Positions 1 through 64,000 of a stretch of DNA of 64,000 bases are shown here, in pieces (within the stretch, counting starts at the first letter, position 1; every line of letters starts with the position of its first letter). The stretch comes from Podarcis erhardii (taxonomy: Eukaryota). The stretch lies in the NCBI GenBank assembly GCA_964252035.1, contig OZ176203.1, one strand, 5' to 3'. The notes under the pieces were generated by a model. It ran no database searches and was not told the DNA's origin. It was given only the letters and a program-made list of their open reading frames with translations. The position numbers were made by a program, and so were the translations under genes.

Positions 1-923
1 GGGGACAACGCTGGCTTCCCACATGTGGACATGCTGGGGGAAAGTTGAACTCACAAAGTTCTGCCTATGTATCCATCTGCTGCTGACTTGTGAACATGCC
101 AAAGTGTAAAATATTGTTTCTAGATAAAAGTTAAGGTGGGAAATAGGTAAACAGAGATTGCTCAGAGAAATTAGGCTGAGATATTGCATTCTGCTCTCAT
201 GCCAGTACTGAGCAAGAGGAAGGCTGCTTGTGGAAAATGAGGCCCTGTTTTTGTGTGTTTCCACGAATATGCACATACGCAATGTATTACCTGTATAGAT
301 TTCCTGTTTCCAGCATAATAGTCTCTCTGTTATGAACTCACTGAGGAATCCCCTGCTTCATCCTAAATATATGAGTTCCAGGCCTGATTCTGACAGGAGA
401 GTGCCTCCAGAGGAATATGCAGCGGGATTTGCATGTGCTTTACAGACAAAAACAGAAATAAAGAGAAACCATCTGTGCAACTCAAAAAATGTTCATTATT
501 GTTTTTTGAAAATTGTTTCCTCGTTGCCTCATACTTATGCTTCTCCTCTTTCCTCATCTCCTCTGATTCAGTATGTTCTTGAAACAGCTCTTGCATTCCC
601 TACTCCCTTCAACATCAACAATATTGCAACATAAAAAACGTTTCTTTTATAAAGAGCTGTGGAAAATGTCCTTTAAAGCTCAGAAAAATTAATACTATCT
701 GCTAATTTCTGCAGTTCCTCCCAGTCAAGTTCTTACTCTCCCCCCCATCCTCTTCTTCATTCTCCAAGAAGGAGCGAAGTCAGCTCTGAATTGCATAATG
801 CAATTGCAGTGTTAGTATAATATCTACATTAATGGCTAGAAGGTAATCTGCCATTTCCTTTTCTTTAATCACATGAATACAAACACATGTGTGTGCATTG
901 GTCCTACACATTTCTACTTGTGA

Positions 924-973
924 GAAAGTCTCACTGAGTTCAGTAGCGCTTACTTCCATGCAAACATCTATGG
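924..973. repeat. Short dispersed semi-palindromic repeat (AAGTCYCAYTGARYTCAGT-type), degraded
   Basis: AAGTCTCACTGAGTTCAGTAGCGCTTACTTCC...AAACA aligns by eye with the copy at 36163-36228. Recalled as an abundant lizard short repeat; family not assigned. Confidence 0.45.
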
Positions 974-2843
974 AATTCCAAACAAAGCCACTTTAGTACT
1001 GTGAATCCCCAGATCAACAGAATCTCTCTCTGTTTTTTTAATCTCCTTGTTTTACTGGTGCGTGGGTATTTTCCTAATAAAGGTATAAGCAAACAGGATC
1101 ACTATAAGCATAAATGTTTCTCAGCCAGTTCCTTGTTTTGAGTGCAAGGAGAAAAAGTACCTGCCTTTTCAAAGATCACGTTCAACATCTAAGGGCTCAC
1201 ATTTCCAGTTGTAGTAGCACTGGATTTGGAGCATGTAAAGCAATGTGAGAACTTGCCCTTGTGTAGCAGCTAATTGAAGTCCTCTTGACATATGCCAGAA
1301 CTGGAGTACAGTGCCGGATGGTAAAGATAGAAGGTGTTAGCCACAGCCATGGTACACTGTCTTGAGTTGAAGGTACTCTGTACTGTTCTTGGCAGAGCTA
1401 TCCAGATGTGCATGAGTGTGCATGCAAGGGAACTGTTTCTACAGTCCTTTATATATACCTGCACATTACTATTCTCTCTCACCATCAATCTTAGTAGAGT
1501 CATAAAATTCACCTTAGAGAAAATAACTATACTTCAAAAAAGGAAGAATTTACCTTAAAGAATATATATATATATCAAAAAATGCAAGCACCTGCTGTGG
1601 TTCAGCAACATAGGTTAAGATCTTGATGAAGGACTCATTCCTAAAAAAGAAAAATGTTCTTTCCCAGAGCCAGGTGCTAGCTTCTCCAGTATGGTTGATT
1701 TATTGGAAGAGGAGTGCTACATACAACACATTGAAGCAAATGTGAGCTCTGTGACAGGTCTAATCTCTGCTCAGTTGAGTTCTGTGCTGAGATTACCATG
1801 TGCATTCCTGACTCTGAGAAGATGATGTTTCTTCTGCATCCCTGGCTCAAGCCAGGTGCCATTTTGCTGGATCCATCCATGACTTGCTCTGCTTTAGTTC
1901 TTCTCAAATTCTGGGTTGTTGATGCTCCCGCTGAGTCTCCTTTCATGCATCAGTAAATGTTATCATATTTCAGAGTATAAGACTACAAGTCTTGCAATGA
2001 GCTTGCCAGCTAAAGAGCCTAGGGATTCAGATAGATATTTGAATTAGATTTGCTCGTGTGAGATTTGTAGAGGGCCATAGGATTTATTGAGGAGTTTGCA
2101 TATTGATTGTCTGAATTGTGGCTGCCAGCTACTGCAGTTCAAAGCACTTAATTTAGCATGGGCTTGGACTCTCTGTTCTCCCAGTGCATCATGTCCACCT
2201 GTGCCTGCATTTTCTGGCCTGTACTCTCCTCTTGTTCTTAGGTTTCATATTTGCTTTTATTATTCTAATTTATTGAGTTAGTGAGAGCTTTTTGCCAGCA
2301 TCTAAGCCATTTACAAGAATTGCAGTTATTGTGTTCCACTGTGCTATATATTGAAGGTTTCTGGTTTAATTTAGTGGAACTTAAAATCCATTGAAAGGGA
2401 AATTAAAATATTAACATATTGTAGATGGCTAAGTTGATTAAAATACTGGTGGTGCCTATGTTTATTAGAGTACATTGGTGGAAAGAATTATTGAATCAGC
2501 TTTTCAGCAGAGTGCTTTGCAAACATTTAGTGAATTAAGCTTCACAGAGCCACCTTGTCAGGTTGTCCACATTCACCTTTGTCATTTTATGGATGTGAGA
2601 AGGATCTGAGGTATGGTTATTAGTCAACAGCACATTCCAGCCACAAGTGCCATTGCCCAAGCATGGTCACATGTTGCGTTACTAACGATGGTATTGGCAT
2701 CCTGCTAAGGAGCATAAAATATATCATCACATAACCAAAATACAAAGAAAAGGTGATTTTATTACAAACAAGATACCTGATGCAACATTTTAACAAACTA
2801 AAGACCTATAGGCAAAGATTTAGCAGATTAATTCAAGCCAATA

Positions 2844-3092
2844 CAGTCATACCTCATGTTGCATTAGGTTCACGTTACGTCTTTTCGGCTTGCGAACGCG
2901 ACAAACCTAGAACTGTATACTTCTGGGTTTCGCTGCGTACACATGCGCAGAAGCATTCTGTGTGCTTACCACATGTGCAGAAGCGCTCTATTGCACAGAA
3001 TGCTTGTGCAGAAGCACCACTCTAGTTGCGGACTTTTCAGGGTGTGAACGGAACCTCGCAATGGATCGTGCCCGCAACTAGAGGTACCACTG
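2844..3092. mobile_element. Tigger/pogo-like MITE (Tc1/mariner superfamily), 249 bp
   Basis: TA at 2842-43 and 3093-94. Left end CAGTCATACCTCATGTTGC versus reverse complement of right end CAGTGGTACCTCTAGTTGC. Internal inverted repeat GCAGAAGCATTCTGTG / CACAGAATGCTTGTGC. Confidence 0.8.
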
Positions 3093-3265
3093 TATGTAGA
3101 ATTCCCCTCTTCCTCTCTCCAAATTTCTCTTTCTACTGTTCCTTGAGTTTTGATGACTCTTGGGGATTATCAAGTGCAGGCCCTGAGATGATTTCTGTCC
3201 TTTTAAGAGTTTAACATACAGCCTTCCCATTATTAGTAGCATTATTATTTATAAACTGCTTATTA

Positions 3266-3460
3266 TGCAATGGTTAGCCTGTTGAGCTGTCACCTGGGAG
3301 ACCAGGGTTCAAATCCCCATTCAGTCATGAAGTTCACTAGGTGACCTTGAGCCAGTCACTGACTGTCAGCCTGACCTACCTCACAGGGTTGTTGTGGGAA
3401 TTTTATGAAGAGAGGGAGAGCCTCACATTGAGTTTGTTGGCGAAAAAGGTGGGGCAAACG
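3266..3460 (+). mobile_element. tRNA-derived SINE, Squam3-like, diverged
   Basis: A-box-like TGCAATGGTTAG and B-box GGGTTCAAATCCC, then GGTGACCTTGAGCCAGTCAC...CCTACCTCACAGGGTTGTTGTG. The body is homologous to the copy at 55072-55323. Confidence 0.7.
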
Positions 3461-3597
3461 GATAATTTCACAATACCAAAGTTTTATGCAAAATGCAAAA
3501 AACAACAACAACCAAAACCATAAAATAAAATGAATGATAAAAATCACTTAACAGAGGCTAACACTATATATGGCTGCAATCAGATCTGAAGACTTGA

Positions 3598-3770
3598 TGT
3601 CTTGGACTGACTGGATGCAGAAGATTGGTGGGAGACACCAGCTGGGGAACCCCCAAAGGAAGAAGGCTCAGAGCCAGAGGATTGGTGGTACGACAATGAT
3701 GAGTGGTCAGAGGCAGAAGAGAGAGCAGACTGGGAGGAGGAGGTGTCAGAAGCTGAAGAGGTAACAGTCG
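3598..3770 (+). repeat. Purine-rich fragment of an unclassified, possibly LTR-derived, lizard interspersed repeat
   Basis: Begins TGTC..GGACTG and carries GAGGAGGAGGTGTCAGAAGCTGAAGAGGTAACAG, which I recall as a recurrent lacertid repeat. No TSD or second end found. Confidence 0.3.
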
Positions 3771-6700
3771 CTGTGCTCACTAGGCCTGGCATCCTGAGCT
3801 GTTTTGTTTCTTTGAATAGAGTTAGCTTCAATGGCACCAAGCGAGTTATTGCTGACCTGCTCCTGGCACCCACCCTGACACTTGTCTGAACAAAAATGTA
3901 CTGAGCAAGTATTGAAGGCCTTGCATTTTTGATGCTGCTCTGATACCAAAAGGGAAAGAGGTCCAGGGGGCTTGTGTTGCAGCACCAGAGGTCCTGTTCT
4001 GGGTGATCATGGAGTGGACCTCAGGAACATGTGGCAACACTAAAAAGGCCCCTCTGGTCATGAGGACCATAGACTCTGCACAGGGCTCATCCACACTTCT
4101 GCTTGCCCCATGCCTAGAAAGCCCTTCTCCTTTCCTAGGGAAAACCTGCTCTTTAGTGCTAAATTGGAGCCAACTTCCATCTGGAGAAAACCTGAATTGC
4201 TGTTTGCTCCAGAGCATTAAAGAGTAGCTTTCCCTGGGACAAGAGGAAGTGTGGAAGATCCCTTAGCCATCAGTTGTTTAGGACAACTTCCTGTTTAGTA
4301 ACAGGAAAAACCTTAAACCGTGTCCAGGAGCATATTGACAGCTAGTGCAGTTCCTTTAGCAGTGGTGTGTTCTGCACCAACTGCAACTTCCAAACCAGTC
4401 ATAAGGGCAGCAACACACTCCCATTTACTCTGCTTGCTTCCAGTGCACTCCCAACACTGCCTAGTAGGTTGGCTTATTCCCTTTTTAAAAACAAAAAACA
4501 AGAGCCTAGCCTTTGCCTCATTTGGCAACAATGCATTTTCAAATACGGAAAGGAGTCTTCAGTTGTTTTCTGTCTTCTTGGATCCATTCAGATAAGTTTG
4601 GCACAGGGAATATCACTCTGTGAAACTGAAATTGGAACTACTTAATTTGGTTTTCCTTGTAATACATATTCTGGTTCAGATCTGCAATCTTGGCCTGTTC
4701 ACAGATTCAGCTGTAGGGAAAGTGGCTCAGATAGTCTGCTTTGCATCAAGGTGGAACATGCAGGTGAAGGTTGGAACTGATATACATATGGCATAGCAAG
4801 AAGTTTTAAAGTGTTGGCTCTAGCAAGGGTGTGTGTGTTGAAGTGAGGGGTGCGAGTTGGAAGATTCTGGCAGCAAAATGTCTGGACTGGAACTTAGGAC
4901 AGCTCACTACAACATGCTTTGAAAAATAATGTACTTAGAGATTTCTATCCCTTCCCATACTGAGGAATATTAGGGGTAGATGGGAATCAAGCATTCATAA
5001 AATAAGCCACATATTTTCCAGGCTTCTGTTTATATTTTTCACTCTGCCTTCCCATGTTTTGGACTTCATCTATTTTAGGTGATCCCTGTTACTGCCATTG
5101 TCACAGCTTTGATATTGCTCCTCTCTTGATGTGTGAGATACTTTATGGACAAGTTATTATGAGACAAAATACTAAAACAGTTGTGAGATCTCCTTTTACA
5201 TAGACTAAAAATGTAACAAGAATTATCAAGGATGCCCTGATACAAGATACATTAGATGACTTTTGATACACTTTTTCTGTTTATGTTTTATGAAGAACAA
5301 CAATTCTAGTGCTTTGAAACAGATTTGTATAATAACAGTGTGTCCTTGGGGGAAAAAAATCTCATTCTTACAAAATCTATTGTTTTTCTGTAAACATGCC
5401 CTCTTTTTCTCCCTTCCTTTCTCTCTGTGTCCTCAGCACTCCAAAATATTATACAGGGCCCTTAATTAGACACGTTCCTACTATTTATTACCATTTTAAA
5501 GGGTAAGTGGTTAATGGCTTGCGATTGAAAATGCCTTGTAATTAATTATTAACTCAACAGGTCTGACTGCTTTTCTAACCTACCTTGTCTCCAGTGCAAT
5601 CGTACTGTATGTATACGCTAATTCTGAGTAGTTAGATGATAGGGGAAAGGACCTTGGAGGTAGTTCAGCCAATTAAATCAGGTTGCCACAGAGAGTTGCC
5701 GAATGACTACCTTTTATTACAAGACAATGCTGCTTATTTCATATCGCACTTTTAAAAATAAAAACAACAATTAAATATTGAGAAGTATCCTAGGTTGTAC
5801 AAATGGAAGACTGGGACTTCAAGGGGGCAGGGGGAATCACCCAGAACTGGACAAAGTAATCTTTCGACAACAAAGTAAAATAACAAAAATATGGTGTCAG
5901 CATCTGCAGCAACTGCCCAGCCCTGCACCAAAAATGCAAGAACTGGCCCCGTCTTTTGCTTTCCCGGAACAAGTGCAGCAGGGCAGGATGAGTGTGTAGT
6001 GGGATATTGCATGAAGTGCTTTGGCAGAAACACCCAATGAAACAACCTACCATATTTCCAAGCTTCTAGCTGATATCACCTGTTAGTGAACAACAGGAAA
6101 CAATTTTAAAATCAGCCCCTGCAGTAGGGGATGGTGGGGTGGGGTTGCACCACTAACTTGTTCCACTCACTTCAGCTGTATCACTGCTGCCTACTGGGAT
6201 GGAGAGGATGTGGGTCAAGCAGCAGTGAGGTTGGTGTTGTTCAAACACACCAGCAGAGCTAATTCAGCACTCTTGCCAGAATGTTTGCACCTTGCCAACT
6301 TCACCACTGCCCTGCTACTCCCTGTTCTGGAATGCAGAAGTGTAGCAGGTTATAATCTGGGGTAGTTTTGACTATTATTGCAATTGAACTCCGGAGTTTT
6401 TGTGCTCCTAAAGAGCAAATACAGCTCTGTCTTGAATAAGGAAATTGCACAATAAGTGAATAGAGTCCAACTTTCAGCCCAGAAAAGATGGTATGTTTCA
6501 GTAATTTAATCAACTGTTATTTAATTAATTTTAATGAAAAATTTAAGACAACTACAAGTTTTTCCTCTGTGTTAGCTGTGTTTCCTGATGCATGAACATG
6601 GTTTTTCCAAAGCTAGAATCCCAACTTCTGAAATAAGCCTTGGGGACTTGAGACTGCTCTCCAGTTTCAGCCTGTTTAATTTAATTTTTTTTTAAGGGAA

Positions 6701-7384
6701 AGCCCTTGTGAGTAATAAAACCTGAACCTGCAGTCTATAAATCAGTCACAAAATCCAGTCCCTTGAACACAATGGGATTACTGGGGAGTAAGCAGCTTCT
6801 GGGCTGTGACTCAAATGCCTTCTTTGCAGATGGTCAGCCCTTGATTCTCTCCAACTTGTCAGAACTGATGGATTAGGTTGCAAAGTCACTGGGCTATATA
6901 GTTACTGGCAGCCTGATCTAATACATCTAGTTTAGCTGCAGGGTTGCAAATAGTGAATTAAATAAATTAAAGCAGCATCCTATGACTGACAAGCAGAATA
7001 GTTCTAGCCAGCTTTGCTTGCTGCCAGTGTAATGTTCCTTCCCTGCTTCCAGAACTTTCAGGGAAGCTGCATGCAGGGCTTTTTTTCAGCCAGAACTCAC
7101 TGGAATTGAGTTCCTGCACCTCTTTGGTGCGTTCCAGCAACTCTGTAGCATTGCAGAACAGTGATACATTGCTTGGGGTCTGCATGTCAGAGGCTGTGGG
7201 TGGCATGGCAATCAGTGCTGTGCACCCCTAAAAAAAAGGTAAAGAAGATCTGGCACCTCTTTTTCTTATAAAAAACAACAACAAAAACCCCTGGCTTCAT
7301 GCCTAGGTTCTCTTCATCTCCACCTCAGCAATTTTATTTGTGCAGCAAGCCATGGTGCCATCAAAGTCTCATTTAGTGGGTACC

Positions 7385-7510
7385 TGAGAAAGCGCCTTCT
7401 CTGTTGCTGCACCTAGGCATTACAACACTTTGCTCCAGGAGACCCATTTGGATCCTTTTCTGATGGCATTTAGACACTTAGTGAACGTTCTCATATTCAG
7501 GCTTTTTGGA
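7385..7510 (+). mobile_element. Degraded L2 LINE 3' ORF2 fragment
   Basis: GCCTTCTCTGTTGCTGCACCTAGG...CAGGCTTTT resembles the L2 C-terminal RAFSxxAPxLWNxLP...KTxLF coding region. Heavily mutated. Confidence 0.4.
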
Positions 7511-7741
7511 TTCTGGTCTGTTTGGAGTTGTAGCCTGTTATTGACTAAGTCTCTACAGTTTTCAAGCTTGAGACGAAATCCTCATTAAGGAAAACACATC
7601 TTAGAGCAGCAGCAGGAGGATCACAGATACTATTTATCATCGATGCACATTCATTTGAAGCCTACATGCATGTGATTTTACGCATGTAGGGCTCTCTCCA
7701 CATGCAACTAGCAAAAGGCATGCGGAAGACATGCACACATA

Positions 7742-8182
7742 CCGTATTTTTCGCCCTATAGGACACACTTTCCCCCCTCCAAAAATGAAGGGGAAATGTG
7801 TGTGCGTCCTATGGGGCGAATGCAGGCTTTCGGTGAAGCCTGGAGAGCGAGAGGGGTCGCTGCACACCGACCCCTCTCACTCTCCAGGCTTCGCGGACCT
7901 CTCCACAAGTAGCGGGAGCGCTCCCTCTGCTTGTGGAGAGTTGCCTGCGTGCTGAAGCCTGCGCGCACTGAGATCAGCGCGTCCAGGCTTTGCGGACCTC
8001 TCAGCAAGCAGCGGGAGCCAGCGCTGGGCTCCCACAGCTTGCAGAGAGCTGCCTGTTTGGGGGCTGGGGTCAGGGGAAGCTCGGGCGGGCTGGGGGGGAA
8101 ATAATTTTTTTCCCTTTATTTCCCCCCCAAAAACCTAGGTGTGCCTTATGGGACGGTGCGTCCTATAGGGCGAAAAATACGG
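7742..8182. mobile_element. Tc2/pogo-type non-autonomous DNA transposon (MITE), 441 bp, young
   Basis: Perfect 23-bp TIR CCGTATTTTTCGCCCTATAGGAC (27 bp with one CpG-type mismatch). TA at 7740-41 and 8183-84. Subterminal inverted TIR copy near 7800-7822; CpG-rich interior. Confidence 0.92.
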
Positions 8183-11100
8183 TACATATCTATTGGGTCT
8201 GTATAGAAGTTCAAAGACCTGCCTAGGACAGAAGAGGGGCTGCTGTTGTGATCTCATGTGCTCCCCCTGCCCATGTGTGTCCAGTGTGCAGAGAACAGAA
8301 GTCTGAAAGTGGCTATGTTGTTACAGGACAACTTGAGAGTGGGAACGAAACGTTTCTTTTAGCTCAAAAGGAAAGCTTTGGTTTAATTAGCACCTTGTCC
8401 AACCAAGACAGTGGGCTTTTATTTATGTATGGTGAGATTTGTGCTATATTAACTTAGGCAGTGCACAGGATATAAGGGCAACGGGTCAGCTCATGCTGGT
8501 GCTACCTTTCAATAATAATTTGAAAAAAGCAAATGCCAATGAATAATTAAAAATATACGGAGAAAGCTTTGTTCACACACTGCCTCTACCTCTGGGCCCT
8601 GCCTCAATCCCCAGCAGTAATAATCTACTGATTGCAGGAGTTGAACATTTGATCTGATCTTACTGCTCTGTCCTTCCTGGTGGCACCCCATACATCCCTT
8701 TTCCATGGCTTCTTGCCTCACCTCCTCTGGCTATTGGCTCAGCAGCACTACTTCCCTTTGTTTGGGACCTCTTCGCTGACCCGCAGCATCTGGGCCATCA
8801 TTTATTGTTGTTTGTTTATGACTTCTATTTCCTTCCTGCAAATGGCTGTCGTGAATCAGCATTGTGTCCCCCATGCCAGCCTGATGGATGTCTATGCATC
8901 TGGGTCTAGGCCCTGGTACAGCAACCAAGTGACTCTTCCTTTGTGTGCTCCATGGCTGTGTGCAAATCATTTCATCCTTCTGTGCCTTAGTCGCTCTGCT
9001 CTTCAATGTGGAGGTAGAAATATATTTGCAAAGATTTTGGGCTGCTAGAAAGTATTATTCCCTCCCCCCTCCAAAAAAAAATGTTTCCTTTCTGTTTATT
9101 ACTTTTTAATCACGCTATTCCGCCTTCTTTCATTTCTCCCCACTGGGGATTACAAGGCTTTGTTGTTTTTGAGGGGGAGAATGTGGTGAGTTGTTGTCTG
9201 TGTGTTTTTTTAAATCCAAACAGGGGCTTGAAGAAAAGTAGGGAGCTGTGATAACTTGCTGACTGTAATCTTTATGGTAATACTTTAGTGAATTTCTTTT
9301 CTTTTCTTTTGCACTCGTCATTGTGGCAGGAGAAAGACTGGTGTGGTGCCGCGATGATCAGGGTGGAGAGAAAAAGAGGGAGTTGCAGAGAGGATTAGAA
9401 GGTTAAGATAGGATTAGAGGGTCAGAATTTTTAAAAAGGAGAAGCGTGAAAGAAAGAGGTAAAGAAAAGTGAGAAAATGAAGTGTGGTGTTTATGTCGGT
9501 AAATTGAAAATTCGACTGCAGAGTGCTCAAATACAGTAGATTGGGGAAAGCAGCTTTTATTTTCCTAAGACAGGCTGACGGTTTTTCAAGGGATAACCTG
9601 CTGGAGTTAACTCACCAGTCCTCTGGATGGTTTTCATGAATAAAATAACATCTGCTTTCTGACACCTCTTGGAAGGATACCTCCCCCCCCCCCTTGGTAG
9701 GTTCACTTGGGCACAAGTCAAACTGGTTAGTGTGAGGGCTATTCACTGGAAGGTGCTAATTTGTATGGATGGCATGGTCAAAATGGCAGTAAGTACAAGG
9801 GATACATGACCAAATAAATCAACTTAATGAAAGCATCAGAATGAATGTAGGCAAGGCAGGAAATGTTGTTGCTAGGCTGATGGAGAGAGGGAGTGGGACC
9901 AGCAATGGTTGGTCATGTGCCATAAGAGCATTTCAGGACGCATTGGAATGTTCCAGTTCATATCACCATATCTCTCAGGTTCTGCATCCATAGTTTACTG
10001 TGAATGAGCAGTATAGGCACCAGTAAACTGCTTCAAAGTTCTGAAGTCTGGCTTGTCGTGTTGTCAGAATGCAGGCTTGTGGTTTGTTCCCCCTCAAGCA
10101 AACCATGATTGCTGCTCCTAGTTTATTTGGAGGAAAGCAAACCATGAGCCGAGTTTCAGATGACTTAACAAGCTATATTGTGACTTGTTTTGTCTGCAGT
10201 GCAGCAGGAGCAGAGGACAAGCATCATAGATTTTTTTGTGCGTCCTGTTCATTCACATTTAACCATTGTTTGTTTTTAACTATGGTTTCATGTGATATGT
10301 AAACCAGCCCTGCCTCTCCTCACACTTGTCTTTTCAACTCTCACTCCAATTGATTTTATGTTCCTTTTTTCACAGATTAATACTTATGGAGGGATACATA
10401 TGAAAACCAATTCCCTTGTAGAAATGCAAAACCCATGTAGGATTTTCCAGGAAAAAAATGAATAAACAGGATACTATGCAACTCCTAGTGTTGCAAAATC
10501 TATGTGGGTATTTTGTTCCTGCATAAAGTATTTTAAACCATATTACTTCAATGGGGGGTTGGAGGTAATTGGCCCTCTGTTTCTAAAATGATTTATAGAA
10601 TTATCGGTCTTGGGAAATAAAATTGGTTAGAATCCATGGAAAACAAGAATTTGTGGCTACATGCAGCTTCTGTCCAGTAGTTAAAATCTCTAGAGTGGCT
10701 TATGGGCTTTGTGTGATTTTCTGTCTGCACCCAGACAGCCAGACTTAATTTTGTTTTATTTGCATGTAATAATAAGCTGCTTTTCCTCCACTTTAAGTCA
10801 CGAATTATCAGACTATCAAAACCTTCCAGCAAGCTAAATATGTCATTCTGATCAAATCCAGGCCAGCAAATCTGAATGGCTGTCGAGCGTGCCAGTCTCA
10901 GGGCAGGGCAAGAATAACTGGAATATACACATGGGTGGGAAACATTTTGATATATTTCACCAGGGGCCACAGAAGACATTTCTGATATTATGTGAACATT
11001 CAGATGAATGCCCAAGCTGCCTTGGCTGTGTATTTGTCTTTAATTATTAAACCAGGACAGGTAATTCATAGCCCTTGAGGTCTTTATTTTATTTTCTGAC

Positions 11101-11867
11101 AGCAGAATTAATGTACGCATGACTGTGTGGTAAGTTAGGTTCCAAGTGTGGAAGAACATAAACAGATGGAAACTAGGTGGAGGGAGATTAAAGCACAAGG
11201 GTGAAAGAAAAAGAAACCAGTTTTGAAGGCATTTTAAAGGGAAAACTATTCAATTGGTGTTTGTTTGTAGAACAATATGTTGCAAGGGGGGGGGTTAATA
11301 TCCAAAATGCCACTAAGAAACCTGATTGATCCAATAGGAATCTTCAACTTTGTGGTCAATCACTTTGTCATTTTCATGGAACTCTGCCACATACTAATCT
11401 ATATGAGAGTAGTTACCAAAGAATATTTTTGCACCCTATTCTGAGACCTAGAAGAAAGCACAGGAAGCCTTGTGCTGCTTCCCTTCCAGATTATCTTGAC
11501 TAGGGCAGGAATCAGTGTTGGAGATCAATGGGCAACTATCTATTTTGCTTTTGATTTCATTTATACCTTTCCTCATTGGCTCAGGGCGCGTAACCTCATA
11601 GTAAAATATAAACACCCAATTGTCATTGATCAAGTCTGCATCTTGCCCTGGCATTGCTTATTGATGGCCACCAAAAGCCAATTTTAATAAATGTATTTAA
11701 CTGGTTTTGGAAGATGCCCAGACTTGGATTTTGGTGAGTCTCCAGTTGAAGGGAATTCCACAGTGGAGGGGCTTTTTTCCAAAGAGCATGTTTAAGAATG
11801 CATTGAGCAATGCAGCAACACTAAGCAGGGTGTGGTATGGTTTCAAATTGGATAGGGAACCACATGC

Positions 11868-11945
11868 TGAGATTCCTCCATTGCAGGGATTTGGACTAGA
11901 TGACCCCTGGAGTCCCTTCAAACTCCACAGTTCTATGATTCTATG
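11868..11945 (+). mobile_element. CR1 LINE 3' end
   Basis: GGACTAGATGACCCCTGGAGTCCCTTCAAACTC followed by the CR1 octamer tail TTCTATGATTCTATG. Confidence 0.75.
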
Positions 11946-14900
11946 GAGTGGTATTCAACACCATGGAAACTGTACAAAATCAGTTGCGTAAATATTAGCT
12001 ATTGCTGGAATCGTAGCATGACTAATGGGTGAATTCCTCTATATATGGTAAATTTGCTATAAAGCAAATTCATTTTGAAAAATGATTGTTATGTCAGTTG
12101 AAGAGATACAACTGGGTAGACTATATCATTAGGTCCATTCCTGAAATGAGATACTGACCACACAAAAAGCGCAGTATCATGATTTTATTATTGTTTGTAT
12201 TAAGGATTTCTTGAAATATCTGGGAGGGTGGAGGCTCCTTTATGTTTGATCCTTTGTGTATTGTTTTTTATCCCTTGCTGGTTTCTTGACTGATTTTGTT
12301 AATTACAGATATGTTTACATAAGCAAGCAAGCAGTTATATATGTTATGTTCCATGAGGCCCAGCTTTATATTTAAAAGGTGTTTAACTTATGTGCTCTGT
12401 ATGAGCTCAGTGCTTTTACACCCATGATAGATGTCCCAGATGGAATCTGCCCTTGTGTATTAATGTTCTATTTGAGAAGGTCCACTATGACATGATTGTG
12501 CTTAAAATCTGACATTTTTACAGTGAAAACCATCCTTGCATTTAACTGGCAATAAAATGAAGTGGGCAATGGTTATTCAATTATGTTGCAATTCTGCATG
12601 CTGTTTTAGTACACTTGACTCTGAAATACAGCAGTATTTTGTTGATTATGGGCAGAAATGAAATTACTTACACATTAAAGTCATCTTCCTAGGATGTCAT
12701 TTTCATTGTTTGTTGCTGTCATGATGGCATTTTTAAAGCTTTTTACACAGTTATATAACATGGCAAAATATGGAATTTCTTGGGTTTCAACTGAAATTTG
12801 CAACTTTTCAGAAATCAAAAACTAGCACACTGGAAACCCTACAATTTCTGCTGCTCTTCTAATTTGTGTCAGTATTTTCTCCTAAGACCAGAGAGTAGAA
12901 ACATCTGAGTGACACCAAAGTTGTGAAAATTGAGTAAGCTTGCACCTTGTTTTTGGGAATTCAGATTTCCAAAGACCTAAAGGGAAGGAGAGGCACATCA
13001 GCCATAACTCAGAGTGTGGCTTAATCTTTCCTTGTTATTTGTGGGTATGATGTCCACACTTGAGCCCCTGTTGTTTTATTTTCCTTTGAACTGTGTTTCT
13101 TTTTTCCTTGACATTCTGGAACTTTATTGACATATTCCTTGTACATATACACATTTCATCTACTCTAGGTTGTAGATGGGTGTTAGGTCATGCTTTTAAG
13201 AAATGGTAAATGTGTGCAGTAGCCCTAGGCACTTAGCTGAAAAGTGAACCTGGATGGATAAGAGTTCTAAAATTTGTTCTCATACTTGGTTAGAGAGAGT
13301 GCAGTAAAAGCTTCTATACCAGTAACAGGAAAGGAAGATGAAGTCCAAGTTGGTTATGTTATCAAATCCTAAATACATTTGAGTGCTGGGCATACAAACA
13401 GCAAACATTGGGTCTTCCTGCCATGAATAGGGGCTTAGATGATTGTGTGCATTTTTCTTTTTAAAAAATCAGTGATATCACCGAGGTGGTGAAGGAGACT
13501 GTAGATATCAGGAAAGTTAACAAAGGAAATGCTGGAGTACAGATGTGTAGAAGCAGGGAATTAAGTTGGGCCAAGTGGTAACGCAACGGGTTTGGGAGGC
13601 ACATCCTGATATGTTTAGGTGCCCTAATTTTGGAAATGTCTCTGTCTATTTACCTACCATCTACTGTTAAGACTACATAAGTGCAGCAGCACATTCATAG
13701 CTGCAAACTTGGTGAAAGTGAGGGCTGGAGTAAGGGAACATTAGTATTAAAATTTATGTTGAATGTTTTAGTCCCCTTGCAATTTTTTTTTAAAGAAAAC
13801 AGTTGTGAATAGACAGAACTAGTGGTGTAAAGAATAAAATGAAGCTTTCAGCACACTCAGTCCTTTGGTTGTGTATGCATGGGGGATACAAGGATTGACT
13901 TGTATAAAGCTGCTAGGTTGTAATGCCATAGATTTTCTCTAAGGATCCCACAGTTTGAAAGATAAGGTTCTTTTGCTATGGTTAAGCTATGCATGATAGG
14001 TTCAGCAGAAGGAAACAGAGACTTTTTGCAACTTCATGTACACCAGTGTATAAATCAGTGGCTTGATGGTCTAAGCAGGAATGGAGGCATGCACCAAAGA
14101 CAACGCTGTGTTATCAACCTCAGTATTCACCCTGGTGGGTTCCAACAACTACATTTACATGTAACTAAGGGCAGAGATGATTAAATAGATTGGGTAGGTA
14201 AACAAGGGATCCTGTAGCTTCTTAGTGAGTGGCAAAAACAACTGGGTTCAAACTGCAGGTCAGGCCACGGTGTTTGCCACTGCAATAGTAGGATTGCATA
14301 GGGTCAGAACAAAGTTAGGCCTTCCTTTTCCATAATTTCCTCCTACCCAGTCAAGTTTGTGTAGCAATGGTCCCAGAGCTACCTTTGTTTCTAGACTGTC
14401 GGCAAAGGTCTTCTACTACAACTCAGAGTTACACCTTCTGTGTGCCATCAGCCCTCACAGGCTTGTTCCATGGGCTGTAGTCCAGTTTCTGTTTCCCCTC
14501 ATTTCCCTCAGTAAACAGTTTTTACTTTCAAGGAGAGTCACAAGTCACAGCAAAAGTTGTTGGGAAATCTAGTTTCAAGACTCCACAGTCCTGTCACACA
14601 TCTTTCTATTTCAGGAAACATGACCCTTCAGATGTTGTTGAAGCTCCCATCCACCCCAACCATTGGCCCCATTGGCTGGGGCTGTGGGTGCTGAGTCCTG
14701 CAGCATCTGAAGGGATGCAGGTTCTCCATCCTTGCTTACCTTTCTAGACTTCACTGGCAGATGCAGAAGCAATGCAGCTGTCTTGCTTAAAGATCTGATT
14801 TCACAAAGGGCCATCAGCTCTGCAGATTTGGAGAACCCCAATGCGGTCATAGGACAGAAAGAGAACTGGCGCAGTGTTCCTGCATCATTATACTTGGCAA

Positions 14901-17900
14901 TTGCCAGGTGAGCCTAACCAAAAACAGCCTGTCCATCTGAACTTTGAGTTAAAATGTCATTATACTGCAGCAAACTTGACATTCATTTTAAACAGGAAGC
15001 TTTGGAGGGATTTCAGTTTTAGTGTGTTGTTATTTTCAGAGAACTAGCCAATACTAAAATGAAGAAGTTGCAGAGCTATGTTTAGAGTTTTAAAGTGACG
15101 GGGGAGGAAGTGTTGCTGTGAAAGGATGGGCAAGCATTTGACACAGTTGGTGGCAGGTAGATATTTAGAGCTGAAGCAGCACAGGGTGTAAGAGCTATCA
15201 GCAGAACTGAGAAAAAACAGCCTGTATATCAAATATGTTTATCAATTAGAAAATGGAAACAAAAGTAAAAACAAAAACACCCCATTACTGGCAGTCCATA
15301 TTTTTTAGTCTACTTTATGGAAAAACTGGTTTGTAGTACTTTTTAGAAATCATTCATGGCCTGGGAACACAACTATCAGCCATGTGGGCCAGCATTCTGG
15401 TACTTTGTGTGGTTAGGAGTGAACCTTGGTTTTGGGATTCTGGATCTCCACCAGCCTTTGAATGATATAATGTATGCACTGGGCACAATTTGATCAATAT
15501 CCACTCTACTAATGTTCCTTTGAGAGTGGGTGGTGGGTGGGATATCCTAGATATCAGACAAATCATGCAGCACATGTCCTGTCTAGTTCAAACATTCATT
15601 TATTTGCACTGTGGTAAGCAAGCACATTTTAGGCATGCACAGAATCTTAACATTAGGCCAAATCATCAGAACCAGCCCTCATCCATGGATAACAGCTTTG
15701 GAATATGCATTTTATTTAATATTTCTGTGTTACAGTTTGTTAAAGGCCACCTCAATCTCTACCGAGTGGTATGTGCACTTAACTAGGGTTTGTGTTTGGA
15801 ATGAGGCACTGTGGAGACTGTAGTGCCTTTAGAAAATATGGTTTATTTACACATATTTATACCTGAGCTTTGATGGAGGGAGTGTAGAACATTACACTGC
15901 AAGCGTGTCTCTTGTTGCTCCTCTCATACTTTGGGTCAAGAGCAGATGCCAACCATACTCCCCAGTCTCTGTGTGCAGCCTCTCCCAGCCAGCTCTGCAT
16001 GGAGTTCTCCCCCCTTCCCCCAAACCTCTGTTTTCCTGTGTGATGTCTCACCCACCATAACCCTGGCACCACCACCCCAAGTTTACATAAACACTGAAAT
16101 ACTAAACTTCGTCTTTGTCTCTGCTCATCATTCCCTCATGGGAGGAGGGGCTTCCTCTCCTCTGCTACCTGGGCAAAGGTAACTGACACAAAGTTACTCA
16201 TTACTTTCCCTTGTACTACATGATAGTTCTTTTCTTAGGAGATTTCTGACCAAGGAACTCATTTAGCCTGCATTTTTACACTGCTAAGCTATCTAGCACC
16301 TGGGTGAAGACTTCCAGCATTTAGTAATCTACATTTACTAACTCTAGAAATTATGGGGGGATATGGTACTTAGGACTTTTAGGGGAATCTTCCCTCTACC
16401 CCCAAAATCATAACATTATCCCCTGTAACAAAGTCACATCTGTTCCAGATGTGCAGAAGAAATACAGAACAGGTAGTAAGGCATTTAAAACAAACAAACA
16501 AAGGCAAATCATGAAACACAATTACTTTTTTAAACCCAACCCAATATGATAAAAGCTTATTTCCAGTCCATCAAGGTTTCTTCAGGCCTTCTTTCTTTCT
16601 GGGTACATATTCCAGTCAAATCTGCATTTCAAAGACAACTTTCACACACAATGATCATCTGAGCAATTCTAACAAAAAGGGGAAAAAATCATTCAGCAGT
16701 CTTCACCACCAGAAACATGTAAAGAAGTGTGAATTAACATCTTTTCAAGACCATTGCTAACTTGCAGGAAAGATCCTTGCAGAACAAAATAAACAGTCAC
16801 AGAAAACAGGTCCAAACTTCTGCCTACCTCCCTACCAGGCAAGTGCCTGCATGGCTTTTTGTCCTGGGGTTTCCAGGGTTCTTCATCTTGAGTGAATCAC
16901 ACGGCTACACAGAGTTCCTTGTGACATCTTCACAAAGTTTTCACTTCAAGCAAATTAAAGAGCCACTTTGGTGCCAAACTCACAGGTTCAGCCTGTGAGA
17001 AAATGCAGCAGAAAGTGTGGACTAACACTTGTTTTGATGCTCATTAAATAGTCTCAATGTCATCTAGTCTCCCAGCAAACAAATCAGGACGAACGCTCAA
17101 AAAGCAGGTTGTGTGGAAGCACCCTCGGTCGAAAGCTGCACAAAAGCTGTTCTCTGCCACTTGATAGTAGGTTGAAAACCAAGGGCTGCTGCTCTAAAGC
17201 AAATCATGGCAGCGGCAGGGGAGGAGAGCGCAGGAGCGGAGACACCTCTCAAGCTGTACTTGAAAGACTGGTTCCAAATTCACAGACAACCAGGGTTTTA
17301 AAGCTCACAGCATGTTAGGCTCCTGTTAGATTTTTTAAAAAATGTGTGTGTTGTTTCTCTCCCACCAGAGAATCGACAGAGGGAGAAGAGCTTTTCTTGC
17401 TTTTTGTATCCAACTAGCCTCTGCTGGAAGTTTGGCAGTTTTTGGTACGACTACCAGAGAATGCTTGTTTGTAGTTCTCATATCTTCCTCTCTGTGCCAT
17501 CTGTTCACAGAGCGGATTACAGGGTTGCCAGTTAAAAAGCAGATTGTCTTGGCCCATGGTTGGTATAGCAATGCTACTGGTAGATTTATGGTCTATGATT
17601 AGAACTCACAGCCACTGAACTCTTCTCTGCCTCCTTTCCCCCCACAGCTCCATTTATCTAGCCTCATGTTACATGCGGAGGTCCGTCTGTCCGCCGGCTT
17701 CCTTTATTCTCACTACCTTACTAAGTATTTTTTTTCCTTAAGCTCTCACTGTCAGCCTTGATTTACCTTCAAATGACACACTGTGTTCAGATACTTATCA
17801 GCATTGCAGCCCTAGCACTCATCTGTGCTGATGGGAAGAACAGCCCTGTCCAAGACACATTGGGGACTTCTTCCAACAGACACCCAGTATGTTTCAACAG

Positions 17901-18347
17901 TCCTCTTTTCCTAGGTATTATGTGTCAGATACTTGCAAGGAGAGATACATGGGGAGACAAGAAATGCTGCAAATTAAAAGCCTCCTCTACATTCTATCTG
18001 ATTGGCTGAGCACAGGAGGAGAGAATGGGGAAATTGGCCTGATGCATTATTTCTGAATCCTGTTCTGTGAAGCATGCCTTTCCTTTGGCAAAAAGCTGGT
18101 GCTTGTTTTTAGTTAAAAGGGATCACGTAAAAGTTCAGGAGCACCTGCTTTTCCCCCTACCAGATGAGGGCAGATCAATAGTTATCAGAGTAACAAAGCG
18201 TTTGTGAGACCCAAATTTGGCTGTTAAGAAACTGGGTGGTTGCTGATGTGTGATTCTGTTCCTAGCTGCAGTCCTGCTGCCATGTTCATTCTCCTTCTTC
18301 TAAGAATATATTGTTGTGGGACAACCATCTGATGACTGTGGTTGTGA

Positions 18348-19067
18348 CAGTGGCATAGCAAGGTCAGGTGGTACCCGGTGCAATTTTTTTTTTTGTCATC
18401 CTCCCCCCCCCCCCCTGAAATTGAAAACTGTCAAAGAGAGCCTCGCAGGCGATCATGATGCAGATCCCGCCTTCTCCCCTCCCTCCCTGCAACCCCCATG
18501 AAAGAAAGCCGCTCAGGCAATGCTGTTGCTGGTCCTGATCCTACCTTGCCTTGTCAGAGACAACTCTCCTTCTTGCTTCCCTCCTCTCCACCCCTAAACC
18601 AGCACGTGATCTTTCTCGCTCCCCTCAGACCAGCTGGGCTGCAGAGATCTCCTAGGCACCACTCCCCCCCAAAAAAAACCCCACCGTACCTTGGCCCTTA
18701 AAGGAAAGGCAAAAGCAGGCAACCACAGCCTCTCCTGCCTCCACGCCCTTCTCAGGAGTCCGCATCAGCCCCAGAAGGACCCTGCATTGCCCCGTGAGCA
18801 GCACAGATTCAACCGCAGCCACACAGACACACACACAGCACCCAAGTGAGGGCAAGACATGGATGGGCAGGGAGAGCAGGGCTTGGCCAACCACTCATGC
18901 ACCCGACCACAGAGGTGGGAAGGGGACGCTTCGGCGTTGTGGTGCAACTCAACTCCACTAGGTTCCACTGCACAGGCAGCGTCAAGTTCAGCCGGCATTT
19001 TGTCACCCCCCTCATGATGGCACATGGGGCGCACCGCAGTCCCCGCACCCCGCTTTCTATGCCCCTG
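18348..19067. mobile_element. Non-autonomous hAT-type DNA transposon, 720 bp
   Basis: Ends CAGTGGCATAGC... and ...CTATGCCCCTG (reverse complement CAGGGGCATAG). Degenerate 8-bp TSD GGTTGTGA (18340-47) / GATTGCGA (19068-75). GC-rich interior. Confidence 0.75.
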
Positions 19068-19629
19068 GATTGCGATCTAGCACTCAGGGTTTGTCTTCCA
19101 GCAATGACTGATCACAGTCTGAGATCTGACAGAATAATGCACATATTTTCTTACGGTCCAGGATATCCAGCTGATCTCTCTATATGGGAGCTAATTGTTG
19201 GAAGATGGTTCTGGTGACTTTCTGATTCCAAACTTTTCTGTATCAAGAAAGTCATCAGAAATTTGGCACACCTAAATGGGAGGGGGCAGAGATGTGTATA
19301 GGGGTATGTGCATGTGAATAAATTACCTGCAGGCTACAAACATCATGGAGGGCCAGTTGCCTCTCTCTGGAGATCTGAGGTGAACTAGTGGATCAGCTGC
19401 CTGGCATGAGCTCACATGGCATTTGCCTCCACCTGTGCTTGTGCATTTGTAAATAAATTAAATAGTACAAAAGTACCATAATTCTTCTGTATTTGCTCTT
19501 CCAGGGAAGCCCAGCCTAGGTCATGCTGTCCCATCACATAATGTACATAATGTACGGTAATTAGTTACTTCTGCATGTACAACTTCTAATGTGAATCAGC
19601 AATTGGCTACTCACTCCTAGAAACCTGTG

Positions 19630-20057
19630 GGATTAAGTTTGACATAGGGGGTCAGTCCAAATTTAAAGGCAACCCTACATAATTCACACTTTCCAAAAGA
19701 CTATGTTAACCAAAACATCACCATCTTTCAAAATGCATACTTTCCCAATGTTTACAATGCAATTCTCCAGCCAGGCAATGTGTCCAAGAATGCATATACT
19801 AGGTAGGGTAATGTGCACAATAATGCATGTATTAGGGAAAGCAGCATACAAAACTGCATTGCATTGGAGAGAATTGCTCTGTAAAAATGTGCATCCTAGG
19901 CAAAATTGCATGCAGGTGTTAATATTAGGAGAAATGTGCACTGGTGAATTTTCATGAGAAACTTTTTAAAAAAGAAAATAATAATCACAAACTGAAGTGG
20001 AAATGTGGAGAACTAAAAAATGAGAGACCATGAAATTGACAGATTCACACATGCCTG
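19630..20057. mobile_element. Non-autonomous hAT (Ac-like ends) element with internal ~30-33 bp repeats; left boundary approximate
   Basis: Collinear similarity to 51956-52351 (ATTAGGAGAAA...TGAATTTTCATGA...GGAAATGTGGAGAACT...AATTGACAGATTCAC.CAT.CCT). Confidence 0.6.
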
Positions 20058-21126
20058 TATTTCAAGAAAACCTAAACTCTATTCTTTGTAGTAACTAATT
20101 TTACAGGGCTCTTTTACAATCTCAACTTCAGTCATCGGCATTCCAGTGTATAAACAGGGGCCTCTGTTGACCCTTTCTGCTCATTTATCCCTTCATCAAG
20201 GAACAGGTGAAGCTTTTAGAAGGAAATGAATCCCCACCCTTCTTCATCTCCTTTTCTTTCCCTATTTCTTTTTGTTCCCTTTGGTTGTGCCTGAAGGCTG
20301 TTTGCTTCTTGACCCTGTTTCCTTTGCAGGACCTGCACCTCCAATTGTCCTATAATCTCACCATCCCGCCGAGTGCTCAGCTTGTGATGCCTCAATAATT
20401 CATCTCTTATATTCCAGCCTGCTTTGATGTGCAGCTTTAAAATGAGGGGGAAAAGAAATAATAGAACCTCCTGATCACAGTAACTGTGCTAGGCCTTGCT
20501 GGATTAGGAAGGCACAATCAGTTGCATAATAGGGTTAAGAGGATTGCCTTACCTTCTCAAACATATGACTCAAATGAAATTCATTGTCTGCATAGGTGGA
20601 CAGGTGGTGGTGATGTATAAGGAAGGGGGGTGACTGAAAAATCCTCTGTCACAAGTCACCTTTTGTTGCTTAGCCTTGCTGTTGCTTCCAGAGGCACAAT
20701 ATGGTGATTGACTTCAGTAGGGGAAATAATCCTGCTGACCTGGACTACCCTACCCTTGTATTGAACTTGGAATATATAAATTTGAAATCCAATTGTGTCT
20801 CCTACTGAAAAGTTGATACCTGAACAACCATGAGAATAGAGAACATATGTGGAGCACAGCTGGAGATTGGTGTTCCTAAGGCCATGCAGACAACAACCTG
20901 AGTCAGTTTCCATTCTGGAAACAAGGATTGCATTAACTGGGTGAAGAGTTCAGGGAAGCTTTTGGAATTGATGTCGTTGGGAAGTTGTGGAGTGGAGAGT
21001 GGAGGTTGAGACAGAGATGGATTTGATAAGAGATAACAGGTACATCACAAAGTGTGTCCCCATTCCTCCATTTCTTCTTCTAATAAATATGCCCTCCAAA
21101 CACAGGAACTTCTCTGAAATACATCC

Positions 21127-21274
21127 CAGTGTTGTATAGGGAAACCAGTGGCTCTCTAGATATTGTGGGACTTAATGCCCATTAGCCCCTGCCAGTATAG
21201 CATAGCCAATGGGTCAGGGATGATGGGAGCTGTGGTCCAGGAACATCTGATGGGCCATATGTTCCCTATTCCTG
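21127..21274. mobile_element. Short (~150 bp) foldback MITE of the common squamate hAT-like type
   Basis: GGGAAACCAGTGGC...AGATATTGTGGGACTTAATGCCCAT pairs imperfectly with ATGGGAGCTGTGGTCCAGGAACATCTGATGGGCCATATGTTCCC. No clear TSD. Confidence 0.55.
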
Positions 21275-23889
21275 ATATAGAGAATTGTGTTCCCTAGTGC
21301 TCTAAATCCTATACAGTAACACTGAACCTTCATGCATCATATTTTAATCCATGAATATAAGGCTGAGGGAAACATCTGACTCCTCTTTGAAACGTTGTTC
21401 TTCTCCAAATCTGAGCCTGGCTGGTCAAAGGAGGGAAGTGGAGCCCAGTGCTCTCAAATCCACTCCATGTTTTATTTTCTAAATGCTGAGGCTACAAGCC
21501 AGAGATGCACACTGTCAAATACAAATTCACTTTGGGATTTATCTGCTCATTTTCTGTTAAGACGCACTCCCTACCAAACCCTAGCTGCTTCTTAACACCC
21601 CACCACACACATGCTAAATTATCTTATGGGATTGAAGCCTGTGATTCATGCTTCCATCCCGCTCCCACATCCATGGCCTCTGCAATAATTCACTCATGGT
21701 TGTGGCACTGGTGAGAGAGGCAGGCACACTGCAAAAGAATGGAACTTGTAGGACACATGCACAGCCTTTGCCTTACTTCACAACTGCAGGCAATAGATTA
21801 ATGAGGTCCTTCCTGAATGAGGCAAATGCATCTGGGCACTTTCTTTGATTTAGGGAAGTGTGTGCTTGCTGCTTTCGCTGGGTTAAGTGGGTTTGGAAGG
21901 TAGCTTAAAGGAGGGAGCCCCTAGTTAGAACGGGGCTATTAAAAGCTGATAAGCTAATGAGCCAGCAATGGCATGTAATCAATGTGTGAAAAATGGGTAA
22001 TTCTCTCTAATACCTTGCTAATGTTCTCATAATGATCTGTCAGGGAAGTCCAGGTAATTATTGTCAGGGCAAATTGGCACAGCAATGCCTGGGATAGCAC
22101 TAGTTTGGCAGGAGGCGGAGCATGGTCTGAGGAGACAGCCCCTCACAGCCCTCCCATTCCTTCTCTTCATTCACCCATGTAGGATGTTGCCCCCTCCTCT
22201 GTTTGTGTTAAATTAAGTTGATTGATTTGCAGCCTTCTCACACTCTACTTGTAAAGTGCTAATGATTCCTTCTTTTACTGCTTTCCCTCTCATTTCTTCT
22301 CAGGATTGGCTCAACTGTTTGTTTTTGATGTGTCTTTGTGATAAGTGTTAGGGTGAAAAAGAACCCTTATGCAGATATGCCAAAACTATGTTGCGGTAGC
22401 AGAAGAATTTGGAATAGATCCTAACATTTAAACCCATTTTTGGCAGTTTTGTTGTTGTTAAGTGTTTCTTCACCTTCTCTGGATTTCCCTCCTTCTCCCT
22501 TTAATTCTCATAGCAATGCTTTGTAACTCCATTTTGTGTTCCTCGAACACCAGGCTTCTCCTGACAGATTTTTAAATAATAACGTTTTGTAGCTATGGTA
22601 CCCAGCTTCTCAGAGCTTCAGAGATACTCAGCTACTCTTAGCCCCCTGGTTGTAAGGTGTGGGGTTTTTTGGAGGGTGGTGGGCTGCTACCTTGTGCTGG
22701 GTTTCACCGTGAACAATTGGTTGGCCAGATCTTATATGTGACTGTTAAGAGTTCAGGCTTGAGTGAACATCTGACAAGTGGGATCACTCAGAGCCCTCTC
22801 TGGAGTTGAGGCAATCACATTTCATTAAAGCTCAGGCAAGTGTGAATTTGAGGTTCATTTGAGGTGTAGGGCAAAGCTATGATGCAATGGTAGATCCTGT
22901 AGGACATACTTATAAAGAAGTGTGTTTAGGACAGCAGCCAAGCTGCTGATGGAGCTCAAGTACAGGGATTGTTGCTTGAGTGACTCCGGTCTCCGATATT
23001 TTCTGCAACCCATTGCCATTTTCAGCACATAAATCTACCGAGCCTTCTGCATTAAGCCAAGATTTCTGGCGCATAATTTTAAATTGTCACATGCAACAGG
23101 GGACTTTACCTTTATTTCCATAAATCACACATATGTGCCTATGCTCATCTTGAAATCCTCCTCCAAATTAATTGGCCTTGCTGTGAGATCATTGCAATTT
23201 TAAAAAATCTTATTGTATCAGGCTGCCTTTATGGGTTTGATTTAATTTTCGAGTTCAGTTTTTTGGAGAGTGTGCAGAGCGCAGAGGAAAGAAGTAATAT
23301 GTGGTGCTCTTGTCAGTGCTGTGCCTTGGAAAGCTTGCCTGCGTTAAATCAAAAGCAGTGGGCCTGTGTTGCATTTTTAACTCCTTGACAGAGCTCCTTG
23401 AAGCTGGGAAGCTGCTGTTATCATAGGGAAAGCAGAGTAGGGAATGATGAATCTGTGTGTAAAACATTCTGAATGCCCAGCTGTACCATATGAGATTCTG
23501 TTTGTCGCACAGGTTTATACAGTGTCCCAAGCATTGATGTATCCATTCTGGAAAACCCCAAGATGAAAATATAGCTGTAGAGTTGGTTCGTTTAAAGGCC
23601 AAAATATTAATAACAACTGATATTTATGTAGTGCTTCTCCTTCAAGAGGATCCCAAACCACTTTATTCACCATTGAAATACAGCCACTTCTGGAAGGGAA
23701 TATGGCAGACACTCTGTCCCTTCTACACAATATTTTTGAGGCAAAATGATGAATAGCTGTAGTGAGGGGAGATTTAGCAAGGCAGAAATGATCTAAACTT
23801 TAGGGCTAGGACTACATCCTCACTGTAAATGCCCTCCCCCCCGGCACACACCCGCTCACCCACAAAAACAATTCTGATGCCCATAAATA

Positions 23890-24102
23890 CAGTGGTACCT
23901 CAGGTTAAGTACTTAATTTGTTCTGGAGGTCTGTTCTTAACCTGAAACTGTTCTTAACCTGAGGCACCACTTTAGCTAATGGTGCGATTTCTGTTCTCAT
24001 CCTGAATCAAAGTTCTTAACCCGAGGTACTATTTCTGGGTTAGCGGAGTCTGAAACCTGAAGCGTCTGTAACCTGAAGCGTATGTAACCCGAGGTACCAC
24101 TG
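23890..24102 (-). mobile_element. Tigger-like MITE, family copy 1 (213 bp, reversed relative to the other copies)
   Basis: TIR CAGTGGTACCTC(A/G)GGTTA at both ends, TA at 23888-89 and 24103-04, GCTTCAGGTTA internal repeats. Confidence 0.92.
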
Positions 24103-24137
24103 TACACAAACCAAGACATAGAGATAACCTCCAAGTA

Positions 24138-24499
24138 AAAAAGGTAAATGACCCATGACAGTGAAGTCCAGTCGCGAATGACTCTGGGGTTGCGGTGCTC
24201 ATCTCACTTTACTGGCCGAGGGAGCCGGCGTTTGTCCGCAGACAGTTTTTTCCGGGTCATGTGGCCAGCATGACTAAGCGCTTCTGGTGAAATCAGAGCA
24301 GTGCACGGAAACGCCGTTTACCTTCCCGCCGGAGTAGTACCTATTTATCTTTCACTTTGACTTGCTTTTGAACTGCTAGGTTGGCAGGAACTGGGACAGA
24401 GCAACAGGAGCTCAACCTGTCATGGCGATTGGAACCGCCAACCTTCCGATTGGCAAGGCCAAGGCTCCGTGGTTTAGACCACAACGCCACCCGCGTCCT
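24138..24499 (-). mobile_element. Sauria SINE (Squam1, Podarcis-type), full length
   Basis: Minus strand starts GGACGCGGGTGGCGTTGTGG (tRNA-like head with A/B boxes), has the typical CGGGAAGGTAAACGGCGTTTCCGTG body, and ends in a TTTACCTT tail. Perfect 13-bp TSD TAACCTCCAAGTA at 24125-37 and 24500-12. Confidence 0.95.
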
Positions 24500-24589
24500 T
24501 AACCTCCAAGTAGGATAGCTTTAAAGACAAATTCATGTAAGATGGCTGTGCATTCCAGCATCAGAGGCAGTCTGATACTGGCAATAGAG

Positions 24590-24710
24590 TCCATTCCACT
24601 GTCGAACAGCAAGAACTTTCTAATGGTAACTGCTGTTCAACAGTTCAATCTTTCATTTAAATATCTGAAGATGGCTATCATATCCTCTCTCAACCTCCTC
24701 TTTGTTCAGT
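24590..24710 (-). mobile_element. Degraded CR1 ORF2 3' fragment
   Basis: ATTCCACTGTCGAACAGC and TGAAGATGGCTATCATATCCTCTCTCAACCTCCTCTT match the corresponding parts of the CR1 at 49455-49650. Confidence 0.5.
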
Positions 24711-27700
24711 GCAGTCCTGTGAGCTGACAAGCCAAGGGAAAGTGTGCTGGTAAAAAGGGGGGTGTAGGTCAAACTCTGTTTTATATGCTTGTTTTCCCTC
24801 TGCCAGGCTTAGGTTGGCTCAGCCAACAATTGCCACACTCCTAAACTGACTATGGATCTGCTGTACTTTAACCCAGGTTAACTTAAGCCAATGCAAATTA
24901 TGATGGCTTCCTATACTTAAGTTTGCTCCTTTAATTTGCTCCAGTTTTCATGCAAAAGTTATTTTGCTGTTTTATCTAAGACATCATAGAGAGAGGACAC
25001 TGCCTGGTTTTAAGCAGTAGTCAAGACCATGGTTTCCTCCAATATCTTGGAAAAGGGGAGCATTCCAGAAGGCTTGTGAGGAAGACACGAAAGAGGAATG
25101 TGGCAAATGATAGTTTTGTTCCAGGGCACAATAATACTTTCATCTGGTACTGACAGAGGAATGCAAGAGTGATGTTCTGCCCTCACCCACCCTGCCAGCT
25201 CAAGTCCAGCAAGGTGTTGGATGTGGTAGATGTGCCATCTCCCCTCTCCTTTAGAATTGCAGCCTAAGTGTATCTAAGTGGACTAAAATCAATACAAAAA
25301 CCATTGTGTATGACCATAAGGGTATACACATTTAAAATATCATTTTAATAGTTTGTGAATCTTGGATGTAGTATCCAACTAATGAATGGTTTGGTGAACT
25401 AGCTTTTGTGGCATCTATTCCTTTTTGCAATACAGAAATATAATAAAGAAAAATATATTGGGGATGTAAAATTTCCTTTCTTTTTTTCATCATCTAATTA
25501 GGCCCCAACTTATGCCTTAACCTGATCTTCAACAGAAGAGAGCACTGCCAAAAATTCAACGTTTCTCTGTTGCAGTGTGGTGTCAAATGCAAATATTTCC
25601 TTGTCTGTCATTCTCCAACTCTTTAAGTAAAAGGGAGGAAGTGTGCTTTCTTTACGTTTTGGAGTTGACTTCCCATTACATTTCTCACGAGAGAAGATAC
25701 CAACACAGTGACTATTAACAACTGTAATTGTTTTCTGTGCTGACTCAGCCTAGCTTATGAAAACTACCTTCTTCCTTCAGGCTGCTATGTACTTTTTATT
25801 TGACTTTGTACAGCTTTTTTTTTTTTTTAAAGACTGCTGGCATCTGGAATAAAGTACAGATTTTAAGCATACTGCACGCTGGGTAAATTCATCTTAAATA
25901 CAACTTGGCAATGACCAAAATGTCTGTTCCAGTTGCTGTTTCTTCAGTGAACAAACCAGAATGACAAAGATTCAAATGCATACATCTGTTCTCACTCAAA
26001 TACATCTTCTCCCTGGACTCACTATGTGGAAATCGCTGGATTTGGGCCAGTGATCCACTTGGCCTCATTTCTTGGGGAAATGTTTTGTTGCAGAAGAAGA
26101 TACGGTGTCAATCTCACCACTCTAAATGGCTTCCTTGTTATGTTCTGACCCTTTTAGATATTGTTAGTTCAGTGAGCTGTGTTCGTTTGCTGCTTCCAAA
26201 CAAAGGAGAAGACATTATCAGCCTCCTTATGGTATGACTAGGCTGAATGCTGGCACAGAAGAAGGGTGGGGAGGAGGCTACATACAACCCTCACATGGTA
26301 AACATTTGACACTCCAAGTCTAGCTGTAGTTTAATGACCCGAAATGACACCTTCCACGTTTTTGGACCTACTTACCATAAAAGGAAGCTTGCTTTGCCCA
26401 TGCCACTGAAAATCCACATTGAGGTTCTTTGGGTGACACAATACTGTGAGCATCTTTATGTTTTCTTTTGCTCCACGGTATTAGCAGTTCATTGCAGAGA
26501 GGCAGCCTGCCCACTATGTGATCCATAGCATTGTTTTGTTGAAAGCATCACACACAGACAATTTTACAGTGGGCAGGCTAAAATTATTCTTGTTACTGAT
26601 GGGAGATGAAATGGAGGAGGTGAGTCGCTTGTCTAACTAGTGGGTTAGTGGCTGAGCTGAGATTGGAATGTGGGACTTGCTTGCCCTATGACAAAGTCTC
26701 TGCAAGCCCTGGTTATCCCCTGGGTGTTCCCAGATTACTCGTTCTGCAGTTTTTTTAAATCTTAAGAACACATCCTCCCATCATTGACCTTAGCATTTCT
26801 TTCTTGATATGCAAAGGTTAAATCACCACCACAGTGATTCTTCCCTACCTTCCATCCCCATCACAGCACACATTTAGCCATTAACAGCTGGGAAGTGTCT
26901 TCAGTATGGTGACAGGCATGTATATTCTGTTTGTCTAGAAGCCCCACCTTGTCCAATATGATGTCACTCTAGCTTCTTTAGGAAATCTATGCACTAAGTG
27001 TATTTCTGATCTGTTCTGGATCTGCTTCAGCCACCACCACTTGAAGAGGCTGCCTCTCGTGAAGTGAGGGACCAGTGACATTTTGCTGCTCCTAAATTGC
27101 AATGTTAATTTGTCACCTGATAAGGTCAACTTTGCTCCTGATTAGCTTCCTCTATCCATTTCTTTCTTCATATACCACACTACCGCCATTCCTTGTTCAC
27201 CTTTCAGTTCTGGGAACTCTTCTTGTTTCATTTATTGCACAAGTTTCTTGAAAGGTTAGAAAGAAAACATAGCATGCTCATTGGGCAGTCTGGATAATGC
27301 TAGGCTGTGTACTATTGTGGCAAACCTTGTGAACATGCATGACAAAAGGTCGTGTGATACAGCTCAGCTCAGTCCAAAGTTCAGTTTTGCTCAGTCTAAG
27401 CCAGCAGGCAAGCTATTTAAACAGTTGTGAGTATCATGACAATCAGCTGGTGTCAAACTAGAAGATCAGAGAACAAGTATAGTATTTCTGGTCAGGCAGA
27501 AACTCAGCTAAGTCACACACAGACAATATTAGGGCAGGGGATGCATGACAAACGGAATTGGAGGTGGAGTAAGGTCCAGAACATCAGTGATCCACATAAT
27601 TGACAAAATTGCTCAGGACATTAACCTAACTGCAGTCTTGAGTTATGGGAGGCAGAATGTATAGATGGGTGCTGAACAAAAACAAAGTTTTAACAGGTGA

Positions 27701-28044
27701 TCCACACACCCCCTTCCTTCCCTCTACCAGCCACTTAAACATCCAAGAACCACTGACCTGTGAATATGGATTATGTAACGGAATTTTAAAGGAATGGTTT
27801 GAAAGTTGTGCATTTGCAAACGAAGGGCTTGCAATATTTACCCTTTTTACACATCTTTAAGGACTATAGAAAACAAAACCAACAACCTAGATAGCTTTTT
27901 TAAAAAAGGATTATATAAATTAATATTGATGGCTACTAGCCTAGATGGCTATGCATCTCCTCCACAGTTAGAGGCAGCAATGCTTCTGAATACCAGTTGC
28001 TGGAAATGACAGGAGGCGAGAGTTTTCTTGTGCTGGGATTCTGC

Positions 28045-28143
28045 TTGCTGGTTTCCCACAGGCAACGTGTTTGGCCACTGTGAGAACAGGATGCTGGACT
28101 AGATGGGCAATTGGCCTGTTCCAGCTGTCTTTTCTTGTGTCCT
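28045..28143 (+). mobile_element. LINE 3' UTR end (CR1/L2-clade, TTCTTATG-type tail), diverged
   Basis: TTGGCCACTGTGAGAACAGGATGCTGGACTAGATGGGC..TTGGCCTG.TCCAGC...TTCTTGTG. Homologous to 41863-41971. Confidence 0.6.
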
Positions 28144-30533
28144 CAACCTGATAAAGATTCTTTGGGTACCCAGCTCTTAACATATTGCTTCTTAAAAAGT
28201 GACATATTTTCCATCCTTTTCTGTACCATCCAGGCAGTATCAAATTCACAGCGGTATATTTTAATTCACCCCCCAAGAACTGTTTGGTTTCATTATTTTA
28301 GTTTTGTAATTGATTTTGTCAAAGATACATTTGGAAAAGATAAAGCAGTCGATTAAAAGGGGGAAAAATGAATACCTGCAGTTACCAAGTACATGCCCTG
28401 TGCAGCAGTTTCACAAATTAAAAGCACATGTATATCCATGTGCATGCATGATGCACATATCCATTCATTAATTTAAAAAAGCCCACCCACCAGTATACTA
28501 CTAAGAAATCTTAACCCTTCCAATAACTGTCTAGTTTTCCAAGCCTTTTTCCTTTCCTGTCCTCCTTTCAATGCCCGGTTCAGTGAAATTAGACAGAAAA
28601 TGCTGCAGAGATGGATTTATAACTGAATGCTCAAATCTAAATAGAGGCAGTCAAATTAATATTTTTATTATGTCTATCACTGCTGTATTGAAATGATTTT
28701 CCATCTCACAATAAAGTTCAAACAGCCTGTAATTTGCTGCTAATACTTCTCCACCAGACGGCATGTTGGATTTGCAAAATGTCTGGTAAAAATCTGGGCT
28801 CCCTTCTTTCATCTTCTGCTCATTTCCCCTTCATTGTTGGAGTGAAGCTGATTGATGCTGCTGTTCATTTGGGGAGAATGAAGAAGGAAGTGGCAGGCTT
28901 CTTCCATTGTGAGATGAAGGAGAATCTCAAAACAGCCAACACTGGGATGCTCTTGAAGGACAGCAGTTCACTCTGGCCAAAAAGCTTTCCTCCTATCCTA
29001 TTTCCTATCGCCCTTGAAAGCTCTACAAGAACAAACTCTTTGCCAGAAGCACATGGGAGCCCAACGGCTTTGAGAAGTCTATTGCCAAATCCTGCACAAT
29101 CAGTTGCTTCCTTTTCAGAATACAGAACACACAAACAGAGAATAGTCATTTTAAGGAATCCCCTATTTGTTTTTAATTCCTTTCTTATTTTTCCCCTGTG
29201 TTGGAGGTTCTTTTTTGTGCTCTCCACAGGAACTTCAGGTAGCTTTTCAAAACACTGATTTTAAAACATACAGGCCAGGCAGTTTTGAATATGTAAATGT
29301 TGGTGTATTTTACCGTAGGACTTATAAGGCAAATCACAATCTTGATCAGATCATGGGTCCTCTTCATAATCCTGAGACTTGCAGATTTCTTTCAAGCATT
29401 GTCTGAGGCCTGTAGCACTGCCTCTGTTCAGCTAAAAGAGGTGTCCTTTAAACTTGTAAAAAATGTTAAATCTAGCCTGGAACAACCAGTGCATGGGACC
29501 CTATGCCACATGTTTTAAATACAGTAAAAGAATTATCCCTGGGAGCAACAGGACTTGAGGACTGTAGCCATGCTTCTTCCCTAGAATTCCCCCTGAGAGC
29601 AATGGAAAGCTATAAAGTCCCATTGTCCCCGGTGGGGACTTGTTCTATTGAATTCAAACCATGCAAGCCCCATATACTACTCCAGGCTGTGGGTGCTGGA
29701 TTAACCATTTTTACAAGTTTAAAGGACAGAAACCTCTTTCACAAAAACAATGACAGTGCTGCAACCCTTGGACCACTTCATAATCACTTCTTTTTTAAAA
29801 AAAAAGTTGCTTCCGCTTGGTTTTTAAATAATTGTTTCTTTAAAATCCACTCAGAAATATGACAGACTTACTCCCATTCCCCATGCAGGACTGGGATTCG
29901 CTGGACTTTAATGGATCCATTGTGTCCTTAAATGTGACCTCTCAAGTGAAGTCTGCAGTGGCAGAGCCTAGACCCAGATTTTGCTAGCTCAATGAAAACT
30001 AGACTATAGTCATCCTTCACCACTAAGAACCTCCAGTAACTTTTTAATTATGTTAACATTTGTCTTAAACAAGAGCCAATTAAATGTGTTCCATTTTAAA
30101 ATTCCCTCAGTTTAAGCAACAACATAACAAATGGTTATTGGTTTGGTTTGTGATGCCCTAGTGCCCAAATCTTTATAATGTAGTCCCATAACTGGATGGA
30201 ATGTTTGACCTGTGGTCTATGCAGTTTAATTTCCCTGAATGACTAGAAAATGTTTAAGAAAGCAGGGGGGGGGGGGACTTAACAGGAAGCAGATAGGTGC
30301 TTTGTTTTAATCTGCAAGAGTCTCATTAGAAACCACGAGCTCCACTGTACAAGTCCTCTGAAATTGAAGAACAGTGTTGAAATCTTTCATAACTGTACAG
30401 TATTTATACATTGAGTCTCACAGTGGTGACGGTCCTGGTGGATTGACCCTAAAGCTTAAGAGTGAAGCTTTATATTTCTCCCCAATAGATCTCGTAGTAG
30501 TAGCCATAAAAATCTGTGGGGTTCTTTGCATGG

Positions 30534-30595
30534 TTTCTGTCTCTGTTTCTCTCTTTCTCTGTTTCTGTCTCTGTCTGTCTCTCTCTCTTCTGTTC
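30534..30595. repeat. Compound pyrimidine-rich microsatellite (TC/TCTG/TTTC)
   Basis: Direct reading: TTTCTGTCTCTGTTTCTCTCTTTCTCTGTTTCTGTCTCTGTCTGTCTCTCTCTCTTCTG. Confidence 0.85.
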
Positions 30596-31690
30596 CTGGT
30601 GGCTCTCATGAAGTTTCAGGTTCACAATGATTTCCATTTAACAGGCAGAGAATTGAGACTGCCATGATTTGAGCCTAGGTTTTGCAGTTAATCATTCTGT
30701 GCCATATGGACGGCGACCATACATTTCACAAGGCACCAATTTTCCCAGCCCGTCCTACAAAGCTGTCTTAATGGTGTTAAGACTATTAATCCATCTAACT
30801 GGGTTTGGATTATTCGGGGTGGTAGCACCCAGAAGCACCATACCTACACTTTGTTATATTTTTCAAGTACTGCTACGTGAAAAAGAGAGAACAGCATATA
30901 TAGAATTCCCTCTTCCTCTTCTACATCAATTTCGCTTTAAGTCAGATTTCTTACTTTAGATGTTTCCCAGCACTACGGAAAACAAACTTGTCTGTGTAGA
31001 ATACATTTAAAAGACAACAGTGAGTAAGAGTGAGAATGACAGAGAGAAGGCTGTCTTGTTACATAAAATTGAATCCCTCAACACCTAAGTGACACCTCTC
31101 TCACCCACGCATACAAAAAAATATTCTATTAAGTTTGAGCTAAACTACGTTGGTGCTTGTAACCAGGAATGGAATGTTTATTTATTTAAGAAATAATTTC
31201 CCTAAGAATAGAGAAAGGTCAAACTCTCTCACCTTTACTGAACCGTGGTAGTGGGAGCACAAAGGGAAACCCCAAATGTGCAGTCTCACAGTCAAGCTCT
31301 TTATTATATCTGCTTGCCGCTTAGTAATTATGTTTGGCTTCTTTGTTTTATTACTGTGTTTATACCTCAAACCACTTATCACTCTCGAGATGGCTCCATC
31401 CTATGGGTCTTTCTAGATTATGATGGCACAAATTTGCAGTTCCTGCTCGTTTCCAGTACTGCATTCAGACATAGACCCAAAAGGAAGCCCTCCTTTTGTG
31501 TATGTGGGAGGGGAAGGGAAAAATCACATTTTGCCACCTCCCAAAAGCAGCCTGTGGGGTATCTAGGGTGCTGTAAGCTTAGTTTCACTGGGTAGCCACT
31601 CACTACAGACTGGAATCCCACGTTGGTGCGGCTGCTACAAGGAGAAATTATGGTGAAGGGTGGGTAATCCATTAATAGTAGTAGTAATAG

Positions 31691-31691
<1 letters not shown>

Positions 31692-31725
<34 letters not shown>
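31692..31725. repeat. (ATT)11 microsatellite
   Basis: Direct reading. Confidence 0.95.
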
Positions 31726-31974
31726 GGGTTAGGGCTGCAGCACTGGAAGCTTAACACATCCACCCAGCACAATTTCCTTGTATTAAATTCACTATGCACA
31801 CCCCACACTACTACTGGAGGGCGAAAAGGGGTACAATACAGCTGCCTATCTTATGTAGCCTTAAGGGTAATAGCAGTGTTGAAGAGTGTTCTAAATTGGA
31901 AAAATTGTGTAGGTACAGTAAGTGTTAAACTCAACCAAATTCAGGGAAGTGTGATGCTGTATTGGGCTTTAACA

Positions 31975-32040
31975 ATTTTTTTATTGGGAGCCACTCAGAA
32001 TGGCTGGGGCAACCCAATCAAATCGGCAGCATACAAATAA

Positions 32041-32080
<40 letters not shown>
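31975..32080 (+). mobile_element. L2 LINE 3' end with (ATT)13 tail
   Basis: GGGAGCCACTCAGAATGGCTGGGGCAACCCAATCAAATCGGCAGCATACAAATAA followed by (ATT)13 at 32041-32080. Matches my recollection of lacertid L2 termini. Confidence 0.65.
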
Positions 32081-33030
32081 GCAGTAGAAGAAGTAGTGCT
32101 ACAACCCCAATGCACTTCATAACCACTCCCTTACAAACAGTGCTTTTTCAGAGCTAAAAGAGACCTCAGCAAGGCTAGTCATGGATCTCCAATGGCAAAT
32201 ACAGTTTGAAGCTTAATTGAGGCTTGAATTTATTTGTCTAGTAGTGCACCTTTTAGAGGTATTTCTATGCTTCTGTTTTTTAAAAAAAACAAAACACACA
32301 AAACAAAATCGTGTAATATGCCAGGATCTGTAAAGAAAGGACAGGATACAAATCCAAGTTATAAGTACATTTATTATGTGTATATGTTCAATATATGTTT
32401 ACTCACATCTGACTTGTGAGCTTACTGGGGGTGGGGAAGAAGCCCTAAGGGATATTTAATGATAAGCTGACAAGTGGCTGTGCCCATGTGTTTAGAATTC
32501 GTCTGTAAGATGGATCACCGTGTTTCCAGCTCTGTTAAGGAAGGTATTGATCTGGATAGATCCAACCCAAGGTTAATCCATCAGGTTTCCAGATAACAGT
32601 GTCAAGACAGACAAGTCCTAGATTCTTCAAACACTAACTGAAAGAAGCAGATAGTTAGCGACTTGTCAATGGCACCACTACAACATCTGGTGTGGTACAA
32701 ACTAACTTACTGGTGGGATACTGTGGCCATTATTACTTTCTGATACAGCACAGAATGACAACATCGGAGGGAGTGTTCCCCAGTTCACACCACATCTGTT
32801 GCTAGCAGTCAATACTTAAAACAGAAGAGGAATTCACAGGAATGACACAACTCAGTAATAGCAGAAAACATTTGATAACCTGAAGCTGAAGGAAAGTTAC
32901 AATCAGTTGCTAGTTTGCAGGGTCACAACAGAAAGTTGTTTCTGATTGCTTCTGGTTGATTCGGGCAAATACCTCCAAGTGTGGGCTGTCACTGTTACCA
33001 GAAGTTCACTATTCCAACTGCAGAAAGGTG

Positions 33031-33180
33031 AACTCTCAGGAGGTGATGGACTCTCCTCCATTGGAGGTTTTTAAGCAGAGGTTGGATTGCCATCTGTCAT
33101 GTATGATGTAGTTGATTTTCCTGCATTGCAGGGGATTGGACTAGATGACCCCCACAGTCACTTCCAGCTTTACAATCATG
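33031..33180 (+). mobile_element. CR1 LINE 3' end fragment
   Basis: GATGGACTCTCCTCCATTGGAGGTTTTTAAGCAGAGGTTGGAT (DSPPLEVFKQRLD) followed by GGACTAGATGACCCC 3' UTR. Confidence 0.8.
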
Positions 33181-33235
33181 TCTCTGTGTAATCTACTGGC
33201 ATGCTGGTTGTCTGTAACACATTCTCAAGTTATTA

Positions 33236-33450
33236 CAGTGGTACCTCGGGTTATAGATGCTTCAGGTTACAGACTCCGCTAACCCAGAAATAGTACCTCA
33301 GGTTAAAAACTTTGCTTCAGAATGAGAACAGAAATCGCACGGCGGCAGCAGGAGGCTCCGTTAGCTAAAGTGGTACCTCAGGTTAAGAACAGTTTCAGGT
33401 TAAGAACAGATCTCCAGAACGAATTAAGTTCTTAACCCGAGGTACCACTG
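33236..33450 (+). mobile_element. Tigger-like MITE, family copy 2 (215 bp)
   Basis: Perfect 18-bp TIR CAGTGGTACCTCGGGTTA; TA at 33234-35 and 33451-52. Confidence 0.94.
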
Positions 33451-34544
33451 TATTAGGACTTTGCCACTTGCTTGTCACCAACTCCTAAACAGGTGCTATT
33501 ATAAAATTCACTGCACCACTTGGTAGAACTTTACAAATGACATGCTTATGTAGTGGTCATGTGCACAGCTTGGTAAAATGCCACTTTCTAAATAGAGGTC
33601 TGTATTCACCATTCAGTTTCTTCCCAGTGTGCTTTCCCTTGATCAAACCACACTATGACTGCAGTTTCCTTAAAATGAGTAACATTCAAAATGCATACAT
33701 CCAAATGTGTGCTGTGAGGAGAGAGAGGTTATAAACATATTGGGTGAAATTCCCTTTTAGAACAAAAGAGAGCATGGACATGGCAATGTAAAGCTGTGGA
33801 ACTTAAACTTCATCCAATGGCAGTATGAATACTGGTGAAGCAATTGATATATAGTGGCAGATCAACTCACCCCCACTGTGGCACATGAACCCAAGCCTAA
33901 GGGAAAGTGGTAGGCAGTGAAATAACATTCTTCACCTCGCTTAATACCTTGAGCTCCATCAGCATTGGCAAAGCTGAAAAGGTGCACAGAAGGGCAACAA
34001 ATGGGTTGGAAGATGCTGTGGGTCTTCAGCAAAGAGAGCATGCTAAAAATAAAACACAAGCCTTGGTAGCCTATAGAGAGGGAGGAGATGGAAAGGCCAT
34101 TAGGAGGGGATTTAATTGAGCGTAAAATCCTAAATGGTATAGATAATGCCAGGGCAAGCTGCTACTCATGGGTCAACTCGAAAGAGAGGACAGGTTAGCA
34201 ACAAGAAAGGAAACAGGTTCAGCTTGGTTTAGCTTCCAAAGCTCGTTCACACACAAATTGCAGGTGTGTGAGACAACTAGTTGGAAAGAAGGGCATAGAA
34301 CAAAGTATGCAGAAGGGCATCTAGTGGAACCAGAGAGTTCTACTGGCTGCAGGTTTTGGAAAGGTTTAAATTAATACTCTGATTCAGTGCCAGTGTGATG
34401 CCCGGCAGGTTTGTGAACACATTGACTCAGAATGCTACAAAGAGCTGTCTCAACCACTACAGAAAGAATAATAAGTTGTCACAGTGCTATGACTCTAATG
34501 AGAATCCTCTTAACACTTCTTGCATTATTGCCAGAGGAGGCTCT

Positions 34545-34760
34545 NNNNNNNNNNNNNNNNNNNNNNNNNNNNNNNNNNNNNNNNNNNNNNNNNNNNNNNN
34601 NNNNNNNNNNNNNNNNNNNNNNNNNNNNNNNNNNNNNNNNNNNNNNNNNNNNNNNNNNNNNNNNNNNNNNNNNNNNNNNNNNNNNNNNNNNNNNNNNNNN
34701 NNNNNNNNNNNNNNNNNNNNNNNNNNNNNNNNNNNNNNNNNNNNNNNNNNNNNNNNNNNT
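34545..34760. other. Assembly gap (216 N)
   Basis: Run of N. Confidence 1.
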
Positions 34761-36162
34761 TTTGTAAATTTGTAGGCGATTGCATTCTGAAAATTCTGCG
34801 GATGCTCACAGATGGGAAACCTGAGGTTGCTTCAAAGCAAAGCTTACAATGCCTGTGTGCTGGAAGTGGTGAGCCCCCTAAAATACAAAGCAGTGATGTA
34901 CATTTATAAAGTTGCAGAGGAATCAGGACCTGGTATCTGGAAGCTGTGACAAATTGCAGCTCCCAAGATGTGTTATACTATGATGCCCCCATCAAAGTCA
35001 CATTTGCAAACCTATTTTTATTTCTGATATTTCTTGTTCCAAAGAATGACATGCCTCAAATGTGGGGGAACCTTTGGCCCTCCAGATATTTTATTTTTGA
35101 AATGAGTCACCAAGCATAGGCACCAGCTCTAGAGGACTGTGGTCCCTCCCCCCCCCATAATTATTTTCTGGGGGTTTCCTCAGTATTTTTTCTCCCCCCC
35201 CCCTCCATCTACCTTGGCTGCCTCCCCCAGCCAAGCGCTACCCTCTGTTTCTGGCTTGCCTTCAGGAGGAGCAAGGGGGCTCAGCAGTGGTGATGGGTGC
35301 TTGTGAGTGCATGGCTTATGCATGTCTGTTCCCCACCTTTCCCCACTTGTTCACTTGCTCCCTCCATGCCACCCCCCCAAACTACCGCAGTGGCAGCCCA
35401 AGCGCAATGAGCAAGCCTGGCATAGGATAGGCATAGGAGAGATGAGTGCCTGGTTGGGAGGAGGCAGCTGACTGAGGGAGGCAGAGAAAATACCCTGGCC
35501 ATGCTGCCGACTCCAATGCTGCTGCCAACTGCAGTTTTAAACTAAAGTTTTAAACTAAATTTATTTGTTCAATTCATATACTATATATGATATTAATATC
35601 AAAATATCATAAGAGAAAAAACATCATTTAAAATTTATAGTAAACAGAGTGGATAATCCACATGATGTCTCACTCAATATTTTTCTTCACTGGAACTCAT
35701 TCCAACTGTTTATCCAAGATAGTATATATTGTACACAATGTGTTTAGCAAATTGCTTGGAGTTTTGCTTTCATGAAAAAAGATGAATTATAAATATAACA
35801 ATGCAATTGATTCCCTGCCCTGAGATTCCCAACTTCTCTGAGAGTCCCAACTCTTTCTTTACATATCAGATTCCACTTTTTAAAAACATCTCTGCATCCC
35901 TTACTCTAAATCATAACATAGGATGGTAGGCCATTTAAAATGAAACTTTCTCCAGTAAGACACAGATAATTTGAACTATCTAAATGAAACAAATATTGGA
36001 TAGAAACTTAGGAAGAGGAGGTGATTCGAAAATGCTGAGAAGACACAAATATAAATATACAATGGTCTCTAGGTAAGAGAGCAACTGATGAGGCAGTGCC
36101 CTGCTTTGTAGTGCAGCTATGCAACGAAGTTTCATTGCCTCATTACGGTTCCTTCTTAACCT

Positions 36163-36228
36163 GGAAGCAAGCCTCATTGAACACAGTGGGACTTACTTCT
36201 GAGTAAACACGGATAAGACTTGGCTGCA
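36163..36228. repeat. Short dispersed semi-palindromic repeat, second copy
   Basis: AAGCCTCATTGAACACAGTGGGACTTACTTCTGAGTAAACA; related to 924-973. Confidence 0.5.
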
Positions 36229-39095
36229 TAATGCATCTATGGCCCTTCTTCTGCATAATAGACCTCTTCCACGCTGCTTGTTTTGCATCCTGTTATGTTT
36301 GTCTTCTGCTCTGGCACTGCCAAACTATTTCCATTTGAACACTCTGTCTCCCTCCTAGGCTCCAAACATCTGATTTGGCATTCCTTCTGCTCTTGTGAGA
36401 GTTTCTTCCACTTCAGAGCAGTCAGTAGCTTATTTTATTGATTTATCTGAGTGAAGCAGAAGGCTGGGGTTGTTGTTTTTTAATGCTTTACCTGCATGCA
36501 ATGCTGTTGTAATACAATAACTGCATATACATTAATGAATAAAGTCACTCCTGATTAATAAGAGTTCTTTTCAGTTCCTTCCATTTGATTTGTACTACCT
36601 TTGCAACCTGATAAGACTAACTCCATATTTTGAGAGGTGTTCTCCTATGTTGATTTGAAGGGTGGAGTGTGTCTGACAGGCTGGGCTGTAGTCCAAGAGG
36701 TTTTTTTCCTGCCATTTTGAATGGATCTGTTGTTGGTTTAAAAATATACTGAATACAAAATGAAGCAGATTTGTACATTTATTCTTTACAGTTCTGATTT
36801 TTCTTTCTTTTTAACAAGTTGTTAAATCCTCACTGGAACCAAAATTGTGCTGGTTCTTAATGCAAACTCATCAGCCTCCCTATATAGTTACACACACACA
36901 CACACTTAAAACCCAACAAAGAAAAGGAATACGACATAAGAGTTAAAACTCTGACACTCTTTCTCTCACACAAACACATGCAATTATTCCACTTCCTCTA
37001 GGAATCAGAAGCTGATTTCTCTCTCATTTTAGCAAGTATTGCTCTGAACTAAGCTTTCAATTTATATTAGAAGTCCAGAGTCAGGAGGATTACAAGCACC
37101 TCTTCTTTTGATCTTTAATAAAAAGTGAACATTTACTTCTGAACAGTAGCAGCAAGAAAGGAATTAAACCTGGAGAGAGCCAGCTGACCTTTGCAAAGTG
37201 TGGATCCAGAGGGAGCTGCATACTTCTGCACACACAAGAAACCTGTAGTTGTCAATCATAGCTTCCATTATATAAATATTCTAAATGAAAATATACAAAT
37301 CAGATTGAATAATTATTTTTTTAGAATACGTTTATAAAGATTCAGTGCGGCATGTTCTGTATCAAGGCTGCAAGCATAAACCAAAGTACACCAAGGGTTG
37401 GCCTGAGACATTTTGCTGTCTGAATTGGGCAATATGGTGCACACTCCCAGTTCCACATGCAGATGTTGACTGGACTGGCATCTTACATCAACTCTGATGA
37501 TAGGAGAACATGCTCCTATATGCTTGAAACAGGAGGTCTGGTTAGAGGGCCCAGAAAAGCCCATGAAAAGTCCACAAGGAAATAGCTGAGGACTCAGAAG
37601 GAATAGCCAGCGGCTGCTACTGCTGCCTCTGAGTATCTGCACCTTGATACAGTTGTCTCACTCTGCCTAATGGTAGGACTGGCCATAAGCTCATATTTGA
37701 AGAGCGACAGTTTCAGTCCAGGTAAAAGTAGAGAATATGATAGGATGCCTACTAACTAGACATCTAGTTAACTAACTAACTAGATTTTTATAACAACCGC
37801 ACATATGATTACATGCAACTCAGACAGCTGAGGAGAGGGAGGGAGGGGGACCCTGTCGAAGAAGGCAAAAAGCTGTCCTTCCTGTCTGTGCTTTTATTTG
37901 TCTCTTTTTATCTGTCTGTGTTTTTATCCCTTAAGTTAAGATCATTACCACCCCATATTCTATCTGTCTTTTTGTTTTAAGATCACCCTTCATCCCTCTC
38001 TCTCTCTCTTGCTCCCTCCCTCTTCTGAAAACAGAGAGAAGCAGTGTGGGGTTGTGATCATCTTAATACAATTTTAGAGTGAGAGACAATGTGGGGTGCC
38101 TCTGGCCTCATGCATAGCCAACTCTTGCCATACCCCTCACTGACATACATCCACTGAGTTTCTCCAAGAGAATGCAGCTCTCAGGTTTCAGCTCTTCTAG
38201 GTTTCACCTTGTCCAGAATCCTGTTTTTAACAGTGTCCCTCTTGATGCTTCTTGGAAGCCCACAAGCAGAGCAAGAAAACAACAGTCCTTCCCTCACCAA
38301 GCATCTGGTACTCAGAGGCAGACCGCCCTCCAGAGCCTTAGTCCACTTACTCCTGAGTAATCACATGGAGTCCTGGTGTCCATTGCTCAGGGGTTTTTAT
38401 GAAGAACCCATACATAGGACAAAAAAGCCTACCCTTCAAGTGTTCTTAGAACTGGCTAAACATGTTGAAAGACCTCAAGTGCTTTGAATATCATGTCCAT
38501 CAATTCTGTCCATAGCATTTTTTATATTACGGTATATGGTAGCCAGAAATAACCAGTAACCAGCCTAGGGCGGTGCCCATATGGTGGATACTTCCAGGTA
38601 AGTGGGGTGGACTTATTCGTAGAAATTTCACATATGTGCTCACTTTTCATAACTTTCATGGTATAATTCAAGCTGTTTTGTTTTGACATGCAAAGACATC
38701 GAAATCTATGTATCTAAGAAAGGCACACTGTCCCCATAAATCCTGTATGCTCTAGTCTGTGTTCTTGTTTGCTACTTTTACTATACCATGCCCACTCCAA
38801 AAGTTTTATAGGACATTCATCCAGGAAGTTTTCAGTGGGTTCATACTACCTCAGTGGATATTTCCTATTATTGCACTCTGCTTAAATGTATGTCTGAATC
38901 CTGGCAATGCAGCAGTTTCACTTTGTAAACATTGTAAGGCCTTTAGTGCAGCCTTGGTCAAATCCTCATGTGCAGCAGGTAGACACAGATATCAATGGTC
39001 TGACACTTTCTGAATTTTGAAACACACCATCCCACACTGAAGTGAGACGGACAATATGTGAAATAGGTTCCTGTAACAAATATGTGAGTGCAGTA

Positions 39096-39337
39096 CAGTG
39101 GTACCTTGGGTTACATATGCTTCAGGTTACAGACGCTTCAGGTTACAGACTCCACTAACCCAGAAATAGTACCTCAGATTAAGAACTTTGCTTCAGGATG
39201 AGAACAGAAATTGTGATCCAGTGGCACGCCAGCAGTGGGAGGCCCCATTAGCTAAAGTGTTGCTTCAGGTTAAGAAGAGTTTCAGGTTAAGAACGGACCT
39301 CTGGAACAAATTAAGTTCTTAACCCGACGTACCACTG
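39096..39337 (+). mobile_element. Tigger-like MITE, family copy 3 (242 bp)
   Basis: TIRs CAGTGGTACCTTGGGTTA / TAACCCGACGTACCACTG; TA at 39094-95 and 39338-39; duplicated GCTTCAGGTTAC unit. Confidence 0.92.
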
Positions 39338-41862
39338 TAATCTAAGTCCCCACCCCCTGTTCTAGATAATGGATCTTGAAATGGGTTCTGTGTGTTTGCA
39401 TTTGAAACCTCCACACCAATTTTACTTCAGCAAAATTTTATTCTCTTAAGCTTACATACAAGTTGGGATGTGCAGGGCCAACCTGCCAGTTAGCTACACT
39501 GAGACCTTTGTGTCAGATAGCAAATCAGGAAAGTGGTGAATTTCCATGTTTCCCTTGCCTGCTAGGAGTGCTGCCACTGCAGTAAAGTGGTCGGCTGCAT
39601 TCCCACAGTGATGTCAGGCATTCAGAGCTGGGTGGCACTGGAGAACCCCTGCAATGCTGCCGCTTTACTGCAGCTGCTGTTTGGGACCACCTCACTCACA
39701 ATGCCTCACTCTGAAGAATGACCCTACATTCCCTAGAGACCTTTGCCAGGGTGTGGCATTGCCATTGAGAACCTTGGTACACCCAGTAAAAACAGGAGGG
39801 GGAAGGAGGAAATTGGTGTTGGTGGGTGGCATGTGTGGGCAGTGCAGGTGGAAGAAAATCTTGCATCAGCTCAGGGACAAAATACTGCCCGTAATCAGTG
39901 AATTTCATAGTTCTTTGAGGTTTAAAACCTCTTCTTTATTGGAGTCCACCACTGAATACAAACAGTGAAGAAAACGTGTTGAAAATACTTATTTTGTTGA
40001 TCCCTCTTCCCCAAAATCTAGGACATAAAACTCAGGTATATGTGCACATGCTTGGTTAACCTGACAAGGGGGGCGGATTTGAAAAGAGGCATAATTTATG
40101 TTGGACAAATGCATTTCTGGAAGTCTGTGGGATTTGATTCACAGTGGCATATGGGGGAGTTGCAGAAACAAGTCCTTCCGTGTATGACATAAGTGGCATT
40201 GTCTCCTTCTCCGCAGGGCTAGCTTCATGGGGACCCAAGGCAATAGCTGAGCGCACTGACCATATGGAGCACTGGAGACATTATTTGGAGTGTGCTTGTA
40301 CAGACCTACTCACTTTAACCATATCCGGCATTCAGATTATTCCAGCATTGCTCATGAAGAAGTGGCTGTCTGAGAAGCCAGAAGCCTCCTTGCCCATTCT
40401 ATTTTCACATTTTTTATTGATGAAAAGGAGTGGGGGGAGGATATCACACAGAAGAAATAAGAGTGTGGGCAATGGAATTAAGCATGCACTGTAGATCTTG
40501 GCACAAATAAGAGAACAGGTTTTGGAACGTTATAACACGTACATTCATTTTTATAAAAATTATTTATTTTTTCACAGAGCATCCAAGAAACAATATATTT
40601 CTTTTACTTTTAGAGAACAACAACTGGGAGACCCAGTGTGTGCAGCCAATATCACAGTTATAAATTCCAGCAATGGAGAGCGAATGCAAAGTATTTGCCT
40701 AGTGAACAGAATGCTTTGCTTAGACTGCAAAGATAGGCAGCAAGTTCAAGTCCCAGTGGGGGTTCTGCTTTTATTAGAAATACTTCATATCTTTTATTCA
40801 CTGTGTCAAATGGATCGCCACACTTTCAGCACTTAATTATCTTTATCTTCCAAAAAAATGCACTGTCTTTAATGAAAATAGTTAAATAACTCTCATTGTT
40901 CAAGGCAAAGCCATAATAAGAGGAGGCAATCCTGTCAAGAGCTGAGTGCCCTGCACTCCCAGTCAGATGCAAGGCAGCTTAAAACCACCAGCATCCCAGT
41001 GGTAGGGTTCAGGATATCCTAGCTATGTTGCAGTGCTGGACTTGGACACTGACAGTCAGCACTACAACCTCTAGTTCCCCTAGTATTTGCTGCAACTGTA
41101 GGCTGGCTGAAAAGGGAAGAGAAGCCAGAGTGTGACCAGAGAATCCTTCTCCCTTCCAGATCCAGATGTGAAAATATTTATTGCCTGTCACCTAAAGATA
41201 AGAAACAAAGGCATCAAATGAGCCTCCCTGTTAAGTCCACTGGAGGAAGATCAGATTTGCATGAGAATCTGTTCCCTCTTGTACAGATGAAGTGAACCTT
41301 TATCCCTGTGTAACCTTTGGCACTTCACATATTGCTGAACTACAACTCCCATCAGAAACCTTGCTCTAAAAGAATGCACATGTAGTCTGGGCATGCTCCT
41401 AGATCTAATCATTATCATTGGAGGCACAAGTAGCTTCCTCAGTGAGGAGTTCCATTTACCAGCTTTGCTCAATGCCCCAACTAAGGGGGAATAACCTGGT
41501 TCTCAAGACCCACTTATTTATCAAAGCATTTGTATGGTTCCTGTTTCTCAATCTGTTTTAATGTGTATTTACTGTTTTATCCTCCTCCCCACCCCTGAGT
41601 TTATTATGCACCTATTTATTCATTTATTGGATTTTTATAGTATAGGACTTTTTCATTTGGGGGCATGATAGAGGTGTATAGAATTATGCATCGTGTGAAG
41701 AAAGTGTACAGAAATATGGTTTTCACCCCCCTCAAAATAGTTGAATGGTAAGCGATTCAGCACAGACAAAAAGAGCAGCTTCCTCACAATTTGCTACATT
41801 AAGATGTATCCCTGTGCACCAGCTGCTGGGGAAACATGAGATTGACAGTGCTGCTGACCTCA

Positions 41863-41971
41863 TGTCTTGCTTGTGGACTTCCCATAAGTGACTAATTGGC
41901 CACTGTGATATCAGAATGGTGGACCAGATGGACCTTTGTTCTGATTTAGCAGAGGTCTTTCTATATTCTTA
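41863..41971 (+). mobile_element. LINE 3' UTR end (same family as 28045-28143), diverged
   Basis: TTGGCCACTGTGATATCAGAATGGTGGACCAGATGGACC..TGTTCTGATTTAGC...TTTCTATATTCTTA. Confidence 0.55.
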
Positions 41972-43101
41972 AGATAGTGTTGTTAGTTGGCCTTAAACAG
42001 CATAAAGTCAAATAAGTGAGGGCATTTTATCTGAGGTTGGTTGTGTGTTCAAACCTTCACATCACAGCAATGCATATTCATGGAACTTCATCAACTTACT
42101 CTCATTCTAGGATGAAAAATATGGGACTCCCAGAAGTCAAAAGCCTATATATCTATTTGTTTCTACAAGTTAATGCCACTGTATTAAGGAAGGATTAATA
42201 TACAGTTAGGTATAAATGGGTGAGCATGTTTCTTAAGCATTCTAAGGACTCTATGGAATATTCTATTCTGTTGCAAAGTGGGCATGAATGGAGGAATAAC
42301 CCAGTAATGAAAGGGTTTATTGGGTAAATAAAAGAAGAATTATACCTTTTTACGCTCCATCTTAAGGATTTTTTATTCAGTCCTGCAATTTTTAGTGTTT
42401 CTCTTGCAATGATGGAACAATGGGGGAACCCTCCTGTGACTAATTTAACACCTGTAATTTATCCTAGACAGGAAGCAAAAGATTGCATAGTCTAATGGGC
42501 GAAGCGTGTGTGCCCTAATCGGTAAGCACAATGAATTCAAATTCTGTTGGCGATCCTTGTCTTTCGCTGCAGTTTCTGCTAATTTGTTTCCATCTGTGAG
42601 GTGATAAAATTAATTTCTACCAATTTTCTACAGCTAAGGTAGAGGTAAAGAAACTGTATAATTGAAATATTTCATGTCATCTCTAAACTATTACAGATCC
42701 AGAGGGGTTCTAGGAAGCTAGATAAGAGAGGCAGTATCCAAAAACTGTTAAAAATGGCCCCATGTAGATTTCTGTAATGCATGTTCTTAAGAATCCTGTA
42801 GATTAATTTCATTATTAAAGTGACAGAACTTGAGGTTTGGCACTGTTAGTCATCCACAATTTTTCATTCCACTCTCCAGAAAGGTAACTGGGAGAGGCAC
42901 AACTCTTGAAATTGCTTCACAAGTGCCAATTCTAAGGACAATGAGAGTGTTCTGACAGTCATGGGATAATAATCCTTAATGTTAGCCAATCCAAATATTT
43001 GGATGTAATTAACATTTATTTCTGCTAATGCTATTGGAAGAATTACCATTCATGTAAGGTTGATATGGGTAGAAATTAGTGTAGAATGTGACATGTATGA
43101 C

Positions 43102-43104
<3 letters not shown>

Positions 43105-43142
<38 letters not shown>
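43105..43142. repeat. (AC)19 microsatellite
   Basis: Direct reading. Confidence 0.97.
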
Positions 43143-43144
<2 letters not shown>

Positions 43145-43464
43145 ATTATAACACATCAGTGCTGCAAACATTTTCTAAAAAGAGTTCTTAATTAAGGCAG
43201 GATTTTTAATTTAAAAAATTGTGTAACTTCACTAAGTGCATGAGACAGCTTATGGTAAGAGACAGAACATGTAACATCGAAGCAAAAGAATTGTGGCTAA
43301 TTTGAATGTCTAATGTAACCCCGTAGCAAGAAATACCCGTTAGTAGTTTGTTTCCATACTTGCATGAGGCAACAAATTGAACTTTGTCTGTAATGATTGT
43401 CGCTGTATTCATAATGTTCGTGACTTTCATCTGTAATTTGGATAAAAACTACTTGGATCTCAGG

Positions 43465-43900
43465 TTTTCAAATGCCAGGAGGCTGGGAAAGAGTATTGAC
43501 ATTTCAGAAGGGGGAAGACTGGAATTCATAAATATCTTGATAAGTTGGAGCTAAGTGGGGTAAATTTTCACCAGAGACAAATGGAGTGTGCTGCATATAG
43601 TACAGGAAAGCCAAATTTACAAATATATAGCAGAGGAGCATAGCTGCTGAGAAAGATCAGTCAGTCAGCAGATACGTACAAAGGATCATAAGAAAATACA
43701 AGTCAATAGAGTATCTGGTTCAATACTGGAAGTCAGTTTAGAGGAGGAAAGACCATGAACAGCATTTGAGTATATTAATGAATCAAATGCTTTAGAAATA
43801 GTGTATACCATTTGGGTCTCTCAGTCAAGGGCAGTATACTTAGGAAGTTATGATGTTGTCTTTTGTGCTCATTAAGGAGTTGTATAGAAGAAAAGAATAA
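43465..43900 (+). mobile_element. Ancient, heavily decayed CR1 ORF2 fragment
   Basis: GAAGACTGGAATTCATAAATATCTTGATAAGTTGGAG resembles the CR1 EDRxxIQxDLDxLE coding region. CAGAGACAAATGGAGTGTGCTGCATATAG resembles NRDKCxVLHLG. Frameshifted. Confidence 0.5.
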
Positions 43901-44916
43901 CTGGAACTACAGGAATCATTATTTAAAAGTTGGGCAGTGGAGGACAATAGCTATAGTATTCTAACTCTACGTTTATAGCCATGTTGAAAATGAACCTGTA
44001 CCAGCTATGATTTAAAGTAAGGTGGAATAAAGGTGTTAGTCTAACTCTTGCAGTTTTGGAGGACCTTAAAGATTAGTGTCCATTCCATTAGATGCATGTG
44101 TTTTCCTCAGTTGACAGGAATATACCGTTGTAAAGAAAAACTTAGGAGAAAGGAGTCAAGTGGCAATGGAATGCAAATGCACAGACTGTGAAAATTCAAT
44201 TAAATCTGGATCTGAAAACCTATGGCCCATGGGAGGGTGTCTCAGGGATCATAGGAAACATTGACATCCTCTGTACATCACTGGAGAGCGGGTTGTGATG
44301 TCAGGGAGTAAGCTTCTTCCTGCCCCTGTGGAAACACCCTGGCCCAGTTCTGCAACAGTAGTGAGGTCAAGATTAGGGGGAGGGGGTGTTACTGGGGATC
44401 TGTCAATGGAGGATCAGGAAACAGCTTGGATCTGAAGTATACAAAGCCATCTCAGCCACCTGACACGCTCCAAAACTGATTTTGACTAGCTCAGAAGGCA
44501 ATCTAAGATTCTCCCTCTAATTTCCCTTTCATTGTTTATCTTTAGTCCACTCTCCACCCCTTGAGATTGCAAACCTAAATGCATGCATGTAAAAGAAGTC
44601 CAATGACCATTCATAATAGCACCAATTGTTGGTAAAACAATCACCCTCTTATTGCTAAGTTAGTTGACACATTTTGGCTCATAATTTTCTTTCTAGAAAG
44701 CATGTCAGAAGAATGTTTTCAACCTGACATAAAATGCCATAAAGGATGATGACATTCTAGTCCTCTGAGACAGGGAATTCCATAATCAGGGCATAGTTAA
44801 GGAATATATCCTATTCTGAGCTCCTTCACAGCCAACAGGATTGGGGAACCTATAAAAGAGGCCTATAAATGCATGGAAGTCTGAAGTGGGCACAGTGGGC
44901 ACAATTGCCTAACCAA

Positions 44917-45657
44917 TGTGTTCAATTAATGTCTCAACAGGAGGGGGTCCAGTGTTTGCCACACAGTGAGACTGTGGCTGGATCCAGGGATAAACTCCTT
45001 GCCCTGGATAGAATGGGGGAGGGGATGGCCATTTGACATTGCCCTCCCCTGGCCGTGCTGAACCCATTGTTTGGGTGGGCCTTGCCTGCAAGCCTATTGG
45101 GGCATGGGCATGGGGGCTGTGCCCTGCCCACCCTTGGGGACCAATGCAGAATTTACCTCCCACTCACCCAGACTGTTAGGGGCCCCCTCAATGGGGGAGT
45201 GGGCAAGTTGATATAAGGACCTTGCTGTGCTTAATCAGTTGCTGTATTTCTCCTGCAAGCAAATTGGCCAGTGTGAAGGTTTTTACCTACCTCATAGCAA
45301 CTGTCACAACTTTGATGGGTAAGGCATTAGGCTGGATCCTTCATCATGCAGGTACCCAGTTAAAGGAATCCAAGAGGGGTGACTCGGTCTGGGAGTCCAC
45401 ACTCGTAGACCAACGGGCCAAAACACCTCCGAATGGCAGGTCCATATGGGGTCGTGGCACCTAATCCATTTTTTGGGTGACTCCCGAGCACCCAGTTGAT
45501 CCACTGGGTTCCTATCAGCCAGCATGTAGGCGTCCTGATGCCAGATACAATTTGGCCAATGACTTAGCCAAACCTACTCTTACCTGTAATCAATAAAGGT
45601 GTGGCCTAATTCAACCCAATACCAATTCTTGTGTTCATTTCCTCAGTCTTCCTCACA
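44917..45657 (+). mobile_element. Solo-LTR-like sequence; left boundary uncertain
   Basis: GC-richer block starting TG and ending CTCACA, with TATAAG at 45212-17 and AATAAA at 45592-97, 60 bp before the CA end. No TSD confirmed. Confidence 0.4.
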
Positions 45658-46437
45658 TCAGCTGCAGACTTTATGCCTCTGAGGTGGCAAGGAATCACCT
45701 GCATGATGTTCTAAATCATTATGAACCAAAAATTCATGTCACTATGCTTGTGAAATGAAATAGCTTTCAGAAAACTGCAGGAAAATCCTGGTATTATTTT
45801 GATAAGTGAGTGTTTTAGTGAATGAAAGTGAGTGAAAGTGTAGCCAGGATTTGTTTAACCTTTGAGGGCCCTGTGTGTGACTCCCAACATTCCATTTTCC
45901 AAGACCTGCAAACTTTTTCCTTAGCTTCTAATTTTGCATTACAGGAAGGAACAAATCATTGCATCCCAATGGAGGTGGGATACTGTGTTCCAAAGCTGAA
46001 ATGACTTAATGAGAACCTCATTAAAGAGAGCCAGTGATGACGGTGGCAGCAGGTTTATATGCACACTTAATAAGTTACCTGGATTTATTATTTCTAAAAT
46101 GAAGACTATCAGGTGTGTCTGAGAGTCATGCTCAGTGACCTGTAAGCCCTACCCCTAATTCTACATGTGATTGCACTTAAGCTACTTCTGTGCTCTGTTC
46201 AGCACTTTGTACAAGATAGGCCCTGGGTAAATGCTTTTGCACAAATGCAAACGTAAGGTAGGACATTCTGTTATTTTTATTCCTGCTGTTAAATATGAGT
46301 GTTTGAAATGAAACCAAGATGTGCCTTGGATCTGCATATATGGAGGACAGAGACATCAGGCCGGCCAGTACTATGGAAAAAAGGAAGCAGAAGACATTGA
46401 AGGGGGAAAGCCTATGAAAAAAGCAACAACCAAGAGC

Positions 46438-46488
46438 AGTATCTCTTAAGTATCTCTTAAGATATGCTAGTATCTCTTAAGATATGCT
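46438..46488. repeat. Small stepwise tandem duplication (11 + 20 + 20 bp)
   Basis: AGTATCTCTTA | AGTATCTCTTAAGATATGCT | AGTATCTCTTAAGATATGCT. Confidence 0.9.
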
Positions 46489-47851
46489 GGGTGATTGTGC
46501 TTGTCTGCACAGACAGTCATTTCAGACAACTAATCTGTAGGTAGGGATCTGGCACTAGGATGCTTGGCTTGATTCACAATATGTCCTTGCTGCTGTTATA
46601 CTCCTGTCTTTCTTGGCCAAGTGTAAGAGAGGCCAAAAGCCATCCCCACTCATAAAACAGAGTTTCTGCTGTGTCTTCATTTCTCCCAGATAGATCAATC
46701 CACTCTGTCCTGACCAATTTGCTCTGCTGTCGGATTGCTGCCGCCCATGTCCTTGTTGCTGCTTTGCAGGATTAAAAATTAAACTGTGTTAGATGAGAGC
46801 AGCCGGGATTCTTGCTTTGGTTTATTGACAGAGTCTATTGACATCCCTCCTGTCCTTCTGCCTCCTCATCTGAGCCAAGGACAGAATGTAAAAGTAGGTC
46901 AGTTCAACGAGAGTCCTGGGCTGTCTTGTCCTTCAGTGACACAGATGTTCTTGGAAGGCTTATTTATCTCCTTGAAATGCACACAAAGTTTGTGTGCATT
47001 TGTGAATATGTGTCACAATCCATGCATGACTTTATACATGCAGTAAATGAAGACTTGCAGCCCTTTATGGTTTCCAAGATGCTGAGGACACGTCAGCCCA
47101 ACTAAGAAATACTCTCTATTTGCCTTTGAACAGTTTGAACCACTGAACTCACCACAACCAACACAGCAAAGAAACATTGCCAGCAGTTAAGAGTGCTTAG
47201 AAGCGGAATGGGATGGGAGTAGTATGCTTAGCATAATCCATTGGTGGCCATAAGCCTTGGTGGCCATATATGTGCATGATGTTGCAATGGATGTGTGTGG
47301 TTTGACAAAATACGGACATGCATCATAAAGCCAAATTGAGCACATCCAGATGTGTCATTAGCACATGTCAAGTGGCAGAGCAAAATGATCCTGTGATCAT
47401 TTCATTATTATAAAGCTATCATTCTAAAAGTTGCAGCTGAGCAGGATATGATGATATAAAGTATAAAGCAAAGCTCTGGCACTTTTACAGTCATACCATG
47501 AAACCTTTTTAAAAAGTTGTTGGCCTCAAGCTGCTTCAGCAGATGTGAAGATCTATCACTGTGTATTATCACTGCTACAATATCTTTCCATATGTGGCTG
47601 GACACAAAGAGGCTGCAGCTTAAGTAAAATCCACACAACTAATTTTCTGATTCTTGTGAAGACATTTCCCTACTTTCTTTTTCAACATTTGGTAGTTTGA
47701 GGTGAAATAGAGTCTTGGAAAGGGCTTTGGGTGGGCAGCTACTTTGCTTTAAACAAGGCTTGGGAAAACAACTCGTGTGCATTTTGAATGGGGAACTGAA
47801 AGCAGAATAGACCCTCTATACTTTTTATTTTTTATTTTTTAAATTTGTATA

Positions 47852-48077
47852 CAGTGGTACCTCGGGTTACATACGCTTCAGGTTACACACTCCGCTAACC
47901 CAGAAATAATGCTTCAGGTTAAGAGCTTTGCTTCAGGATAAGAACAGAAATTGTGCTCTGGCAGCACGGTGGCAGCAGGAGGCCCCATTAGCTAAAGTGG
48001 TGCTTCAGGTTAAGAACAGTTTCAGGTTAAGTACAGACCTCCGGAACGAATTAAGTACTTAACCCGAAGTACCACTG
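47852..48077 (+). mobile_element. Tigger-like MITE, family copy 4 (226 bp)
   Basis: TIRs CAGTGGTACCTCGGGTTA / TAACCCGAAGTACCACTG; TA at 47850-51 and 48078-79. Confidence 0.93.
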
Positions 48078-49292
48078 TACTGCCCTATACCCATAGATCT
48101 CAGGATGGTTCACATCATAAAATTACAATATAAAAAATCACACATCATGTGACCATGCTCCATGTAATCAGTGAATTATAGGAAAGTTAGACATGTAACT
48201 GACCCCATGGTAAGGAGTTGCTGAACAGAAGCCTAGTGGTGTTATAACAAGGAACATAGCAATGTTCTTATGCCTCAGCTGAGCGGTGGGAGAGTAGCTG
48301 CAATAACAATTGGCTTGGATTGGGCAGCTTGGCACTCTGAATTATACACACAAACTCACCCTCACTTCCATGGACAGCTATTGTCTAATTCTCCCATCTG
48401 TAATGTGGCTGTTATCAAGCTTAACCAGCCAGTGAACCTCAAATCTGAGTCAAACCACCTGTGTTCTTGTTTTTACTTCGTTTGCCTGCTGTTTTGGCAG
48501 AGGTGACAGCAAGTCAGCAAAATGGAATATCAAAATACGCTTACAGGCAATGATGGATGCAAATCAATAGAAGTAAGAAAATGAAGGTCACATGCCACTA
48601 GCACACATGGTGCCTCTTTGGGGCCTGTGCCCCAACCTTTTAATGAATATGAGATGTGCATGTCAAGAACAGCAAGAGATCCAGAGGCATGAGTTTTGGC
48701 ACAGTTTCCAGTTTTGCAACATTTCCGTCCTTTGGCTTTCTTGCTTGTAGATCACCTAATCTGAATGTGTTGTGATGTGACTATAAAAATACCCGCCTCC
48801 CCACCTTCCGTGAGTGTTGGAATTTGATGATCTCAAAAAGTCCTTGATGTGTGTGTGTGCATGTGTGGTGTGTGTAGGAATAAAGGAGCAGAACAGTTTT
48901 GAGTAGATAAAGATGTTTTACATGATTTACAGCCTGACCTTAAGATGTTCTTGGCTGTGCATCTGAAAGAAACAGAAGCAGAAACTTCCAGATGGGCTGA
49001 GGTTTTCTTTTTCTTATCAGAAGGGTTAAAATAGATGCTATTTTCCTGCTGCCCTTTTTTCCTCAGCCTCATTGCTGATAAAAGGAAGAATTTTTTCCCC
49101 CTATCAGATTGCGCAATAGGGAAGCCTGCAGAGACCAAGCATTCTCTCCTCCAATGCATGCCGTCACATAATAGAGGGCTGCACACGACGGGGAAGGAAA
49201 TAGATTGGGGAGCAGGATAGGGTCTGAGTGACCTCCATTGCTTTAATGTCCAAATTGCATTGTAATTGCCCTGGTCCAGCCATGTTGCAGGG

Positions 49293-50277
49293 TAGAATCA
49301 TAGAATCGTAGAGTTGGAAGAGACCACAAGGGCCATCGAGTCCAACCCCCTGCCAGGCAGGAAACACCATCAGAGCACTCCTGACATATGGTTGTCAAGC
49401 CTCTGCTTAAAGACCTCCAAAGAAGGAGACTCCACCACACTCCTTGGCAGCAAATTCCACTGTCAAACAGCTCTTACTGTCAGGAAGTTCTTCCTAATGT
49501 TTAGGTGGAATCTTCTTTCTTGTAGTTTGGAACCATTGCTCCGTGTCCGCTTCTCTGGAGCAGCAGAAAACAACCTTCTTCCCTCCTCTATGTGACATCC
49601 TTTTATATATTTGAACAGGGCTATCATATCACCCCTTAACCTCCTCTTCTCCAGGCTAAACATGCCCAGCTCCCTTAGCCGTTCCTCATAAGGCATCGTT
49701 TCCAGGCCTTTGACCATTTTGGTTGCCCTCCTCTGGACACGTTCCAGTTTGTCAGTGTCCTTCTTGAACTGTGGTGCCCAGAACTGGACACAGTACTCCA
49801 GGTGAGGTCTGACCAGAGCAGAATACAGTGGCACTATTACTTCCCTTGATCTAGATGCTATACTCCTATTGATGCAGCCCAGAATTGCATTGGCTTTTTT
49901 AGCTGCCGTGTCACACTGTTGGCTCATGTCAAGTCTGTGGTCAACCAAGACTCCTAGATCCTTTTCACATGTACTGCTCTCAAGCCAGGTGTCACCCATC
50001 TTGTATTTGTGCCTCTCATTCCCCCCCCCCCCCAAGTGCAATACTTTACATTTCTCCCTGTTAAAATTCATCTTGTTTGTTTTGGCCCAGTTCTCTAATC
50101 TGTCAAGGTCGTTTTGAAGTGTGATCCTGTCCTCTGGGGTGTTAGCCACCCCTCCCACTTTGGTGTCATCTGCAAATTTGATCAGGATGCCCTTGAGTCC
50201 ATCATCCAAATCGTTGATAAAGATGTTGAGTAAGACCGGGCCCAAGACAGAACCCTGTGGCACCCCACTAGTCACTC
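49293..50277 (-). mobile_element. 5'-truncated CR1 LINE (~985 bp), young
   Basis: CR1 ORF2 C-terminal coding region, 3' UTR and (ATTCTATG)-type tail (plus strand TAGAATCATAGAATCGTAG at 49293). Confidence 0.97.
49370..50275 (-). pseudogene. CR1 ORF2 reverse transcriptase C-terminal remnant (302 codons including the terminal stop, one internal nonsense)
   Basis: [13 protein letters not shown]...LIKFADDTK (RT catalytic motif)...[13 protein letters not shown]...[40 protein letters not shown]. Internal TGA at 49463-65 (likely CGA>TGA); no frameshift. Confidence 0.95.
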
Positions 50278-50574
50278 TTCTTATAGGGGCTGGGGGGGGG
50301 GAGTGTGGATTACGTTGCATTCTGGGTGAAAGCTACAGATTTGACTTCCTTGTCCATAAATTATCTCAGGGACAGCCAACATAGTGTCCTTCAGTTATTA
50401 CTGGACTTCAACTCCCATCAATGCTATTATTCACAATACTGGCTGGTTCTGATAGGAGCTCAAGAACAACAATATCTGGTTACAGATAGGTAGCCGTGTT
50501 GGTCTGCCATGGTCAAAACAAAATAAAAAAAATCCTTCCAGTAGCACCTTAAAGACCAACTGAGTTAGTTCTAG

Positions 50575-50612
50575 GTATGAGCTTTCGTGTGCATGCACAC
50601 TTCTTCAGATAC
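50575..50612 (-). ncRNA. Minimal type I hammerhead ribozyme motif in the 3' pLTR
   Basis: Minus strand GUAU-CUGAAGA-A-GUGUGCAUGCACAC-GAAA-GC-UC/AUAC: intact CUGANGA and GAAA cores, 4-bp stem I, palindromic stem II, self-complementary AGCU stem III. Predicted cleavage between 50579 and 50578. Confidence 0.88.
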
Positions 50613-50635
50613 ACTGAAACAGAAGTCACCGGACC

Positions 50636-50699
50636 TTTCTATATAGTGAGAAGGTGGGGAGGGGTATTACTCAGAAGGGTGGTGGGAATGGGTGATTGG
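50636..50699 (-). promoter_or_regulatory. Putative Pol II core promoter of the left pLTR (mirror of 50977-51063), firing leftward
   Basis: Minus-strand CCAAT (50695-99), CACCC, CCCCTCCCC and TATATAGAAA (50636-45). Exact inverted copy of the right-arm motifs. Function inferred. Confidence 0.5.
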
Positions 50700-50792
50700 C
50701 AGATAGCTGCGATGAGCCTGTTGACGACTCTTAACGACTGCAATAGGTCTAACAGGAAAAAGCAAGGGGTGAGAAGGTGAAAAATGGCTTTG

Positions 50793-50897
50793 TCATGTAT
50801 AATGAGATAAGAATCCAATGTCTTTGTTCAAACCAGGTCTCTCCATAGTTTTAAGTTTGGTGATAAGTTGCAATTCAGCAGCTTCTCTTTCCAGTCT
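50793..50897 (-). pseudogene. Penelope ORF C-terminal remnant (end of GIY-YIG endonuclease domain), 34 aa + stop
   Basis: RLEREAAELQLITKLKTMERPGLNKDIGFLSHYT*. The RxxxExxxIxxLxT...GLN pattern is characteristic of the PLE GIY-YIG C-terminus. Confidence 0.85.
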
Positions 50898-50976
50898 GGA
50901 ATTTCAGAAATAGCTTTTTCCTGTTAGACCTATTGCAGTCGTTAAGAGTCGTCAACAGGCTCATCGCAGCTATCTG

Positions 50977-51063
50977 CCAATCACCCATTCCCACCACCCT
51001 TCTGAGTAATACCCCTCCCCACCTTCTCACTATATAGAAAGGTCCGGTGACTTCTGTTTCAGT
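50977..51063 (+). promoter_or_regulatory. Putative Pol II core promoter of the right (inverted) pLTR, firing rightward
   Basis: GCCAATCA (CCAAT 50977-81), CACCC (50995-99), CCCCTCCCC (51012-20), TATATAGAAA (51031-40), and Inr-like TTCAGT with A at 51061, 30 nt after the TATA start. Confidence 0.5.
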
Positions 51064-51101
51064 GTATCTGAAGAAGTGTGCATGCACACGAAAGCTCATA
51101 C
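51064..51101 (+). ncRNA. Minimal type I hammerhead ribozyme motif in the inverted pLTR
   Basis: GTAT-CTGAAGA(51068-74)-A-GTGTGCATGCACAC(51076-89)-GAAA(51090-93)-GCTC/ATAC. Predicted cleavage after C51097. Confidence 0.88.
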
Positions 51102-51955
51102 CTAGAACTAACTCAGTTGGTCTTTAAGGTGCTACTGGAAGGAATTTTTTTATTTTGTTTTAACAATATCTGGGTGACCCCCCCCCCCCTGGGTTAGCTG
51201 GTGTGGACAAACCAAGTGGATCCTACACAGTTGGGAAAGAAGATTTACCAGGCTGTATGGCCAGTGGTATATCAGCGTAGCCTATGCAATGTTGCCCCAG
51301 GCACTCACACACAGAATAGATGACTGTGTGCTTACTCATTCTTTCTTCAGTGTAGATGTGTATGCACAGCCACCCCTGATATCTGTGGTGCTATGTGTGG
51401 TTGCCCAGCCCACACATTTACTAGGGGGTGTGTGTGTATGTGTTCAGTGATCTTGGAACCCAGGCCACATATTTCATTCCTACTTCTGCTGCTCCTTCCT
51501 TTGTTTTTCAGTAAAGGCATTTTCCCACCCAGGTGACATATCCCTACCGGTATATAATGTTTAAATATGGAGGCACATATCAGACCTGCCTGGTGAGTTT
51601 CTAAGTCAGGGCACAGAGACGCTGGGTAATAGCAAGAGAAATAAGCTGGCATGGCCAATGGTCATGAGAGTTGTAGTGCAACACTCTGTAAGGATGCATC
51701 ATTCTGGTGACCCCTGCTGTTGACTCCAACATTACTGGTTCAATTTGCAAGAAGATACAGCAGATAAAGTTTTAAACTTACCATGGTTACTGAAACCAAA
51801 CATGGGATATGTGACTGGATTGTCCTTTTGTAAATACACATAATTCCTAACAGGCACAGAGAGTTCTAAACTTGATTTGAACCGTGAGACTGTTATGTAG
51901 GGCGCTGGGTAACTTTTACTCGTGGCATTTTGCTAATACAAATTTCACTACCAAA

Positions 51956-52351
51956 TAGGAATGTGGAGATATTTGGTTCACTTTGCAATTATAGGTGTAC
52001 CTACCTGATCTGCACTTTCGAAAAGAATAACCAAACCAAACCACATCAAAATTCACACTGAATTTTGCAATGATGTTCTCCTGCCATGTATGCAAAAAAA
52101 TGCACATGCTAAGATAAGGTGTACACAAAAGTAGCATTCAAAGGTGCATTGCATAAGAATATGCATAGGCAATTTCACATAGGCAAAGTTGCATACAAAT
52201 ATATGCATATTAGGAGAAAGTCACACTAAAATCCTGCTGAATTTTCATGAATTATTATTATTATCTTAATCACAAATGATTTGGAAATGTGGAGAACTGA
52301 TGGAAGAGTAGGAAAATGAGACACTGTAATTGACAGATTCACCCATCCCTA
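51956..52351. mobile_element. Non-autonomous hAT element with Ac-like termini, 396 bp
   Basis: Ends TAGGAATG / CATCCCTA (reverse complement TAGGGATG). 8-bp TSD CTACCAAA (51948-55) / CTCCCAAA (52352-59), 7/8 identical. Confidence 0.78.
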
Positions 52352-52522
52352 CTCCCAAACTGTTGTTTCACCAGGCCGGGCACACATGCAAAGGTGTATC
52401 AACTTCAGCTTCATAAAGAGCTACTATAAGCTTCAAGTGATGGCTAAGAACTCCTCTCTACCCTACTATCATTGCCTCGGTCATATTTTGAGTCCCCTGC
52501 CTTGTTTCAAAGCAAAAGACAA

Positions 52523-52540
52523 AGAGAGAGAGAGAGAGAG
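52523..52540. repeat. (AG)9 microsatellite
   Basis: Direct reading. Confidence 0.9.
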
Positions 52541-54423
52541 ATTCCAAAACAGTGGGCGATCCAAGAACAGATCTCTTGCATTATGTATGGCTTGGCCCTA
52601 AGAGTCAAGCTGGGTTCCTTCCTACTTCTTGATCAATAACTAGAATTTAATTAACAATTCTGTAGTTAATTAATCAGGCAGTACAGGCTCCAAATCCCTT
52701 TCTAGAGAACTGCTGATATATTTTTTTTCAGGGCTAACAAGAACAAAGGATTATGAAAACCAAATTTAGCTGGGAAAATGAGCCAGCTATAACTGGTGTA
52801 AACAGTGGGGACAGATTGGATGGAGGGGAAAAACATTGTACGCATACACACTTCAACAGTTTGTAATAAAACTGCACTGCAAAGCTGTCGGCCTCCATCA
52901 TTCTGTTATCTATAGGGGAAATCAAGCTGAATTCTGCTGTTTGTGAGGCAAAAAAACCAAACCCTGCAGAACAGCTGCCTGGGTGCAAGGGGCAACACAG
53001 AAATATTGGAACAGCTTTTGGGTACCAGCACCCAGATGGAGATTGCACACTGTGGAAGGATGGTGGTGAAAGTGCCAGGGGCTATTTGAAGCAGTAAGCT
53101 GTGATAGTCTCAGAGTTCCATTTCATGCATTTCTGCCTAGCATTGTTTTCGACCAGTTTTGTGAGGCATTTGTTTCTCTTTGAATTATTTAGGAAGCTCC
53201 ACAAGCATTTTGATCTTTTGTCTTTTCTACTTCAGTCATGTCCTCTGGGTTGATAACACATGGCCACAGTTCTCCGTCTCTGTCTTTCCCTGTCACCAGA
53301 GAATTTCAAATGTCGCCCTTGGGTTTGACACTGAGGAGAATGGCCAGACTTTAAAAATCCTCCACCTCCACACGCTAGTGCAGCCGATAAAAGGGATTTA
53401 TCAGTCTGCACTTTCCTCGGCTTAGCTCACGTTGATATGTGAGGTAAATTTTTCCCCATCCTTCATGAGCACTGGTTCAATGCTTCCCTGGAGCATTGCG
53501 CCACACAACTTTATTTGACTTATAATCTTGGAAAATGTCTCTCAAATGCTTATACACTAAGTGTATACTTCACTTAGAGTTGGAAAGTGAATAAATTAAT
53601 TTCCAATCACATCCAAAAGCAAAGAGGAAACAAATAAAATGGTTATAAGAAAGAAAGTGTGGAGTAATGAGACTTAAAAGCAGGGTGGAGAACATCTGGC
53701 CCTCAGGCTGGATGTGGGACTTCCTCATTCAGCCCACAGCTCCCCACCCCCACCCCATTCTTATACCCTGCTCAGAAATTAGGCTTTTAATATATACCGT
53801 AAATATATTTCACTGGTACTAATGGAAGCATGTTTTCAAATCTAATTGTGGCACAGAGATGATTTGGGGAGTGGGTGTTGCAGTACCATTGTATCAAGTT
53901 GTTGTTGTTGTTGTTAGAAAGCTTAATTGCAGCACAGAGGGTCATTTTTGATTGGAGGAATTGCTATTGGGAAGGTAAGGGTTAAGCCTCCTCTCCTCAC
54001 ACATTGCAAACTCTTAACACACCTGCCTGCCCCTCTTTAATGTAGCAAGACTTTAAAAGAAAAAAGAAAAGCTTACATTGCTGCCAGTTGTATGGCTTAA
54101 AGCAAAGACAATATTGGATAGTACATTTTAAGGTGAGTTTGTGCATGCTAGGTTGATCTCTAGGGCAGCCTCTAAAATAGCTGAAATTCTGCCCTTCCAC
54201 TCATCATGCTGTTGTTAGGCTACAGAGCTGGAGAAGAATTACAGCACTTGGGGGTGAGGATGCAAACAGGCATGAACTAATTGTGCTTCTGCTTGCTCCT
54301 GGGTGCCATATTTTTTGTTTGTTTTGCCCAAAATATATCAAGACAAAGCCAGAGTGAAGGCAGGAAGCATCAGTTTGACTTGCTTACATGAACTTGGCAT
54401 GTAACACCTGAAGCTAAATCAGA

Positions 54424-54605
54424 CATAGGAATAGAGGAAGCTGCCTTATACTGACTCAGATCATTGGTCCATGTAGTTCAGTATTGCCTAAATTGACGTG
54501 CAGCTCTCCACAGGGTTTCTGGCGGGTTCTTACACAGTCCCACCTGGAGATGCCAGAGGTTGAACTGCATGCAAAGCGGATGCTCTTCCACTGAGCTACA
54601 GTCCC
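54424..54605 (-). mobile_element. tRNA-derived SINE, Squam2-like, internally deleted
   Basis: Minus strand begins GGGACTGTAGCTCAGTGGAAGAGCATCCGCTTTGCATGCAG (tRNA head, A box) and ends ATCTGAGTCAGTATAAGGCAGCTTCCTCTATTCCTATG. Confidence 0.75.
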
Positions 54606-55071
54606 TTTCTTTATGCCTGAAGCTAAATGAGTCTGAGACCAGTCCTTCCTGCCCTAATTCTTTTGATATCTTTATCAGAATACTTGTCCTAGGTGGACTC
54701 ATCATCTGAGGTATGGTGGGTCTACTCAGTGGTGGTGTACTGGTTGTGAAATGCTCTCTCCAGGGAGTCTTGGGGGCTGGAACCAGGAAGATGGTTGTGA
54801 TGGTGGGCCACAGCAGCACAGTCCTGCTTCCCTTTAGTCATATGGAACTGCTTCACGCAAGGGTTTTCTATTCTTGTTCTGGGAGATATAAACAAAAACA
54901 GGCTCTGTGAACTGTAGACCTGAAAGCCAGGGTGCTTCAGTATCAGCAGGAGCAAAGGAAGAGAAGGAGGACACTGTCCCCCTGACCTTACCTGATGGAC
55001 CTTAGGGTAGATGTGATCTCTGAGAGAAAGAGTTGGCTTCACCCAACCTCTCCTCAGTTCCTGATATGAAA

Positions 55072-55323
55072 AAGAAGAAGAAGAGAAGAGTTTGGATTTG
55101 ATATCCCGCCTTTCACTCCCTTTAAGGAGTCTCAAAGCGGCTAACATTCTCCTTTCCCTTCCTCCCCCACAACAAACACTCTGTGAGGTGAGTGGGGCTG
55201 AGAGACCTCAAAGAAGTGTGACTGGCCCAAGGTCACCCAGCAGCTGCATGTGGAGGAGCGGAGACGCGAACCCGGTTCCCCAGGATTACGAGACTACCGC
55301 TCTTAACCACTACACCACACTGG
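55072..55323 (-). mobile_element. tRNA-derived SINE, Squam3-like, full length, well preserved
   Basis: Minus-strand head CCAGTGTGGTGTAGTGGTTAAGAGC (A box)...GGGTTCGCGTC (B-box variant), CORE-like GGTGACCTTGGGCCAGTCAC, 3' AAAGGCGGGATATCAAATCCAAAC and (CTT)n tail. Confidence 0.88.
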
Positions 55324-58300
55324 GGTTCACCCAGCCTTCTACATTTTCTACCTCCAGCTGTTTTAGCAACCCAGCTTACATGGTGGGGGTGGGGGCAGGG
55401 TTGATAGATGTAGTCCAAAGCATATAGAGAGCACTGAGAAGGCTTATCTAAACAACATATGTCCTGCTTCTCTAGAATGGGCATAAAGCTTTCTTCCATC
55501 TTGTTTATCCCCCCCTCTCTTTTTTACTTTATTTAAAAAATGTATCCCTCTTTTTAAACGGGCTCTGAAATCAATAAGAGGACAATAACACAGTACAAAC
55601 AAAACATTTAAATACTGCAAGATAATTAACAACAAAACGTGACAAAGTATTACCTAAATAAAAAAGCCTTTCGGAAAGGACCAGCCATGCAAAACGAGTA
55701 AGTATCTATACAAAGGGAATTCAAAGGAGCACCACAGAGAAGCAGCCCTATTTTTGTTGAAAACCAATCTTTGGTCAGGCTGTGTGTCAGAGCTGGGCTG
55801 TAGGCCCAGAGCACAGAAGGGAAATCCAGAAGGCAGGCCAGTCAAACAAGCCAGAAGCCAGAAATGACAATACAAGTGGTCAGGTAGGTTTTGCTGTCTA
55901 ATCAAAGCACCACCGAGACAGGAATCCCCCTAATGCTCTTTACTGCTCAAGAAGGAGGAAGTTCCCTGAGTTTTTTCAGTGACACTGCTCACCACATGGG
56001 AAAATGGCCCCCAGTCCATAACACTTTACTGAGAAGCTGCAACAGCAAGGCTCATATCATTAGACAGAGGCCAGCAGTTCTTGACAAGGTGGAAGCATCT
56101 GCCAGAAGTCCTAGTTTCTTGATCTCAGAACCCAGGGAGTTACATATGAAAGAGGCCCCTACCATGACAACATAGGCCTTTAACGGTTAAAATAGCACTT
56201 TGTTTTGAGCCCCCAAACTCATTTTATTGAAATTGTTTTAGCTAGAAATCATACAATTACATTTTGGCCAGAGCACCTTCAAAGATAATTGTCCTGTCAC
56301 GACATCCCATTTGGGGGGGCCGTGCTGTTGCACGGGTAACGTGAGTCACATGGGAGAGCATCCTGGAAAAGGTGTCTCCCCGTTTTCTCCTTGACCTGTT
56401 GGAGGGTATATGCAGTGGCACATACAAGAGTCAAACTGAAAAGTTACCAGAGCAAGCAAACAGTAGTTGTGTCCTTATTTTCCAAGAAGGGGTGCAGCTG
56501 GAGCAACTGATGAAGCTGGTAAAAGGCACTCCTGAAGCGAGAGCGTGCACACACATGTATTGCAGCTACCAAGCCATTAGACAGCTCTTCCTGCTGGACT
56601 GGTGTGATCAAAACACACTGGGGACTTGGGTGTCTAAATAATGGTCTTATACACACTACGCAGAGCTCAGTAATATATACCAAACCCAACGGCTTCATTT
56701 TCCTCTGTTCCTGCTGCATTAATGACTAGCTTGAGGGAGGGAGAGAAGGAATGAAGGATAGCTGAGAGGGGCCCAGCCGACACAACTAACGAATTGCCTT
56801 ATTAGAGACACTTTCCTAGGGCCTAAGCGGAGCCTTTCTGTCTGAGTCTGCAAGAAGTGGGTCATTTTGTTGGACTGTCAGGCCTTAACGTTCACTTGAG
56901 ATGTGGCTGCAACAAACGCAAGATGCTAGCTTCTCTCTTGCATTTCTTTCAGTAGGAAATTAGACCCCAAAAGAATTTAGGACACATAACAGGGAAAGGA
57001 CTTTAAATGAAGCAATTCTGCAAAGGATAGGTCTGCCTCCCAGCCTACTCTATACCCATTTAGAATTTGTGGCCACTGGCCAGTTTTGTAAAAAGGATTC
57101 CTGCACTCATGCCCTGGGCCAGAAACACTCCATGTGTCTGCTTCTGAGAGTGTGCATGGGCACTACAGAATTGTGCGGATACTGTAAACACAGCTGCTGC
57201 AATTTGCATAAATGTCTCAGGTCTTTTACGCACACCCGCTGCCATATTGCAAATGGCACTAACCATTTGCAGCCTCATATTGAAGCCTTGTATTGAAGAC
57301 CTGGCTCAAATAAACTCAGCCTCCACCTGATCTTTGTTGCACTATGAACATACATCCTCCATCAGCACCCAAACTCAGAAGGGGTTATGCAGTGGCCACT
57401 GACTGCTAAAGATGGCTTCATCTGTTCAGTTTGCACTGTTTGCATAGAAGTGAAGAATTTTAAATGGCTAAAGAGGGCTCACCTAAAATTGCTGTCTGTC
57501 TGACATGTAATCTAGATTCAGAGGCAATGTTAGGGTTGGTGTCTCAAGGTAAAAGCTCTTGTCTACAGAACCATGAATTCTAGGAGCATTAACTGTGACC
57601 TTTCTCTGACTATCATAGGTAGCTTACAGAAGACTGAGTTATACAGAGTATTAATAATACAGTCCCACAGTGATTAGCTTCTTCTTGTCTATGGTTTTAA
57701 TATAGCATAGAATACAACCAATGTTTGAAATTGTGGCACTGAAAGAGTTTTCAGCACATTTAACTTGTGGCTACTGATGCAAGCTAAAACCATAGAAGAA
57801 ATGTGCAGCCAGCATCTACTCATTGGTGTTTCAAATAGTTATAGTGAAAGAAAGCAGGTTAATTCAACTTTCATTTAAAAATTTGTTGGGTTTCTCCATT
57901 GATTTTTTAAATAAAAGCAAAGCCCTAATGTTCAAATCTGAAATGTAATAAATGAAAGAAGGTAGTTAAAATTAACTCTGTGTGTTTCATATTAGAACAC
58001 AATCGGTTTTATGCAATGCCTTCTATTTTACAAATACTTAACAGCATTCAAGAGTTGGAACATCTAGACCCAGGGCTTCATTTTCTATTAGTATCTGTGT
58101 TGCTTCATATTTCTCTCAAATTTAACCACACCCCCTAATGATTGCTAATAATGTCTCATAACCAGTTATTCATTAAAATACTAGTCATGTCCTACTGTAT
58201 TTTTTTAAAAAAATTGTATTTATCAAATCCTACCGGACGGTCCTGCAAGAGAGCCTCAATCCACTACTCAGTTTATGAGATCTAGTATTAGAGATAGAGG

Positions 58301-58652
58301 CGAGTACCCTGAACGCCAATCTTTACTTCAGAGCAGCCAGCAAAGTGACATAATATAAACCTCGTGGAAGATTGTGTGCCATAATCTGTCTGTACTGCAA
58401 AACTGATGGAAATTAATTCAACCTTCTCCCCCATCCCGAAAGAGCCATTAAGCAGATTGTGGTCACTGGTAGCAGCCCGCTTGTGGTTTTAAAGCCAAGC
58501 AGCCAATTGATGAAAATCACATTTAGAGACTTCATTCGGTTTTGCACAACCAGTTTCACTTGGGTGGGAGACTACTAAGGATTGTCAGGGGCCTTCACGC
58601 ACTGCACTAGGGATGCATACCCACCGGCCACCCCAAGATGAGTCATGGGAGC

Positions 58653-59155
58653 CAGTGGTGTCATAACATGGGGGGGGGGTTCGCCTCAGGTTCCATGTCT
58701 GCAGGGGTGACAAGAAGTCACCCGGCGGGGGCTCGTGGCAGCGCAAACAACCATCGCGCTGCCACAGCCACCTTCAGAGGATCCTCCGTTCATGACTGCA
58801 GCTGCGAGCAGAGGATCCTGGCGCCAGCAGCAAACTGCTAAGTATGGTGCATGTGTGGCGTCGCACGCATGTGCTGTATGAAGCGATGCTGCACATGCTC
58901 TGTATAGCAGTTTGCTGCCAGCGCCAGTCCAGCGCCATATGGACAGTGCAGGGATCCTTCATTCGTGGTTGTATCGGTGCCGGAGGAATCCCGGCACCGT
59001 CCATACGGCGCTGGAGCAGTGCCGGCAACAAACTGCTATACAGCGCATGTGCAGTGTTGCTATGTATGGAGCATGTGTCATACGTAGCAGCGCCGCACAT
59101 GCACCCTACATAGTGATGCCTGCCCCGGGTGTCACAACACCTTCCTTTGCCCCTA
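58653..59155. mobile_element. Non-autonomous hAT-type element, 503 bp, with palindromic interior
   Basis: Perfect 8-bp TSD ATGGGAGC (58645-52, 59156-63). Ends CAGTGGTG.../...TGCCCCTA. Subterminal similarity to 18348-19067 in the opposite orientation. Confidence 0.82.
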
Positions 59156-60249
59156 ATGGGAGCAGCTGGAAGAGTCTGGACATTCAATTGAAGACAGTGT
59201 CACTTATTAGGCTTCTACTTTCAAGTTTGATGGGAGAGAAGGCTATATCTTCTTTACTTTTCATGGGCACACAACGTCCTAAAACCATTACTACCAGAAA
59301 GACTGCCACTTGTAGATGCATGTTACAGTGCTCACTTATTATTTGATCTGCTCATTGGTAGGTGAAGCATCTGAAGACAAGATCGGCACGCTAGCCTGCT
59401 GCTTAGGGACGAATCCAGGCTTGAGGGAGTCCTAGGCAATGTGACCTCTGAGTGATACAAGATGGTGGCATTATAGGAAAGTAAAAAGAAGCCAGATTAA
59501 GCTGCCTCAAGTTGCTGTGAGTGCCAGGCTGGAAAAAGTTAAAGGGGGCACAGCCAGGCATCAGCATGGGCCCTGGCAACTGCCCAAGGGTGCCAAGGGG
59601 CTGACAACAGCCCTGTTGCTGTTACAGACCTGGAACACAAGCATATCATCAAAAGTTTCTGCTTGGTTTTTCTCATTCAGGTTCTGCATTGTCCAGATGT
59701 GTCTCAAAGTGAAACTTTAGCACTATTTTTGGACCTGTGCACACTCTGAAAAGGAAATGAGGTATTGAATTATGGCATAATGACCTTAGGAGGATGCAGA
59801 GAGTGAGCTAAGACATGCATACATGAGAGCGTGGGGTGGTTACTGGTAGGCTGTTTTACAGTAATGGGAACTTTGCCAGTAACATTCATGCCTGAGTCAA
59901 GGACTTTCATTTCCCAAAGAAGGCCTGGGGATTAATACAGTATCTGAAGTCCAACCTGCAGAGAGACGTGTGTGCCAAGCAGCTGTGTTCTTTTGTTAGG
60001 TGCCCTGGAGTTGCACATCCTTGTACTGTCTGTGAAGATCAATGGAAGTGTGTGCGGTTGCATCCAAAATCTTGAGCAGAAGGCTGGGCACTGACATACC
60101 TATCAATATTCTGTAAACCTATGTGATTTGTAAAAGGATAAAGAGCCAGTTCGCAAGCAAGTTAAAATTTGGAGACTCATACGTGCTTATAAAAGGCTGC
60201 ACAGACTCATCTGCTGTTGTCTCGTAAGCAACAGTTCAAAACTTGGTGC

Positions 60250-60398
60250 TAGGCATCTCCATTTAAAACGTTTTCTTGTAACAGAGCTGAAAAAGACTTT
60301 TGCCTGAGACTTTGGAGAGGTGCTGCTTGCTGAACTAGATAGTATAGGAGTACATGGTCCAGTGGTCCGATTCAGTTTAAGGCTGTTCAATATGTAAT
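60250..60398 (+). mobile_element. 3' part of a Squam2-like SINE, degraded
   Basis: GGCATCTCCA...GCCTGAGACTTTGGAGAGGTGCTGC...GGTCCAGTGGTCCGATTCAGTTTAAGGC parallels the body of 54424-54605. Confidence 0.5.
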
Positions 60399-60620
60399 AT
60401 GCTTAATAAAGTTGTCACTTCTTTTATTGTGTTGATTCGTGGGTGAAAATCCACAGAGTAGTTTCACTGCTTAAGTCACAGCGAAGGGTTGCAAGGAAAT
60501 TCTGACAAAAGTAGGAAAGATGATAGTATATACAAAGAAAATGGGTCAGTTCACATAGAACACTAAGCAGAACTATGGCTTAACAGGAACAAATGAGTGT
60601 GCAGGTTCCTGAAGAGAGGT

Positions 60621-61060
60621 CATCATCATCATCAACATCATCATACTTTTATTTATAGCCCACCTTTATTAAGGTTGCTTATGTATAAAAACAAGAATTG
60701 CTTAAAACAGAAAAAAAAAATTAAATCGTTAAAAACAATTAAACATTAATGGAATTAAAATCTTATATGTATATAAAATATGTTTAAAACCTACAAATAA
60801 TTGCAATAAAACAGTATAGCACTAGCCCTTTCATTAAAAGCAGCCAATTCTCAAAAACCTGTTGGAACAAGAAGGCCTTATCCTATCAGAGGAAGAACAA
60901 TAAGTAGGGAGCCAGTAGGGAGCCTGGCTTCTCCAGGGAGTTTGAAAGCAGCCACTGAGAAGGCCCTCTCCTCATGTCCCCACCAAGTGTGCCTTTGAAG
61001 GTAGAAGGATTAAGAGAAGGACCTTCCCTGAAGATGTCAAACTTAGCCAGGTCCATATGT
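60621..61060 (-). mobile_element. L2 LINE 3' end (ORF2 end, AT-rich UTR, (CAT)n tail), diverged
   Basis: GCAGCCACTGAGAAGGCCCTCTC (minus-strand RAFSVAA motif) and GGTGGGGAC region, AT-rich stretch 60660-60830, CATCATCATC tail at 60621. Confidence 0.65.
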
Positions 61061-62480
61061 TGCGCCGATGAAATTTGCACACTTGAAGGTGCAATTTGCA
61101 TTGGTACCAGTGAGAGGTTTTCTTCCAAGGCAGCAACCTGATTCAGACATTTGTCAGCATGTTAGAAATGGAGAAAAGGGTTAAATCTCTCTCCTTGCCT
61201 GCTGGGATCCCAAATAGTTATGAGTACCCTCCCTTTAGTTAAAAGAAAAAAGGATGTTACATGCTAAGCATGTGACATCATATCTAACTTGACCTTAAAT
61301 CTTTTGTCAATGACCTTTCATTTCCACTAGCCATTAAACAAGTCTGTTTCTTTCTGAAACATGCAGTTCCCACTGACACAGCTGCTCCATATAACACTGC
61401 AAAACAGCAGCTTTGAGAAACCACCTGGGTTTTACCTAATAACCTTCCATCATTAAGTCCCACGTCTTCCGAGTGACCCCAATGTGTTAATTTCTGGATA
61501 ATTCAGTTAGTTTTATAGCCTTGTGGGCCTTTGGCCTTTGTACCTCTTGGCATCTTGACCTTATTGCATTTGTTTCCCACACAAGACTTGTTTCAAAACC
61601 CATTTTAAGCCTTCTCTGGTTTGATTTAGTGGTGTGCTTGCTGCTCTTTTTTCAAGATGTTTGAGAAGTAACCCAGCACTTTGAGCTATTATTAGGAGTG
61701 GACCAAAGCCCTTGGAACATCCATATAGCTTTTTGTCTTTTTTAACCCTGAGATCAATAGATAGTGCTGTCCCCAAGAGAACAACAGCTAAATGGCCGCT
61801 GGACTACCACTCTCATTGATATTCCTATGTTTGTCTCCAGCTTTTAGGACTCCTTAAGGCACAAGCAAAGTTTTACTTGAGAGTCAGCTAACCTTAGGGG
61901 AGCTCCCTTACAGAACCCCTGATCTGATCAGAACTACTGCTTTGCTGGCAATGTGTTGTCTATGATTTTCAGCATGGGTTCGTTGGGTCCAAAAAGTGGC
62001 CATGTAAAAATTCCACCAACAATTCAAATTGCAGCAGGATGTGCTACCACAAATATCCTGAAACGGGGTTTTAATGACATTGCATAATAGGAACCTGATG
62101 TTACAGACAATATATGCATCCATTGTAAGTAAGGAGATTACTACATTCAGAGTGGATGCTCACTAAATAGCTGATAGACGTCTAAACTTGCAAACAAATC
62201 AGGATGAATGTTCAATAAACAGGTAATCTGGAAGCTCTCTTTGTTGCCATGGTTAAACAGTTGGGAGTTAAAAATCCTTGCTGACCTTCTTTAAATCACC
62301 CAAATATCTACAAGTGGATAACAATCTACCTTTTGCCCACCCAAATTAACAGTTTCTAAAGATAGTCTGTCCATATTACAATATTTACTATACCAGATTT
62401 CCCTTCCATTCTTATAGAGTTTTTAGTGGTTTTCTATTTCCACCACAGATAATAATTAGTAGTACATTTCTTACATATAT

Positions 62481-62508
62481 TCTCTCTCTCTCTCTCTCTT
62501 TCTCTCTC
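62481..62508. repeat. Interrupted (TC)n microsatellite
   Basis: Direct reading: (TC)9 TT (TC)4. Confidence 0.9.
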
Positions 62509-63057
62509 CTTTTAGACTCAAATGATTCACTGTATGATTTTGGTATCTACTACTTGCTCCTCCGATTGCTGAAAAGTGCAGCAGTTCAGATTCAACCTTG
62601 TGGGCAGAGTGAACACATAAATCCCATAGCAATTTTTCTTTCACTGCATGTTGCCCAATTGGACATTTCTTCGAGCCATACCTAAATGCTTGTGCTTTTC
62701 AGCTTCCAAAGGCCCTTTGATGCAAATGTTATCTTAAAATTCACTCCAACAGACAATCTCCTTTTAAAACTACATTGATAGACTTGGCATGCACACAAGA
62801 CCACCAGTAGAACAAGGAGTGGGAAAATCAGCTCTTATTAATTTCAGTGGTGGCTACAACAGGAGGCTGTCTATAAGATACCTGTGTGGAAATATACTGA
62901 CCCATAAATGTTGCATTGTAAACTATACACATTGGCAGAACTAAGTGAGTATCATAGAAAAGCAGATGCCTACTTTGTAATTTCAAGTCACATCCAATCG
63001 CAGCAGTCTACAATAGGAGTGGCCTGACCAGGCAGAAATGGTGATGGCCAATGACAA

Positions 63058-63235
63058 TGTGATTTAGTGGTTAGAGTGTCAGCTTAGGACCAGAAAGACC
63101 CGGGTTCAGATCCTTAGTTAGATATGAAGCGCATTTGGGCTGGTCACCATCTTCCAACATAACCTACTTGAAAGACCTCGGTATGCTGCCTCGAACACCT
63201 TGCATGAAATTGAATATAAATAGATTATGATGATG
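63058..63235 (+). mobile_element. Degraded tRNA-derived SINE (Squam3-like)
   Basis: TAGTGGTTAGAGTGTCAG (A box), GGGTTCAGATCC (B box), TTGGGCTGGTCAC, and a TATAAATAGATTATGATGATG tail. Confidence 0.55.
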
Positions 63236-64000
63236 ACAATACCAACAATGACTAGGCTAGCTGATACCTATGCTGACTACAAAGGCTGACTGTCTACTAA
63301 TGTATATACATCCCTCTTAATTTCCACCACTCATTCTTTCTAATTTAGAAATCTTATTTCCCTTCGTTTACCCTATTCCAGTGTGCCTAACTTAGGGAGA
63401 AGATTCCTCATTTGGGGAGAGAGTGTGCTTAACAAAAACTCTTAACATGCTTACTTTGGCTCCAGTCATATCCACAGTCACTATGTACCATTCCAGGCAA
63501 GAGGATTTAATAAGGAACACTCCTAATCATCAGGTATAGGCATTAAACTTTTGGACTTCATGTTGTATGTTTTCTTTAGGGAGGATTGGCACATAATAAC
63601 ATCCACAGAAGCCATGTCAAAGAGTTAATGCTGTACGAAATTTGCTATAATTTCACAGCTTTATTCTCAAGGGAACCAAGATGATCCCAAGCACTTGTTC
63701 TCTTCAGAGGACACACAAGGAGACATTATCTTCATTTATATCAGTCAGTATGCCTTGTTCAAACCAAAGAGGGATCCCAATTCTCAGAGCGTGTAAATAG
63801 ACATTACTCTAGAACTGGGGCTACTACAGAAAATGGCAGGCCCATATCTGGTTCTCTTACTCACAGCAAATTCTTAAGACCACTTACCCATGTGATTTCT
63901 TTGGCCTCCTCCTCATGTGGCAGCCAATTACTTGCAGTGGAGGATAACCCCATGTGGTGACATCACTGCTGTATACAGCAGGTTAGTCCTAATTTTGAAC

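What the first reader, a model, noticed from the sequence alone, without database searches (positions are those of the whole stretch)
50480..51161. Very young Penelope-like insertion: inverted 249-bp pLTR pair, 35-nt tail and 12-bp TSD
Seen: the arms 50515-50763 and 50913-51161 are reverse complements with one mismatch in the A-run. The 149-bp spacer holds the GIY-YIG C-terminus. The sense (minus-strand) 3' pLTR extends 35 nt (50480-50514) beyond its inverted copy, and the TSD is perfect. Established: PLEs often show 5' truncation with an inverted pLTR and a short 3' tail beyond the pLTR. Inference: a single recent target-primed event in which reverse transcription switched template and copied the pLTR twice, implying a currently or recently active lizard PLE family.
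Basis: partly seen in the sequence, partly recalled or inferred. Interest (0 to 1): 0.75.

Follow-up and report, generated by a model that had tools for sequence, protein, structure and literature searches.

The report
Head-to-head truncated Penelope retroelement insertion
This is a real, young insertion of a Penelope-like jumping gene, made of two shortened copies joined head to head inside one target-site duplication; that layout is the published textbook form for this element class, so the finding is ordinary.

Summary
Arms 50515-50763 and 50913-51161 are reverse complements (248/249; the mismatch is 50532 against 51144). They are separated by 149 nt. A 35-nt extension sits on one arm only (50480-50514). 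A perfect 12-bp duplication lies at 50468-50479 and 51162-51173.

- Each arm carries a minimal hammerhead ribozyme that meets the published PLE descriptor (2 hits in the window, 0 in 200 shuffles).
- The spacer ends a conserved ORF found in three independent fragments (E 5e-13 to 3e-4). Longer members show the GH...RLERE...GLN pattern of the green-anole Poseidon endonuclease. No formal GIY-YIG profile hit was obtained.

Inverted 5'-truncated copy, a 30-40-bp tail at one end and a short duplication are all published (PMC3846280, PMC8557442, PMC11167929).

The arms are two 5'-truncated copies (about 418-433 nt and 249 nt), not a defined LTR pair. No complementarity for snap-back exists at the junction.

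Youth is supported (upper bound about 1.8% arm divergence). Current activity is not shown by one copy.

This scan had already noted the same family and layout elsewhere in this genome.

The parts
50468..50479 (.). Left copy of the 12-bp target-site duplication (AACAATATCTGG)
   Evidence: family D2: identical to 51162-51173 and directly abutting the element
50480..50514 (-). 35-nt 'tail': the extra 3' extension of the sense copy, absent from the inverted copy. It holds an ATG in strong Kozak context (GACCATGG; ATG at 50510-50508) that opens MADQHGYLSV
   Evidence: Published PLE tails are 30-40 bp at one end only
50515..50763 (-). Left arm: the 3' part of the longer, sense (minus-strand) copy, comprising the region after the ORF stop, a TATA box, the hammerhead and the sequence up to the proximal end point
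50575..50612 (-). Minimal hammerhead ribozyme motif (copy 1)
   Evidence: descriptor script; criteria of PMC4209133; no Rfam hit
50764..50897 (-). Part of the sense copy not present in the inverted copy: 30 nt after the stop, the stop codon at 50793-50795, and the last 34 codons of the element ORF (50796-50897)
   Evidence: Relatives P0001 and P0002 align from RLERE to the C-terminal HYT
50898..50912 (.). Junction of the two copies: 15 nt that do not match the family protein (window F*NS against family F[KR]N). It includes an 11-nt palindrome, ATTTCAGAAAT, at 50901-50911
   Evidence: The palindrome is weak evidence (5.7% of window positions have one within 10 nt)
50913..51161 (+). Right arm: the second, inverted, 5'-truncated copy (249 nt), ending at the proximal end point without a tail
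51064..51101 (+). Minimal hammerhead ribozyme motif (copy 2); TATA box at 51031, 33 nt upstream
51162..51173 (.). Right copy of the 12-bp target-site duplication

Best explanation
A single retrotransposition event of a Penelope-like element (PLE) left two 5'-truncated copies joined head to head inside one 12-bp target-site duplication. The longer copy lies on the minus strand (50480 to about 50897-50912). It carries the last 34 codons and stop of the element ORF, about 180 nt of downstream region with a TATA box, a minimal hammerhead ribozyme, and 99 nt beyond the predicted ribozyme cut site, including the 35-nt tail. The shorter copy lies on the plus strand (50913-51161). It starts 30 nt after the ORF stop and ends 64 nt beyond the cut site, without the tail. 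Most likely mechanism (inferred, about 50%): the element's endonuclease made nicks staggered by 12 bp. Both 3'-OH ends, each carrying the 12-mer, primed reverse transcription of element RNA, one from the distal and one from the proximal of two adjacent start sites. Both cDNAs stopped early, and their 3' ends were joined by host end-joining with a few filler bases. The element identity and the single event are shown by the sequence. The two-strand priming and the joining step are inferred. The confidence given (0.85) is for identity and single event, not for the mechanism step.
For: Structure and duplication. Hammerhead: exactly two descriptor hits in the window, one per arm, and none in 200 shuffles. 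The motif has CUGAAGA, an extra base between positions 9 and 10.1, G10.1-C11.1, a 5-bp helix II, GAAA, the palindromic AGCU, C17 and a 4-bp helix I, which are the criteria listed for PLE minimal hammerheads (PMC4209133). ORF end: phmmer finds three independent fragments (E 5e-13, 4e-10, 3e-4). P0002 and P0003 extend upstream to GH..D.[KR]V.VL...R..RE...GLN, matching by eye the C-terminal endonuclease of Poseidon_Ac (GH.ILF...RLHREAIEI...FN). The nearest Atlas cluster is named GIY-YIG (0.86 and 0.80; leads only). P0002 begins with the antisense-arm reading frame (81% identity to window 50875-51099 minus, E 6e-17) fused to the ORF end. It is therefore another head-to-head copy with different breakpoints. 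Literature: an inverted 5'-truncated copy at the 5' end, a 30-40-bp tail at one end, and 8-10-bp duplications are described in PMC3846280 and PMC8557442. The anole PLE protein nicks and extends both strands and starts reverse transcription at two adjacent internal sites about 34 nt apart that define the tail (PMC11167929). In that element the tail lies about 55-89 nt past the ribozyme cut site; here it lies 64-99 nt past it. Both junctions read as flank, then 12-mer, then antisense of the element's 3' end on the strand that carries the 3'-OH. This is the geometry expected for priming on each strand.
Against: No reverse-transcriptase sequence is present in this copy. No GIY-YIG profile hit was obtained, and Rfam reports no hammerhead. 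The mechanism rests on one copy plus in vitro work on a different PLE family. The published alternative, self-priming suggested by palindromes at inverted junctions (PMC3846280), cannot be excluded, and an 11-nt palindrome does sit at this junction.
Confidence: 0.85

Rival explanations
1. One reading: one target-primed reverse transcription in which the enzyme switched template or the cDNA snapped back on itself (self-priming) and copied the 3' region a second time in inverted orientation. The free end was then resolved at the tail boundary by the endonuclease.
For: PMC3846280 interprets palindromes at inverted PLE junctions as self-priming. An 11-nt palindrome lies at 50901-50911. PMC8557442 attributes the tail to endonuclease resolution of the intermediate.
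Against: The bases before the inverted arm (50905-50912...CAGAAATA) are not complementary to the bases after the left arm (50764-50771), so nothing holds a snap-back primer. The palindrome does not continue into the arm and is expected by chance at 5.7% of positions. A copy templated on the first cDNA should have run through the tail. Instead it stops at the point that matches a separate start site.
Confidence: 0.3
2. Two separate insertions: a second copy of the element landed exactly at the truncated 5' end of an older copy.
For: The PLE endonuclease can target its own sequences (PMC11167929).
Against: The 12-bp duplication brackets the whole structure. Neither copy alone is flanked by a duplication. 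The arms differ at 1 of 249 positions.
Confidence: 0.04
3. Assembly or library fold-back artefact rather than real genomic DNA.
For: PLE inverted structures are known to trouble assemblies (PMC8557442). No reads could be laid here.
Against: A fold-back chimera gives a symmetric palindrome whose flanks are also mirror images. Here there is an asymmetric 149-nt spacer and a one-sided tail. The two flanks are different and unique, and they share a perfect 12-bp direct duplication.
Confidence: 0.02
4. A fold-back DNA transposon or MITE with 249-bp terminal inverted repeats.
For: Long inverted arms and a flanking duplication.
Against: The ends are unequal by 35 nt. The spacer is the end of a retroelement ORF with relatives. 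PLE-type hammerheads lie in the arms. Another copy has different arm lengths.
Confidence: 0.01

Closest known systems
Poseidon_Ac / PAc, the Penelope-like element of the green anole (PMC11167929)
   Same: Reptile PLE with a hammerhead just upstream of, or overlapping, the ORF start. The tail is about 34-35 nt and lies a similar distance downstream of the ribozyme cut site. The end of the endonuclease shares RL.REA.E and a following Asn. The landing site is AT-rich.
   Different: It is a different family: no nucleotide similarity is visible in the hammerhead, the tail or the region after the stop (one search compared, by eye). In PAc the ORF starts in helix II of the ribozyme. Here the ATG in that helix is closed after 7 codons, and the likely start is the Kozak ATG inside the tail.
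Pen2a_Av and Pen2 derivatives of the rotifer Adineta vaga (PMC3846280)
   Same: An inverted pLTR completes the insert. A 31-bp tail is present on one of the inverted pLTRs. The duplication is 9-10 bp. The pLTR has a TATA box, and the first codons of the ORF lie in the pLTR plus tail.
   Different: Those copies keep a full or long ORF between the repeats. Here only 34 codons remain, and there is no direct pLTR.
LINE-1 twin priming (from my own knowledge, Ostertag and Kazazian 2001; not read here)
   Same: Both nicked target strands prime reverse transcription. The result is an inverted, truncated insertion inside one duplication.
   Different: In L1 the second primer anneals internally, so the inverted part is a different, upstream segment of the RNA. 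Here both copies begin at the element's regular 3' start sites, so the same 249 nt is present twice.

Membership tests
Penelope-like elements (endonuclease-containing) | PLE-type reverse transcriptase domain | not testable with these tools
   This copy is truncated to the last 34 codons. Full-length relatives could not be fetched (look-up of encoding contigs closed; metagenome scans empty).
Penelope-like elements (endonuclease-containing) | C-terminal GIY-YIG endonuclease | tested here: inconclusive
   There is no Pfam or PDB profile hit. Relatives extend to GH..D.KV.VL...RLERE...GLN, which matches the Poseidon_Ac endonuclease end by eye. The nearest Atlas cluster is named GIY-YIG at 0.86 and 0.80, below the level that counts as more than a lead.
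Penelope-like elements (endonuclease-containing) | Tandem or inverted 5'-truncated copy forming terminal repeats (pLTR) | tested here: met
   A 249-nt inverted copy adjoins the 5' end of the sense copy, as described in PMC8557442 and PMC3846280.
Penelope-like elements (endonuclease-containing) | Optional 30-40-bp tail at only one end of the insertion | tested here: met
   The 35 nt at 50480-50514 are present on one arm only.
Penelope-like elements (endonuclease-containing) | Short target-site duplication of variable length at an AT-rich site | tested here: met
   There is a perfect 12-bp duplication, and its left half, AACAATAT, is AT-rich. Published examples are 8-10 bp.
PLE minimal hammerhead ribozyme (min-HHR, PMC4209133) | Catalytic core CUGANGA...GAAA...UH, with an extra base between positions 9 and 10.1, G10.1-C11.1, palindromic 15.2-16.2, and helix I pairing | tested here: met
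   The script descriptor finds 2 hits in the window, at 50575-50612 (minus) and 51064-51101 (plus), and 0 in 200 shuffles. The MFE of the 133-nt module forms helices I and II.
PLE minimal hammerhead ribozyme (min-HHR, PMC4209133) | Match to a curated Rfam hammerhead model | tested here: not met
   No hammerhead family appears even at E up to 10 on 142 nt. This is expected for minimal motifs with a 1-bp helix III, which the cited paper found with its own descriptor.
PLE minimal hammerhead ribozyme (min-HHR, PMC4209133) | Self-cleavage | not testable with these tools
   This needs an in vitro assay. Published PLE hammerheads cleave poorly alone and need dimers or protein.

The most novel reading that the evidence does not exclude
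This copy is a natural record of two-ended target-primed reverse transcription. Each strand of one staggered break primed its own cDNA, one from each of the two adjacent start sites known so far only from in vitro work on the anole element. The cDNA ends were then joined by a host end-joining polymerase that left a small snap-back filler (the 11-nt palindrome). A census of such copies in this genome could turn the in vitro model into an in vivo rule for Penelope-like elements.
Probability: 0.45. Interest if true: 0.35.

Novelty: new member of a known kind. Interest (0 to 1): 0.17.

Why it matters
It matters little on its own. It is one more copy of an abundant reptile retroelement, with the layout published in 2006-2024. 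Its modest value is as a clean specimen. The near-perfect arms, perfect duplication, one-sided tail and readable junction let one copy display both reverse-transcription start sites and the joining point. A genome-wide tabulation of such copies could therefore test how Penelope-like elements make inverted insertions, which the literature still calls undefined. A 249-bp perfect hairpin with two outward-facing promoters may also be a local source of double-stranded RNA or of replication trouble. Nothing here shows such an effect.

Tried and rejected
- **Rfam:** two searches gave no hammerhead. The MIR838 hit (33 bits against a gathering score of 190) is only the long hairpin and was rejected.
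- **Pfam:** scans of the 36-aa peptide, the arm/tail frame and P0001-P0003 gave nothing relevant; the weak S25 and GFD1 hits were rejected.
- **PDB profile search with A1:** only chance-level hits.
- **Word-based protein search with P0002 residues 33-86:** only the query itself.
- **Metagenome scans:** an exact 25-mer from the hammerhead region gave none. The protein-pattern scan gave 95 pattern matches, none confirmed.
- **Cluster look-up:** P0001-P0003 are singletons from short ENA contigs, with no names and no organism.
- **Window searches:** self-blast of the element and of the reconstructed empty site found no other copy and no paralogous empty site in the window.
- **ORF start in the hammerhead, as in PAc:** the ATG in helix II is closed after 7 codons; only a GTG-initiated frame stays open.
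- **Microhomology at the tail-less end:** the target and the tail start match at 4 of 6 positions, with a chance of about 4-10%, so this is not used as evidence.
- **Alignment to Poseidon_Ac:** no formal alignment was made, because its sequence exists here only as paper text and I did not type it into a tool. That comparison is by eye.

Full report
**Observation.** The sequence, the repeat finder and a self-blastn agree.
- 50515-50763 and 50913-51161 are reverse complements at 248 of 249 positions.
- The one difference is 50532 (A) against 51144, at the edge of the A/T run.
- The arms are 149 nt apart.
- The 12-mer AACAATATCTGG stands at 50468-50479 and again at 51162-51173, touching both ends of the structure. 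For a fixed pair of positions this has a chance of about 6e-8.
- Between the left 12-mer and the left arm lie 35 nt (50480-50514) with no partner on the right.
- The repeat finder's 255-nt arms arise only because the first six bases of that 35-mer and of the 12-mer agree at 4 of 6.
- As single-stranded DNA the 682 nt fold at -335 kcal/mol against -73 for shuffles.
- Neither the element nor its flanks recur in the window.

**What the arms are.** Each arm contains CUGAAGA, one extra A, a 5-bp helix closed by G-C, GAAA, the palindrome AGCU, C, and a 4-bp helix I (GUAU/AUAC). The motifs lie at 51064-51101 on the plus strand and 50575-50612 on the minus strand.
- A descriptor script written from the published criteria found exactly these two sites in 64 kb and none in 200 shuffles.
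- The criteria are those given for minimal hammerheads of Penelope-like elements: a base between positions 9 and 10.1, a G10.1-C11.1 pair and palindromic 15.2-16.2 (PMC4209133).
- Rfam models do not report it, even at E up to 10. This fits the paper's point that these minimal motifs needed their own descriptor. The only Rfam 'hit', MIR838 at 33 bits, is the hairpin itself.
- A TATA box lies 33 nt upstream of each hammerhead.
- The sense direction of the right arm is plus and that of the left arm is minus, so the two copies face outward from a shared head-to-head junction.

**What the spacer is.** On the minus strand the spacer reads YF*NSRLEREAAELQLITKLKTMERPGLNKDIGFLSHYT, followed by a stop at 50793-50795.
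- An exhaustive phmmer search with the 36 residues found three proteins: P0001 (91% identity, E 5e-13), P0002 (83%, 4e-10) and P0003 (50%, 3e-4). All are unnamed singletons on short ENA contigs.
- All three end at the same ...SHY[TR] C-terminus, so this is the conserved end of a repeated ORF.
- P0002 and P0003 reach further upstream and show GH..D.[KR]V.VL, then R..RE, then GLN.
- The Poseidon_Ac protein printed in PMC11167929 ends its GIY-YIG endonuclease with GH.ILF...RLHREAIEI...FN. Six of nine residues of RLEREAAEL agree. This comparison is by eye.
- Formal tests did not reach GIY-YIG: Pfam and a PDB profile search gave nothing. The Atlas's nearest cluster is named 'GIY-YIG domain-containing protein', but only at 0.86 and 0.80, which counts as a lead.
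- I therefore treat 'end of the element ORF' as shown and 'GIY-YIG' as likely.

**An independent second example.** The first 32 residues of P0002 are 81% identical (E 6e-17) to the frame that runs antisense through the window's arm (ORF 50875-51099, minus). They are followed directly by the ORF end.
- That contig therefore holds another head-to-head copy. Its inverted arm is shorter and its sense copy longer than here.
- So the inner edge of the 249-nt arm is only a truncation point, 30 nt after the stop codon. It is not the border of a defined LTR.
- This scan's own notes list the same family in this genome with arms of 66, 85, 100 and 222 bp and 'one arm 30 bases longer'. I did not check those notes.

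**Where the sense copy ends.** Both close relatives read F[KR]N-RLERE where the window reads F*NS-RLERE.
- Homology is certain only up to 50897.
- The 15 nt at 50898-50912 may be filler. They include an 11-nt palindrome (ATTTCAGAAAT, 50901-50911).
- Such a palindrome lies within 10 nt of 5.7% of window positions, so it is weak evidence.

**Comparison with the literature.** The architecture is described almost word for word.
[quoted passage not shown] The pLTR plus tail holds the first codons of the ORF (PMC3846280).
- Here the tail contains GACCATGG, a strong Kozak ATG opening MADQHGYLSV. The ATG inside the hammerhead is closed after 7 codons.
- The ORF of this family therefore probably starts in the tail. 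This is an inference.

**Mechanism.** Purified anole PLE protein nicks and extends both target strands. It starts reverse transcription at two adjacent internal sites about 34 nt apart, and these define the tail.
- In that element the tail lies about 55-89 nt past the hammerhead cut site. Here the two ends lie 64 and 99 nt past it.
- On the plus strand the left junction reads 12-mer, then antisense of the tail end. On the minus strand the right junction reads 12-mer complement, then antisense of the tail-less end.
- This is what is expected if each 3'-OH of a break staggered by 12 bp primed its own cDNA, one at each start site.
- Joining of the two truncated cDNA 3' ends with a little filler would complete the structure.
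The bases before the inverted arm (...GAAATA) are not complementary to those after the left arm (expected ...CCCCTT). A copy templated on the first cDNA would also have to stop, unexplained, exactly at the tail boundary.
- I put about 0.5 on two-strand priming and 0.3 on switch or snap-back. One copy cannot decide between them.

**Age and activity.**
- One difference in 249 arm positions plus 12 duplication positions gives a Poisson 95% upper bound of about 1.8% divergence between the copies.
- All five CpGs per arm are intact in both arms. The element's CpG observed/expected ratio is 0.36 against 0.19 for the window.
- The insertion is young. At squamate neutral rates of roughly 1-2e-9 per site per year (from my own knowledge, uncertain) the single difference points to about 1-2 million years or less. 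The 1.8% bound allows up to roughly 5-10 million years.
- Gene conversion between arms could make the insertion look younger.
- 'Currently active family' is not shown by this copy.

**Artefact and other rivals.**
- A fold-back chimera would be symmetric, with mirror-image flanks. Here the spacer and tail are asymmetric, and the flanks are different, unique and share a direct duplication.
- Two separate insertions are unlikely, because only the whole structure is bracketed by a duplication.
- A DNA transposon with long inverted repeats does not fit the unequal ends, the ORF end or the hammerheads.

**Limits.**
- Both metagenome scans were empty.
- The organism ('wall lizard' in earlier notes of this scan) was not verified by me.

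**Verdict.** The finding is real, correctly recognised as a Penelope-like insertion, young and ordinary. The same family and layout were already noted by this scan elsewhere in this genome.

Noticed in passing
window 49463-50320 (minus strand): A 285-aa open frame with the FADD motif, a CR1/L2-type LINE reverse-transcriptase fragment (Pfam RVT_1, E 1.7e-13). It ends about 160 nt from the Penelope insertion site.
   Followed up: partly
window 50020-50034, 50292-50301, 51178-51189: There are three long homopolymer runs (C14, G10, C12) within 500 nt of the insertion. They form short inverted pairs (I2, I4, I5). One pair would bracket about 180 nt of the pre-insertion site. Their origin is unknown.
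   Followed up: no
window 50508-50510 (minus strand), inside the tail: An ATG in strong Kozak context (GACCATGG) opens MADQHGYLSV up to the tail end. The family's ORF probably starts inside the tail, unlike the anole Poseidon element, whose ORF starts in hammerhead helix II.
   Followed up: partly
window 51031 (plus strand) and its mirror in the left arm: A TATA box lies 33 nt upstream of each hammerhead. In the head-to-head layout the two putative promoters fire outward into the flanks. The left one points toward the LINE fragment.
   Followed up: partly
window 50509-50514 against 51162-51167: The first six bases of the tail (GACCAT) and of the target duplication (AACAAT) agree at 4 of 6. The tail-less cDNA primer could therefore have paired weakly with the RNA just 3' of its start point. 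Chance is about 4-10%.
   Followed up: partly
protein P0002 (ENA contig of 598 nt, not in the window): This is another head-to-head copy of the same family. Its antisense-arm frame has Cys where the window has Arg (CGT). That change would correspond to a G12-to-A change in the hammerhead core by CpG decay. This is an inference from the amino acids only.
   Followed up: no

Follow-up and report, generated by a model that had tools for sequence, protein, structure and literature searches.

Promoters and hammerhead ribozymes have both been described in the pLTRs of Penelope-like elements (PLEs). In Drosophila virilis Penelope, the one PLE whose start site has been mapped, promoter activity of the pLTR has been shown, and the transcript of a downstream copy starts in the upstream pLTR. 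The start site is position 371, the promoter is an internal TATA-less one consisting of Inr and DPE, and a 75-bp intron lies 46 nt downstream of the start (PMC2377424). The ribozyme of this element begins at the 3′-end of that intron (PMC4209133). In the Penelope pLTRs of the rotifer Adineta vaga, a putative TATA box was described in 2013 along with a sequence resembling an Inr, and the idea of bidirectional activity was raised (PMC3846280). The minimal hammerheads of PLEs need dimers and cleave poorly (PMC4209133). In Poseidon_Ac (PAc) of Anolis carolinensis, two reverse-transcription start sites have been shown, RNA-seq gave no reads starting or stopping at the cut site, ribozyme mutants insert normally, and insertion in vitro can do without the pLTR upstream of +20; the same paper calls a promoter in the pLTR "likely" and does not discuss a TATA box, Inr or start site (PMC11167929). 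The hammerhead is universally present in endonuclease-containing (EN+) PLEs, yet it is dispensable for in vitro insertion and no cleaved ends have been seen. Promoters in pLTRs, TATA plus Inr in rotifer pLTRs and hammerheads in pLTRs are already published. Full-text searches of the literature gave no statement tying where the ribozyme lies to a TATA box or start site, and a conserved TATA box some 37 nt upstream of the core of the ribozyme appears to be undescribed so far. The novelty suggested in an earlier note on this DNA appears to hold for the register itself and not for the TATA box, Inr and bidirectional idea, which date from 2013 (PMC3846280).

The stretch analysed here, referred to as the window, comprises 64,000 nt of Podarcis erhardii DNA (GCA_964252035.1, contig OZ176203.1), and all positions are numbered within it. 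Nucleotides 50480–51161 were one 682-bp PLE insertion made of two 5′-truncated copies head to head and flanked on both sides by an exact 12-nt direct repeat, AACAATATCTGG, the target-site duplication (left, nt 50468–50479; right, nt 51162–51173). The inverted arms, nt 50509–50763 and 50913–51167, were 255 nt long and 99% complementary; when aligned in register, 248 of 249 positions were identical, the sole difference being located inside a T-run. No further copies of the hammerhead arms were found in the window beyond these two. The insertion target, AACAATATCTGG, was A/T-rich.

The longer copy (minus strand, nt 50912 to 50480), delimited by the inverted repeat, by translation and by its 95% identity to a related copy, started inside the ORF and continued through about 180 nt of 3′UTR/pLTR and the ribozyme into a 35-nt extension. 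The last 34 or so codons and the stop of the putative RT-endonuclease ORF occupied nt 50793–50897 (minus strand), with a translation ending in ...LEREAAELQLITKLKTMERPGLNKDIGFLSHYT before the stop. The extension or tail (nt 50480–50514, minus strand) was confined to the left arm, as judged by comparison of the arms and by the 3′-ends of related copies, and contained ACCATGG and AGACCAAC. The shorter copy (plus strand, nt 50913–51161), recognized from the inverted repeat and the arm comparison, possessed the pLTR and hammerhead without the tail and terminated at ...TATTTTGTTTT. Among related copies there were two 3′-end classes, TTTTGTTTT or after ...CTGTAA, which match the two sites where reverse transcription of PAc begins (PMC11167929). 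The sequence GTTGGTCT (nt 51116–51123, plus strand) formed the 5′ strand of a conserved stem, the partner of which, AGACCAAC, was found in the tail at nt 50505–50498 of the left arm; in the turtle and agamid families this stem reads GTTAGTCT / AGACTAAC, both sides of the pair being altered.

A head-to-head pair with a target-site duplication and a one-sided tail of 30–40 nt is the textbook signature of PLE insertion (PMC8557442), and the window displayed this architecture of a 5′-truncated copy with an adjoining inverted 5′-truncated copy and a duplication. The fold-back design was also present in two of the related copies (L002 and L007). The insertion adjoins or interrupts an old CR1-type LINE, the RT ORF of which was located at nt 49463–50320 on the minus strand; the 285-aa ORF beside the insertion, considered as a possible PLE RT, was rejected as such, being the RT of this CR1-type LINE. 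The insertion is fairly recent and is in itself an ordinary dead-end PLE fold-back copy.

Relatives were sought with a 36-aa query from the end of the ORF, which gave three fragment "proteins", and with a second query, a spurious antisense ORF across the pLTR, which gave five more. The contigs thus obtained (L001 to L008, from ENA and Logan assemblies) were copies of the family represented in the window, with 86% to 95% identity, and nine related copies entered the within-family comparison. One of them (L004, 95% identical) reached 233 aa further into the ORF and matched Pfam GIY-YIG (E 7.8e-6). Its homologues were PLE-derived proteins sharing 84% identity in Zootoca vivipara and Podarcis muralis, about 65% in turtles, 61% in an agamid and 48% in a crinoid. 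By homology, the element is an endonuclease-containing (Penelope/Poseidon type) PLE of a lacertid-type lizard family, the GIY-YIG part of which has been seen and which is known without its RT part. The end of the ORF, the GIY-YIG match and the insertion signature agree with the assignment of this stretch to a PLE pLTR in the earlier note.

Each arm contained an intact minimal type-I hammerhead motif. In the right arm it occupied nt 51064–51101 (plus strand), with a predicted cut at 51097/51098, and its mirror in the left arm occupied nt 50575–50612 (minus strand), with a predicted cut at 50579/50578. The core, CUGAAGA ... GAAA-GC-UC, was the same in both arms and agreed with the CUGANGA/GAAA pattern with U16.1 and H17. 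It comprised one unpaired A followed by a 6-bp helix II, GUGUGC/GCACAC (a 14-nt palindrome), and then GAAA, a helix III reduced to a single A-U pair around a GC loop (AGCU palindrome), and a helix I of GUAU/AUAC plus one G-C. This structure fits the published "min-HHR" design of PLEs (PMC4209133). No Rfam hammerhead model matched the arms, either at the gathering score or with E relaxed to 10, which was expected because minimal variants lacking helix III needed special descriptors (PMC4209133). The Rfam miRNA hairpin MIR838 mis-scored the arms, far below threshold, and the other Rfam matches were noise. In some dead related copies the core had decayed at the CpG of CGAAA.

Counted from nt 51061, the right-arm hammerhead spanned nt 4–41, with C17 at 51097 and the predicted cut after nt 37. 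The cut is predicted 3′ of the catalytic core, so that the core would depart with a 37-nt leader, unlike the cut at the ribozyme's own 5′ edge in R2 and L1Tc. An extended helix I (51056–59/51105–08 and 51061/51103) was considered as a sign of an RNA start further upstream and rejected, because the fold was no better than those of shuffled sequences (z = -0.5) and the 51061–51103 pair was absent in most copies. A start of the ORF inside the ribozyme, as in PAc, was not applicable either, the ATG in helix II (51082) being followed by a stop after 7 codons. In read-through RNA, a 255-bp hairpin (-542 kcal/mol) masking both ribozymes was predicted, in accordance with the earlier suggestion that the ribozyme would be blocked in such RNA. 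The predicted starts of reverse transcription lie 64 and 99 nt past the cut and would be removed by cleavage in a 3′ pLTR; inserted copies would thus have to derive from RNA uncut at that site. A further ground for caution is that a helix III of 1 bp requires dimers. Cleavage in vivo is considered doubtful. The removal of a capped 37-nt leader, as proposed in the earlier note, is chemically correct if cleavage occurs, but PAc showed no ends at the cut site and its ribozyme mutants inserted normally (PMC11167929).

Directly upstream of the right-arm hammerhead, a promoter-like block was observed on the plus strand. It began with a CCAAT pentamer (nt 50977–50981), the sequence GCCAATCA starting at 50976, and continued with a C-rich block (nt 50983–51023) with CACCC and CCCCTCCCCACC. 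CACCC was found at 50995 and a second one at 50982, and CCCCTCCCC started at 51012. TATATAGAAA started at 51031, as did the TATA-like box TATATAGA (nt 51031–51038), a 7/8 fit to TATAWAWR located 37 nt upstream of the hammerhead C3. The initiator-like TTCAGT (nt 51058–51063), an exact fit to human BBCABW and a 6/7 fit to YYANWYY, placed the predicted +1 at its A, nt 51061, relative to which the TATA box was at -30 and CCAAT at -84. In the left arm, the mirror block (nt 50613–50699, minus strand) consisted of CCAAT at 50699–50695, the C-rich block at 50693–50653, the TATA box at 50645–50638 and the Inr A at 50615. The positions and spacings reported in the earlier note, including +1 at 50615 in the left arm, were reproduced on recomputation, except that GCCAATCA starts one base before the position given there.

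Both strands of the window were scanned for TATAWA followed 28–33 nt later by the A of BBCABW, with CCAAT at -110 to -50 and CACCC or a GC box, and the two arms were the sole places where this constellation was found. In first-order Markov simulations, 0.087 constellations were expected per 64 kb, with at least one in 26 of 300 simulations, and none of 60,000 random 170-mers possessed one within 15 nt of a fixed point; the motif set was defined after sight of the sequence, and these figures therefore overstate the significance. The TATA/Inr arrangement is non-random and no trivial coincidence. As judged from its motifs, the block resembles a Pol II-type core promoter with a predicted start at or near 51061.

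Varied degrees of conservation were shown by the segments of the pLTR when mean pairwise differences among the related copies were compared. The least variable segment was the C-rich (CACCC/Sp-KLF-like) block, nt 50983–51023 (0.027), which differed less than the hammerhead (0.039) and the coding sequence at the end of the ORF (0.080). The region from TATA to +1 (0.077), the region from the cut to the tail-less end (0.096) and the upstream 3′UTR (0.128) took intermediate positions, followed by the TATA 10-mer (0.150) and the CCAAT octamer (0.208). The TATA variants were all A/T-rich (TATATAGAA, TATATATAA, TATATTTAA and TAAATATAA), and no indel between TATA and ribozyme was present in any related copy. 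Three copies kept CCAAT, and four read CCTAT, CCGAT or CTGAT at this place; CCAAT was part of the most variable pLTR segment, and at least one subfamily lacking it has nevertheless multiplied. Thus, a role of CCAAT (NF-Y) as a conserved upstream element, which was part of the promoter envisaged in the earlier note, is not supported by these copies.

To compare the spacing across families, PLE loci were collected by C-terminal protein alignment from a turtle (L009), an agamid (L010), a crinoid (L011), 18 metagenomic contigs (L012 to L029) and an ENA contig (L030); no PLE was found in viral contigs. Ribozymes were located with a structural descriptor 90–420 nt past the end of the ORF in the turtle, agamid and crinoid loci, L016 (doubtful), L018, L019 and L022 (one lineage), L027 to L029 (one family) and L030, which together with the window gave eight independent families. 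L012 to L015, L017, L020 and L023 to L026, in which no canonical hammerhead was found or the contig ended early, were left out, and a minus-strand hammerhead of L009 (79646), which lacked both an upstream ORF and a TATA box, was set aside as part of a solo or truncated element. Every 8-mer at -80 to -9 from the core C3 was scored with a TBP matrix, an approximate version of JASPAR MA0108. The best TATA-like 8-mer was located at -37 in the window, the crinoid and L019, -38/-40 in the turtle, -35 in L022, -38 in L027 and -40 in L030. The misses were the agamid (-71, second best -32), the doubtful L016 (-51) and L018 (-19, second best -47), the last having a 10-nt insertion relative to L019. The best 8-mer thus fell within -40 to -34 in 6 of the 8 independent families (binomial P about 2e-5, or 1.5e-4 with the window omitted), in a band centred on the window's own value, with n = 8 and with several matches being weak A/T-rich words in A/T-rich DNA.

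When the matrix was set aside, all matches to TATAWAWR in these regions that had no more than one mismatch were located at -42 to -35. The distance from the ORF stop to the ribozyme varied more than 4-fold among the families, from about 90 to about 420 nt, while that from TATA to the ribozyme stayed at 34–40 nt, and CA or TCA was present at -7/-6 from the core in 4 of the 8 families. Conservation of the spacing, named in the earlier note as a check on its proposal, was thus borne out in most families, and the promoter-ribozyme register, a sequence-based prediction, is probably real and conserved.

The reading to which these data lend somewhat more weight than not is that each arm is the pLTR of the element, with a Pol II core promoter set so that transcription would start 3–7 nt before the minimal hammerhead, in what would be a recent fold-back insertion of a lacertid EN+ PLE. 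Three other explanations were weighed against it. The A/T-rich element and the C-rich block might be kept for a purpose other than initiation, either as a cleavage or homing site for the GIY-YIG endonuclease, with insertion into pLTRs building tandem arrays, or as an RNA signal of the 3′UTR, the transcripts starting elsewhere or arising by read-through. Such a purpose would suit the A/T-richness of the target AACAATATCTGG of the insertion itself and several of the matches in other families, TTTATATT, AATATATT and TATTAATT, which are poor TATA boxes. However, the cleavage motif reported for PAc is 5′-ATT-3′ on both strands and is not said to be TATATATT, and a part in reverse transcription as RNA is difficult to reconcile with the finding that insertion in vitro does not require the pLTR upstream of +20 (PMC11167929). 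This dispensability leaves room for a role of the conserved block at the DNA level, as a promoter. In addition, an initiator follows the TATA box by 30–31 nt in both the window's family and PAc, and CA or TCA recurs at -7/-6 in half of the families, so that a non-initiation role is regarded as rather unlikely.

It is also conceivable, and judged quite unlikely, that the motifs have no function, the true promoter being internal and TATA-less as in D. virilis or transcription occurring by read-through only, and that the spacing is a by-product of similar A/T-rich spacers. The sole PLE promoter to have been dissected experimentally is indeed internal and lacks a TATA box (PMC2377424), the motifs were defined post hoc, only eight families were available, and CCAAT was not conserved. 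Against these points stand the occurrence directly before the ribozyme of a constellation expected 0.087 times per 64 kb, a positional concordance with P about 1e-4, a C-rich block more conserved than coding sequence, and the narrow TATA-to-ribozyme range (34–40 nt) beside an ORF-stop-to-ribozyme range of about 90 to about 420 nt. Promoters of Pol III type 3 (U6) also possess a TATA box near -30 with an upstream PSE. A promoter of this kind, in which the TATA box is at -30 and CACCC belongs to a PSE-like element from -66 on, would yield a ribozyme RNA of about 90 nt ending at the T-run at 51146–51161, a retrozyme-like unit. The TATA box at -30 and the element at -66 to -47 do fit U6-type spacing, and a T7/T8 run about 85 nt past +1 is conserved in the family, but the -66 to -47 element matches the vertebrate PSE consensus poorly beyond CACC-T, transcription of a PLE ORF, about 2.5 kb long, must be the work of Pol II, and L027 lacks a T-run in the 170 nt past its ribozyme, T-runs being uninformative in A/T-rich families. 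A Pol III promoter is accordingly held to be highly improbable.

If the arms are indeed pLTRs with a Pol II core promoter, the pLTR would, in a tandem array, sit just upstream of the next ORF. TBP would use the TATA box, Pol II would start at or near 51061, and the hammerhead would form the first 40 or so nucleotides of the RNA. The promoter would then drive the next ORF, for which the Kozak-like ACCATGG in the tail, about 105 nt downstream, is a candidate start. Should the ribozyme fire, with a dimer or the help of a protein, hammerhead chemistry would remove a 37-nt capped leader together with the core and leave a 5′-OH RNA. In a solo fold-back such as the present insertion, the two promoters would at most give rise to short transcripts running outwards into the old CR1 beside them.

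Were transcription to start at the first ribozyme helix in most families, the ribozyme would be a device of the 5′ leader instead of a cutter of tandem transcripts, and the predictions are capped ends at the 51061-equivalent, 5′-OH ends at the 51098-equivalent and, as a by-product, a capped fragment of 37 nt. Lizard genomes contain thousands of solo and fold-back pLTRs, which could then be small promoters firing outwards. A wider proposal, offered tentatively as a possibility of fairly low probability, is that the fixed TATA-to-hammerhead register, about 37 nt before C3, is ancestral in ribozyme-bearing EN+ PLEs from echinoderms to reptiles, with a Pol II start at the first ribozyme helix and the hammerhead acting as a self-discarding capped leader, a switch between a capped, translatable mRNA and a 5′-OH RNA serving as template or for circle ligation. 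An ancestral register of this kind would give the PLE hammerhead a function that it has lacked since 2014.

Promoters coupled to self-cleaving ribozymes are known at the 5′ extremity of other retroelement RNAs, namely Pr77/L1TcRz of Trypanosoma cruzi L1Tc and R2, which resemble the arrangement predicted here in this combination and in the uncapped product (PMC3383444, PMC3185411). The HDV-like ribozymes of R2 and L1Tc, in contrast, cut at their own 5′ edge, stay on the RNA and free it from upstream co-transcripts, whereas a type-I hammerhead such as that of the window cuts near its 3′ side and would thereby be shed along with the cap. Pr77 is furthermore an internal promoter overlapping the ribozyme, while the promoter predicted in the window lies upstream of it. 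Among PLEs, those of Adineta vaga share with the window TATA plus Inr in the pLTR and inverted pLTRs with a tail (PMC3846280). The report on them predates the PLE hammerheads and draws no relation to a ribozyme (PMC3846280), and the term bidirectional there refers to a palindromic TATA in one pLTR and not to two outward arms as in the window.

Drosophila virilis Penelope is similar in having the promoter and start in the pLTR with the ribozyme downstream in the 5′ leader, and in that flanking DNA can be transcribed from a 3′ pLTR. It differs in its TATA-less internal promoter, in its atypical hammerhead with a 2-bp helix I and in the distance of the ribozyme from the 5′-end, about 121 nt (46 nt when spliced) versus a predicted 3 nt in the window. 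Because of this different layout, the register is not universal. A close counterpart is PAc, although it belongs to a separate family, its sequence being unalignable by eye outside the motifs. Its TATA box is located 45 nt from C3 versus 37 nt in the window, and its ORF begins inside the ribozyme, whereas in the window the ATG of helix II soon meets a stop and the Kozak-like ACCATGG is situated in the tail. PAc is likewise an EN+ PLE from a lizard and has a minimal hammerhead in its pLTR (PMC11167929), with two 3′-end classes about 35 nt apart, corresponding to the tail in the window (ends 64 and 99 nt past the cut), and with a stem-loop at the start of reverse transcription. In its consensus, TATATATT at 2617 is followed 31 nt on by the A (2648) of CCATACC, a perfect Inr, and by the core at 2662, so that the order of elements, C-rich box, TATA, Inr and hammerhead, is the same as in the window.

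The two arms of the fold-back insertion meet at nt 50898–50912, where the left copy reads ATTTCTGAAAT and all related copies read ATTTCAGAAAT. The former is the reverse complement of the latter; this segment is either a micro-inversion or a short piece of the ORF that is part of the right arm, and it marks the template switch. The minus-strand flank of the insertion, nt 49463–50479, contains a 285-aa reverse transcriptase ORF of a CR1-type LINE (Pfam RVT_1, FADDTK motif), the degraded continuation of which reaches the insertion site. The predicted outward promoter of the left arm would read into this ORF in the sense orientation.

In both arms, the ribozyme forms its helix II from a perfect palindrome of 14 nt, GTGTGCATGCACAC, located at nt 51076–51089 and 50587–50600. 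When two transcripts were folded together with RNAcofold, pairing through this palindrome was favoured over that through the AGCU palindrome of helix III. Such pairing, as modelled, could compete with the active ribozyme dimer.

The related copy L001 abandons the family sequence directly 3′ of the TATA (nt 490–590, junction TATATTTAAGGA followed by TAAAAGC...); an unrelated stretch of about 80 nt containing AATAAA comes next, after which the 3′UTR resumes. This copy is either a partial tandem pLTR devoid of a ribozyme or an assembly chimera. At a painted turtle locus, L009, a well-formed minimal hammerhead was found at nt 79646 (-), with neither a PLE ORF nor a TATA-like element upstream, and it probably belongs to a truncated or non-autonomous ribozyme-bearing element. 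Metagenomic contigs (L012-L015, L017, L020, L023-L026) carried PLE-like ORF ends of 30–45% identity, and no canonical hammerhead was detected within 700 nt 3′ of these ends. Such ORFs may come from clades that lack the ribozyme, Naiad-like or otherwise; alternatively, the contigs may stop too soon.

Downstream of the hammerhead, GTTGGTCT (nt 51116–51123, plus strand) has a possible pairing partner, AGACCAAC, in the left-arm tail (nt 50498–50505, minus strand). The corresponding strands are GTTAGTCT and AGACTAAC in the turtle (L009, nt ~70840–70900) and agamid (L010, nt ~5280–5370) families, and relative to these the window stem has one pair altered on both its sides. The adjoining motif, TAAGGTGCYAC, is kept from lizards to a crinoid. 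Both reverse-transcription start sites are bracketed by the GTTGGTCT/AGACCAAC stem, the counterpart of which in Poseidon_Ac, a PLE of Anolis carolinensis, is probably the "AC-rich stem loop".
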